This document shows, piece by piece, positions 1 through 64,000 of a stretch of 64,000 nucleotides of DNA; the stretch's first letter is position 1; each line of letters starts with the position of its first letter. This stretch comes from Podospora anserina (lineage: Eukaryota). The notes under the pieces are model-generated. The model did not search any database. It worked only from the letters and a program-made list of their open reading frames with translations, and was not told the DNA's origin. Location: assembly GCA_017654855.1 (NCBI GenBank), contig CM030334.1, positions 1,922,001 through 1,986,000 on the forward strand, given 5' to 3'. The position numbers and the translations under genes are program-made.

Positions 1-869
1 TCATGACCAAGCATCGACAGGAAGTATTCCCTGACAACTTCGCGGTCTTTTGATTCCGTCATGAACCAAATGGAGCTTCCGGGCTTCTCGCCATTTTCAT
101 CGCCTGAAGCATCCACCATGATATTCTGACCCAAACTGGCGCACATTTCTCGATGCGCCGGGGTGTAGGTACCCTCATGACCAATGTAACACATCAGATT
201 CTGGGCGCGCATCGGCTCGGGCAAGCTGCTCATCAAATCTCCTGCCGGCGCAATGGACTTGGTGCCTTCGTTGAACATGTCAAAGTCGTCGTCACTTTGC
301 CCCATAGGACTCCGTTCGTCGACGTTCTCGTTCATGTAAAAGAGGCTGGGTGGAATGACCTTCTTTTGAAGGTACTCGTGCCATTCTGGTGGGCAGTCGA
401 TGTCTTTTAGGTAGAGTCGCTGTCGTCGTTCGTCGCGAAAGTTCTCGGGCGTCCACTGATTTGTCAACTGTTTCATGGAGCGCAGGTAGTGACCAGTGGT
501 CATGGGAATGTCGCATTGACCGACAATATCGCGAACGTTTTCCTCTGTCATTCAAGAATATTAGTACATGATAAGAGGTAAAGCGCAAGTCAACCTACGT
601 TTCTTATTGTACATCTCCTCCAACCACTTGGGACCAAAAAGGTCCTTGGGAAGTCGCCTGTTCCATTTCTCAATAACCAGTGGCTTCCCACCAAGTACCA
701 CATGAAGAACAACAAGCTTCTCAAACTCTTGAGGACCGATATTTTGAATCTGAGCAGCCGTGATACGAGCTACCCATTGAAAGTTTGGTGTTCTGTCAAC
801 GAGCGTGGGCAAATCGAGATCCGGCGGGATAGGGTCGAACTTTGCCTGGGGATGCTGAGCTGTCGGCAT
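1..869 (-). CDS. JmjC domain protein (partial, runs off the left edge)
   Basis: ATG at 869, intron 545-598 (GTAGGT...CAG). Spliced frame reads ...QRLYLKDIDCPPEW...AGDLMSSLPEPMRAQNLMCYIGHEGTYTPAHREMCASLGQNIMV...GSSIWF, with an HxE metal-binding motif typical of JmjC proteins. Confidence 0.85.
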
Positions 870-1524
870 CGTGACGGCGGGTGAAGCGACCTAGGCAGCG
901 GTTGCTGGCAGTCGCATTGTATTGTCGTGTTCTTGATGAGATGTATCGATGGAGAGAGGGCCATTTACATGTCGCTCGAATATGCTGCCGCAGCGTAGAT
1001 GGCAAAGTTAACCACATGCGCAGTCGCCGTCGCGTCGAACGCGATTCTTTGTGATTTCGCCGCGCCGGCTGAATTGAGAATGGAGGGGACTAGGATTCGT
1101 AATTGACAAGCAAAAGGCTGAGGTGGGGCAAATGCAGCTTGCAGCCAATCAACCGTCAGTTTGGCCCAAGAGCTGTCAGTCAGTTTGTGTGGCTCAGAAA
1201 TTTGACAAGGCTGAGACTGGTTCACATGCATGTGTGTATGTGTAAGGAAGTGTCGGTGGGAAGGTCGGGATTTTGAGAAAAAGAGGAATTGTATAAGGGA
1301 GCAAGAAGGTTTTATTTGAGGAGAGGAAACTAGAGGCTATCTACGAGAAATACCTTCTGTTGGTTGCCTGGTACTCCAAAGTCTATTACAAAACGGAAGG
1401 CGGCAGCGCACAGGTGAGTGAGTTTCGGCTTCATGAAGAGAAAGCCACCCGGGGTTCATATGAAATAAACAACATCTGACATGTCACTAGATCCAATCGA
1501 TCACCAAATATCATCAGCCTTACC

Positions 1525-2730
1525 ATGTCAACATGTCACCGGCTCCTCCGGCTGCCTGCCTCGAGGCGAGCACTATCAACTACCAAAACCACAAGCAAAC
1601 CATGGCTCCCCTCTCAGTCATATACCCGCCTCTCACCAACACCACGACATCTCTCCCTCCAGCTCTCCACCCCCAGGTCCCTCATAGCCTACCACACAAC
1701 CTCTAAACTTCTAACTCAGACCACAACCACTCCAGCTCCCTCCCCCCCACCACAAATCTACACCCCCCCCTCAACCGGCCTCCTCTCCCTCCTCCCCCCT
1801 AGTTGGGTCCCCTACGCAGAACTAATCCGCCTCGACAAGCCCGCCGGAACCTACTACCTCTACCTCCCCTGCCTCTTCTCCACCCTCCTCGCCGCCCCCC
1901 TCTCCCACTCCCCCCCCTCAACCGTCCTCACCTACTCCCTCCTCTTCCTCTCCGGCGCAATCATCATGCGCGGAGCAGGCTGCACAATAAACGACCTCTG
2001 GGACCGCAACCTTGACCCGCACGTAACCCGCACCCGCCTCCGCCCCATCGCCCGCCGCGCCATAACCCCCCTCAACGCCCTCCTCTTCACCGGCGCCCAG
2101 CTCCTCACCGGCCTCGCCATCCTCCTCCAATTCCCCACCTCCTGCTTCTACTACGCCACCCCCTCCCTCCTCCTCGTCACCCTCTACCCCTTGGCAAAAA
2201 GAGTAACCTACTACCCCCAGTTCGTCCTCGGACTCACCTTCTCCTGGGGCGCCATCCTAGGTTTCCCCGCTCTGGGCGTGGATCTCCTATCCAACACCGC
2301 AGCCTTGACCGCAGCAGGTCTCTTATACGGGAGTAATGTTGCCTGGACGGTCTTGTACGACATGATCTACGCCCATCAGGACATCAAGGATGATGCCAAG
2401 GCCGGCATCAAGAGTATTGCGCTCAAGCACGACAAGGAGACGAAGCAGGTTCTTACCGGGTTGGCGGTCGTGCAAGTTGCCTTGTTGGCGGGAGCCGGAG
2501 TTGCCACGGGGGCGGGGCCGGCGTTCTTCATTGGGGGTTGCGGTGGTGCAGCCGCTACGCTGGGCTTCATGATCAAGAGGGTCAACTTGAAGAGCGTCAA
2601 GGATTGCTGGTGGTGGTTTGTGAATGGGTGCTGGATCACGGGAGGTGCCATCAGCTTGGGGTTGGGGGCGGACTATTTGGTTAGGTATTATTCTGAGGAC
2701 GAGAAAGCAGTCGAGAAGGAGGAACAGTAG
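1525..2730 (+). CDS. COQ2: 4-hydroxybenzoate polyprenyltransferase, mitochondrial (UbiA family)
   Basis: 401 aa ORF with LIRLDKPAG, MRGAGCTINDLWDRNLD, YDMIYAHQDIKDD motifs and an Arg/Ser/Thr-rich presequence. Confidence 0.97.
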   Translation: MSTCHRLLRLPASRRALSTTKTTSKPWLPSQSYTRLSPTPRHLSLQLSTPRSLIAYHTTSKLLTQTTTTPAPSPPPQIYTPPSTGLLSLLPPSWVPYAELIRLDKPAGTYYLYLPCLFSTLLAAPLSHSPPSTVLTYSLLFLSGAIIMRGAGCTINDLWDRNLDPHVTRTRLRPIARRAITPLNALLFTGAQLLTGLAILLQFPTSCFYYATPSLLLVTLYPLAKRVTYYPQFVLGLTFSWGAILGFPALGVDLLSNTAALTAAGLLYGSNVAWTVLYDMIYAHQDIKDDAKAGIKSIALKHDKETKQVLTGLAVVQVALLAGAGVATGAGPAFFIGGCGGAAATLGFMIKRVNLKSVKDCWWWFVNGCWITGGAISLGLGADYLVRYYSEDEKAVEKEEQ

Positions 2731-3271
2731 GCCAATGTTCGATGCCACAGAGGAAGCTTGACAGCAAAGAGTCAAAATAGAGCACCCGATCTTGTACGAC
2801 ATTACAACTCATATAAAGCCCGGCACATAAAGAAGTGGAGGAACAACACCCGACCTGGAAGCTTTAATAGGTACAGAACCTCCCTAAGCCACTGTCCAGA
2901 GAGAGGCAAGACATAAAATAGCACTCAATCCAACCAAGAGAGACAGACCACAAAGATGAGGAGGGCACTCGGCGTGATTTTATTCGGACTCGTAATGATA
3001 TTCATGTAACCATTATCTCCAGCATAGAGCAGTCCGAGGGCTCTTTGCCTAAAAGATGTAAGCTTCCCAAATGACGCCATTCCCATAAAATCATCTTGGC
3101 CGGTCGGATCGTCGTGGTTCGGTGTGAAATGATCTCTTATTCTTCGGACCAAACCTACCCCGTGAGAGCCCAGACTCCCCCAACCCGAAAATGGTATGCT
3201 GATGAAAACAAGCCTCGCAGACTCCTCATGCCAACCCTTGTACCACTTTTTGTCTTGAGAGTGCCCCGCAC

Positions 3272-3931
<660 letters not shown>

Positions 3932-4390
3932 ATTTGCTAGACGTCGAGAGAGTTGATGTTAGTTGACCTGGTAGACTTTGATGGGATCTCGCAATTGCTG
4001 ATGAGATGTGGATTGCAATGGTAGCGGGGCGGGGCGTACGTACCGACTTGTTGATTGACGCTGGACTCTGAGGTTCGTGATGGGCGGAAAGTGTCACCGA
4101 AATTTTGGACCGTCAGCCGAGTTTCGCAGTAGGGCGTGAAAACCCTACCTTTGGATTGGGCGGTGGGCTGTTTCTGCCTGAGGCACCAGCCCCCGCTAGG
4201 AAAAGTGTGGGGAGGCGAACTTGGAGGTGGCCAGTGCGCCCTTGTGATCAAGCACGGGCCTTCACCTGTGGCTTGGCAGAGCTTGAAGCTCATCTTGTCG
4301 TTGAACTTTATCATCACCGCCATCAACATATTCACTTTTCACAGAGGTTCATCATATCTGTCGTTTCGAATACCTTCAAGACATGTAGCA

Positions 4391-5302
4391 ATGTCTCAAC
4401 CAAACAAAACGCCCCTCAAACCCCGCGACCCACCGCCATCCCTCTTCCTGCACCCCTCAGCAGCTCCATCCCACGCCTCACTCACCAACACTCAACCCCA
4501 ACCCTCTTCCTCTCACCCACCACCACCACCAGGCAGCTCCCGCCCCGGCTCCTCCCTCCTCCGCACCCCACCAGAACCCTTCAACTCCCCAGGTGTCACC
4601 TCGATAGCCTCCCTAACATCCCCAGCAACAATCAACACCACCGCCGCCGCCCCCGGCTTAGGAGGTCTCGCCTCCCCCTTACAACCCGGCCGCAATGCCG
4701 GCGGGTTAGGCATCACCAACCTCCCCCTTCTCCCCAGGCAAGAGTCCACCCGCGCAACTGATAGGACAGATGCCCTATGGGCAGAGATGCAAGCCACCCT
4801 CGAGGAAGTCGAGCTCTCGGCCAGCGGCGGCACGCGCGTGTTTGGACCTGACCACGAGAGGAAGCTTGACGAGCTGAGGATGGCGCAGATTGCGCTTGCT
4901 CAGGCGTGGGCGAGGAGTGAGGCTGATGAGGCGATCGAGCTCGCTAAGCCGGGGGAGACTACGGCTGCTGCTACGAGTGCTGGGGGGCCGGGGACTCAAG
5001 GTGAGGGGGCGAATACGGAAGGGGGGAAGAGTACAGTTGGAACAGGGAGTGTCCCTCCTGGTGCTAGGCCGGGGAGTAGGAGGGGAGGTGGGATGGAGGA
5101 GGAGACGGATGTGGATATTTTGCTTGCGAGGAAGAGGAGGGAGGCGAATGATAGGTATTTTCAGAGGGTGAATCAGGGGGTGCTGGATGTGGTTGCGAAG
5201 TTGGAGGAGGTGGCTACGGCGATGAGGGCGGTGGAGTTGGAGAGTAAGGAGATTTGGGGGGATGGGGAAGGAGAGAGTGTTGCTGGGAGTTCAAAGAGTT
5301 AA
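4391..5302 (+). CDS. Hypothetical fungal protein (Pro/Ser-rich N-terminus, helical C-terminal half)
   Basis: First ATG at 4391 in a long ORF with protein-like blocks DALWAEMQATLEEVEL and ARKRREANDRYF. Divergent from RPS23. Confidence 0.8.
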   Translation: MSQPNKTPLKPRDPPPSLFLHPSAAPSHASLTNTQPQPSSSHPPPPPGSSRPGSSLLRTPPEPFNSPGVTSIASLTSPATINTTAAAPGLGGLASPLQPGRNAGGLGITNLPLLPRQESTRATDRTDALWAEMQATLEEVELSASGGTRVFGPDHERKLDELRMAQIALAQAWARSEADEAIELAKPGETTAAATSAGGPGTQGEGANTEGGKSTVGTGSVPPGARPGSRRGGGMEEETDVDILLARKRREANDRYFQRVNQGVLDVVAKLEEVATAMRAVELESKEIWGDGEGESVAGSSKS

Positions 5303-6603
5303 TTGTTTCTTTACGCTATGTTTGGGAGAGATATTGTGGGCTTGATTGAGTTCAAGATACAGACATGTTTTGGAGTTTCGACAGGACACACAGCATGTTC
5401 GGCGTATTCAGCATTGCTAGGCGTTGAGGGAATATACCTGGTACCACATCGTGGTTCGGGAAAAGTAATACAAGGCGTCATACTCCTTTCTATGGTTTCT
5501 ATGTCTTGGGAATCATCAATATCAAGCTCAGTTATAGTCACCGGGTTCTTCAATGATGTCAATTTGTCAACCGGCAGGCAGGGATGTGCATCACCTCTTG
5601 AGCGCAAGTGGCTTGGCAGCGAGTTGGTGAAGACCCCAGTCATCGGCCGTGGGGGTGGTGAGAGCTTGGACTCGCTTGAAAAAAAAGTTTATATTGACCT
5701 TGTGAATGAGGGGAAGATATCAGGCAAAGAGTTGTAGAGATCGGATCCAGCATTTGTTGAGGATATATAAGACGTCTTCAACAACTACGAGACGTCCGAA
5801 GACTGGACCTCTGGACCAGTTCCACGTGTGATGGATTCCTCGGGATGTCCCACCATTCTGCACCGAAAGCGCCGGTTTGCCTCGACTCCACTCGCCGTCA
5901 TTCTTCCGCTTTGCCGGTCGGCTTGTGTTGGAGCCTGCTGATTCGCAGCACGAATGGAAGCTCGTCCGAAGGCACCTCCAGGGACCTCGGCGGACAGGAG
6001 TTGCGACGTCAGTTGTCACTGGGCTGGGCTCAGTGCCGGACATCTGCAGCATGGCAGCATGCCAATGTTTGTGGCCTCAGAGGTTCATAAAGATGGGAAT
6101 AGGAACCTGGAATGCTATTGCAAAAGATACCCATCTGAGAATGCCCTCAAACAAAGCGCCGCCACACTGAACCGTTGTTTTCAGCCTAGGTGGTCCTATT
6201 CTAGATTGAAATCGCTACGGCGCCCTGCAGCCCCCAGAATTTAGAACCCTGTGTACCTGGAGCGCGCTGTAACGTGCGTCAATTGTCGCAAACCTTGTTC
6301 CCTGTATTTTCTTTGCCTGCCCGCCGCCCGCCGTGCCCCAGCCTGTTCCTGTCCCGTCTCGGGGGACGGTATCCTAACCCACCTCAAAATTTCCGGCGGC
6401 CAGCCTCTCGATCTTTTCGACAACTCTCCGCTCCGTCTACACACCCAGTTCCGGCCTCTGGTCAAGTTGTCCTTTCTTTACCTTCTTCTCCCGCTTCTTT
6501 CCCTCCCGACTCCTACTCCGTCTCCGGATTTCAGGCCAGTTCTAGCTTCCGCCCACCTCTTTTTTTAGCCAGTCACCGAAACCGGACCAGCATCACCGAC
6601 AAG

Positions 6604-7653
<1,050 letters not shown>

Positions 7654-8682
7654 ACGGGCGATAGTGGGGCGGGTTCCGGGGATAGGAAGTGCGGTAGCAG
7701 TGGTGGTGGTAAGGAAGAAGAGGAAAACAACATGGAGAAACAGGATGCCTAGAAGTCAGCCGATTGTAAAGAAGAAAGCGAGCGGCTCGACTACTTGCTG
7801 TTTCTGAGCGGGTGCCACTAAAGTTCCCGTGTTTATATGAGGGAGCAGGTTTACTGCTTCTCTGCTGTTGGAGTTGAGTGATCCCAGTTGGAATCTGGGA
7901 GGGATAAAAAGAGGGGTGTGGTGGATTCGGTATATACCCGGATTGTTCAACAAACCAACCAGCATCATTTTTTTCTCCTTTGCCCTTTACCATTGAACCT
8001 CCCTAGGTACCTACCTACCTCTCCTCGAGATTCACACAAAATCAAAACAAAATTTCAAAGCAGAAGCGAAGTAGCGAGCGAGAATGTGTAATGAAATGGA
8101 ATGAGGGTGGAAAAAAGGGACAAAAAGCGTGGCCATGCTTACACACTGTATTATCACGACCATGTAGAAGAAGAAACCAAAAACCGTTATTAACTTTTCA
8201 TTCGCTGCGATGGAAAACGTAAAGCGAGCCGAAAAACAAACCTACCCGGTACCCAAAGCTTCACAGTGGTCATGTCTAGCTAGTAGCCTGTCAAAGAGTC
8301 TGAACCAGATCGCCTCATGACCAGGTTTTGTCATGACAGTAACCTACGAGGAAGTATTCCATCTTCCCTGTGCATCTGTCGTCGACTTTCAACACAGCTT
8401 CCCTCGAACTTCTCGCGCCCAGTAGACGTAACAACGTGCCTCAATGACTTGACCAAAAGTTGTCTACACAGATGCCATGATCGACGAGTATCACCCCCGC
8501 CTATATACCAAGGATGTGAATCTCTAATATAACTCCCATCCCACAAAATACTCCCTTCCCCACAAACCCAGGTCAACCCCCTCCCCGCCAGCAAAAGGGA
8601 TCTCTACCATAGTTAGCCCTACCAAACAAACAGTCTGCCATATAAAATCCCACCCCCTAGCCGAATCCTCCCAACCCAGCCC

Positions 8683-9285
8683 TCAAACCAAGTGCCTAAA
8701 CCCCCAAAACCCAAGACCATATATACCAATCAAAAAAACCAAACACACTCCCGTCCTGGCCCTGTCCATCCTCTTCTTCCTCTCCCTCCTCTTCAGCACG
8801 TACAGCGACACTCTACGACAGAGTGGACACCTAAAGGTGATTTCCAGCCAGGGAAGGATACACTTCTCTGCGTTTAGACAACCGTCAACCCACCGTTTAG
8901 ACATACCATTCTTTGGTCAAAACTCACTGTGAAATATATGTCCACATCCAAGCCTAACCAACCCCCGAAGCTTAGCCTCAAAACATATAGCACACGGATC
9001 CCCTTTTTGTTGTCCCCGAGGGGCCCGGGGTCTGGATCGATTGCGTCTGTTATCAACGACGGGAGGGTCATCAGGTGAACAATCAGTATCGTATATTATC
9101 AGCAAGAGGTGAAAGAGTATAAAAGCGAAGAATAGCTTGACAAGTTCTCCATATTGGGGTGTGAATGGTTCGGGTGTGTTGTTGACGACGACGGGAGGGA
9201 CATCAGCTGTGCAATAAGCCACGACTATTCTCACCAGGAGGTAGAGGGAGTATAAAAGGGATGAGTAGCTCGACAAGTTCTTCAT
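8683..9285 (-). CDS. Small RING-H2 finger protein with hydrophobic N-terminal segments
   Basis: An intron at ~8868-8927 (GTGAGT...CAG) joins CAIC...CGHIFH to KKCILPWLEITFRCPLCR, completing a C3H2C3 ring. The 3' end is uncertain. Confidence 0.7.
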
Positions 9286-9601
9286 TTTGGGGTGTTATGG
9301 TGGTGGTTGCTTGGTGGTGAGCTTGTGGCATGTACAGCGAGGAGATAAAGTCTTCTTGTGTGCAAGACGAACTTTCATGGTTGGTGGCTGAAGAGAAGCT
9401 TAATGATTTTGGCAGTTGGAAGCTCGCGGCAAAGATAGACTTTTTGAGGCTTTTCATCTGGGAAATAAATCTTCCACATACTCTTTTTTTTAAGCACACT
9501 CCTCCGCTTGACAGAACCTATTCTCTGTCAATACACCCGCCCATCTACTACATCGACCACTTCATCATCCATCACCACCCTTCACCCAACCCCAACCCCA
9601 T

Positions 9602-10118
9602 ATGACATCAAGCGCACGCAAAATGAGTTCACCCCCCGCCTCCCCCCCAATCTCACTTTCACAACCACCCTCACAACCATCCCCCTCGGATATGAAACCC
9701 GCCAAAAAAATCTTCAACTTCCCCCTCCCTCCAGATTCAGGAAGATGTTTGATCTGTTTAGACAAAATCACACCCTCCCACTGGGACCGCGAAACCGTCA
9801 TCAGCTGCGGGTGCTGGTTCCATGGTATGTCCCCTCACTCACAACCACTCTCACAACCAACCACTAACACCTTTCTTACCAGAGGAATGCTTCAGCCGCG
9901 CGCTCGCCAGACAACAAGAACAAAAGACATGCCCTCACTGCCGCAAAGTCATGAACCCCCTATGGCTCCTCCACTGCCTTGTACCAAGCTATATCCGACA
10001 GACCCATATGTGTTCTCACCACACATGTCCAAGGCCGCCGTTACCCGACCATCACATTGACTTTTGCGGAAGAACCCGACGCCGACACTCCTCAACCGAG
10101 CCCCTCAGGAACGAATAG
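9602..10118 (+). CDS. Small degenerate RING finger protein
   Basis: An intron at 9825-9882 (GTATGT...CTAAC...CAG) joins CLIC...CGCWFH to EECFSRAL...CPHCR. Start and 3' end are uncertain. Confidence 0.6.
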
Positions 10119-10502
10119 CGCAATAGATGGGGATATCCCAAGTGCTGGGCAGGAGGAAAGCGAGAACTGACTCAATACTCAAGAGAAAGGACAAAGTCAT
10201 GAAATGTTGAGTCTCCTCGGCTCAATATGGCTGAGCGAAGGCGGGCATCTAGGCCATGCAAAGAATAGGCGCTGAATGGCAATAAGAATCGAGTCGGTAC
10301 AAATACCCAGCTAGAAAATATCGTCAACTCGCATGGCCTCTTTGAACAAACCACGTGCCTCCGGTTTTGGTTCGACGATGCTTCGAGATCATCCTGGAGA
10401 GAAAAAGCAGAGGGGCTTTTGCGACTCTCCATCTGGAGAAAACCCTGATATCGTCCACCAGATCCTTTCCCGTGAGGAAAAAGGTTTGTCGTGAGCAGCT
10501 GG

Positions 10503-11618
10503 TCACTTATCAAGCCCCCTCGCCTTGATAAACCTCTTAATATTATCCCTCACAACCAAATCCTCATACTGCTCATGGCAGTCATAAAACGAGATGATCT
10601 CCTGTGTGCAGTCAATCATCCCCTCAATATCGATATTGCTCTCCGCAAGCCAGTTTGTAAACCGCTGCATCTTGGCAATCTTGGGGTCAGTGGGGTTGGA
10701 CCCGTCCCCGAGCTCTCTACCCCCCTGAGAGGAGAAGTTTCCCCCAGCGAAGGACCCTTGAGGAGTCAGGTTTGGCGTTCCTGGTCCGCTGTTGCCTCCC
10801 ATCGCCGCCGCCCGGGCTTGTGATTGTGCTTGGGCATGTGCTAGAGCATTAGCTGCCATTACCAACCCTCCACTGTTCCCCGCGGCATTGGCCCCTCCAG
10901 CTGCGTTTTGGCGATTGTAACATGTTATCGCCAGCAAGATGGCTGTCAGTCCGATGATGTGCGGTGGGTATAGAAGGGGGAGGTCGGTCATGTAGTGGTC
11001 GTTGATGGCCTGCCATGCCGCTTGTGACTCCTCTGGCGTTAGATTGAATTCCCCTTGGAGTTGGGTCAGTGTCCGGTAGGGCTGGTGGACGATCAACTGG
11101 GAGCTCATCTCGGAGATGAGAAAGAACTCGCACTCGCCCAGTTTCGAGGTGTCTTGACCATGGAAGGTTTCTGGCCATAGAACTCTAGCTTCTTGGACGA
11201 TGAGCCGGATGTGCTGTGGGCATTCCTCCATTTTGCAGGCGAGGTAAAGGGAGGTGGCTACGAGAAGGTAGGGGTTCGTACGGCGGATCTCGACGCGGGT
11301 GTAGAATCGTTTGAGGTAGACTTGAGCAGTTGCCAGTGCTTGTTGACGTACACCGAGGCGCTTGGCAAGATGGTTGAACTCTATGGTTGGAGATGCTGTT
11401 AGCCACCCATGACATTGACGATGATCCAAGAAGAAGAAGAAGAAGAAGAAGGGCATACGTCGGTTTAAGTAGATATTAATGTGACGCAATTGCGGCAGGG
11501 GATACATGTGGACAAGATTCGGGTCCTCATCCTCGAGCTTCTGTCGCATCGCAGCCAGCTCCTCCTTGGTAAACTGCCAGTACCGCCGCTGGGTCGATTC
11601 CCAGTAATTGGCCGCCAT
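10503..11618 (-). CDS. SSN8: Cyclin C, Mediator kinase module subunit
   Basis: MAANYWESTQRRYWQF...ATAQVYLKRFY...YLACKMEECPQHIR. In-frame 78-nt intron 11381-11458 containing a (TTC)n run. Confidence 0.97.
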   Translation of the reverse strand: MAANYWESTQRRYWQFTKEELAAMRQKLEDEDPNLVHMYPLPQLRHINIYLNRRMPFFFFFFFLDHRQCHGWLTASPTIEFNHLAKRLGVRQQALATAQVYLKRFYTRVEIRRTNPYLLVATSLYLACKMEECPQHIRLIVQEARVLWPETFHGQDTSKLGECEFFLISEMSSQLIVHQPYRTLTQLQGEFNLTPEESQAAWQAINDHYMTDLPLLYPPHIIGLTAILLAITCYNRQNAAGGANAAGNSGGLVMAANALAHAQAQSQARAAAMGGNSGPGTPNLTPQGSFAGGNFSSQGGRELGDGSNPTDPKIAKMQRFTNWLAESNIDIEGMIDCTQEIISFYDCHEQYEDLVVRDNIKRFIKARGLDK

Positions 11619-12675
11619 GTTTGATGTTGTAAAAGAGCCATCTGCCCGCAGCTTCTGAGGCTTCTATCACCGAAAAACAAATAAGGCTGTCATTGGAAGT
11701 GTGGATCTCTGGGAAGCCGTTTGCTGGCAACAGATGATGGTGTAATTAGTGTTCTTTTTAAGCAGGGCTGCTGTATTGACAGGCCGCATCTTATCGCGTT
11801 GCCCGATCGCGCGAGGCTACCGACTATCAGCGGCCTGGCCGAGGCTGGCCAATGAGTGGACAGGGAATAGGATGACGCGCGTGGACCAGAGTGGGGTAAG
11901 AGTGACAAACAGCTTCTTGGCCTCCAGGTCACGAGGTACCTCTTAACAGTTTTCTTGGCCAGCGCGGGGATGATGCGGGCAAGCAGCTTGTAAAAAGGAG
12001 GTCAGAGTACGTAACAACTGGTCTTGGCTGTTTAGAAGAAAGTTCTATTGAATATTGCGTTTTGTATATAAAGAGCCTCTGCTCAGCTGAGCGAGTTGTT
12101 GGAAGGTACCTTGACTCAAATATAGATATCTGATATCTAGGTTGTTATCTCGTGCTCAATTCATTGGACACCTGCTTTCGGCCCGCCTTTTGGTTTCTGC
12201 CACTGTCCACCCCCCCTTGCGGATCCCGAACACCCCAAGATTTCCCGGCAACAACAGCCTCGAAGCTGTGGAAGAAGAGGGTCCCTCTATATTTTCCGAT
12301 TCTTATCGCAACCGCCATGCAACAACCAGACAGTCGGAGCTGAACCTTCAAGCGTCGATCACTTTTTGGGCCGTTTCTCTCTCCTACGATGACCTGCCGT
12401 TAGCCTTGGCTCAAACACTGTCTCAACCCGTTGACATTTAAACGACTGTTGATCTATTTTTACCACTGGCCTTGGGTGCTGGGGAATTTCCCTCATACGT
12501 CATAAGCGCGACTCGAACTACCCGCCGTCATTGCTAGCTACCGCTCCTAAACCTTGCGCCTGATACTGCCATATACGATTCGATACGATCTCCCCCGCGA
12601 TTGCGACTACTGCATGTCGAAACGCCCTCGTCGCGGCCGAAGAACCACATACGATGAGATAGTGGGGGTGCGGGA

Positions 12676-15317
12676 ATGAAGGTTTCTGATGTTGTTTCGA
12701 AACTGGAGGTAGAGATGGCGGAGTCGCAGAACCAGCGCGACAAGCGCGTGGAGGACCTATGGCAGAAGCTCGATCCCGCTGGACACGGGGAGCTTGACTA
12801 CAAGGGGCTGCAAAAGGGGTTACAGAGGATAGACCACCGTGAGAGCGCTTTACCCCTGGTCTGGGGATTTTTGGTTCTTGCTTACACAGTTGGGTGCACA
12901 GCCATGAAAAACGCCGAGCATATGCTCAAGGAGATCATCAAGGCCGTGGACTCGAATGGGGATGGAAAGATTCAGTATGAAGGTGGGTTTCTACGCTGTC
13001 CCAGGACTTGGTGGAAATGAAGGAGGCTGAAATGATGCGCAACTAGAATTTCGAATTTTCGTCGAGACGGCGGAAAAGCAGCTTAGTCTGCTTTTCAAGG
13101 CTATCGATCGCGATCAGGACGGCCGGCTCGACAAGAAGGAGCTGCAGACGGCCTTTCGGCGTGCCGGCCTGTCAGTGCCCTCGAGGAGGTTGGCCAACTT
13201 TTTTGACGAAATAGACATGAACAACGACGGGTTCATCAGTTTTGACGAGTGGAGGTACGTTATTTTTCTATTGTTATATACTTGGTCTTGTTGCTGTTGG
13301 CCCCTTTTTTGCCGATTTCATGTGCCACCCTTGGACAAGACTGGGGCGACCCACCCACTGTGGATTTTGCTTTTTCATTGAGATTCTTCACTTCAATTCC
13401 CGATTGTCTCTTTGGCTTTTTTTTCCCTTGGGCGGCTTCTTTAAAGTCAAGTAATTCTGTTTCCTGTTATTTTCTTCGTGGCAGCACACTGCTCAAAATT
13501 CTGTGGCTGGAGCTTGAGCTGGTGACATTCATCTGAAGAGCAACCTCTGGGCTTGGCACAATTTGGTGGCAGGTGCCATTCATATTCACTACGTAAATGG
13601 CGGGGCACATGAATGGGAGCAACATGAGCTTGATCAAGGCCTCAATTCACTTCACACGCTAACAACTTTTAAAGAGACTTTCTTCTGTTCATGCCCACCC
13701 ACCACCACAACTCCCCGCTCGAGGCTGTTTTATCGTTTTACTCTTCGATCGTTACCGTCAATGCAGAGGGAGACTCGCTGGTTAGTGATGACACTTTAGA
13801 GGGTTTAGGTACGACGGGATTCCTCTTTCAAGCTCTCTTTGGTTCACTTTTGAGGATTGTCAACCCCGAGGGAACCGCCATCAAGTACACACAGAGGCCT
13901 TCGCCAGAGACGACGGTCGTCGCCGAACCTGAAGTGCCTGCTTCACCACACGCCCCGCAACACTACCACAAACCGCAATCTCGCTCGCAGTTAGAGTCGC
14001 AATTACACCACCAGAAACAACATCTAACCCCCGATCACGAGAACGAGCCGGGATCCGATATGGCTCTCTCATCCGCTGCAGTTGGCGTTCGCTATAGCGG
14101 CGCTGCCAGCTCGGCTCAGCAAATGATCATGCCGAGCACCACCAACCAGCCAATGCCATATTACGAGTCTTACGAGGACGGGCCCGAGGATATTTCTGTC
14201 ATGGCCGAAGAGGTCTCAGAGGAGGTGCAAACGAAACTGACAGATTTACTACCTGAACCAGGTTACTTCCTCGCTGGCGCCGTCTCTGGTGGTGTTTCAC
14301 GAACAGCTACCGCTCCTCTGGACCGCTTGAAGGTCTATCTCCTTGTGAACACAAAGAATGTCGATAATCCGGTACTCACCGCCGCCAAGAGCGGCCGGCC
14401 GTTTGCTGCCTTGCGAAATGCTGGTGGCCCGATCATCGACGCGATGGTAACCTTGTGGAAAACAGGTGGCTTCCGCACCTTCTTTGCAGGTGAGCAAATC
14501 TCACATTTCTTTCTGCTTGGGCAACACGCTAACAAGCTTGCAGGAAACGGTTTGAATGTTGTCAAAATCATGCCGGAGTCTGCCATTCGGGTAAGTAGCT
14601 GTCAAATTACAAAGCTAAGCTCATCGAGTATTGACCATTTTGCAGTTTGGTTCGTATGAAGCGTCTAAGCGCTTCTTGGCAGCCTACGAAGGCCATGACG
14701 ACCCGACTCAGATCAGCACCGTTTCCAAATTCGTTGCTGGTGGCATTGGCGGAATGACAGCCCAGTTCTGCGTCTACCCTGTCGATACTCTCAAGTTCAG
14801 GCTCCAATGCGAGACAGTTCAGGGCGGCTTGCAGGGCAATGCTCTGCTCTTCAAAACGGCCAAGACAATGTGGGCGGACGGCGGACTTCGCGCAGCGTAC
14901 CGTGGCCTCGGGCTAGGTCTCATCGGCATGTTTCCGTACAGCGCCATCGATATCGGCACATTCGAGTTTCTGAAGAAGAAGTACATCAAGACCATGGCCA
15001 AATACTATGGAATCCATGAGGAGGACGCCAAGATCGGAAACGTCGCCACTGCTGTTCTTGGAGCGTCTTCCGGAGCCCTTGGCGCGACTATGGTGTACCC
15101 TCTGAACGTTCTTCGCACCCGATTGCAAACCCAGGGAACAGCCATGCACCCGCCGACTTACACAGGCATCGTCGACGTCGCCACGAAGACAGTCAAGAAT
15201 GAAGGGGTTCGCGGATTGTACAAGGGCTTGACGCCCAACATCCTCAAGGTGGCCCCCGCGCTCAGCATCACTTGGGTATGCTACGAAAACATGAAGAAGC
15301 TCTTGAAGCTTAATTAG
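12676..15317 (+). CDS. SAL1: Calcium-binding mitochondrial ATP-Mg/Pi carrier
   Basis: EF-hands (DSNGDGKIQYEE, DRDQDGRLD, DMNNDGFISFDEW) plus three carrier signatures (PLDRLK, PVDTLK, PLNVLR). Introns 12839-12901, 12983-13046, 13255-13674, possibly 13809-14261, 14490-14543, 14591-14645. Confidence 0.95.
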
Positions 15318-16263
15318 TCGACAAGATCGACCACCAAAAAGTACATAAGGGGAAGTAGAGGGAAGTTAGGGAGGCATATCGAGTTGTTTATGGGGAAAAC
15401 GAGCGACATTTCAGCATCATCTTGGCGTCTGGATAGGAGAAGGATAATCTTGGGCTGATTGAGCTTTTTGCTGGCTACATTGCCACGGCGTTTGGGATGC
15501 TCTTTGCACCGGAGATACCACATTAGAGAGAAGGCGAAAGAAGGGGAAGCTTGTGAATTCAGATCATAGACGACGTTTGTCGACTGGTGAGATCAGAACC
15601 GCTCACGGCATCACAATAAAAGAGAATAATTGTCAACACGCCGGGCTGACGAGGCTTGTTCTTTGGAATGTAGTGATTTTCGGCTAACTTCGTCACCTCA
15701 TGCAGGCATTCGTAAGCTTGGGAGATTGATAACTACCCCCTCCTTGAGTTCTCCAACTTGTCAGTCTTGATTCACATTGGAGGTCGAGTGGCTTCCCCCG
15801 CACGAAGCGAGTCGTATGGTATCATTCATTGCCTTTGCAGCTTCCTGATTTGGACTCGAGGCTCAGTGGCCTCGACCGTGAAAATCCCGGCAAGGTCTCT
15901 AGCTGACGAAGCCATGAGCACCTCGGACTTGTGTTACCCCTCCTCTGCTGATAGCAGCGCACAGATGGGCAATCTACACACCATGTCGCTATCCAGGTGA
16001 GGTCACTGGTGAACATTTTGATGAGGCAGGATTCATTCCCTGTCAGTGAATTTTGACTACCTACACCATAACTCCTTCCCGGATCTATGCTCGTTCAACT
16101 TTTGCTGAATTTACCCTGTCAGTCGCTCAATTGTGTTGTTGCAACAGGTGAATGCTGTGAAGCAGTCGTCCAAAGAAGCTTTTTCCATCGCGTCGAAGCG
16201 CCTTGGCGATCAGGGGCCTTGTGTTAACAGCGCCGCCAAGTGTGTACCAAGTCATCACCAACC

Positions 16264-18769
16264 ATGCCGTTCTCAGACAACTTGTACTCGGCGGTGGATG
16301 ATGAATCGGATTTTGAACCAATTGACGACATTCCGAGTCAACAGGGCCGTGAACTGTCTCAATCGGCACATCGGCCTCCTCAATTTGGCCATGCACGGGC
16401 CAGCACCCACGACGACGACGACGAGGGGCTCGATGCTGACGCCCTGTCTCCTGTCGATGGTTACTTTGGGTCATCAAATGATACCTCATCCGACACGTCT
16501 GCTGTTGCGACATCATCCATCGTGCCGCATGTGCCGAATGTCTGGGTTGAGGACCCGAGCCTCACCACCGCGGCGAGCAAGGCACGGGAGGCCGAGTTGG
16601 AGAGACGAGTGTCAGGGGTTGCGAGGGAGGACTACTCGGTTGGGGGGCTGACGAGTTCTGGATACAACTCGTCTGCGTATACTGGGTCGTCTCGAGCTCA
16701 TGGATATAGTGGTTCGTTTTCGAGGCCGGGTACGTACGCCCAATCCTCGTCGCCATCATCATCATCTGCTGGACCATCGGTTCTGTCTACGAGATCATAT
16801 ACGCCATACCAACACAGAGCTGCGTACCAGGGTGAGAGTTCGAGACTGGTACCGCAAGACGCCCCGCCGGCTTATACACCTTCACCCACGTCGCCTCAGA
16901 GTTTGCAAGGTGGGCACGACGCTTCCAGGAATTACAGTACTTTCTCGGCACCGACTGGTACAATGGGACGCTTGCGGGAGACTCAGGGGCTCTTGGGCCA
17001 TGAGCCTGAAAGCATGAGAGACTCTGGAAATGGTGGTTCTGGTGAAGACAGCCCCCGATGGAGGGAACGAATTGAAAACAGGATATCGTCATTTGACAGG
17101 AGTTATTGCAAGTTTGCGTTTCTTGTGGTGGGATTGGTCTTGCTGTCTACCGGGTTCCTCACCACTCTCATCAATAGCGTGAGAGACGAGGTCAGTGTTA
17201 CGCGTCTTTTCATCTGAAGTGCTGTTTTGTCCGATGGAGGGTTGCGTAACGCTCTCTCCAATTGGCACATCCCCCCACCACTCATCATAAATACACGCTG
17301 CTGCCTGGTTCTTTTGCCCGAGATCTCACAGACTAACAAGCTTCCAGCGACCACACCTCCACCCACCACCCAAGATGACCTACCCCGATCTCGACAACAA
17401 ACTCCCCTGGCAGGACGGCTCCTCCTGCGGGACGGACCGCATCACGCGTGATCCCGAGTCGTTTGACGTCTTGTTTTCGTCCGACAAGCCCCTGACCATC
17501 ATCCAAAACAATTCCCACAACAACGACCACCACTCTTACAAACCCATCCAGATCCACGGTTCGGTTATTTTCCGACAGACTGACGCTGACCACCCTGACC
17601 CGAAGCTGGTGGTGGAAACAACAGTCAACAACGACCTCATCGCTGCTGCCATCACCTGGGAGGAGACCTCCCAAAAGCTGGTCGTCACCATTCCTAATGT
17701 TTTGATTTCTGACGACACCAACGACCAAACCACACCCTGGCCATGCATCCACCTAACCGCCACGGTTTGGACCCCCCCCTCCTCGTCGCTGTTGACCCTC
17801 TCAGTCAAAACAACTGTTTTGTCTATCCTTTTGGTTGATAACCTGTCTTTGAGCATCGCAGAGTCGACCAGCCTGTCCTCCACTGTTGGGTCTATTGTTT
17901 CTGATACTGCCGGCTCGGGGTCTCAGTCCCTAACCCTTTCCCCGTCATTCAAGTTCATCTCCCCCCTCATAGAAACCAACACCACCTCAGCCCCGATATC
18001 CGGCTCCTGGCCGCTGTACAACTACCTCTCCTTTGAGTCCACAGCAGGTAACATCAAAGTCACCATCCTCCCCCAGCCAGACCTCGACCCCTCACACCCC
18101 AAACCTGCCATCCTCAATGTGAAGTCCTCCTCCGGAACGGTGGAACTTACCGAGCCGATCGACGCCGCGAAGGAGGCGTATGAACTGGCACAGGTCCTGG
18201 CGGCAGAAGGGGCCGGTTACCTTCTTGCCGGGAAGGCAGGGGAGGTTACCCCAGTGAGGGATTACAGGGTTGATGTCCACACCACGTCTGGGAAAATCAA
18301 GGCTAAACTTGCCGTGACGGACGGGGCGAGGTTCAGGAGTACCTCTGGGGGGATGGATATTGATGTTTTGCTGGTGCTGGATGGGGGGGTGTATAACCCC
18401 GAGGGAAGAAAGGTTGATTTGGAGACGTCGAGCACGAGTGGGAATGTTGGGGTTAGGGTCGGGGAGGTGATGTGGGTTGGGAGGGATAAGGAAAACAAGT
18501 TGGATGTGGTTCGGGGGAGGCACGGGAGCACCAGTGGGAATGTGAGGGTTAATTACCCGAAGAGTTGGGAGGGGGAGGTGAGTTTGGGGACTTTGAGTGG
18601 GAAGTTGAAGATTGGGGGGGAGGGGGTGAGGGTTGTAAGAGGGGGCGAGGGGGGGTGGCCGGGGGTGAGGAAGAATTTGGTTGCTAGGAAGGGGGAGGGG
18701 GAGGGGGGGAGTAAGGTTGAGGGGAGGAGTACGAGTGGTGATGTTTGGGTTTGGATTGGGGATTTGTGA
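16264..18769 (+). CDS. Single-pass membrane protein with DUF4097/adhesin-like beta-repeat C-terminal domain
   Basis: Disordered N-terminus with PPAY motif, TM segment FAFLVVGLVLLSTGFLTTLI, intron 17191-17347, then repeated (S/T)(T/S)SGxI/V strands. Confidence 0.75.
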
Positions 18770-19533
18770 AGGGGGGTGTGGGAGGGGATGATGAGAAGAC
18801 GAACGGTGATGAGCACATGAGATGGCGGTTAGTGTTTACAATTTTCTTTTGTTGTTGGGTATCCTGAGGAGCTACAATACGAGATAATACAGTTGTCATT
18901 GCTTTGCCAATTCCTCGTTAAGATCCCTGAGGTAACGCAATCTTTTCTCTTCATCTCAAGGCTACATTCACCACCGACGATGTCCAACCACAACCAAGAA
19001 GACAAACTACCTTAAGCAGGCAGCCCCTCGCCCACCGCAGAAACAGGTGCACAACACCTGATACCAGTCCTGCCACCACCATAACCCCACCAGACAAAAC
19101 CTGTACCCTATGTGATGCTTGAGAAAGTTCTCATCCCAGCGTAAGGGAAGAGAGTTGATCCCAAGTCGGCGCCAGATCATGCATGGAACCCAGGCGCACG
19201 TTCAGGTGGGTTTCTTGTCGATCGTCTTGTGACAGGTAGCTTCGGGGAAGAATGTAAGATGGTAACCGAAAACGAGAGTGACTTTGGAGAAATGGAAGAA
19301 TGTTGGGGTCCCTTCCCGGCATGGTGCAGTCTCGTAGGAGCTGCGAATATGAACAAGGTGCTGCACGTAATCTCAGGGTTGAGCGCAAAAGGTAAGGTAC
19401 CTAGGTACGTTTGGGTGATGGGTGTCAGGTGGTATGTCAAGTTGTCGTCCGGCATCTACCGAATACTGCTGGATGGGAGGCAGGATCAGAAGTGAAAAGA
19501 GGGTGTGCTATATAATGACTTCAATCAAATAAT

Positions 19534-19746
19534 AAAGAAAAGAAAAGAAAAGAAAAGAAAAGAAAAGAAAAGAAAAGAAAAGAAAAGAAAAGAAAAGAAA
19601 AGAAAAGAAAAGAAAAGAAAAGAAAAGAAAAGAAAAGAAAAGAAAAGAAAAGAAAAGAAAAGAAAAGAAAAGAAAAGAAAAGAAAAGAAAAGAAAAGAAA
19701 AGAAAAGAAAAGAAAAGAAAAGAAAAGAAAAGAAAAGAAAAGAAAG
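19534..19746. repeat. (AAAAG)n microsatellite, about 42 perfect units
   Basis: Directly visible uninterrupted pentanucleotide repeat. Confidence 0.99.
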
Positions 19747-22326
19747 CAAACGCTGAAAGCCAAACATGCTGTGTGGTGAGTGGTCAGGATTCGAAGAGCA
19801 GAACGTAATACCGCTATACTACGCACGCCACGGATGTGTGTGCCCAAATTTTGAATCAAATAGTGTGGTCTGGTCCTGGGTGCTGGCATTGGTCTGTGTT
19901 GAGTGTGGTGATGAGGTTGCGTCGTAGGTGGCGTTGCTCGACCAGAGTTCTGTAAAGCCTAAAAGTGGTGGGCCCCCAAAATTGGGTTCTTGTGCATTTC
20001 ATCGGTTGGGATGTCTGTTACATTGGGGAGAGATACCTAATTCAACGAAGGAAAGAGTTTAGGTGGTAAACGGATACACTGAATAGGGTATGTTATGTGG
20101 GGATTTTGATGAGAACTAGGCCAAGAAGGCGCGAATGAAAGAAGAGCTTCTCCAGGCTGCAATAAAAAGTCCGTACGGAATCAGTGTGTGATTTGCCTTC
20201 AAAGTAGGGCAAACAAACCTAGTCAAAGAGGAAAAGAGTATGGAAAGTAGTGTTTGAAAGGATCTAGATGTTTGGCTTCACATACCTAAGGTACTTAACA
20301 CCAAAGAACCAAACAGTATGCGATGTTGTTTAATTTCTCAAAGCCAGGGCCATCTAGACCGGTAATTCCACCATTAAGATGTGGGAATCCTATTTCCAAA
20401 ACCAAGCGGTACTGGCACAATCTCTTCAATCTTCAAGATCCGGTGTTCTCAGCTATAACACCGCAGTTGTAGCACTTCCGAGCGAGCCTTTTGTCTCTCT
20501 GCCAGTCACATTGCTAAAGGACAACGCGTGGCTCTCAAACTGGGATGGTGCCGTGGTGAATAAGGTCAGATAATTCATAATTAAATTTCACAACTGATCC
20601 CAAAAAGTAGATCGAGCACGATCGAGGTCAGAGGTTGCTGAAAAAGTCGACCACTAATCAAAATTTCTCGGCGTTATTGTCGCCCCTCAGCGATGGAGGA
20701 GACACTGTATCCTCGAGAAGCAATACATATGTTGGGTCTTCAGTATCCTGTGGCAGGCTCTCATGTCGGGTGAGACGACTGCTGCACAACTCGAGAAAGG
20801 TCTGGGAAGGATGTCTATTCGAGACCGTCGGAGCTGGAGGGCGGTGTCTTAGATTAGAAGACGAGTGTAGAGGTAGGTGGGTGGGCAGGTGCATGACTGA
20901 CCAACAAGCCAAGTTCCATGTGGCATCGCAAAGAGGTGAGGTGAGATAAATGTACTCAGCAAAGAGGAGTGGCTCGTATATTTATATGCTGATCAATATA
21001 AGCACAAATAATCATTCAGCGGTACTATGCGTAAAGACCTGGATCATCAAGATGCAAAATCTTGATCTTTAATACCTTCTGGTATACTTTATAATAAAGA
21101 ATGATGATCCTTTCCCAACAGGAATCCATAGCTCGGGAGAAATTCTGAGGGAGGGGGGGATATTTACATGGAAGTCCAGTACATCTGGCAGAGATTGGTA
21201 TAGTCACAACAATAATGTCATCATTTGACGCACCTATCGTGTTGTCATTGCTGACTTTAAAACAGTTAACGTCTTGAACATAACCCATGTTATGATAAGA
21301 ACTACAAGCTAAAGGTGATCAACTCCTGACTAGAGGCCCACGAAAGAACCATGGGCTATCAAGTCATGGAAGATTCACCTTGTTCAGAGGTATCATGATG
21401 TATCTTTGTTCTTGTTGACTGTGAGATGCCAAGACTCAGTTCTGGAAAAGGGGTCACTCCTGAATCCAGCCTTGGCATTATGACAACCATCCCTCCAGCA
21501 ACCGCACTTCCATGCCAGGAATGATTATTCATGTGAATTCTGTGACTTTAAGTGTTTGCTCGTCAATAAAGATAGTTCCTTTTTCGAGACGTCAAAGAAA
21601 TGACTGATGAGTCAAGTTGTCAGAGGCCGACACCCACGTTGAAAGAGTGCTGGTAGGATGACTGTGTATCTCTCAGTTCTCTTTCGATCCGGACTTGCCA
21701 GAAACACATATGTGAGACTAAGTAATGAGCAGACTTCACCATGGCTTTGAAATAGTAGCGCACAATAAGGAGTTCGTTGAACATTGTGTGCTTCAACTCG
21801 AGTTATATATTGACAGACAGAGCATTGGCTTGAGAACCAGAACTCAAACAACATTAACCGGAGAAGATGCTCGTGAAAAGGCCATTTTTACTGTATTTGG
21901 AGCCTGATGAAGTCGAGTAACATTTCTTTGGAGAGAGGTCAGAGCACTCACTAGATATCTTGAAGCACACAAGCCTTCTTTGCAGTGATGCTGGCTGGCA
22001 GGCATGCGTGTGCATGTCCAGAACCCAAAGAACCCTACCGTTCTGTCCAACAGCAATCAGCCCTTACCGTCGCTGCTACTAATGTTGCTCCTTGACATCC
22101 ATTTTGACCTTTCGAAGGCGGTGAAACGCTTGGACCAACTTGATACCTGCTTTGAGCCAGGAGGGTACTCACGAAGACCGACTGCAGTCGTGCACACTCT
22201 GGTGGCCTTGGAAAATTGAAAAATCCCTCCTGTCCGACCTCTCTTCTTGCTCTCTCTCTTTCGACGTTCTGAGTTGAACCCATCACACAAACATCAACAG
22301 TCACAGCAAACCACCAAGTGACAAAC

Positions 22327-23774
22327 ATGTCAAAACGTAAGTCGTGATCATCGGGATGACTTGACTGTGTCTCAGATGAACCGACTAACCACAGATGTAA
22401 GCAGAACCAAACCGCAATGACGAGGAGGAGGTGACGCTGCAAGAGACAGCTGGGATGATCGACCAGTTCGAGCACCTGCTTGGTGACATCGGAAGTAAGT
22501 GATATCCTCATCAACACTCTTCAATTCAAAGGGGCTATGGCTGACCTCAATGATTGTGAAGGGGTTGGCGACTTTCCGATGACCAGAGCTCGTGCTGCTT
22601 GGGGTCCTTCGACCGCTGCTCCAACTGGCAAGTAACGATGTTGATTGATCGTTTTTGTCTTGGTCCTCTTACCTTTGCTCTGAACCTGTGGTTTCTCAAA
22701 CCCAGCTCTGACCAAACACGGCTGATTTAGAAAGTTAGCTAACCTCTATCAGAGCCAGCCTTACCTGCCCGTCCTCGAGGGATCACCCTCGAACAGCCCT
22801 CGCCCCCACCAGCGTTCCCTCTGCCGCCGGTGCCACGCCTGCCCGTCCGGGCCCGAAGCCAAACGCCGGCGACCGCCAGCAGCCGGCCTGAGCTCCCGCT
22901 GCCGCGTTCTCCGCTCGGTGCTGTCGAGCCAATCGTGGCATCCGACGCGGAGATGAAGCCAGGGCCAGAAGCCACCGGAAGCCCTGGTGAGGCAGCGAGC
23001 ACAGACCGGCAGGAGAGAGTACAAATAAATCCCCACACACGTAGTCCTGGGATGTACTCTCTCTTTCCCACCAAAAGCAACAGATTTGCCGTCACCATGA
23101 CGGCTTCATCAACCGCCAGCCCTTCGCAGGGCAAAGCCCTCTCGTCGTCGCCGTCCCTGGGCTCGCAGCCCACAGAGAATCTTGCGCCTCCGGGCCGGCC
23201 CTCTTTGGAGGAACGGTCGCTGTCGGCTGCGTCGGTTGCCTCTGCTGCGCCCTCGTCTGCGTCGGTTTCTGCCGGGGAAGAGTCTCTGCCTCGTCCTGGT
23301 AAGTTGTCCCAGCATGTGCTGTTCTTGGATCGAAAAGTTGCTGACGTTTTCCTTGAAGCCGACCACCTCGAGCCAAACAATCCGTTTGGCTACCCTGCTC
23401 CTCCCGCGTTTCGTAAGTCGTTTCCCACCGATTCAGATGGCCGACTTTGCTAACTTCAAGTGATAGGCCACAACTGGGCGAACCCCAACCGCCGTGTTGC
23501 CCGGGGCTCTGTCCTCGGTGGAACTGTCTCTGGCGTTGTCGTCGGCTCGCGCCCTCGACCTTCCCTCTTTGGTGGTGTGCTTGCGGTTCCGTATCTGCCG
23601 TTCTCGCTCCCGCCTGTGCTGCCGGGCCCCGTCTCGCCGCCCGCGCCCACTCGACCCGCGCCACCGGTCCCTCCCTCCCGGCCGCCTCCTGCCGTTCCCT
23701 CGTCGCCGGCCATCCCGGCCCGGAACCCTGCCCGTCTGGGACCAGCTTCGCCCGCGCCCTCCGGCTCTGCCTGA
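22327..23774 (+). CDS. Orphan Pro/Ser-rich protein, six exons
   Basis: Introns 22337-22401 (or 22404), 22495-22561, 22628-22752 (GC-AG), 23299-23358, 23413-23466. Each has a GTAAGT/GCAAGT donor and a CTRAC branch site, and together they give one open frame. Confidence 0.7.
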
Positions 23775-24393
23775 GATGACAAGAAGACCCATGGGGTGAA
23801 GAAGGAGGAGAAGTGAGAAGGAGAGAAGGATCCTTCCCTGTATCTTATTTGTATTTTTACAACGATATGGAGTTCGTGGAGTTTGGGAAGGGGTGGAGGG
23901 AGATACCCAAGGGACACAATGGAAGACATTGCCTGCCGATTTGAGCGGCATATCACAGACCTCTGAGAATCTTCCTGAGAACAAGTGACCAGTATGAAGA
24001 CGTAATGATGACTCTGAGAGTGGAGAGAGAGAAGAGACGTTGGATATCTTGGCAGGCCCCATCACGTGGATCTGCCAGGTTCCGAACTTCCAGAACATGG
24101 GGCAGTCCCCACTGAAGCATCCTTGGCAGCAGCACCAGGAACGCGCTTAGCTCCCGCTGATCTGGGGGAGCTTTGGAGCTGTCCACGCGCCCCAGAATAC
24201 CACCCCGCAATTGCCTGTGAACACGAGCTCAACTTCAACATTCATCCATTGATATTCTCTCACTTGAGACTAGGTTTCAGATATACTTTGACTGCTACTA
24301 GTATCATTCTGGACGTTTCATCCATCAAGTATCATATCCACTGACATTACCGCGCAATCACATGGTTGGCACCCAACGGGCTATCCATTCGCC

Positions 24394-27300
24394 ATGTCCA
24401 AAAAGGCCCGCCAGAGAATCAGCTATGGTTTGTGCTACCAATGCGTCGTCCTGCAGCATCCCTACAGACACATCTCTATCTGACGCTTCCAATTGATAGT
24501 CCTCGAACACCCCAACTCCTCTCCTGGCGGCCATAGACTCGGCGTGAACGGCCTTGCCATCGACCAGACAAACAGCATCCTGTGAGAGCGTCGCTCCAGA
24601 TATACCGAACCCACCCCCAGAAGTTCATTACTTACCGACATATGCTCCCCACAGATACTCCGGCGGCCGCGATGGTGTCCTCTGCGCCTGGGATCTCAAC
24701 CGAGATCTCGTTGCCCCCCAGACCTCCCACTCCGCCATGATCGACGAGACGATGAGCGCCAGCACATCCAAACGGGCAACCACATTTCGTGCACAAACAC
24801 AGGCGCATACCCACTGGGTCAACGACATTACGCTCGCCGAGAAGCATACAGCCGTTGTATCCGGCTCCTCGGATCTGTTTGTCAAGCTATGGCGTCCACT
24901 AGCCGAAACACCGGCCGACCCGGCGACCATCGGCCAGCATGCCGATTATGTCAAATGCGTCGCGACACCAACAGCAGACACACACTGGGTAGCCTCGGGC
25001 GGCCTCGACCGCAAGATCAACTTTTGGGACCTGGCAGGAGGCGGAAACATCCTCGAGATTGACGCCCGAGGTGAAGAGGTGGCTGAGAAGGGCAGCATCT
25101 ATGCCATGGGGGTAACACACAACGTTGTCGCCAACGGCGGACCCGAGTCGACAGTACGGTTGTGGGATCCAAAAACTGGTAAACGTATCACCAAGTTTGT
25201 TGGTCATACGGACATGATCAGGTCGATTCTGATCAGCGAGAATGGGGACTTGATCATGTCTGCTAGTTCTGATCAGACGGTCAAGGTGTGGAGCGTCACG
25301 GCGGGAAGGTGTATGCATACACTTACCATGCATGACAGCAGTGTTTGGGCGCTGTTCTCGGATGACCCTTCGCTGCACACCTTTTACAGCGCTGACAGGT
25401 CGGGGTTGGTGGTCAAGACGGATGTCAGGGGTACGAATGGGGAGTTTGACAACGGGCTGTCGCTAGCTGTCGCTCAAGAAAACGATGGCGTCACGAGAGT
25501 AGTGGCCTGGGGAGACAGCATCTGGACATCAACCAGCAGGGCATCGATCAACAGATGGAAGAATGTGGACTCGAGTGATCATACGCAACTACCAGAGGCG
25601 TTCCGGGCACATCGGGCATCGTTGGCCACGATTAGGAGTCGGGACGGATCTTTGTCGTCGACTATGGTGCCGCCTGCGTCTGGAGCCGAATCCCCGTACA
25701 AGCCCCGGCATAAGCGGAACATTTCGGAGAAGTCCATTTTGAGAATCTCGAACACGGCTCCTCTTCCGTTTACGTTGGGTCGCGGTAACGTGGATGAGAA
25801 CTCGGTCAGTCCAGGCTCACAGGTTCCGGAGCCGGCGTTCAACATGGTGGAGCTCCCTGAGCCAATACAGCATGAACCAGAGGAGACCATAGCGGGCCAG
25901 TTTGGGCTGGTGAAGCACAGGTTGTTGAATGATCGGAGACGAGTGCTGACCCTGGATACTGCTGGTGAGGTCTTGTTGTGGGATTTGATTCAAGTATGCT
26001 CCCTCTCCCACTGTGTTTTGTATGTGCGACGATATTGACCCTTTGAAGTGTCGACCGATTCAAGAGTTTGGAAAGCATCACCTTGAGACCATCGTGCCAC
26101 AGGTTAACACTAAGGAGGCCGTGGCGCCGTGGTGCTCGATTGACACCAGCTCGGGCAATCTTGCTGTTGTGTTGGAACCTTACAATTGCTTTGATGCAGA
26201 GATGTACGCTGATGAGTTGGGCTCTGTGGAAAATACGGAGTTTAGAGAAGACCAGAGGAGTAAGTCCTTCCAACCTGAGGAAGGTCGGATTGCAACTGAC
26301 AAATTCTAGTCAACCTTGGGAAATGGGTCCTCAGATATCTCTTTGCCAACCTCATCGACGAAGAAATCCGCCGTGACGAGGCCTTCAGACACAAGCTCAA
26401 CGAAAAGGTGCTCAAAAAGACGGCAGGCGGCGGTAGGATGCTGCCTCCACTGGCGATTAGTATTCCAGGACCAGCAGGATGGCAGTTTTCTGAACCCTCG
26501 TCGTCAGCTACACCGAAGGCTACTGGCATGAACTACCCACCCATGACTCCTGGGATGGCCATCGGCCTTGCTACCCCCGGTTCACCAATGGCTCCTTTCC
26601 TGGATGGGGGCTTCACCACACCACTCAGCCCACTTGAGAAGAGAACTTCCCAAGTCAGCAGACCCTCACAAGAACGCGAAGACTATTTTGCCGATGCGAT
26701 ACAAACGCCGGGATTAGATCAGAGCAACAGACTAGCCCAAACTCCCGCGACCGAGGTGCCCCCGACCCCCGGCCCTGAGCAACCAGCCAAGACACCAGGT
26801 GCTACTGAAACCAATGGCAAAGAAAAGGAGAAGGATGCCAAAGACAAGGAAAAGGACGGTGGGAAGACTCCCAGCACGCCGTTTGGTGGAATGAAGAAGT
26901 TCCGAATGGGCGGGTTCAGCATGAAGCTGGGTCGCTCGGCATCTACACCCCAAGCAGAGAAACCTGCCGCCTTGGACGAGAAGGCCGAGGAGTCACAGTC
27001 GAATGGCAGCCAACACGAAAGGGAATTTGACGACAACCTTGGGGGCGTCGTTCAAAAGATTAAAGCGGAATACGAAGAAGAGCTTGTTGACAACCCAGGC
27101 CAGATTGTCGAAACGAAAATCACGCCCTCTTTGCCGAATGATACTCCGGTTCTTAAACTCCCACCTGGGACAAAAGTCATTATACAGGAAGAAACTTCTG
27201 GCGGCTCGGCGGAAGTTTATCGTGGGACGGTGGGGAGTGTGGGTACTGACACGGATGAGATTGAACAGAAGGGACCGAAGTGGCTTGGGGAGTGTTTGCT

Positions 27301-27823
27301 GCAGAATGTTCTCCCGGTCAAGGACGCGGTGAAGGTCAGCTTTGTGCTGTTTCCGTACAAGGGGGAGCTGCCTGAGCTGGTGGCGGCGCCGGATGGGAAT
27401 AATAGGCTCAATGCGAATAGGATGCTGAGGGTGAAGAAGATTTTGGGGTATGTGGCTGAGAGGATTGATCGGGAGTGGAAGGAGGAGGTGGAGAGGGTGG
27501 AGCGGGAGGGGGGGGAGGTTGGGGAGGGGGTGATGAGGCCGGAGGAGTATTTGGAGTTGTGGTGTAACGAACAGGTGAGTACTACTAGGGGGCGGGAAAG
27601 GGAAGGTGGGGGTGGTGCTGATAAGACAAAACAGATGCTACCGAATAAGATGACGCTTGCGACGCTGAGGACGCATGTTTGGAGGGGGGGGAATGATATT
27701 GTTCTTCATTATAGGGCGAATGGGAGGAAGGAGATTAAGTTGACGGAGCAGGTGGAGGAGGTGGTGAAGGAGGAGGAGCAGGTGGGGAAGAAGAGTGATG
27801 AGGTTGGGACGCCTGGTGTTTAA
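24394..27823 (+). CDS. WDR48: WD40-repeat deubiquitinase activator (WDR48/UAF1/Duf1 family)
   Basis: [12 protein letters not shown]...[10 protein letters not shown]...[24 protein letters not shown]-terminal [13 protein letters not shown] and [12 protein letters not shown]. Introns 24428-24499, 24582-24654, 25994-26048, 26260-26309, 27575-27634. Confidence 0.92.
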
Positions 27824-28089
27824 TGGTGTTTGATGGTGTGGGGGTGTTTATGGGAGTTGAAGGAAGGTAGGGTTTGTATATGGTTGGTTGGGTGGGTTGG
27901 CTTTTGCAGGGCCGGCGAATGGTAATTCTTGGTGTTTTTTTTTAGCGTAGTAAATGTACATATTATATACAGGCGCTCAGTTTGATCGCACAACACAACT
28001 AAGGGTATCAAGATCTATGTGCATGGTGTTGTTTCGTCTATCATGTTCCCGTCCCTCCATTATTTTTACTGTCCTTATTTTTCCCACCT

Positions 28090-29019
28090 CTATAAGACAC
28101 TCTCTTTCCCCCTCTTCTTCTCTCCCCCTACAGAAAGCGTATTCACCGCCCACTGGTAACTCCCCAAGAATATCGCGCCCCCTATGCTGATCCACATCAC
28201 CCTCGGGCCTATCCCCGCAAAGAAGGGACGTATCCCGTTTTCTCTCAGGATATCGGTCATGACTTTGAACATGCTTTGTTTTTCAGTCGAGAGCATGACT
28301 CTCGTCTTGAGGACATCAAGCGGTGTTGTCACCGCGGCGGCGAACCCGCCAGCCACCGAACCGTAGAGCGCCGACTCTGGGGCGGAAACTTCAGTTGATG
28401 TAGAGGAAGAGGAACTATCACCAAAGAGTCCCCTCCCGGTGCGTTGTTTCCTCGCGCGGCCCCACGACTTGAGACCTTCCCATAGCGGGAATTGGAGCAC
28501 GGTAAAAGGGACCTCGCGGATGATTGTTATTGTCCAGCCTCTGTAGAGCTCCTTCCACACACCGGGGAGACCGATGGTGCTGTATTGTGCAATGATGTGC
28601 CGGAAGGCTTGGGCGGAGGACCCGTTGTGGTGGCCGGCTTGGGCGCGTTGTTTTACTACTTCGGTGGGGACGCGGACGGCGCAGGCGGCGATTTCGCCGA
28701 GGGAGGCGGAGAGCATGTGGTGGTAGGCTGGGGTGGTTGTTTGGTTTGGAGAGGTGGGCAAGGGGGGGAAGTTGTGGGAGAGGAGGGATTTGGTGTGCTC
28801 GTAGGTGGAGAAGAAGAAGGCTGCTCCGGGGGCGGAGCCGACGAGGCAGGAGCCGATGCCGCGGTAGATGCCGCGGAAGCCGCCTGAGGAAAAGAAGCCG
28901 GTGGGGGATTGGAGGCGGGTTTTGAGGGTGTCGAGGGGGAAGAGGAGGAGGTCGACTGTTGTGCCGGCTAGGGCGCCCGAGAGGAGGGCGGTGTTGAAGG
29001 GGGGGGGGGGTTCTGACAT
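28090..29019 (-). CDS. PET8: Mitochondrial S-adenosylmethionine carrier
   Basis: FPLDTLKTRLQS, RVPTEVVKQRAQ, REVPFTVLQFPLWE, TPLDVLKTRVML, PRVMWISIGGAIFLG. Confidence 0.93.
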   Translation of the reverse strand: MSEPPPPFNTALLSGALAGTTVDLLLFPLDTLKTRLQSPTGFFSSGGFRGIYRGIGSCLVGSAPGAAFFFSTYEHTKSLLSHNFPPLPTSPNQTTTPAYHHMLSASLGEIAACAVRVPTEVVKQRAQAGHHNGSSAQAFRHIIAQYSTIGLPGVWKELYRGWTITIIREVPFTVLQFPLWEGLKSWGRARKQRTGRGLFGDSSSSSTSTEVSAPESALYGSVAGGFAAAVTTPLDVLKTRVMLSTEKQSMFKVMTDILRENGIRPFFAGIGPRVMWISIGGAIFLGSYQWAVNTLSVGGEKKRGKESVL

Positions 29020-29344
29020 TGTGTCGGTTGGGACAGAGCGGCCGGTTTAGAGGTCCGGAGTGGTGAGGATGTGACCAGGCGCAGAGCTGGTTGTCGCCGG
29101 CGTCGCTGTCGCAATCGCAACGGGTTGAGATGAAAATTCCCGAGCTCCGGTCCGGGCCCGGCAGGCAAATGCGTCATGCTGGTGGGCCCGATGTGGGCTT
29201 GGCGTGCCAAGAGGTAGGGGTTGAGGCGATCACTTGTGAATACAAAAGCTCGGACCCCTCACGACTTTGATGGTGATTTATTTGTTCTCTCTTTTTATTA
29301 GTGACAGAGATTTATTATTCGGTATCTGGCTCACCTGCGATGGA

Positions 29345-31666
29345 ATGGGAACGCTACCACCTGTTGTGCACAGCACAGCGAGGGCCATCGCACCCCGCGA
29401 GTTCCTAGACGCCCTCCACGCAACATGCAACCCCAGGTTCCCCTACGACCGTGGGCGCTCCCACAAGCCCATCGCCCTCGCCATCAGCGGCGGTGTCGAC
29501 TCCATGGCCCTGGCCTACCTCTCTACCAAGATCAGGACGACCGATCATTGGTTCAAGGTGGCTGACCACCCCGTCAGCAACCCTGTCGCTTTTGTTGTCA
29601 ACCATGATCTGCGGAAGGGCATGGTTGAGGAAGTCGACCAGGTAATCAAGGCCCTGAGAGGGCTCAAGATCTTTGCCTATGTTGCCAAAATCGACTGGGC
29701 CCAGGTATTGGGCAAGGGTGTGGATCCCAACACGGTGCCCAACATTGAGACTCTTGCACGTCAGCAGCGCTATCGGAAATTGGGCACCTTCGCCAGGAAC
29801 TGCAAGACCATGTCTTTGCTCACGGCCCATCACGAAGATGACCAGTATGAGACCATTCTCATGAGGCTGCTTTCCGGCCATGGATATCGCGGCTTGAGAG
29901 GGATGCGCCCAGCAACAGACATCCCCGAGTGTTACGATATGCATGGCATCTACCAGAGCGGCTTTATCGATGACCAGAGGAGTAAGCACCCTGTGTGGAA
30001 TATTTACCCAAACAGGGCCGAAAGGACTAAGATATTGCGAGCCTTACGTGATGATTTCCACTTCGACTTGGCCACGTTTGCTGAGAAGGCGGAACCCATG
30101 ATGTGGAGGACAGATCTCAAGGACGCTTTTTCTGCCGACCAGGACTATGACGAGTGGATCGCCAGGAGCAACAAGCCTGCCCCTCCGCTGCCGACGATGG
30201 ACTTTGAGGATGGGGGAGTCATGGTATATCGGCCGCTGCTACACTTTTCCAAGGATCGCTTGATTGCCACCTGCTTGGAGAATAACGTTCCGTGGTTTGA
30301 GGATCACACCAACAAGGACCCGACGCTGACCATGAGGAACGCCGTGAGGCAGATGTGGAAGAATCACCGCTTGCCAGAGGCGCTTCAGAAGCCGGCGATA
30401 TTGCGATTGGCAGAACGGTGCAGGAAGAGAGTGGCTTTTGAGGAGGCTGAAGCAGATCGCCTGCTGCAGAGTGCTCTGGTCCCTCATTTTGAGCCCAGTA
30501 CTGGCACGTTGGTGGTACAACTGCCGAAATTCCGACTCCCACGAGTGTCAAGATTATCGTCAAAGTCACCCGGGGGTCGCCAGAAGCGGCTTGATCACCA
30601 TCGCTACATCGCCGCTCTCCTGCTTCGAAAGCTGATTTCCATGGTCACACCGGAAAGAGAGCTCAACCAAGCTGGCCAGCTCGATCATCTCGCATCTATG
30701 CTGTTCCCCTCCCTGGCACAAGATGGCGTCGAGCCACCACCTCCCAAGCCATACGTCATCTGCGGCGTACATTTTGTACCCATGATGGGCCCCAACAGCC
30801 AACCCTTCCGCTGGCTCCTGACCCGCGCGCCCTACGCTTCGAATGTCCCACGGCCTCGTACCGATTTTTGGGCGCCCAACATCAGAGGAAGATGGGGCAA
30901 AAAACCGCACCAGTGGAAGACAACCGGATGGTCAGGCTTCAAGCTGTATGACGGCCGGTACTGGATCCGACTGCTCAGCAGGCTGCCAGGTAATCTTCAT
31001 GTCATGCCATTTGAGGCGGAGCATCAGAAGCCGTTCAAAGAAGCGCTTGATGAGCAAAGCAAGAATGACCTCGCGGCTATGCTCAAGCGGTATGCGCCTG
31101 GCAAGATAAGGTACACTCTCCCTGGAATATACTCCAGGGTTGATGTTACGGGAGTAATACAACACGATGAATACTGGCCGGATATTGAGGAACTGGACAA
31201 GTATGGGGCCTTGCGTAAGCGTAACGCTGATGGCCAGTGGGAAATCCGAGAGGAGGCTGTAGAGAACGAAGAGAGCAAGGATGCTGAAAAGAAAAGCTCG
31301 GACACGGTGGAACAGGAGCTGCTACACTCGTCAGCCAGTAAACGAGCCAGGCTGCTGCAGGCCAAGGCCTGGGAGGATGACATTACGGAAAGAAGGACAG
31401 ATAATCCGCCCCAGCTGTTGGCGCTACCAACGCTGGGAATTCATATACCGGGCTTGGAAGACTGGCTGAGATGGGAGATTCGGTACAGGAAGCTTGATCC
31501 AGATATGCTGCTCACGGTGAAGCGGAGGAAGTTCATGCCAAAACGGAGGAAGGTCAGGAGTCAGATTCGAATGTCGTATCGGCATATGTTGCTGTCGGGG
31601 TTGATCAAGCCGAGGTACAGTAGACCAGTACGGCGCCGAGAGGTGCTGAAGTCAAAGTCGAAATAG
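29345..31666 (+). CDS. tilS: PP-loop ATPase, tRNA(Ile)-lysidine synthase (TilS)-like
   Basis: AISGGVDSMAL PP-loop, VNHDLR, ETLARQQRY, TAHHEDDQYETILMRL, RPLL, WFEDHTN...RNAVR. Confidence 0.85.
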   Translation: MGTLPPVVHSTARAIAPREFLDALHATCNPRFPYDRGRSHKPIALAISGGVDSMALAYLSTKIRTTDHWFKVADHPVSNPVAFVVNHDLRKGMVEEVDQVIKALRGLKIFAYVAKIDWAQVLGKGVDPNTVPNIETLARQQRYRKLGTFARNCKTMSLLTAHHEDDQYETILMRLLSGHGYRGLRGMRPATDIPECYDMHGIYQSGFIDDQRSKHPVWNIYPNRAERTKILRALRDDFHFDLATFAEKAEPMMWRTDLKDAFSADQDYDEWIARSNKPAPPLPTMDFEDGGVMVYRPLLHFSKDRLIATCLENNVPWFEDHTNKDPTLTMRNAVRQMWKNHRLPEALQKPAILRLAERCRKRVAFEEAEADRLLQSALVPHFEPSTGTLVVQLPKFRLPRVSRLSSKSPGGRQKRLDHHRYIAALLLRKLISMVTPERELNQAGQLDHLASMLFPSLAQDGVEPPPPKPYVICGVHFVPMMGPNSQPFRWLLTRAPYASNVPRPRTDFWAPNIRGRWGKKPHQWKTTGWSGFKLYDGRYWIRLLSRLPGNLHVMPFEAEHQKPFKEALDEQSKNDLAAMLKRYAPGKIRYTLPGIYSRVDVTGVIQHDEYWPDIEELDKYGALRKRNADGQWEIREEAVENEESKDAEKKSSDTVEQELLHSSASKRARLLQAKAWEDDITERRTDNPPQLLALPTLGIHIPGLEDWLRWEIRYRKLDPDMLLTVKRRKFMPKRRKVRSQIRMSYRHMLLSGLIKPRYSRPVRRREVLKSKSK

Positions 31667-31820
31667 AAGTAGTGACAAGTTCAGCCAGTCGGCAGCCTTG
31701 CCGCCCCACGTGTTGGTGTCCGGCGCGGTTATGCACGGTGATCGTTGATCAACGGTGCCCCTCCCTGCCATCCAACTTCGTCGTCAGCGTCACTGTCAAC
31801 TTTGCAGATGCAACACTTTG

Positions 31821-33527
31821 ATGGATGTGACCCAGCATCAACCGGGCCGACGGCGCCATGTTTTCTATGGTTTCTGGGGTTTCTCAACACTATTTCTGGT
31901 TCTTGGACTGTCCACGGTTCTCATCATTGGGCTGCTAGTTCAACTGCTCAACCAAGATCTGATAAGCACAACCGATATGATGCACAACACGCTGTCCAGC
32001 GTGGCCAGTCTCACAGCTATATTACTTGCCAGTCTGGGCCTTTCACATGCCTCAAACGCACCAGAGTCGCTCGAAAGTGAAGACTTTGAGATCGACCTGT
32101 CTTGGTATCCCCCAAAACCATCTTCGATAACCAACCTCACCACCGTCTTCAACAGCACCGGCGTCTGGGGATTCATCTTCAACACCTCCCACACCCCAGA
32201 CTCCCAGTATGGCACCTACAACTGGTGCAACATGCCTCATGTCCGGGCAAAGGAATATCCCAGGCCACCCTCAGAATATGAACTCCTCTACGTCGAAGTA
32301 GTCAGTGACTCTCCCCCTCTTTTTGCCTGTCACCTCAGTTCTAACAGCCCCCAGATCCACCGCCACCACCTCCGCACCCCCTACTCATCCAACTCCTTCC
32401 CTGTTGAACCTCACCCCTGGAACTGCAATAACATCGCCATCTACTCTTACTCCTCCCCTCTCACCCCTGGATCACCCCCCTCCATCCCAGGATACCACTC
32501 CCCTTTCACCTCCCCCCTCAACCCCTTCCCCCCATCTCCCCTCGGTCTCCAAGGCACCTGCAACTTTCCCCAAATCACAACCCAAGGCCTCTCCGACTCT
32601 TACCAGCACGGCCTCGACCTGCTATCAGTCTACTCCCCCCTCATCTCACCAACCTCAGCCGAGTTCCGCATAACCAACAACCCCATCACCTCCCAAGTCG
32701 CCGGCGCACTGATATCCGCCCTCCTACCACCCAAAACCACCACCACCACCCCCCTCCTCATCCAAAACACAGAAATCGACTCCCTCGAGCCCAAATACCC
32801 CTGCCCCCTCTCCCACCACCTCTTTTCCCAAATCCAATCCACTCCCCAATGGAAATCCCACCTGCAGCTATCAAGTGAGATCCTCACCCAACTAGACATC
32901 ATAAGCGGCGTCCCCCCCTCCGATACCAGTTTCCACATCAGTTTCGACCACTACTTCGACAACCTCTCCTCCAAACAATGCCACTCCCGTCCCCTCCCTT
33001 GCTCAGTCCACTCCCCCCACAACAACAAATGCATCCCCCAACACCTAGCCGACACCGTCTACCGCCTAGGCCAGTGGGAGTACCACCACACCTACCGCTC
33101 CTCCAAACAATCCCTCCAAGCCTCAGTCGCAAGCTACGGGGTGTGGATCGCCGAACTATTGTCACATATCTCATCCATGACAAAAGAAGAGACAAAAGTG
33201 AGATATCGACACAACATTGCCCACGACGGGTCAATTTCCCGACTGTTGGGCGTGCTGCAAGTAGACGATATGCACTGGCCCGGGATGGGCTCCGAGATCG
33301 TCTTTGAGGTTTACAAGCAGCAGCCAAAACATTTTGTCAGGGTGTTGTACGGTGGGCAGGTGCTAAAGTCCAGTTCACCCATGCTAAAGGGAAACACCAA
33401 AGGGATGATACCACTCCAACAAATCATGGGGTATCTAGGTGGCCTCATCGGATTACGAGAAAAAGACGGGAAAATGATGCACGATATCAAGGAGATGTGC
33501 AACACCCCTATTACCTACAATAAGTGA
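31821..33527 (+). CDS. Histidine acid phosphatase family protein
   Basis: HRHHLRTP (RHxxRxP-like) and IAHDGS motifs, N-terminal hydrophobic segments, in-frame intron 32301-32354. The start could instead be 31977. Confidence 0.85.
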   Translation: MDVTQHQPGRRRHVFYGFWGFSTLFLVLGLSTVLIIGLLVQLLNQDLISTTDMMHNTLSSVASLTAILLASLGLSHASNAPESLESEDFEIDLSWYPPKPSSITNLTTVFNSTGVWGFIFNTSHTPDSQYGTYNWCNMPHVRAKEYPRPPSEYELLYVEVVSDSPPLFACHLSSNSPQIHRHHLRTPYSSNSFPVEPHPWNCNNIAIYSYSSPLTPGSPPSIPGYHSPFTSPLNPFPPSPLGLQGTCNFPQITTQGLSDSYQHGLDLLSVYSPLISPTSAEFRITNNPITSQVAGALISALLPPKTTTTTPLLIQNTEIDSLEPKYPCPLSHHLFSQIQSTPQWKSHLQLSSEILTQLDIISGVPPSDTSFHISFDHYFDNLSSKQCHSRPLPCSVHSPHNNKCIPQHLADTVYRLGQWEYHHTYRSSKQSLQASVASYGVWIAELLSHISSMTKEETKVRYRHNIAHDGSISRLLGVLQVDDMHWPGMGSEIVFEVYKQQPKHFVRVLYGGQVLKSSSPMLKGNTKGMIPLQQIMGYLGGLIGLREKDGKMMHDIKEMCNTPITYNK

Positions 33528-33546
33528 CATTAGAATTATTATATAC

Positions 33547-34982
33547 TCATAACAACCCACCCCCCCCGCCAGGAAGCAACTCAGTCAACCCATAATCCCT
33601 CTCCAAATCGACCCACCTCCCCATCCTCATCGGATCCAACTCCTTCAACTTCTTCACCCAAGATATCAGATCCTGCCTCTCATGCTCAAGAGGTTTCCTC
33701 TTCTCCAGCTGACACAACCCAAGCGTGTATTCCAACAACGCCTCATGGATCAGCTTCACATCCTCATAATCCTCTAGCAGATCCTTGATTTCCGTGATTT
33801 CTTTCAAGAGGTAGTCCACTCTCTGATCTACCGTCAAGGTCGGGACAATGGTGGGACGCCTAACTGGATTGACGAGGTTGTCGACAAGGAACTGGTGATA
33901 ATACCACAGTGACTGATCGTCGGGGCCGACATTGAGCGCTTCTCGGATTTGGGTCAATTCTGCTCATGTCAGCAACTATCCATCAGTTTCAGACAACAAA
34001 TAGCATACCGGCATCTAAAAAAGCCCTCCTCTCATCCTCCCCCGCCCCCCTCTCATCCAACAACCTCGGAATCAGCGTGCTCCTGCTATGCCAAGCCGAG
34101 AAATTACTCAAATCAGCCCGGATCATCCGGTCCGTATACGCAAACTCGCTCTCCACCAACGAATCCCCGCCCAGCTCCCTGCTCTCCAGCTGGCTGACAA
34201 CATGCCGCCTGTACCCCCACGCATGGAAATTCCTGCGGTCCATCGACAGCATCTTGCTCGCGAGTCCCAACTCGTCCTGCCAAATCTTCTTCGCCTTCTC
34301 CACCGGCAGAAGCAGGATAGACTGATCCAATGTCCAAAGCCGATACGACCAAATCCAGTAGCATTTCGGGCTCTTGAGCAAAAGCCCAAAAGTAAAAGAC
34401 AGCTCCGAGGTTATAATATCAAGATCCTTCTTCTGGGCCTCCCCATCTTCTCGCTCCGTTGGTTCTTGCGCGACAGCGGTATCATCAGACCCCTGGTCAG
34501 CTATTATACCACTCCTCCCAATCCTCCGGCAAGCTTGGCTGTGCGGGGTCCTTGTCGAATAAGAGCACGATGACTCGTCGGAACACGTTGTTGTAGTGTC
34601 TGACCGAGAAGAACTCGAGCACGCCCTCGAGCATGAGCACCCATCCGACCGTCTTGAGAATAAGCCAGAAGTTAGCGTACGCCTGCGGACGTTCCATACT
34701 GTGTAGTATTCCGGGTTGAGCTTGAGGAGGGTGGTGGTGAGGTCAAAGGTTTTGCGGCGGGAGTAATCAGAGGAGGAGACGAGCTGGCGGAGGTGGGATT
34801 CGAGGTCGCGGTACTTTTGGATGCGCTCGAGGTCCTGCTGCTTTTGGGCGGGGGTGCGGGTGCGGGTGGTGCGGGCTATGCCGTGCTGGGAGCCGCCTTG
34901 CTTTTTGTTTAGGGCTTGTTTAGTTAATTTGTCTGCTGCTGGGAAAGATGAGGGGTTTGGTGAAAGAACTTACATCGGCCAT
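33547..34982 (-). CDS. BET4: Rab geranylgeranyltransferase alpha subunit
   Basis: Exons 34982-34974, 34885-34009, 33959-33547. Motifs HGIAR, NPEYYTVWNVRR, PKCYWIWSYR, DRRNFHAWGYRR, SNFSAWHSR, PDDQSLWYYH, DPMR. Confidence 0.95.
34497..34697 (-). CDS. Candidate overlapping microprotein in an alternative frame of BET4 exon 2
   Basis: 66-codon ORF coinciding with a Ser/Cys/Thr-rich insertion in BET4, with strong C/G-ending codon use and a hydrophobic helix. Confidence 0.6.
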   Translation of the reverse strand: MERPQAYANFWLILKTVGWVLMLEGVLEFFSVRHYNNVFRRVIVLLFDKDPAQPSLPEDWEEWYNS

Positions 34983-35710
34983 GGTATGTGTAGTTGTTGC
35001 GATGATGTGTCGCGTGGAGGATTCGGGTGCGGGATCGAAATGACGTCGGGTGTGAGGCCAGGAAGGCTACAGCAGCACAGTGTGTGCATTCGTCAGCTGT
35101 TGCGGGGCTTTATCGATAAGAGATAGGGGGCTTAGCGAATCGGGGCAGCCCCCTGAAGCCCCTGAATAGCTCCTGCCTTCCATTCAACACCTTCCATGAT
35201 AGAGAGGATATGGCGGGGAAAGTGCTCAAATGCGTCGAGCACTTTCCCTCAGTAACCATAATGTGTCGTCATGAGGGTCAGGACCGAAAAGAGATGGGCA
35301 GGTGCTATCCTCCCAGTCCCACACGGGCAACAGGACTCCGATCGTCTGGATGACTTTCGTCTGCTCGGCCTCTGCATCTTCTCTCTTGATTCCTAAGACC
35401 ATCATTCCCGAATATTGCTACGCGACTACAGCATCGGCATCAGGGTACTATTATCCCGTCGGGCGTTTCACGTATGGACTTGTCACCCATCACCGGCCGA
35501 ACAGGTTTCTGATCATCCGGGCCCGCATCAAACACCGCCGTCTCGATCCATCGACGGCTTCAACTACACCAATTCTTGCTGGCCCTTACACTCGCTAGGT
35601 CTTTGAAAAATATCATTTTGTGAATCTCATTAGCATCCGCATCTTCTCCCATCGCTTCTCTCTTCCATACTCTTCTCATCTTTCAGTCTTGGTGGTGCCG
35701 CAGCTTCGCT

Positions 35711-38417
35711 ATGGGCGCCATACGCAACACCAACCGTGGCTACGCTACAAGGCAAAGCAAAACCATGAACCACGTGGTTCCATACAACCAAGGGTCACGT
35801 CGTAAACGGTCCGCCAGCTCTCCTTCCAACACGCGAGACTCGGGATACGGTTCGTTGGAATCATGCCGGGAGAGTCACGAATCCCCAGAAGAATCTGATG
35901 AGCCTGCAAGTCCCATTGAGCTTCGCGAGCTGCCCTCCAACATCAAGAAAACAGGGCGTCCCTTTGCCAACCTGTGCATGAACTATGATGGAAATTCTTC
36001 CGAAGACGATGATCAACCCAAGGACGACGGTGAACAAACTCCAATAACCGGAAGCTCGCCGGAGACTATCACACGTCCACCCACAAGACTACACAGAAAC
36101 ACAGTCGCTCTGACCGTCAACTACCCTCGCCCACGACCTGCACTTTCTACATCGCTTTCGTTTGACGCCAGCCCGGCCCTTCCGCGAAGAACTACCAACG
36201 GCTCTCCTGGGGCCAGCTTTTCCTGGTCCCGATTACCAGACCGTTTCATTCCTGCAAGACCCAGAGAGAGAGAAACTCAGACGGAGAGGTACAGGACTAG
36301 GAAGCCAGCGAACCAACTGACCCGAGCCGAGAAGCTTCTGCGGCACAAGGGAGCCGCCGAAGACGCCTTCTGCTCCCCTAGTCGCGTTCCTAGTGCTCCC
36401 ATATTTGGCGACCTTCGGGACCGGGGAGAGCCTGTTCATCATGATGGCATTAGATATGTCCCAAGTAAGCCTCTAGCCCCATCAAGGCAACAAATACAGA
36501 GACTGACACAACATCCTAGCTCCCACTGCTCTCGGACCTAGGGATCTGAATGGCACCCACAACGGCGACAGACAGATCAGCTACGGCGCAGTATGGGGTG
36601 TTGGGGGTCTTGGTCCTGGAAACACCGCTGTTGACAATGGTCGAGGTCAGCTGGTCACGAGTAGTACAAACGCCAGGCATTTTCAGTCCAACTTTCCCAC
36701 ACTGCAACCAAGACCCGACGAGCAACGGGAGAAATACGGTGCGCGCCTTGCGGTGGCTCTCGGCCTGGATAGAGCCGAGAAGGTACTTAGGGTCAGTCTC
36801 CCTCGACAGGTCGATGCCAACAACCTCAGCTCCCACGGCCTCACCAAATGGAACGGCGTTCAATGGGTCAAGGATCACCCAACAACAGCCACGGCATCTG
36901 GCAAGCCATCTAAGAAGCGCAAGCTACCATTTGCACCGTTCAAGTCAGTTGATGCCTGTGGCCAGTGGTTGAAAGACAGCTAGCTGACTGCAAACAGAGT
37001 CCTCGATGCTCCCAGCCTACGAGACGACTTTTATTGCTCTGTCCTGGCTTTTTCATACATCAACAGCACCCTTGCTATGGGGCTGGGTGACATGGTGTAC
37101 GGCTGGTCTGAGCACGGTGGTGTACAGCTGTTGAACGGCAGTGCGCGACCCTCGCAGTACGAATACCTTGACGGACCCAGTCATATCACGAGTGTCGCCT
37201 TTTCGAGCACCGAAGGGGAAGCAGCTATCTTGGCTGTTGGAAGGTCGAGTGGCATGTTGTCACTTATGTCTTTGAAAGATAAGCCGGACCGCGGCGAAAG
37301 ACAAGGGGCAGGCCGAAGACCTCGATTCGAACTGTCGATGGAGTCGCCCGTCTCTTGTCTCAGCTGGAGGCCTTGCCTCAACAAAGAAAGGGCCGACAAG
37401 TGTATGCCTCCCGAGGACCGGGAATCCTTCGCGTACCGGGCTTCTTGGACCCATGAGGACTTGCTTGTCGGGACTGACGAAGGTCGCGTGCTCCTGTATG
37501 CGGTCGATTGGCCAAGTCCGGAGGAGAAGGAGTTGTGGGGCTTGGATGGCAGAGTAACTCTCTTGCTGAACATCCAGGTCCATTCCCAACAGATCTGCGG
37601 ATTGGCTTGGTGCCCCAAAGGGAATTACTTTGCTACAGGGGCCAACGACAACCTGTGCTGTCTTTTTGACTACAAGGAACTATGCGACAATATGAATAAC
37701 GCTGCTGATGAGTCTGGCTTGCACAGTGAGTCTACAGTCGAGACTGTCGAGACCGACATTCCTCAACAGGAGCCTCTGAGTGACGACACTACAGGGTCAA
37801 GACAGATGCCTGAAAGCCAAATCCGATACATCAAGTCGGACGGAGTGAAGCACAAGTGGAGGCATGGGGCTGCGGTCAAAGCCATTGCCTTTTGCCCCTG
37901 GCAGGACGGACTTGTTGCAACAGGCGGAGGATCCAACGACAAGTGTATACACTTTTTTCACACCAAATCAGGCTCAGCACTGGCAACCATCTCTGTATCG
38001 GCTCAGGTCACCAGCTTGATCTGGTCCACCACTCGAAGGGAAATCGCAGCCACGTTTGGCTACGCGTCGCCCGAGCACCCGGTCCGCATCGCCGTCTTTT
38101 CGTGGCCGGACTGTCGCCAGGTCGCGGCCGTGCCATGGCCCAGTGAGCATCGTGCGCTGTATGCTATTCCCTATCCTAGTGGTCCCGAGGAGGAGAAGCG
38201 GACTGAGAAGGGCTACTTGGATGAGCTGAACCCCAAGAGGCGCTACAAGATGGAAGGCTGCATTATGGTCGCGGCAAGCGATAATAGCGTCCGGTTTCAC
38301 GAAGTGTGGGGGCGAGACGACAAAGTGGCCACTATGGGCGGCGTCGGCATGCTGGGGGGTAGCGACATCTTGGAGGGTCTCGAGGGGATTGACAAGGAGG
38401 GGGATGTTATTCGTTGA
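35711..38417 (+). CDS. AMA1: Cdc20/Fizzy-family APC/C activator, meiosis-specific Ama1-like
   Basis: C-box DRFIPAR, PFKVLDAPSLRDDFY, HSQQICGLAW, AAVKAIAFCPWQ, C-terminal IR tail. Introns 36465-36519 and 36944-36997. Confidence 0.88.
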
Positions 38418-38877
38418 TTGCTCGGGGTTGAATGTCATTGCTCAGGAGAGTATTTGGACACCAAACACACAAGACCCTGCTGTACAAGGGGGTGACTTTA
38501 GCTGTGGACGAAAATCCACATTGCCACACAACCACAAGGAGAAGAAGGAACAAAACACACAAGATGGACGAGAAATTGAAGAGATGAGGATGGATGCAGA
38601 TAGTCAGTCCCGATAAAGAATGCACATAAACAAGCTTTTGACTTTGCAACATTCTTTTGTTCTCTCCCCCTCTCTCCTTTGGGGTTTTTTTTTGGCCCAT
38701 GTTGATGTTGATGAGGTGAGGAGGATCAGCCGTGTAGATAATTTTGTTTGTTGATAGCGAGCAGAAACAAGAAATTGGTAGCGTCAAAATTAAAGATGGA
38801 GTCGAACTTGTGATGAAGAGAGAGATAATAGCAAAACATCAAAAAGTTATAATATGAGAAGGCTAAAAGATATGCAC

Positions 38878-38970
38878 TGCCCAATAACAGGATTGAACTG
38901 TTGACCTTCGCATTACCATGTACTGTTTCCAGTATTAGTACGACGCTCTAACCAGCTGAGCTAATCGGGC
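38878..38970 (-). tRNA. tRNA-Ile(AAT) with intron
   Basis: GCCCGAT/ATTGGGC acceptor stem, D-arm GCTC/GAGC, anticodon arm TCGTA-CT-AAT-A, T-arm AACAG-TTCAATC-CTGTT. Confidence 0.9.
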
Positions 38971-39336
38971 TTTTCGTTGTTGAAGTTGGTGGTGGGAAGG
39001 AGGGTTTATGTATCATCACGAGTCAGTTTTGTGTGTGTGGAGGAGGTGATGGGGCTGATGTGGATGCCCAGAGGGTGGAGATGGTGGACGAGCATATGAG
39101 AAGCTTCAAGTCTGATAAGAGAGTGTATAGCAAGATGGATATATTGCAAAAAACAAAATGACGAAAAAGAGCAAAACAAGAAACTTTGTATAGTACCGGC
39201 TTGCAGCTGTAAAAAAAAAAAAAAAGAAGAAAAAAAAGGATGTATTCCTCCCACACAACCCCAGCTGCTGCAGTGCGTGACTTCCATAACTCCAAACTCC
39301 ATGTTAAACGCCTTCAAAACGATGAGCCCTGTCCCA

Positions 39337-40246
39337 TCACTTCAAAATAACAATCAACAACACCAAAACAATAATCAACACCACAATAGCAGTCATCTGC
39401 CTCCCCTCCCCACTCTCCGCCGCCCCCCTCGCCACCCGCCCCAACTGCCTCCTCGCCCTGTTGAGCGTGCTCGCATGCCTATCCGCCACCCTCTCGCTCT
39501 CATCCAGCATCAAGACCTGCGAGTCCAGCTCATCCCCAATCTGCATCGACAGCTCCCTCTGCCGGCTGATGCTCAGCCCCAGCGCGTCCAGCTGCGCATC
39601 TTGCTCTTCCAGAATCTGTCGGTGGTAGGCGTGGATTTGGGTGTTTGACAGCCCCTCGGCTTCGTTGCGGTACCCCGCCGAGTCGTCGTCTATCTCGTCG
39701 CGATATGGCTGTTGAGAAGAAAAAAGGGAGGAGCGTTGCGCTTCGAGGTCAGTGTCGTTGTTGTCGTCTGTGAAACGGACGTTCTTTTTCTGACTGGTGG
39801 TGGTGGTGGGGGGAGCGGGGGCGGATTGGGCGTGGGCAAAGTCTTCGGCTAGGGAGGGGTCGTTGGGGTGGGTTAGGGTCGAGGTTGTGGCTGCGGTGGG
39901 GAAGCCGTGGAATTGGGTGGTGAGGTCTTTTTGTTGTTTGTTGAGGGAGGTGAGGGTTGTGAGGAGGGCGGTCGATTTACTGGTTGGGATGGTTAGGATA
40001 GGCATAGATAGAGGAGGGGGGAGGGCAGGGGAGGAACGGGAGGGCGTACGCTTCCTCGCCTGCTTCTTGGAGCCGTTGTTGTTCTTTTCCTAGGGCTTCG
40101 ATCCCGTCGCGGAGTTGGTCCAGAGAACGAGAGATGTGGCCATCTTGGGTGTCGTTTGGGAGGTTGAGGTTCTTTGCGCGCTGGCGCTCGAGGAGGGAGA
40201 GCTTGATGTGGTCGGCGAGAAGGAGGAGGGCGTTGGGGTTGGACAT
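39337..40246 (-). CDS. SYN8: Qc-SNARE, syntaxin-8-like
   Basis: LLADHIKLSLLERQRA N-terminus, intron 39980-40049, SNARE motif EQDAQLDALGLSISRQRELSMQIGDELDSQ, C-terminal TM anchor. Confidence 0.88.
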
Positions 40247-40855
40247 GATGGTGATGATGATCCTGCGCCTGCGCCGAGTACCAGACTGAAAAAGCAAAAG
40301 CGAGGAAAACAAAAAGTAAATAGAGAAAAAAGGCACCAATAGTTGGTGGTGCGCAAGCCAGTGTCTTGGTGTGGTGTTGTTGCGGCTGTTTCAGTTGGCC
40401 AGTGACAGGGACAGGTTGTTGTCGGTTGAACCACATGGTTCTGGGCCGCTTGGCGCATTACGTAGGACCGCCCCACTGTTCTTCAAGGTTGAGCTACTGT
40501 ACATACAAATGTCTACCAGGCAGCATCCCGAGGTCATCTCGGTTTGGGGAGTGTATTTTCCTCTTTGCACTCATAATATATAGAAATTGAATTCTTCTTG
40601 ACCGTAATTGAAAGACTTCATATTCGAAAACGACAACCTGCTTGTCTGCTGTGTCGTAGGTGGCCAACTGGCGGCACCTGGCCTGGTGCATGGCCCGTGC
40701 GCCACCCGAGTGTGAGTGGGACAAAATCTCCAAACCGCCAGGTTCCGGGCTGTCAACTGTTCTTCCTACAAAATAATCGCTACAAAATAACACACGCATT
40801 GCCGTCGCAACGACACTCTTTCTTGTAGCGCTTGCCTGTATAAGTCACCATTACG

Positions 40856-41833
40856 ATGGATCACGACGGCCAATTGATGGCTGTCAATCCCGACACACCA
40901 TTACAACAGGAGACACCAACGCCACAACCTGATCAGAACCAAGATGGAGCAGACGCAACCGCCAACACAACCACCACCACCACCCCTAACCCCGATGTCT
41001 CAACACCAGAGCTCCCAGCCGCCTTTCCCAAGCGGCGTCGTGGCCGTCCTCCTGGACGTCCCAACATGTCCACCAAGGAGGAAGAGTTCAAGGACCACCC
41101 GTTAGTCAAGAACTGGAATGCGGCATGTGCAAACCCCAAAAACCCCATTCTTACCGTGGCCGTTGCTATCCGCGACGCCTTGTCAGACACTGCTCTCAAA
41201 CATGAGAATCAGAGGAAGATCTTCCGCTTGCCTAGCCATGAGTACATACACTTTGTTCAGGGGTGGATTACCGCTCGTCATATCGCTGCTCAACGGCCCA
41301 GTTACGTCAACGGTCTACTCATTCACTCTCGCGGTCAGGACGCGCCGGTGTCGTGTACCACGTGTGCTGAGCGCCGCTCTAAACACTCGTTGGGTCCGTT
41401 TTTGGAGTGTCGGGTGCTACCAGAGTTTTTCCATGGCAGTTGTTCCAACTGCAAGTGGTTCGACAACACGTCCAACTGTTCACTGTACAAGGGTCCAAAG
41501 CCAAACAGAAAGAGGAAGGCAAAGGACGATCAAGCTGCTCTGGATGCACCTGAGGACGGAGAAGCAGGGCCCAGTGATGCGAATCAGATGGTTGTCACTC
41601 AACAGCATCAGCAACCGGCGGCAGCAGGACAGACTGGTGACCACATACACCCTCAGCTTATGGGCACTGGGCCGAATATGCACACTGGTTATCCGGTTCA
41701 CGGGCTTCAGACGGGTCAGCATATGACTGATGCTCAGTTTGCACTGTCAGAGGGAGGGCAAGGGTCTACGGGAAGTGGGGACGGTGAAAGAGAGGGTGAG
41801 GGAAGTGGTAGTGGAGATGGGGATTCAGAGTGA
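40856..41833 (+). CDS. DUF3716-like Cys-cluster protein with AT-hook-like motif
   Basis: CTTC...GPFLEC...GSCSNCKW...CS pattern and RRRGRPPGRP. Confidence 0.8.
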   Translation: MDHDGQLMAVNPDTPLQQETPTPQPDQNQDGADATANTTTTTTPNPDVSTPELPAAFPKRRRGRPPGRPNMSTKEEEFKDHPLVKNWNAACANPKNPILTVAVAIRDALSDTALKHENQRKIFRLPSHEYIHFVQGWITARHIAAQRPSYVNGLLIHSRGQDAPVSCTTCAERRSKHSLGPFLECRVLPEFFHGSCSNCKWFDNTSNCSLYKGPKPNRKRKAKDDQAALDAPEDGEAGPSDANQMVVTQQHQQPAAAGQTGDHIHPQLMGTGPNMHTGYPVHGLQTGQHMTDAQFALSEGGQGSTGSGDGEREGEGSGSGDGDSE

Positions 41834-42262
41834 GTGCGCCTAAACCTTTATGGTATCAGTTGCTGACTGTGCTTCCTCGACAGTGATGTTGATATGCAGG
41901 TATCTCGTAACTTGGGGGCATTTGTTCAGTAGGACTGGGCATGGATGATGGGTTGTGGTGATGTCTAGCTTCATGCATAGCGTACCTGTAGCTTTGGACT
42001 CTAGAGCATGTAATAACAGTGAGTAGGTGATAATCAAGTCTTTGGAACAACAAATACTATAGTCCAATGGTGTGCTTACCCAGCGACACAGCCTTGATCT
42101 ATCGGGATCAAGACCTCTAGCTCCCTGATTGAGCGGTTTGTGTTTTAGCTGCTATCAGCCTCACTCACACCCTACCAAGTCCGACTCCTTTAACATCGGG
42201 CAGTCGCCAGCCATGAATTTTTAGAGGGGCATACAACAATTTTACCTCCGCAACATGCCGTT

Positions 42263-44170
42263 ATGGGCTCCGAAAACCCCGGGGAAACAACAATCGGCAT
42301 TGCCGCTCTGGTAGCGGCCGTTGCCGCCCTCCTCTTCGCCGTCGATCAGACCATTGCTGCGCTCGCCCAGTACATCTCCGTTAGCAGTCGATGCAGCAGA
42401 CGTGTGAGCGGCGTGTTTGACCTCACAGCAGGCTTTTGGTTCCACCTTTCCTCGCTGTCGTGGAATCCGCAATATCGAATGCCGGTGCTCACCATGCCGG
42501 GGTTGCGGTCAGAGCCAGTGGTAACCATGGAGAGAGACCCCTCCAACGCCGAGTTCAGGCCTGGGAAGAACTACGACAAGAAGAGAAACGGATATCTCGA
42601 CTATGGCGTCCTGCGCGTGGTAGCGGGGAGTGATGGATCCAAGGTTCACAGGAAGTCAGCATTTTACCGACATTTCTTCGGGGTGTTTTTGCTGTGGTGT
42701 GGACTCCAATTGGGATCGCTTTCTCTTCCATCACTCTAGTCTTTTGCTGCCCACCGGCGTTTGCGTGCAGTTGCGCGTGCACAGGGTGCTGTGGCATGGG
42801 TCGGCCTGAGGAGGAAGAGGAAGAACAAGATAAACGAGACAGATTTGACTGGTGCCGTCGGAAAAGGTCACGGGAGATATGCCTCGACTTGCTGACTCCT
42901 TTGACGTTTGCATGGAAATGGGCCATCAAGTACAAGTCCGCCATGGGAGTTCACCTGGTCTGGAGGCCGTCGCGTGGTCTCAGTTTCTTGTCAATTACCA
43001 GGCTATTTGGTGGGGACACGCCAACATCAGGTGGGAGTGGCAACGATGATTCCGTCGGATATCTACGGCGCTACTATCGAGACGACCATGGCTGATGTGA
43101 AGCTGTTGGCCGCACTGTCAGGAATGTCGTTTTCAAGCTCACCAGGTGTGATAGCGCGGACGAAATGTGGGGAGATGCTCACCAAGTCTCAGCACATGGT
43201 TCTTGGGGCGGTGGTGTACCACCGTTCAGGAAGGGAGAATATCGCGCCCAAAATCACCATGAAGGTCCGTGCGAATCCTCCACATGGCTGCACTGTCTGC
43301 TGGAGATGCAAAACCACCTCAAGGCCGCCCGCTCATTTTCATCAAACTTCAACTGATGATAGTAAACAGCATAAAATCACCACCCTCCTGTCCAGACCCC
43401 GAACGGAATACGACGCCCAACTCCCCCTCTCCCTCGGCAATCTCAGTTTCTTTTTCAAAACCCTCTTCACCCTCCCCTGGAAACACAACCTCTCCTCTGG
43501 CCCACCCCCCGCCCTCTCCTTGCAAGCAGAACTGAAAACTTACCCCCCTGTCGTTTCTGGTTCTCAATCAAGACATGAAGTGTTGACACCGGGGCATTGG
43601 AGTCTGAAGCCTGGGGCAAAAGTGGTGAAATCCACCAGGATCGTCGGACCTATCGGGTGTTTTCTCAACCCGACTCAGACTAGGACTTGGCTGCGTGGAA
43701 GTCTGGGGCGGGAGATCGAGATTCAAACCCGGAGTGTCTGTCTTTACTTTGCAGTACTAAATAAGAACTGCACGGCCGTATTGTGTAAATGCCCCGGTGG
43801 ACCTGCCACCATTGCCAGAGCTGTGAAGACAACAGGATCGTTTGAGGTGTTGATGGCGGTTGCGGCGGTGAATAACGATTTTTTGGGGAGGGTGGGGAAA
43901 GGGGTGTTGGGTAATACGGCGAGGGAGTCAGCAGGCTGGGTTTGTAAAGGGGATCAGAATGACAGGGGGTTGAGGAGGGAGGTGACGGATTGTATACAAC
44001 GGGCGTTGGAGGCTGGTGGAGAGGAGGGGGTGGTGGTGGAGGGGAGTTTGGAGTTGGTCAAGGTTGTTATGGCTAATACGGAGGTGGTGTTGAGGGGGGT
44101 GAGGAGGGGGTTAGGGGTGGGGGAATATGTGGGTTGGTGGTCATGGGAAGGGGGAGGTCTGGGAGGATGA
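42263..44170 (+). pseudogene. Frameshifted modin-like gene
   Basis: N-terminal TM plus QYISVSSRCS..., then AWSQFL and MIPSDIYGATIETTMADVKLLAALSGM blocks resembling fungal modin-like proteins (recalled, not searched). Coding signal is split over successive frames. Confidence 0.55.
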
Positions 44171-44714
44171 TTTTGGGGGGGTTGTTTTGGGAGCTTGAAA
44201 TTTAGTGTTTTGAATTCTCATGGGGCTGAAGTTGGTGATAGATGTAGGTAACTGGGTAGTTGTGAATGAGTGACACGCGCCCATGTGAGCCAACCATTCC
44301 GCCGTCCTGTCGTGGTCGTCGTGGCGACGAAGAGCATCCATCCGCTTTCATTTCACCCATACATCATATGACCACAACAAACCACCCGCTCCGCAACCCA
44401 GCAACCACCCCCATATAAGCGGAGGATCTTGGGAGCCTAGTGTCACTGGTTAGGAGAGCGTGGTGCAACGGTCAAAGCCGTTGCCTGCGTGTTGGTTGTC
44501 TCCGTCCCGAAAAGGCCATCATGTATCTCACATTCCCTTCTCCGATGCCGCCTATTTGTGAGGCTGAATTCTGAGCCATTCCTTGGCTTAAGTTCACTTC
44601 ACAAATAGGCGGCATCGGAGAGAGCAATGCGAGCGAAATGATGCCTTCACCACGGGTGGACAGTCTGTCTCTGAGGATGCCATGACAATCTTTTTGTTTT
44701 TGGTCAATTTGAAG

Positions 44715-45020
44715 AAAAAAAAAAGTTGGTTGAGGACGGGAATCGAACTCGGTCGCTGTCTGCCAGTCTTGTCCCTGGTTTCTCCAGCAACTGGGAGGAG
44801 CGACCACAGTATAAATATTAGGTCCACGTTGCTCCTTTCCAACCGAACAGCAGGCTACAGCCATTGAGGATCTGACTACGGCAGGCCCCGTGGTCAAGTA
44901 GACAGCCTGCTGGCTGAGGGGAGTGTCGAACTCCTCTCAGGGCTCCCACAAGGAGTTTCACATTTGATTCCGCCGCGAAGCAAAATCCGAGGGTTTTCGT
45001 AACTGATCTTATTCTCTCAC
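44715..45020. ncRNA. Candidate structured non-coding RNA, family unassigned
   Basis: At least five adjacent hairpins. On the minus strand a B-box-like GAGTTCGATTCCC lies just upstream of a T10 tract. Confidence 0.4.
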
Positions 45021-45654
45021 TGAAGCACAGGTGATTGCGGCATGATTGTTGTCGCCCACTGGCTTCCCATAGAATCCATTATCGTCGCAGTCTACCAGGT
45101 GACTAACATTTGACCCAGTAAAGGACTGGTTGAATCCTGAAGCCCATATCAACAAACATGTCAAGTACGTACTCTTGCCTCTTTCGGAAAGAAACGTGCA
45201 GAAGGAACAAATGTCAGCCACATTCTGACGCGGTCAAAGGTCGATGTATGGTCCTTTTGCCTGCCCGACAACTCTTGTTTGCTTAGACCGTCCGTTATCT
45301 CCGAGTGTTACGTGAAGCCTTCTTGTCCGGCCTTGCTGCAGGAACGTGCCGTCCGAGATCCAATTGCAGCTACATATATCAGTCTGCAGTCAGCACGGAG
45401 CTCGGAGCGGATGAATTCATTAACAGAGGTTAAGTAAGCTGGTCCACGTCACCGGTATCTCATCATCATCCCAAGGAGAGCTGGTCTGATGTTTTTGCGA
45501 TTGAAAGTTGTGGTGGAGATCGGACCTGGAGTAAGGAGATGAATGCTGCTGTCCCATTCGGCAAAAGAGGACGGCAATGACGGGATATAAAACAGCTGCA
45601 TCGCTCTCTCAACATTCACCACCATTGTCTTTATTCACATCGACATCAATCATC

Positions 45655-46712
45655 ATGAAGCTCTTGGCCCTCATCTCGGCCTTCCTATTCACAACCACCA
45701 CCCTCGCTCTCCCCAACAGCCGAGGAAAGCCCTCCAAAGGAACATGGCAAACCCTCCCCTCAATCAGTGACTTACCTCGCCAGGAACACGTCACCCTTGC
45801 CCTCTCCCCCTCCTCCCTCGCCATCTTCGGTGGCATTTTGCCAACCAACGACACCTCCTCCCCCCTCCCCTATTCAACAACCAACATCCTCCAAATCTAC
45901 TCCATCCCCAACAAAACCTGGACCATTGCCGCCCCTGCACCGCTAGCCCTCAACCACCCCAACGCCGCCGTCGTCGACGGCAAAATCTACCTCCTGGGAG
46001 GCCTAACCGAAGTCGACAACTGGGCCTGGAGACCCTCCCCTTTGTCTTTCGTCTACGACCCCAAAACTAACCAATGGGCTGACCTCCCCCCTCTCCCGGA
46101 CAGTCATACTCCCCGAGGAAGCGCGGCGATGGGGGTGCACAACGGCGTTGTCTACCTCGCCGGCGGCCTCACCATCCTCCCTCTTATTCCAGAACTAGGA
46201 CCGCAGCAGACGACGGATGTGGTCTCTGCTTTTGACACCAAGACCAACACCTGGGTTACGCTTCCTCCTAAGGCGAGGAGACTGCCGGAGGGGAGGGATC
46301 ACGCTGGGGCGGCGGTGTATAAGGACAAGTTTTATGTTCTTGGGGGGAGGAGGGACGGGCAGGATAATGTTAGGGACACGGTCTATGAATTGGATCTGAA
46401 GAGATTGGGAAAGGGGTGGGTGGTGGAGAAGGGGCGGATGCCTACTGCTAGGGGGGGAGTTGCTGCTGCGAGGGTGGGGGGAGGGTTTTTGTCTTGGGGG
46501 GGGAGGGAAATAAAGTTAATGGGACGGAGGGGGTGTTTCCTCAGGTGGAGGTATATGATGTTGAGAGGGATAAGTGGGAGAGGTTGGGGGGGATGGAGGT
46601 GCCGAGGCATGGTACGAGTGCGGTGGGGGTGGGAGGGGGTGTGTATGTTCCTGGGGGGGGGGTTAGGCAGGGAGGTGCACCGGTGAGTACTTTTGATGTG
46701 TTTTGGCCCTAG
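45655..46712 (+). CDS. Secreted Kelch-repeat beta-propeller protein, with a 1-nt frameshift at ~46480
   Basis: Signal peptide MKLLALISAFLFTTTTLA and repeated GG...Y...W Kelch units. The last repeats continue in another frame after a G6 run. Confidence 0.85.
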
Positions 46713-47074
46713 TATGGAGGTGATAAAGGGGTCTTTCGTTGCGGTTTTGGGGGTTGATCATGGATGGCTGCTGTACCTATTTGGGATCCATGGCACAAGC
46801 AAGTTTGATAATAGATTTCAGCGATTGTTTTTCCGTGACTTGCATGCAACAAGGAGAAAAACAATGTGAAATTTGTGGAACCAAAAGGACATCCTACCCA
46901 CAGGGTAGGCCGGGTGGTATATATCTCTACAAAATTTCTGTCTAATATTTGTGTGTGTTGTGTGCAAATTTAAGTTCAGAGGCTACGGACATCTGTTCTG
47001 CACTCCCACCTCCCACGCCATCAAAAGCCCCAACTCCGCCACCGAAACTCAGCAACAAACTCAAATACCTCACC

Positions 47075-47175
47075 GGGTGACTAGTCTAGTGGTCAGGACG
47101 CTTCGTTGTGGTTATTCTTCGCAAGAATATCACATACGATCCGAAGAAACCCCGGTTCGATTCCGGGGTCGCCCA
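47075..47175 (+). tRNA. tRNA-His(GTG) with intron
   Basis: GGGTGAC/GTCGCCC acceptor stem, CTTCG-TT-GTG anticodon arm, CCCGG-TTCGATT-CCGGG T-arm, downstream T-run. Confidence 0.93.
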
Positions 47176-47201
47176 TTATCTTTTGACTTTTTTTTCTCCC
47201 T

Positions 47202-48508
47202 TTACCCTCTTTGGTATCTCCACCCCTCCAACCCATCCCTCCCTGTATCAACCACCCCAGCCCTCTTTGTCGGTTCAGTGTTGAAGACCTTGCCAGCTTT
47301 TGTGTCGAGGACTCGACCCATGGCAACAACAAGACAAGTCACCATCCGGTCTCCGAACCCCCCAAAGGCTGGGCAGCGGTGGGGGCGGAGGGAGTAAGGC
47401 AGGTAGGCTTCTGTTTGGAGGGGGCTGAGGTTGTCGAAGCGGGAGGGGGAGAACTCGAGGGCGGTGGGACCCCAGATGGAGGGGTGCCGGTGCATGAGTT
47501 CGAGGTCGGCTTTGATCTTGAAGGAGGAGGAGGGGGTGTGGCGGTAGATGCGTTTGTTGGAGGGGGTGAGGCGGAGGCCTTCCTGGGGTTGGGTGTTAAT
47601 GGGAATGGAGTGAGTGATGGGGAGGGGGGAACGGGAACAAGGTGGCCTATATTGCTTACTTTTGCCAGTTTGAGGGCCTCCCTCTCCTCGAGAGAATTCG
47701 TCCCGAGACACTCGGGAACAGAAGAGATCCTTGATGGAAGGGTAGGCGAAGGATAGAGGTGAAAGGCGAGGATGTAAGTGACCATGACGACGCGCCAGAG
47801 TGTTTCATATTGGGGCATGATCATACTGAGGATTTCCTCCGGGTTTAGTTGGTCGAATGGCCAGCATAAACACCGGGGGTCCCTGCGTTGTAGGGCAGTG
47901 AGGTGGTGGATGAGAAGCGATGATATCACGGGTTTCTCCGAAGACGACTTGGCTTTGAGCCATTGGTTGTTGATTTCGTCGGTGATGATGACCAGTGAGT
48001 CCCGTGGCAAACTGTCCGAAGAGATCTGAAAGTTATCGATGAGCACGACTTTGAGGCAGGTTATTCGGGTGGCTTCTGCTAGGTGAAGGGGTTGGCTTGT
48101 GTCGCGGCGGAGTTCAGCTGTGAGAGTGGAAGTGGCTTTCTCAAAGAGCTTGATCCAGTCTCGGCCTGGATGGTTGATGATACCAGAGGCCATTTTCAGG
48201 AAATTCTTGTGGGTCGAAGTTGAAGCGGTAGTTAAAGAATTGGTGATGTTGAAGGCCAGGGCAATATTCTCGTTGGCTGCTGCACGAAGGTGGAGGGTGT
48301 CTTGTGGCTTCGAAACGCCAGCGAAGGAAAAGTTGATGATTGACTTTTGGCCGTTGAGCCAGGTGTTGACGTCTTGCTTCTCAGGTCGTTGAAGCCACTG
48401 AAGCCAGGCTGGTTGTCCAAAGTCTATCTCTATGTGGAATAACCACAGAATCAACTTGTAGAGCAACACGCAAGTGATTCCCAAAATAGCCACGAAGCCG
48501 AGAAACAT
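47202..48508 (-). CDS. Divergent cytochrome P450-like protein
   Basis: N-terminal TM, YETLWRVV, intron 47583-47659, EGLR (ExxR), FSPSRF (PERF-like), PYSLRPHRCPAFGGFG heme-site variant. The start may lie further upstream. Confidence 0.75.
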
Positions 48509-49330
48509 GTACTCGCCGAGGAGGTTCAGAGGTTCACAGCATGGATTTGGTCTCGTCACCTTGGGCGGTGTGCTTGCCCAAGCATCATGGGAGGAAGATA
48601 GGTCAGACGACATCATGAGGTAGCTGCCTGGAGTCTGAGTGATGGGTTGAGTGTAGTTCTGAGACTGGACTTCGCATCGGGGATCCAGCAGTCTCTTATT
48701 TCTAAACACACCAAAGCAATACTATCAAATCTCATCTTCCCACGCCAGTCCGTCCTGGCATCCCTCATTGTTGCCACGGTCATCAGCTGATGACCATTCA
48801 TACCAGCCTCGAGGCGGAAGAGTGCAGTTGAAACTGCTACCAGCGTCGATAAATTTCATTCTTTGTTTGCCTGTCTTTGACTTTGACCAATGAGTCCAGT
48901 ATTTTCGAGCTATTTCTGTGGTGTTTGCTTTGCTGTTCTGTCTTAGCGTTGTAGGCCTCAAGTATGTGAAACCTCACGACGTAGCTCATGATGCCCAATG
49001 CAAAGATGAGAAGCGGCACGATACGAGCTTGTCAGCTGTTATCAGAAGTGACGATGCGATGCAGCTTGAGGTGCAAACAAAACTCGGGAACCGGTAGTTG
49101 AAGTGGTACACAGTCTGGAGCCGCCCCCGACTGGTGCAAGGAGCCGTTGTTGATGGCCCTTGTCCTTGGCATGTCAGGAACACCACCCCGTTGTTCTCAA
49201 AGGAAGTTGGCGGTGCTTGGAGACTGGTCCATCTGGAACCTTTGTAATCACTTTAATCACCAAAACAAATTCAGGGCTTTGTCTTGAGAGCAAAAAGAAA
49301 AAAGTTGAGTTCTATCGACAAGAAAGGACA

Positions 49331-51172
49331 TCAAGGTGCCTTCTCGACCTTGCCATTCTTCAACGCGCCCGCATACGCCACTCCACCACCCACAGTAGGG
49401 TTCCTCGCCAACTTATTCTCCCCATCCCTGATCAAGAACTTTGCAATCTTGATCTCCTCCGTACTCCTCTTCTTGAGATTTGGAATCCCAAAGAACTGCG
49501 CCTCAATAGCATCATACCCAATATCCATCTCAAAATATCCCCTATAATACAAATCCTGCCACTGCAACGTCGGGTTGTTCTTGATCAATAACTTGGAAAT
49601 CGGATCCGTGATCAACCTCGGCACAATCCCCGTCAACGGACTGGAGCTGCTCACCGCACTCCCCGCCAACTCAACCCCCACCGCCCCCGCCCCGGTGTTC
49701 TCATCATACCCCTCCTCCGCCTTCCAAACCATATCACTCACCCAAGCCGCATGGCTATCCCCGCTCAGCATGACCGTGTTGTTGATCTTGTTGTCCACCA
49801 GTGTCTTGTACACCCTGTCCCTATTCGCGATGTACCCATCCCACTGATCCAGATTAAACGGCTCATCATTAAAAACTCCAATCGTCACCCTGCTGAAGAT
49901 CACCTGGTTGCCCACCAACCTCCACCTGGCCTGTCGATCACTCGACTCCTGAAGCTTGGTGTAGAACCAAGCCTCTTGGTTGAACCCCATGATCGTCCTG
50001 TTCACCCAATCAGCCTGCTCCTCCACCTCATTCTTATTCCCCCCAATAATCCCCCCCAGCGGCCCAAGAACGGTAACGTCCCGGTTGTACTGCCTCGTGT
50101 CAAGCATGATGAGATCAAACAAGTTCCCAATGGAGAAATCCCGCCAGATGCGCAAAGAGTCATCCATAGTGACCTGCCGAAGGGGCATCCACTCAAAATA
50201 CGACCTCACAGCCGCCTGCTTCCTCAACCTGAACTCCTCCCCGTCGCTGTTCTTGGAGCCGTCCTTGTAACTGTTGTCAGCGACCTCGTGGTCATCCCAG
50301 ACAGGGATCCAAGGGAACTTTTGGTGAGACAAGGCAAGATCAGGATCGAGACGGTAGGAAGCTGTGCGCTTGCGGTAATCGTAGAGAGAGTAAGTCTCCC
50401 GGTCAGGAAGAGGTTTGCGGAGGTCGGTGAGGCCGGCTTTGTACTCGTAGATGTAATCGCCGAGGTGGAGGATGTAATCTGCGGAATCCTTGGCGTTGAC
50501 GGCGGCGTAGGCGTTGAAGTAGCCTTCGGGGTAGTTGGAGCAGGAGTAGACTGCTAGCTTGATGTTGCGGGGGACGGTTTGGTCTTTTGTGGGGATGGTC
50601 TTTGTGCGGCCGACGACGGAGGATTTGGAGGAGTCGCAGACGTTGAAGCGGTAAAAGTAGGTTGTGAAGGGTTGGAGGTTTGTTGCTTCAAACTAGGGGG
50701 GGTGGGTGTTAGCCCGGATCTTTTGGGATGATGGGCGTGGGAGGCATACCTTGACTGTCCAGTCTACTTCGCTCGAGGTGTAGGCTCTGCCGCTGTTTAC
50801 GACATTGGTCAAGGCTTCGTCTGTGCCAATGCGGTACTCGACGCAGGCGGCGCGGCTGCTGGGGGGGGCGCCCTCATCGCCATAGATGGGCACTACGCCC
50901 TCTGGGACGATATCTGAGGCGACGTTATCGGCTGTGGGGGAAAGTCTGGTCCAGAGAATAACGGAGTTGGCATATGGATCTCCTGACGCGATGCCGTGGG
51001 TGAAGTTCACTTCCGCTGCTGTGTACAAAGAGCCACTCTGGCGCTTCTGAACGTGGGCAAGAGGGACAGCGAGAGAGGCGTGGCGACGAGATGGTGAGAG
51101 GTAGGCGAGGTTGTTCTCGAAAGAAGCAGAGACAACACCCGCAAGGGAGAGGGCAGCTGTGAGGCGCAACAT
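49331..51172 (-). CDS. phoD: PhoD-family alkaline phosphatase, secreted
   Basis: Signal peptide, FTHGIASGDP, VILWTR, intron 50693-50749, HLGDYIYE, WDDHEVADN, LDTRQY, DQWDGY, SGDSH. Confidence 0.95.
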
Positions 51173-51989
51173 GGTGACTGTTGACTGGACCTCTTCGATG
51201 TTTACTTTGGCCTGAGTGTCAAAGTGAAGCCATCGTCAAAAGAAGTAGACGGAGACATCCTATTTGTACTCGCAATACCTATTTCTTCCGGTAAGTGGTT
51301 ATGAACAGCGAATGTAAGGGCCTTGGATGGTCGTGCATATAACCTCGGGATCATACATTGTCGCCCTTGGCATGCTGGGGTCAATATCTTAAGCAGCGTT
51401 GATCAATTCTTGTTCCTGACTGGTCATGTCGGCGAACCAGGCATACTCCATGAAAGGACGCCCAAAATGTGGGAATGTTGAGCCGTATTATCAGATCATG
51501 CACAAGAGTTGTGTTCCTGAGCAAGGCAGCGCACATCAGCTTTCCCTACAGGGGAATCGGACATGCAGGGCCAAGCCAATGAAGCAACCTCATGCCTGCA
51601 ACGTGCGCTGTGCCATCTGGTTCGAAGCTGTCAAAAGCCCACTGTCAAATCAGCAATCAGGTATTTGAAGGCCGATCAAGGCCGCCATCTTCGGGAAGGC
51701 TCCACTAGATGTAACACTGGGAGGCTGGTGACGTTGTAGAAAGCAGACACCCCTGCCCGCTGTAGTTGGGAAGAAGCCAATCGCTTAAAAATGTGCCGAC
51801 GGTTTCGAAGACTCCTTCCTGAAGCACATAAGTCTTGGAGTGTACCAGCGCTGGAAACGAGATTACTGTGAATGCGGCATGTGATTTTGTTGAGTCTTTG
51901 GGGACTTGAAGAAATTCCGAAGAAGCCGAAATGGAAAAAGTGTAAACTGAGAAGAAGGAAGCTCTGGGTGTGGATCAGAGCAAAATATA

Positions 51990-52087
51990 TGGGCGACCCC
52001 GGAATCGAACCGGGGTTTCTTCGGATCGTATGTGATATTCTTGCGAATAACCACAACGAAGCGTCCTGACCACTAGACTAGTCACCC
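51990..52087 (-). tRNA. tRNA-His(GTG) with intron, second copy
   Basis: Identical to 47075-47175 except for a 3-nt shorter intron. Confidence 0.93.
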
Positions 52088-52245
52088 GGTGAGGTATCAT
52101 TTGATGGAGGGAAGACACAATGTTTGACATTATATCGGAAGCTCCACCGCCTGCCCATTTTCGCACTACCATACCCTCCAGGTGTATCAGGAATTCAATG
52201 ATCAGAAATGCCCCCTGGCTACAATTTGCATTATTCAATATTAGG

Positions 52246-54034
52246 TCAACCCCTAACAAGCTTCAACTTCCTTGCCTTCTTTGGATGATACGACAACAAA
52301 AACTCTACCAGTTTCATATCCTCCCTTCCAAAATCAGGATGCACCTTCAAGTCATCCCACCTCCGGATCATGCTTGCCACGCTGTAGTAAAGTTCGCACA
52401 TGGCCAAGTTCTGACCAATGCAATTGCGCGTTCCTCGGCCAAAGGACACAAGGCACTTTTCTCTGGCGTGAACGGCGTCCACATCTGGATCGGTCCAACG
52501 TGTGGGATCGAACTTGTCTGGGTCCGGGAAGATCTCAGTGTTGTGATGCATCGACCAGGCACTCATGCTAACTACTGTGCCGGGTGGAAGTATATACCCG
52601 TCGAACGTGGCGCCCGAAGAAGGAACGACACGGGGTAGGTGGCCAGGTACACCTGGACTGAGTCTGTTCTGTGTCAGCGTGGCTTTCATCAACCGTTGTC
52701 ACGTAGATATTGTACCTACCTTAGAGTCTCCTTGATGACCCCCGTCAAATAAGGCACCTTCTCCAGTTCAACCAAACTCATATTCTGTACAATAAAAGGG
52801 TCAGGTAGAGCCGTCTTCAGCTCTTCCCTCAACTTCCTTGCAATCTCAGGCGAGTCAAGAACCTCGTACAGCGCCCTGCAAATGGTGGCGCCTGTAGTCT
52901 CGACACCCGCTCCGGTGACATTCACCGCGTCAGCAAAGACAACAGCATCTGGAAGCTTTTGACGCGACGGCAGATCCTTTGTCGTCTCAGAAAGCTCGGG
53001 ATCAATAAGCTCATGAAAGATGGTTCTCCGAGGAGGTTTGATACCAAGCGCGATATCCCTCTTGACCTCCGCGACAGATTGCTGAACAACCTGTCAAATC
53101 TGCATTAACACCCGCCATTCCCCAGAGAAGTGGCACTGGGCGACATACCTCTAGGCTGTCAAACCATTTTCCAAAATGTGGATAAAGCTTCACCATCACC
53201 CAGTCCGGAACCAGCCCAAAGACCGGTACCAGGGAGGGGAAGGTTTGGAACCAGGGGAAGAAAGTCTGAACAGCTCTAATAGCCTCCTGATATCCCTCGC
53301 CCCTTTTGTTCTGTTAGCCCAGGCTTCAGGTTCATATCCCATGGCGGACTTGCCAGTCAGCCAAATCCATATAATTCCAGGATTTCGCATAGGCATACTC
53401 GGTGATGATATCGACCGTGAGTGCCCTCGTGGCTCTGTGCACATCAAACTCGCCACCCTTCTGACTCAGAAATTGTTCGGCCATCTTAACCAACTTCTCA
53501 GTTTTGTCTCTGACAATTTCTTCCAAGCCAAGAACGGACCTTCGGGAAAAGAATGGATTCATGCCCATTCTCCTCACCCTGTGTTCCTCATTCGGGATCA
53601 TGGTCAGCATAACGGGGGTCTTAATCGGCCCCTCCATCGGTCCGTAGAACGCAGGATCTTTGTAGAAGCCTGTCCTCAGGGAGTTCGAGTATATTGTTTC
53701 ATAGTGCTCAGGTGAGGAAAGGTGAATCTCGTTGGGTGAGATACGGATAATCGGGCCTGGGTGGTTCACATTAGAGATGTCGTTACTTGGGGGATTGCCG
53801 AAAGAACCAACCATATTGAGCGTGCCATATTTCCAAGGCATGTAGTAGCTGACCTTCCAGAATACCTTGTTGGTAGAGGATGGGAAGGTAGGAGATGGCG
53901 TTGAAAAAGGGCCCAGGAATGGAGGCGAGAGGGGAAAAGTATCGTCGGTAGACTGCTATAGACAAACAGTAAATAACGCAAACTCCGACAAGCAATGGCC
54001 AAATCGATATTAGAAGCGAGAATGAGAGCGCCAT
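52246..54034 (-). CDS. Cytochrome P450 monooxygenase (trichodiene-oxygenase-like)
   Basis: GPIIRISPNEIH, AGVETT I-helix, KETLR, FDPTRW, FGRGTRNCIG heme motif. Four introns, including GC-AG intron 53303-53353. Confidence 0.93.
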
Positions 54035-55065
54035 TGTTGTTGTAGTCGTTCTGGTTATGCTTGTGAGCGTGAAAGAACGTCAAATAGGTATCAGGCGAGT
54101 AGTCCCGCATAACCTTGAGACCTGGCATGGGTGAGAAGATGAGGTTAACGACAAGTCCTCCCAATATTGAAGAAATATGTCCAGAACTATCGCTCTTAAT
54201 ACATCCAGTTTTAGACTGACTTCAACAACACAAGCGAGCACGCTGCATGAGCCACCATCTCTAATCACTAAACCCCCATGCCAATATAGGGAAGTGTGGT
54301 GCATCTTGTGAGTGTGTTGCAGGCCAATAGTTTAGGGTCTCTGTCCCCTCGGTTTGGTGAAGTAGTGAAACACTAACACATGTGTGCTTTGTGAACAGGT
54401 GCCGAGCTAATAGCCTTATGCATGCGTGATTCAGCCCGCAGCTTGCCGTTGATCAACATTCCCATCTCACAGCGATACAACGGTTGGTGTCGCCTTTTAT
54501 CGGATGTTCGGGAGTCACATCGTGGTTGTGGGGGCGGTATCTCTATCTAGAAAGGGTAAGAACTTCATGCCGAATGTCTGGACAGAGATAAGGTGAACAC
54601 ACACTTTTTGTTATGCAGCAGCACTGATGGTTGTGTAGCCGATCATTTCCCCTCGTAAACAGATGTCAAGACTTTGATAGAGAGAAAAGGGCTGCATCGT
54701 GCACTTCGAGGGTAAGCGCTATTGAGCTGCCAAGATAAAGGGTGCTTGTTGTATCATGAAATAGTAATGTGAGTCTGTCGGTCGCTCAATTCGAGGAAAG
54801 AAGAGGGCCGTCGGGGACTCAGATGATATCACCTTCATTTTGAGTTACTTGTTGCCCGGAAGTATGTTTTACGAGTTTTGGCAAGACGGCCTTGGGGTGA
54901 CGAAGTGCAACAGCGCACCTTCCTATTGCCGCCCCAGGGCGGACTTACCAGCGATGGTGTTTGATGCGATATCACGTGGATGGGGCACAGAGCCCAATGA
55001 GCAGTGCTGCCTAATCAGAAAGCGCTCGTTCCTTCTACTCATCAACATCAAATCTTTTCATCACC

Positions 55066-57248
55066 ATGGCGCAGTATTCTACTCCCAATGTTTCTATCCC
55101 GGATTTGTGCGAATACTGTTCGATGATCCCGTTTGATCTGCTACACGCAGATAGCCCCATCTCTTTTGGCAACAACTCAACTTGGGATATCGGCACTGCC
55201 TCACGAATTCGAACCAGCACATGTCCGGTCTGTCGACTGGTTAGCGAGCTTCTATATCGACACGCCAAAAGGCCAGTCTACTTCAACTTCAACCCCGACT
55301 CTACACTTCTTTCCATCAAGTGGGATTATGGTCTGGACCTTGCTTTTCCTAGTCGAAGATGTTTCTTAGTTGACAGGGCCGACTCGTCCAGGCCAGGGCA
55401 TGCTCCAATTGGGCTCTGCTTTCTTGCGGCAAACCATAGGGATCATGGTCGAAGCAATTACTTGCATTATGAGCTTTCGAAAACGGTTGACATTGAACGC
55501 ACTGCCAGGTGGATCGATGAATGCTCACGCAAACATCAATGTGTTGTCGCTCCAGCCGGGGAGTCATTTGAGCAAGCCTATCCAGGTCTTCAGTTTCTTC
55601 GCTGCATTGATGTCAAGCTCAATTGCGTGGTAGAACTGAATCACATAGTACCATATGTGGCGTTGAGCTATGTCTGGGGCTCCGTCCCCAACTTCAGGAT
55701 TACAAAGGCCAACAGGAATGAACTCAAGTACCGTGACAGTATCAACAAGGCTTGGAATCTCATCCCGGAAACAATTCGTGATGCTATAACACTTACTCGG
55801 AAGCTCGGCCTGCGTTATCTGTGGGTTGATTCTCTATGTCTAGTTCAAAACGACCCTAGCGATCTTGAGCCAGGCATCGAGCTCATGGATCAAGTGTATG
55901 AACGGGCATGGGTTACTGTCGTCGCCGCCTCGGGCTTCGACGCCAATGCTGGGCTGCCTGGCATTGAGACGGGCAGCCGAGAGGTAGGGTGCTTGGCTCA
56001 TGAAATCAAACCAGGCATCTTCCTAGGAAAGATAACAAGCATTGACCTCTCAATGCACGAGAGTCCGCACATGGCCAGAGCGTGGACATAGGTCTTTCTT
56101 CTCTAAAATACGTGAACCATACTCTGAGCTTTGCTCACGCAGTCGCCGTTTTAGGCTTCAAGAGCGCATTTTATCGCGCCGAAACTTGTACTTCTTCCGA
56201 GACCAAGTTATCTTTCGGTGTAACAGGGACGAATATCATGAAAGGCTCAATGACAACCTCGCGCGATTTCACCGGGTGGTTCCCCGAGCCATGGATCATC
56301 TAGGGGAGTCTGCCTTCACTGCTCTACGAGTGTACGGTAGTTTGATCCGCCAATACTCAGGCCGGTCTCTCGGCAAAGACGCAGATGTGCTCCGAGCCAT
56401 GGGAGGCATCATGAGGCGAGTGTCAATAAAGGTTGGATATCCCCTAGTTCAGGGCTTGCCAGTCGCGCATCTCGATATTTTTCTCCTGTTCGAGGGGAAC
56501 AATGTTACTCGACGGTCTGGGTTTCCAAGCTATTCGTGGGCTGGCTGGCGAGGGGAGGTGCGGATGATATTTTTGGAGGAGTTTGAAAGCCAGCTGATTG
56601 ACGAATGGTTGGAGAGCCACAGGACTTGGATAGTCTGGTACACCACCGATAGCAGCGGGAGAACAACGTCAGTAATCGACCAAATTAACCGAACTCACCA
56701 CCGAACATTACAAGGCACCACAGATTGGAGAGCAAGCTGGCTCTACCCTAATGAACCGCGTGTTTCATTCCAAGGGTTTCAATCTGGGTTGTCATTGGAG
56801 ACGCTGCCGAGGCCAATCCATAACCCAAAGCCGTACCCAATTTTGAGGTTCTGGACATGGGTGTTGACACTCACAATCCAAACGACAGATGTCTTTACCA
56901 GTGACGCTCGACTCCTCGGGGCTCATGGTGAAGATTGTGGATGGATGAGTCTTGATGATTTGGGGGGTTCAGAGAGTGACATCATATTTCACGACTCTGC
57001 ACCAATTGAAGTGGTTATTCTCTCTGAGGGGTGCCCACAGAAGACATTTCGGAACGATGAAAAATACGTACTTGACACTTGGACACCCACAGAGGTAGAA
57101 ATTTGTGACGGCCTCCACTATAATGTTATCCTGGTGAAATGGGATGGTGGAATTGCCGAGAGAAGAGGGTATGGCTGGATCAGAAAAAAAAGCATTGCAT
57201 CTAGGCTTTGGTCAGGGGCCTCATTGGAAAGAGATTAACCTGGGATGA
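55066..57248 (+). pseudogene. HET-domain protein gene with a non-canonical splice donor and a 3' frameshift
   Basis: YVALSYVWG, PETIRDAI, LRYLWVDSLCLVQND, MDQVYERA, RAWT|LQE, FPSYSWAGW. The intron donor at 56088 is AT, and an A8 run at 57184-57191 shifts the C-terminus. Confidence 0.8.
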
Positions 57249-57382
57249 AGGAGGTTGAATGTGGAACCTCTTATGACTCAGCATGGGTTTGCCCTGGTGG
57301 GGACATAACTCCATCCCACACAACGGGCAAGGAAAGAGAAGTTGAGACAATTTCTCGGCCATTGCAGCCACAGAACATTCCA

Positions 57383-57465
57383 GGTTCTATAGTGTAGCGG
57401 TTAGCACTTCGGATTCTGAATATCAGAGCATTCCGGCAACCCCGGTTCGAGTCCGGGTAGGACCT
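57383..57465 (+). tRNA. tRNA-Gln(CTG) with short intron
   Basis: GGTTCTA/TAGGACC acceptor stem, TCGGA-TT-CTG anticodon arm, CCCGG-TTCGAGT-CCGGG T-arm, downstream T-run. Confidence 0.92.
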
Positions 57466-57532
57466 CATATCATCCATCATTTTTTTTTGCAATTCATGAC
57501 TTTCCCCCATGTCTACAGCCTCACACAACCCT

Positions 57533-58942
57533 TCAATCCTTTCTCACAGTTGCTATCTTGTCCAAAAACTCTTTCCCATCCTCAGAATGCACCCAATCAA
57601 TCCACATAACCTCCATCAAGATATCCCTCACGTCAGTCCATCCCAGTTCACTCTTCTCACCTTTCATCACCTCCACAATCTCCCTTCCCTTCTCAACCAA
57701 TAGTCCTCCATCCTCCGCTGCCCCGTGGTTACCAAGCGCCGATATATACGCCACAAATAAAAACCACAGCCTTAGGTTACCGCTTTGTTTTTTGGTATCC
57801 AGATTCTGAAGGCAGTCTCTCGCCTGCTCCTGCAAATGAGGGAATTTGAACGGCAACCCCTTTACATGCAAAAAAGTTGTAGTGGTAAAAGCCAACATAC
57901 CCACACTCAACAGTCTTTCCTCTGCTGTCATCGACAGACCGTCTTCATGACGTAAAGCCAACAGCCTGTACTGCACCGAGATCAGCGTCTCAAGATACTC
58001 AGCCGCCCCGATCTTGCTGCCTATCTGCTTTGCGAGATTAGCCGCGCGAGAGAATTCCCGGAGGTCAAGGTAGACGTTCAACAGGCGAGGGTCAGTGACG
58101 AAGGACATGTCCCATGTTGGTGCCCCGGTTGGTTTGGATGAGGTGGGCTGTGGTTGAGAGGATAAGTAAGGTTCCCAGGAGAACCCCTCCGAGAAAAACA
58201 GCGGCTTTACACCGGTCGACAGGGCCAGGCCAAGATCGGCTCTCAGTATCTTTGACTGCAGTTGGGGGTTGTATTGAAGTGCTTGTATTCCTCCTCGGAC
58301 CTCGACGATCTTGGAAAGACCTTGGAGATGTTTCCGTGCGTTGTCGTAGTCGCCGAATAGGTCAGCCATCATGGCTAGGGTGTTCACGGTGGTGATGGTT
58401 GAATCTGAAGTTGCGAGGCAGGCGTCGAGGAGGTTCTGTCGGAGGCGGGAAATGCATGTGGTAAGGTGTTGCAGAGTAACATTGCCAAACTTTGCTGAGC
58501 GGCGCCAGTCGAAGAAGGCATTGGTTGAGAATAGGGCCGAGTGAAGGTAAGCTTGGTCATAGGTGAGGTATTCCACCCACTGACGACTGTCTGGCTGGAC
58601 GCAGGTCTCAACGGGATAGGCGGATTGTTTGATGATTGTGAAGAACTGGAACATGAGTTCCTGCATGTAGGGTGCCAGCGGGGTTATGAAGGCAATGTGG
58701 CTTAGGTCATTGCCGACTCGTGGTGGGATGGAAATCGAATTGGGAGAGTAGTCTGCGACTTGGCAGTCGTTGATCCAGGAGCGAATCAGGGGTTTGTCTT
58801 TCTGACTGGCCCGCTTTCGATTCTTGCCTCGCATGACATGGCTGCGGATCTGTTTCCTGGATGCAGGGTCGATCTTGGCTGATGAGTTGACTATGAAAAG
58901 GGGGGTGTTCGAGTTGGGTGCGTGGTTTTTCCTTGCCGGCAT
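57533..58942 (-). CDS. Fungal-specific transcription factor domain protein lacking a Zn2Cys6 cluster
   Basis: FIVNS...RKQIRSHVMRGKN N-terminal motif and HLQGLSKIVEVRGGI...KILRADL block. Confidence 0.8.
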   Translation of the reverse strand: MPARKNHAPNSNTPLFIVNSSAKIDPASRKQIRSHVMRGKNRKRASQKDKPLIRSWINDCQVADYSPNSISIPPRVGNDLSHIAFITPLAPYMQELMFQFFTIIKQSAYPVETCVQPDSRQWVEYLTYDQAYLHSALFSTNAFFDWRRSAKFGNVTLQHLTTCISRLRQNLLDACLATSDSTITTVNTLAMMADLFGDYDNARKHLQGLSKIVEVRGGIQALQYNPQLQSKILRADLGLALSTGVKPLFFSEGFSWEPYLSSQPQPTSSKPTGAPTWDMSFVTDPRLLNVYLDLREFSRAANLAKQIGSKIGAAEYLETLISVQYRLLALRHEDGLSMTAEERLLSVGMLAFTTTTFLHVKGLPFKFPHLQEQARDCLQNLDTKKQSGNLRLWFLFVAYISALGNHGAAEDGGLLVEKGREIVEVMKGEKSELGWTDVRDILMEVMWIDWVHSEDGKEFLDKIATVRKD

Positions 58943-59594
58943 GTTGTTGGATCGGTTCAGCGTCGCAGTATCTGTATCGACAAAAAAGATGTGACGGCTG
59001 TGTAAGACCGGCAAATTCTTGCCAAGTATCACTACGAGCAGATAGATCGAGGTGATGATTAAACTCGCAGGACAAGAGGAAGCAAGCTTGGGAACAGATA
59101 TGGAAAATGCAAAAGTCTTGGGAGCGGAAATAGCGGACGTCGAAAGGCATCCAACATGTCGTCGTCTGTCAGCTCGAAGGATGGACCCACACGGGATTGC
59201 TTTGCCAAGACACGATTACTCTCCCCTTCGGGAAAGGTGGATCACGGAGAGGTGGGACCGGCACGGGCCCGAACGTTCGGCGCCACGGAGCTTGATTATG
59301 CCTTCCTCAACTTTCAGCGAGCTTATTCATCAGAGCTGAAACCTCGTCGGCGAGGCTAGGTAGTCTTTACAGGCCAACAAGGCCCGCCAAGCTTCAACTA
59401 CAATCCCAATTCGGTAAACAGTCGTCTCTGGGGTCGCCGTCGTCCTTTGTGTCTTTGTTGCTTCTACAACTCAGCTCTCGTCCATCCAGACGAAAATCTC
59501 CTGTATAAATCACCCAAAGTCCCACATTCTCCATGATTGAGTAGTCAAATCAGCGTTCTATCCCAATCGATAGTTCAAACAAAGCAACACCGCC

Positions 59595-60722
59595 ATGACG
59601 CCATCTTCAACCTCCTCTGCATCCCTCGATCTAGGTCGCCCAACCCAGTCCGCCACCTCCATATTCATTTCCTCTCAATTCCGCACCAAGCCTCAGCGCC
59701 TTACCCTAACAAGATCCACCTCGTTGGCAGGCAAAACAGCCCTCATCACCGGTGCAACCACCGGACTGGGCTACCATGCCGCACACAACCTCCTATCACT
59801 CTCTCTTTCCCACCTCATCATCGCAGTTCGCAACACTGAGAAAGGAGAAGAGGTCGCCTCAGGTTTCCGTCGCAAGTTCCCTTCTGCAACCATCACATTC
59901 ATGCACCTCGAGATGTCGTCCTACCCCTCCATCCAATCCTTTACTTCCGCCCTGTCAGACAAGTTCTCAAACACCGACATCACCAAGCCCCGTCTGGACA
60001 TTGCCATCCTCAACGCTGGCGTCGTTTCAGCAAACTTCAGCCTAGACCCTGTCACGGGAAACGACCGTGTCATACAAGTCAATTACCTCGGCACATTCCT
60101 CCTAGCCATCTTGTTGATACCCATCATGCGATCTGTCTCTGGCGGCAACCCAGGTAGACTCACCATTGTCTCCTCTGGTGGTGTATACAACTCCAAACTT
60201 TACCCACCTTCCCCCGGCGTCCCCTTTCTGTCATCGTTCAACAACCTGACGACATCCCCTTCGTCGAATGGGAAAGGAGCATACCAAGCAATGAACCACT
60301 ACTTTGTATCCAAGCTCCTGGGTCAGATGTTTTTTGCCGAGCTGATCCGGAGGGGTTATCTCCCGCCCTCTGATCAACTCATCACCAACCTTGTTGATCC
60401 CGGTTTCTGCAAAGGCACCGAGTTGCAGAGGGAGGCAAGTGGTATTTTGCTTGCTGGGGCGATCAGGTTGGTCAAGGCTATTACTGCGAGGGATATCAAG
60501 GATGGGGCTTGGACGTATGTGGATGCTGTCGTCACGAAAGGAGCAGAGAGTAATGGGTGCTTTGTGATGGATTGGAAGGTTAGCCCGTTTGGATATCAGG
60601 TTTATGAGGAAGGTCACATGACAGTCATGAAGCAACTCTTTGAGGAGACTATGCACGAGTTGGAACTTGCGGGGATAAAGACTGTCCTCGAGGAATTGAG
60701 GGCCGCTCGGAAAGGGTGGTGA
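59595..60722 (+). CDS. Short-chain dehydrogenase/reductase (retinol-dehydrogenase-like)
   Basis: TGATTGLG, LDIAILNAG, QVNYLG, YFVSK catalytic motif, VDPGFC. Confidence 0.93.
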   Translation: MTPSSTSSASLDLGRPTQSATSIFISSQFRTKPQRLTLTRSTSLAGKTALITGATTGLGYHAAHNLLSLSLSHLIIAVRNTEKGEEVASGFRRKFPSATITFMHLEMSSYPSIQSFTSALSDKFSNTDITKPRLDIAILNAGVVSANFSLDPVTGNDRVIQVNYLGTFLLAILLIPIMRSVSGGNPGRLTIVSSGGVYNSKLYPPSPGVPFLSSFNNLTTSPSSNGKGAYQAMNHYFVSKLLGQMFFAELIRRGYLPPSDQLITNLVDPGFCKGTELQREASGILLAGAIRLVKAITARDIKDGAWTYVDAVVTKGAESNGCFVMDWKVSPFGYQVYEEGHMTVMKQLFEETMHELELAGIKTVLEELRAARKGW

Positions 60723-62296
60723 CCCCTAGGGGTGGGCACATGATACTGGGAAGCAAGAATGACAAATGAGACTAGATAACTTCCCGCTGTGCGATATCAA
60801 AATCTTGCTATCACTTTGGCGTTTCATATCTATATCCCCGCCAGTCGTGAGTCAACAAATTTCCTTGTGGCGTTCTTTGGAAAGTGCCCGGTTCAAGACG
60901 TTGCAAACGAAGGTCCTTTGATAGGCCCATAACGTCTTGTTCGGTAGTGTGTTCTAGACCTTGAACTAGGTGTTTGCTTTGATGTTATCATTAGCTCATC
61001 ACTCAAAGGACTGAACCACACGCAGTTGCCGCGACGATTTTGCAAAGATTTGTTGGCCCACATCTTGCGTCCCCCTCTATGTCTCATCATGGAGTTTGAG
61101 GGTTTGTGAACTATTCTAGGTAGGCGTGGTTACGTTGGATGGGTCACGGATGAACAGCGCTTGACCCGGCATTCCTCTCGAAGGACCCTGGATCTGCATG
61201 CTCGCTCTAAGGGACCTGCTCCTACCTATTACATAAGTGGGCGTTAAACCCAGGGTCCAGTCTAAAAGTCCTGGGGATGAGTGGGCTTGAAGGAAAGCGG
61301 TTGTGATGACAGGATGCATTGCAGCCCAAAAATGCAACACGAGTGACATCGTTGCCGTTGATGATGATGTCAGCCAATCAGAGGTATAGGATCGCCGGAA
61401 GAAACGCTATCAGGTAATTCGGGTTCTATCTCTTTGAAGCTTGCAACCTCAGGTTGTTTTATGCCAGTGGGATGTCAACAAAGGTCTGGGAAAAGGTGAT
61501 GCTATTGGTGACGCATGGAGAGAAGAAGCAAGAGGCCGTGGTCCAGGTTGCAAGATGAGGAGGAGCAAGACACATGCAGTGGGCTTACGTCTACGCCCCA
61601 CATGGCTTGATACTCGCATTCATTGACATCCAGGGTGAGGTTTTGATGAAACTTTGTCAATTACCTATACACTTGGTTCTGTCTGCAACGAGTTAGGTAT
61701 CTGTAGATGCTTCATGTTAATCAGCATATCAAGCTTTGAAGGGGGCAGGGCAAGGTCTTTCATGTGAAGCCTCGCTCTCTGAGACTCAACACTTCAATGG
61801 TGGGCATTGACAACATAACTTGATACCTAGCTATGTGATTTATTGGACCATTGACATTGATGTTAACAACACGCATCTTTCAATGATTCGTACTGCTGGG
61901 CATTATAAGCGGAAGGCTCTGAGTTCCAGATTGCGAGCCATCTTGCTGAGGTGTGTAGGATTTGGGTGGATATGCATACTACTGGTAAGTTTTGTTCCAC
62001 TCGGTTTCTCTAGACTGCCACACACTGGTTAGTTGAAGAGCTCTTCTCACACGCCAAAGCAACCAGAATCCTGGTTTCTCAGAGTCCGTGACTAGGCTAG
62101 AGGCTTTGATTGAATTGGTAAGGTTGTACAAAGATGAACCGCATGAGCCCGTGAAGAACAGGAGCCACAAACTTGAACGGAAAACGCGGTTGAGATTTGG
62201 TGAGAGCGATAATTGTCCAAAACAGTCCAAAAACCTCCTTTTATGACTTGATCAAATTAGCCAGGCCCCCCACCCTCCAAACCACAAGTTCCTCAC

Positions 62297-62800
62297 TCAA
62301 TCCCCCCACGCACCCCCCCTCCCCCCCTCACTACAAAAACAGCCCCCCCGATCACCAAAACAGCACCCTCCCCGATCACTAAAGATGCAACCCCCCCTAT
62401 CACTGAAGATACACCCGTTCCTATCACTGCAGAAACATCCCTCTCTATCACTGCAGAAACACCCGCCCCTCGTCGAAAAGAAGCAGCCCCCTGTTGACGA
62501 CCAGAAACATCCTGGCCTGCTGTCGTGGACGGCATACCGCTCGTCGTTGAAGAGTTTGGTTAGGTTATCTGGTTGGGGTTGCATTGGTGGTTGGGGTGTG
62601 TACCCGCAGGTGTGAGGACGGGATGGAGTACAAGCCTGTTGGGGTTTGGGCTGGTCGGACTGTGACTGAGATTGGGAATGGGACTGGGATTGAGATTGGG
62701 AATGTTGCTGGAGGGTTGTTTCGTAAGAAGGAGGAGGATCGGAGGGCGAGGCAGGCTCATCTTGGGGGTTGTAGGGGGTTGTTTTGCTGAGTTTGGCCAT
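62297..62800 (-). CDS. Small protein with a PPSY motif and eight GCxxSxRG-type repeats
   Basis: 167 aa ORF with a 24-nt tandem repeat that preserves an 8-aa period. Confidence 0.75.
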   Translation of the reverse strand: MAKLSKTTPYNPQDEPASPSDPPPSYETTLQQHSQSQSQSHSQSQSQSDQPKPQQACTPSRPHTCGYTPQPPMQPQPDNLTKLFNDERYAVHDSRPGCFWSSTGGCFFSTRGGCFCSDREGCFCSDRNGCIFSDRGGCIFSDRGGCCFGDRGGCFCSEGGRGGAWGD

Positions 62801-63263
62801 GTTTGTGCGATGAATGGATGCCTGGATGAGATATGTTGGCGAGATTCTTGAATTGAATTCAGCTGAATGCAGGCGTTAAGAAACACCGATCTTCAAAAAT
62901 GAAGATGTGCAACCGAAAAGAACCGATGGACCAAAAGTGCGAACATGCCCAGAGAATTATACCCAGCATATAGGATCTTGTGCAGTGCTTATGCCGGCTG
63001 CCTCCAGTATTGGCGCCGCCCAGCAGCAGTGGTATGACGTTTCCATTTTGGAGGTTGCTCGGATTGCTCGGGTTCGCACCAATGAGAGAACCGACAAAGG
63101 TACGCTCACATTTGACCAAAAGCTTCGGACGCGTCATGCCACACTCTTTGGTCTGATGGTAAGTCGGGTGGTTATCTGACCGAATTATTTCCATATCGTG
63201 TATAGTTGAGAGTTCTAAGCTAATTCAACAACATGTGACAGGCCCCAGAGATACGCCAAAAGT

Positions 63264-64000
63264 TCACACATTTCCAAACAACCCTTCAGGAGTCGTCAGC
63301 TTCGTCGCCAAAATCACAACCCCTCCAGCCAGACACATGATACCACTGAACAGAGAAGCCTCCAAATATCCCCCATATTTATCCAACAGCACCCCGTTGA
63401 CCGGCGGCCCAACCAAGATGGCGATAGAACCAACAGCCAAACCCATCCCAATGTAAGTCCCCAAGTTCTGCGGATTAGTCGTGCAAGTTGAAAACGCAGC
63501 CGAGTTCGCCGACACAATCGTGCCCGATGTCAACCCAATAAACACAGCATACACCACCAACCCAGCCGTATCAGTAGCCTTGGTCAAGCACAGGACCACA
63601 ATCCCCGTCGACAATGACCCAAACCCGTAGATATTCAGTTTCCCATATTTGTCGGCCAGAATTCCTGGTAGGATCCTCCCAAATGTCGATGCTCCATTCA
63701 CGATAGCCAGCAAATACGACGCCAAGATCTTGTCCATCCCCTTCGACACCGCATACGAGGGCAGAAAAAACAACGGTGTAAACATCCCCAGCAATACAAA
63801 GAACCCGGCAGCGACCAACCCCACAAATCTCAGCTCTGTAAAGGCTGACCATAGGAAGAACTTCGTCTCTCTCGGCGGCAACCTCGCCCTCAGCGAAAAG
63901 CAACAGAACACCATCATAGGCGCCACAATGAACCCTATCACCCTAACCGACCACCCGAACCCCAGACTGGTATCATTCAACATCTTTCCCAAAGCAATAG
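63264..64000 (-). CDS. MFS monocarboxylate-transporter-like protein (3' part)
   Basis: GFGWSVRVIGFI, NGASTFGRILPGILADKYG, GTYIGM, GPPVNG and multiple TM helices. The 5' end is outside the window. Confidence 0.92.
   Translation of the reverse strand, partial: IALGKMLNDTSLGFGWSVRVIGFIVAPMMVFCCFSLRARLPPRETKFFLWSAFTELRFVGLVAAGFFVLLGMFTPLFFLPSYAVSKGMDKILASYLLAIVNGASTFGRILPGILADKYGKLNIYGFGSLSTGIVVLCLTKATDTAGLVVYAVFIGLTSGTIVSANSAAFSTCTTNPQNLGTYIGMGLAVGSIAILVGPPVNGVLLDKYGGYLEASLFSGIMCLAGGVVILATKLTTPEGLFGNV

Follow-up and report, generated by a model that had tools for sequence, protein, structure and literature searches.

A segment of exon 2 of the fungal gene BET4, which encodes RabGGTase alpha, very probably specifies two proteins on one strand: in the BET4 frame a disordered Ser/Thr-rich loop of the enzyme subunit, and in the -1 frame an independent protein of 66 aa (72 aa in Leotiomycete-like loci), named here the microprotein. 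The mature mRNA carries two overlapping same-strand ORFs, and both are kept open across species beyond chance. The segment lies in a 64,000-nucleotide stretch of Podospora anserina DNA (the window), whose numbering is used throughout. Comparative DNA evidence strongly supports the original prediction that RabGGTase alpha and a small protein are encoded at this one locus. In two large classes of filamentous fungi the microprotein appears to be backed by selection, and it is apparently unannotated.

Organization of BET4 and its nested reading frame

The best named match of the BET4 protein is the Rab geranylgeranyltransferase of Podospora bellae-mahoneyi (99% identity; the protein search returned 845 relatives with E ≤ 1e-10), and a Pfam search assigns four stretches of it to the PPTA repeats (PF01239, E = 3.1e-30; score 102 bits, cut-off 29.5). 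Exon 2, which encodes PPTA repeats, also contains a Ser/Thr/Cys-rich insert (Table 1), across which the BET4 frame reads ...YTVWNVRRRTLTSGLFSRRSDGCSCSRACSSSSRSDTTTTCSDESSCS.... In the AF2 model of the orthologue P0003, the corresponding residues 89–146 have pLDDT values below 50, while 301 of 439 residues reach at least 90. Similar Ser-rich inserts had been suggested for other Sordariomycete Bet4 proteins, and the insert is indeed found in 20 of 20 aligned orthologues. It is of low complexity and shows almost no indels across orders. BET4 is probably read through the insert, as judged from a frame that is kept open and from the conserved domains downstream.

The alternative frame is displaced by -1 relative to BET4, so that each of its codons consists of the third base of one BET4 codon followed by the first two bases of the next. 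Its ATG (34697) arises from GTA-TGG within the YTVWN motif of exon 2 and opens a 66-aa peptide, MERPQAYANFW...EDWEEWYNS*; measured from stop to stop, the ORF spans 34497..34742 (81 aa). The features on which the original prediction was built, namely the same-strand alternative frame, the insert and the sequence signals, are all present on the minus strand, and the ATG formed by GTA-TGG does yield the 66 aa foreseen. At the HGIAR site, where the third frame is closed, ATA is used for 12 of 13 Ile residues and the third-frame stop occurs in 13 of 16 loci.

The length of the alternative ORF alone is within chance: the same 2.8 kb holds 52 ORFs of at least 40 aa, with longer off-frame ORFs of 184, 129, 119 and 101 aa, among others. 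Its codon usage had also been taken as a sign of selection. The counts are correct (Phe TTC 5/5, Lys AAG 2/2 and Glu GAG 5/5 in the span initially considered, with one further Glu codon, GAA, outside that span as the second codon of the ORF counted from its ATG), but the reasoning is circular. The bias is mechanical: the last base of each alternative codon is the middle base of a BET4 codon, so that Ser TCN codons force xTC. As judged from the aligned loci described below, the cross-species conservation of the ORF is far in excess of chance.

Table 1. Features of the BET4 locus, in window coordinates
Feature	Position	Strand	Basis
BET4 (RabGGTase alpha) locus		minus	Podospora anserina-complex fungus
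BET4 exon 1 (ATG GCC GAT; donor GT 34973)	34974..34982	-	sequence; joint at 34974 in the contigs of 3/4 runs
Intron 1 as in contigs, 59 nt, GT..AG	34915..34973	-	runs X3, X6, X9 (3/4)
14 nt between the observed acceptor (ends 34915) and the AAG acceptor ending 34901 (73-nt intron)	34901..34914	-	
BET4 exon 2, annotated phase, PPTA repeats, holds the overlap	34009..34900	-	PF01239 and Podospora identity
Third-frame TAG, made by ATA (Ile) of HGIAR	34876..34878	-	closes the third frame well upstream of the alternative ATG
Nested alternative ORF, 66 codons (ATG 34697-34695, TGA 34499-34497)	34497..34697	-	sequence and homologous ORFs
Microprotein codons 10-30, hydrophobic core of predicted long helix	34608..34670	-	AF2 and KD19
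Ser/Thr/Cys-rich insert in the BET4 frame (residues 89-146 of P0003), predicted to be a disordered loop flanked by two helices	34472..34645	-	AF2
Microprotein codons 50-66, Pro-rich linker and acidic/aromatic C-terminal tail DPAQPSLPEDWEEWYNS, best-conserved block	34500..34550	-	alignment A2
Intron 2, 49 nt, GT..AG	33960..34008	-	joint in the contigs of 4/4 runs
BET4 exon 3, to stop codon	33547..33959	-	ORF list; matches C-terminal half of orthologues; RNA contigs

Conservation of the alternative ORF among BET4 loci

The comparison set comprises 80 BET4 loci from metagenome contigs. A homologous alternative ORF is found in 45 of them and gives 36 distinct peptides, two of which are cut by contig ends; all 45 loci share homologous start and stop sites. 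Sordariomycete-like loci encode 66 aa and Leotiomycete-like loci 72 aa, and the lengths observed (66, 69, 71, 72, 73 and 85 aa) differ by whole codons. Taxon labels were inferred from protein matches: the window would belong to Podospora (99% protein match), and L026, a locus of the 72-aa class, has its best matches in Leotiomycetes.

The ORF and the insert occur together. Every locus with an insert-sized gap carries the alternative ORF except L013, the only insert-sized locus in which stops interrupt the alternative frame; the BET4 loop text of L013 is unrelated to that of the others. Three Sordariomycete-like loci (L024, L031 and L032) are without the insert, and loci with a short spacing between YTxWN and CYWIW (48–74 codons) have neither insert nor alternative ORF. 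In alignment A2 of the microprotein, M1, E2, N9, D50, P51, P54, P57, W63 and Y64 are invariant, W60, E62 and S66 are conserved to at least 90%, and replacements are conservative (I/L/V, D/E, R/K). Moreover, 26 of 30 named BET4 proteins have a BET4-frame text compatible with the alternative C terminus at the same offset; orthologues bearing this imprint include those of Podospora, Pseudoneurospora (a Neurospora relative), Fusarium, Botrytis and Sclerotinia.

Selection in the overlap

Within the overlap, conservation at alternative-frame positions 1, 2 and 3 stands at 0.73, 0.84 and 0.69 for the 20 loci of the 66-aa class and at 0.82, 0.90 and 0.71 for the 11 loci of the 72-aa class. Conservation is thus lowest at the alternative third position, which corresponds to the second position of BET4 codons. 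The flanks of the same loci, a fairer control than resampling, show the normal BET4 pattern (position 1, 0.77; position 2, 0.81–0.90; position 3, 0.50–0.52), against which BET4 third positions are over-conserved in the overlap (0.73–0.82).

The two frames were also compared, in the manner of dN/dS, by pN/pS values calculated with the Nei-Gojobori method for the 66-aa and 72-aa classes separately. In the overlap, pN/pS is 0.53 and 0.32, respectively, in the alternative frame versus 0.91 and 1.13 in the BET4 frame. In the downstream control, it is 0.28 and 0.16 in the BET4 frame and 1.57 and 2.12 in the -1 frame. Both the position pattern and pN/pS switch to the alternative frame only inside the overlap, which bears out the earlier proposal that selection acts on this frame.

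Resampling of synonymous codons with BET4 residues fixed gives an alternative-frame identity of 0.23–0.25 (maximum 0.27 in 1000 runs) versus the observed 0.64 and 0.75 for the 66-aa and 72-aa classes; the ATG then survives in about 4.6 of the 20 loci and 3.7 of the 11, and the alternative frame stays open in 3.0 of 20 and 0.26 of 11, where all observed loci have both, these counts not being formal probabilities as the loci share ancestry. In the reciprocal resampling, with alternative residues fixed, a stop-free BET4 frame survives in 1.8 of 20 loci of the first class and 0.6 of 11 of the second (at most 6 and 4, respectively), compared with 20/20 and 11/11 observed, and the third frame is open in none of these loci. 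Taken at the level of DNA comparison, selection in the overlap appears to act mainly on the small protein, and on BET4 mostly to keep its frame open. The insert thus appears to exist in BET4 chiefly as the vehicle of the alternative ORF.

Start site and upstream region

All of 33 loci have A as the last base of the codon preceding TGG, including ATA for 21/21 Ile and GTA for 9/9 Val; the background shares of these codons are 28% (ATA) and 17% (GTA). In 33 of 35 loci the alternative ATG has a purine at position -3. Among distinct loci that lack the insert, 11 of 19 also have an ATG at the Trp codon, so that this ATG is not diagnostic on its own. The 75 nt upstream of the alternative ATG contain no ATG in 32 loci, versus seven ATGs in 21 loci without the ORF, and the 150 nt upstream are ATG-free in 16 of 16 loci. 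This ATG-free stretch is weak evidence because the BET4 residues upstream allow no ATG (0 in 2000 synonymous simulations). Conservation upstream of the alternative ATG is of the BET4 type (position 1, 0.68–0.85; position 2, 0.71–0.94; position 3, 0.55–0.63). A conserved N-terminal extension of the alternative ORF is not supported, the frame being closed upstream by stops 15 codons before the ATG in the window, 18 nt before it in L012 and 126 nt before it in L007.

Transcripts and a possible route to the alternative AUG

Four sequencing runs were taken as RNA on account of the spliced joints in their contigs, which drop rare variants. In 4/4 runs the contigs are continuous over 34009..34914, with the insert kept, and the only joints are those across 33960-34008 and 34915-34973; the contig of run X1 ends at 34914 without a joint. 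The 59-nt intron 1 joins GAT to CCC TAA, so that the exon-1 ATG (34982) gives only MADP* (stop TAA 34911-34909). The next ATG after MADP* is that at 34697, after 211 ATG-free nucleotides. The Podospora isoform thus has the structural precondition for reinitiation after an upstream ORF (uORF), which is a precondition only. The annotated BET4 start, MADQGGSQHG, needs the 73-nt intron (the orthologue P0003 begins MADQGGSQHGIA), and the 73-nt joint is absent from all contigs of the four runs.

These observations suggest a mechanism in which the small ORF would start at the AUG that arises where a codon ending in A precedes the invariant Trp of YT[VI]WN, and stop at a UGA arising from GCT-GAN or CTT-GAY. 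Scanning ribosomes may reach the alternative AUG as the first usable one: the 59-nt intron would turn the BET4 AUG into the four-codon uORF MADP*, favouring reinitiation at the alternative AUG, and BET4 itself would be made from the less abundant 73-nt splice form. Reinitiation after the uORF is a tentative reading of the route, held at somewhat below even odds, with leaky scanning or a 5′-shortened transcript accounting for the remainder. More speculative, and rather unlikely in full, is a splice-controlled switch in which the two acceptors 14 nt apart would select either BET4 or the uORF followed by the microprotein, the conserved WEEWYNS tail would dock onto a Rab-prenylation or membrane-traffic partner, and the loop would have arisen, and would persist, only as carrier.

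Predicted properties of the microprotein

The product would consist of a long, partly hydrophobic predicted helix, a Pro-rich linker and an acidic/aromatic tail (..DPxxPxxPxxWEEWYNS). AF2 run on alignment A2 gives a mean pLDDT of 76.5 with a helix at residues 5–47. The KD19 maximum averages 1.59 (residues 12–30; range 1.19–1.97) and is at least 1.6 in 15 of 32 peptides, and the hydrophobic segment holds conserved Glu/Asp residues. The earlier description of the product as membrane-associated is only weakly indicated by a maximum of about 1.6.

Pfam-A contains nothing above gathering threshold for the alternative peptide, the sole match being NEDD4_Bsd2, which scores 15.9 bits where 24.7 would be required. 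A profile search of 1.84 billion representatives returned 23 matches, all to the same ORF of 63–100 aa and none to a larger family. A protein atlas search with the alternative peptide gave no usable match, and the clusters to which four database copies of the peptide belong yielded no names. Candidates for a stand-alone homologue inserted into BET4 were sought in these searches and none was found. Full-text literature searches returned no description of an ORF inside BET4 or of the peptide motif. A reading of E[FY]FSDRH and WEEWY as FFAT-like or WxxxY-type motifs, suggested by resemblance, was dropped.

Alternative explanations

The ORF could be a by-product of selection on the BET4 Ser/Thr loop, for example for phosphorylation or glycosylation, since codons for Ser, Thr, Cys and Gly would happen to give a -1 frame that is hydrophobic and lacks stops. 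Codons of the types xTC, xAC and xTG do follow from the composition, making the bias and part of the openness mechanical, and the BET4-frame text is recognisably conserved in 20/20 orthologues with an overlap pN/pS (0.91 and 1.13) below that of a wrong frame (1.57 and 2.12), which indicates some constraint on the BET4 side. Such selection would not, however, leave BET4 second positions the least conserved and third positions over-conserved (0.73–0.82 versus 0.50–0.52), and it predicts an alternative identity of 0.23–0.25 rather than 0.64 and 0.75, with an ATG in about 4.6/20 and 3.7/11 loci; in L013, moreover, loss of the ORF goes with an unrelated BET4 loop. Position pattern, resampling and pN/pS, all drawn from sequence comparison, largely refute this explanation, for which we see a very slight probability. 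A nucleotide-level element (an RNA structure, a regulator of BET4 splicing or translation, or an embedded non-coding RNA) in place of a second protein would also conserve synonymous sites, which on their own cannot separate RNA elements from overlapping ORFs, and the region does lie near an alternatively used acceptor. Conservation is nonetheless three-periodic in the alternative frame (position 2 > position 1 > position 3), start and stop lie at homologous places, lengths change by whole codons, replacements are conservative and alternative-frame pN/pS is 0.32–0.53, and Rfam at E ≤ 1 returns only two chance-level matches (E 0.1 and 0.98), far under gathering scores. An RNA element is accordingly given an equally slender chance.

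That the alternative frame is translated as a fusion C terminus, by a -1 frameshift from BET4 or through an acceptor placing the exon-1 AUG in the alternative frame, is very unlikely. MERPQ overlaps the conserved BET4 WNVRR, so that the first residues cannot locate the translation start, and in L006, L011 and L044 a candidate acceptor would produce an alternative-frame ORF of 141–142 codons from exon 1 to the alternative stop. Against a fusion are the closure of the alternative frame upstream in the window, L012 and L007, the BET4-type conservation upstream of the ATG, and the A-ending codon before TGG (33/33) with the -3 purine (33/35), which point to initiation at the alternative AUG; by eye, without a formal scan, no classical slippery heptamer is seen in the window sequence. 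Besides initiation at ATG 34697, which fits the data, two splicing events had originally been envisaged: exon 1 joined to the CAG ending at 34683, giving MADAYANFW..., and a 216-nt in-frame intron (34680..34465) that would remove the insert. The signals exist, among them GTACGC (34680) and the AAG whose end is at 34465, and in the gene model of P0081 (1 of 14 annotated orthologues examined) the insert is partly spliced out. Neither the exon-1 joint nor the removal is present in the contigs, which are continuous in 4/4 runs (minor use is possible, as contigs miss rare isoforms), and in all loci the BET4 frame continues without a stop through the insert, a constraint that would be unnecessary if the insert were always spliced out. 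As explanations of the overlap, these splice routes have a minimal probability. Initiation of an independent microprotein at the nested AUG is the reading retained below.

Relation to known dual-coding genes

Deeply conserved nested dual-coding regions are, to our knowledge, rare in cellular eukaryotes, and most well-studied dual-coding cases are mammalian. CDKN2A (INK4a/ARF) and GNAS (XLalphas/ALEX) each encode two unrelated proteins in two frames of the same exon, and for INK4a/ARF the frame is set by the choice of upstream exon or of splicing. The products of CDKN2A and GNAS are long and mammalian, whereas the alternative ORF of BET4 is wholly nested and faces a disordered loop of the host rather than a folded domain. 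Human POLGARF, encoded within POLG, is reportedly initiated at a non-AUG codon and much longer. The BET4 case differs from it in its fungal host, an AUG on a Trp codon, a size of 66–72 aa and a uORF that would result from 3′ splice-site choice; the likeness is one of arrangement, with no family relationship implied. Like BET4, POLG (PMC10742948) is reported to carry an alternative-frame ORF in the 5′ coding part of a housekeeping enzyme gene, with access via a short uORF through leaky scanning or reinitiation, as we infer for BET4.

The dual-coding gene TP53BP1 is reported to yield an overlapping smORF protein (PMC10193022) via promoter switching and reinitiation; that case is metazoan, its sequences are unrelated to BET4, and the BET4 contigs cannot show transcript starts. 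Work on viral overprinting (PMC3494269, PMC8227390) and a mammalian dual-coding survey (PMC1868773) are reported to describe joint constraint on two frames, one member without homologues outside its clade and one frame that is typically disordered or of low complexity, all features resembling those of BET4. BET4 differs from viral overprinting in being a nuclear gene of a cellular eukaryote, and in that the apparently younger frame, that of the microprotein, is under the stronger constraint while the host frame is of low complexity.

The overlap would account for an oddity of BET4, namely that its low-complexity loop is nearly free of indels across orders, and it confounds dN/dS estimates and 'disordered linker' readings of this protein. 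It would add a microprotein to model and economically important fungi. If the splice-controlled switch were true, a cellular host protein would tolerate a disordered insert to house another gene. Podospora/Neurospora genetics offer a tractable system for one mRNA shared by an essential enzyme and a small protein.

Host gene and insert

The nested ORF lies within BET4, which encodes the Rab geranylgeranyltransferase alpha subunit on the minus strand of the window. PPTA repeats are recognized in its exon 2 (Pfam PF01239, E=3.1e-30), and the annotated Podospora bellae-mahoneyi protein (99% identity) ranks first among 845 relatives retained at E ≤ 1e-10 from 3059 candidates, the best named relatives being Sordariomycetes. 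The Ser/Thr-rich BET4-frame stretch is present in 20 of 20 aligned Sordariomycete orthologues, in line with the original prediction. Some 70 residues of this insert align nearly free of indels across Sordariales, Magnaporthales, Hypocreales and Xylariales, and are followed by an indel-rich, variable acidic stretch; the near absence of indels is odd for a low-complexity insert. In the AF2 model of orthologue P0003, pLDDT is at least 90 at 301 of 439 residues and below 50 at residues 89–146, which correspond to the insert. The gene model of the annotated Thermothelomyces heterothallicus protein (P0081, 379 residues) removes part of the insert as an intron, unlike those of the 13 other annotated proteins in the same alignment; this reflects either a prediction artefact or a genuine minor isoform.

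A conserved ORF in the -1 frame

The alternative frame matches its earlier description, including its codon counts and neighbouring splice-like signals (see table). However, each alternative codon joins the third base of a BET4 codon to bases 1 and 2 of its successor, so that BET4 Ser TCN codons force xTC codons; the favourable codon usage, previously read as support, is therefore mechanical. An 81-codon off-frame ORF is likewise unremarkable by itself, since the same GC-rich 2.8 kb contains others of 184, 129, 119 and 101 residues.

Features of the BET4 locus and its convergent neighbour (window coordinates)
Feature	Position	Strand	Remarks
Alternative ORF, stop to stop	34497..34742	minus	81 aa
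Alternative ORF from ATG	ATG 34697; TGA 34499-34497	minus	66 codons; peptide MERPQAYANFWLILKTVGWVLMLEGVLEFFSVRHYNNVFRRVIVLLFDKDPAQPSLPEDWEEWYNS
Intron 1, observed form	34915-34973	minus	59 nt, GT..AG; removed in 3/4 runs
Intron 2	33960-34008	minus	removed in 4/4 runs
Convergent neighbour	31749-33527	plus	histidine-phosphatase (branch 2) match, PF00328, E=1.4e-05

Conservation was assessed in 80 BET4 loci from metagenome contigs, the best 80 of 239 confirmed relatives (312 matched stretches), by translating in the -1 frame all loci whose WNxRR and CYWIW motifs are separated by an insert-sized gap. All such loci among these 80 except L013 encode the same small protein. When the loci are searched for its hallmarks, 45 of the 80 prove to encode it, as 36 distinct peptides, two of them cut by contig ends. 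It has 66 residues in 20 distinct DNA sequences, the window included, and 72 in 11; single cases have 69, 71, 73 and 85, every length change being of whole codons. The alignment of 32 peptides gives the consensus MERPQxLANxWLILQTxGWxxALEGVAEYFSxRHYHxLFRRxIxLxLxRDPAxPRLPDSWEEWYNS, with M1, E2, N9, D50, P51, P54, P57, W63 and Y64 invariant. Taxon labels are indirect, being taken from the best named protein relatives, which for the 72-residue locus L026 are Leotiomycetes (Bisporella, Botrytis, Sclerotinia, Hyaloscypha, Pseudogymnoascus). BET4-frame text compatible with the alternative C terminus occurs at the same offset in 26 of 30 named BET4 proteins. Loci with short motif spacing (48–74 codons) have neither insert nor ORF. 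In L013 the BET4 loop is unrelated to that of other loci and the alternative frame is interrupted by stops (leaving 18 codons, L013:1749-1802), the sole such case among insert-sized loci of the best 80; this natural loss is consistent with a loop constrained only through the ORF.

At 33/33 loci the alternative ATG arises because the codon preceding an invariant Trp ends in A: ATA at 21/21 Ile and GTA at 9/9 Val (background shares within the same genes, 28% and 17%), with one ACA and two GCA. Its context includes a -3 purine in 33/35 loci and invariably G at +4. The same ATG occurs in 11 of 19 distinct insert-less loci (ATA or GTA before TGG in L024, L031, L052, L053, L055, L057, L063, L065, L068, L073 and L078), where it opens a short ORF of 14–47 codons in most; the start may thus be older than the ORF, and could represent its ancestral seed or a separate constraint. 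The 75 nt upstream contain no ATG in 32 loci versus seven in 21 ORF-less loci, and 150 nt are ATG-free in 16/16, which is weak support because the BET4 residues there permit none. Also weakly supportive, further upstream, is the HGIAR Ile, which uses ATA in 12 of 13 cases; a third-frame stop stands at this site in 13 of 16 loci: TAG in the window (34876-34879), L001, L002, L004, L006, L007, L010, L011, L014, L016, L020 and L044, and TGA, formed by GTG-ACG, in L028.

Selection in the two frames

Mean pairwise nucleotide identity in the overlap is 0.73/0.84/0.69 at alternative-frame positions 1/2/3 in the 66-residue class and 0.82/0.90/0.71 in the 72-residue class; conservation is thus lowest at BET4 second positions. 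At these loci the downstream flanks follow the usual BET4 pattern (0.77, 0.81–0.90 and 0.50–0.52 at BET4 positions 1, 2 and 3), and the 30 codons upstream resemble them. Nei-Gojobori pN/pS values in the overlap (66- and 72-residue classes, respectively) are 0.53 and 0.32 in the alternative frame versus 0.91 and 1.13 in the BET4 frame; in the downstream control they are 0.28 and 0.16 in the BET4 frame and 1.57 and 2.12 in the -1 frame. When BET4 residues are fixed and synonymous codons resampled, alternative-peptide identity is 0.23–0.25 (maximum 0.27, 1000 runs) versus the observed 0.64 and 0.75. With alternative residues fixed instead, the BET4 frame stays open in 1.8/20 and 0.6/11 loci (maxima 6 and 4) and in actual loci in 20/20 and 11/11, the third frame in none. 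Because the loci share ancestry, such counts should not be read as formal probabilities, and it is the same-locus flank controls that carry the argument. Codon positions, pN/pS and resampling together support the central proposal of the original prediction, selection on the alternative frame, and comparative analysis indicates that both frames are maintained, the small ORF under stronger protein-level constraint than BET4.

Transcripts and access to the ORF

Fifteen runs, whose RNA label is a guess, contain 83–91% of the sampled words. Contigs of four runs from four studies were compared over 33450-35150, and derive from transcripts, since they are spliced. All four are unbroken over 34009..34914, so the insert is retained; the proposed joints 34974->34682 and 34681->34464 were absent from these contigs.

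The annotated start, MADQGGSQHG, needs a 73-nt intron 1, unlike the observed 59-nt form, whose acceptor lies 14 nt upstream (region 34901-34982). Because of this shift the assembled form is unable to make BET4 from any AUG: the exon-1 ATG gives MADP and a stop, and the BET4 frame has no further in-frame ATG. The next mRNA ATG is 34697, 211 nt past the stop of this uORF; an ATG at 35089 is relevant only if transcripts begin upstream of it, and one contig starts at 35072. As contigs drop rare variants, the BET4-productive splice is presumably minor, and the annotated start may stem from such an isoform. A further, weak line of support comes from other loci, where candidate alternative acceptors would yield uORFs whose predicted ends lie 175 nt or more ahead of the alternative ATG. 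The microprotein could be reached by reinitiation after a splice-made uORF, by leaky scanning or from a 5′-shortened transcript.

Predicted structure, novelty and neighbourhood

AF2 on the peptide alignment predicts helix 5–47, a loop and a short helix 60–65 (mean pLDDT 76.5). The most hydrophobic 19-residue window averages 1.59 on the KD scale, 15 of 32 peptides reaching at least 1.6; because this segment bears conserved acidic residues, membrane insertion is plausible but no firmer. Two conserved blocks, E[FY]FSDRH (residues 28–34, ~34596-34616) and WEEWY (60–64, ~34506-34520), bear what we take to be a loose likeness to FFAT-like and WxxxY docking motifs.

Pfam searches left every family below its threshold, a protein atlas gave no match, and full-text literature searches found no account of the microprotein or of an ORF inside BET4. 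Protein collections contain it solely as short ORF calls without names, in 14 clusters, three labelled 'hypothetical protein', and a look-up of four database copies returned no names; all 23 profile matches among 1.84 billion representatives are the same 63–100-residue ORF. Copies P0155, P0158 and P0160 change frame part-way or extend into unrelated text, which suggests decay or assembly errors in some lineages. Nested dual coding as such is already known, for example in INK4a/ARF and XLalphas/ALEX. Published reports describe POLG/POLGARF (PMC10742948) and a TP53BP1 smORF (PMC10193022). On comparative grounds dual coding in BET4 is genuine and deeply conserved.

About 20 nt separate the BET4 stop from the end of the convergent neighbour's open frame, and the 3′ ends of the two genes therefore probably abut or overlap.
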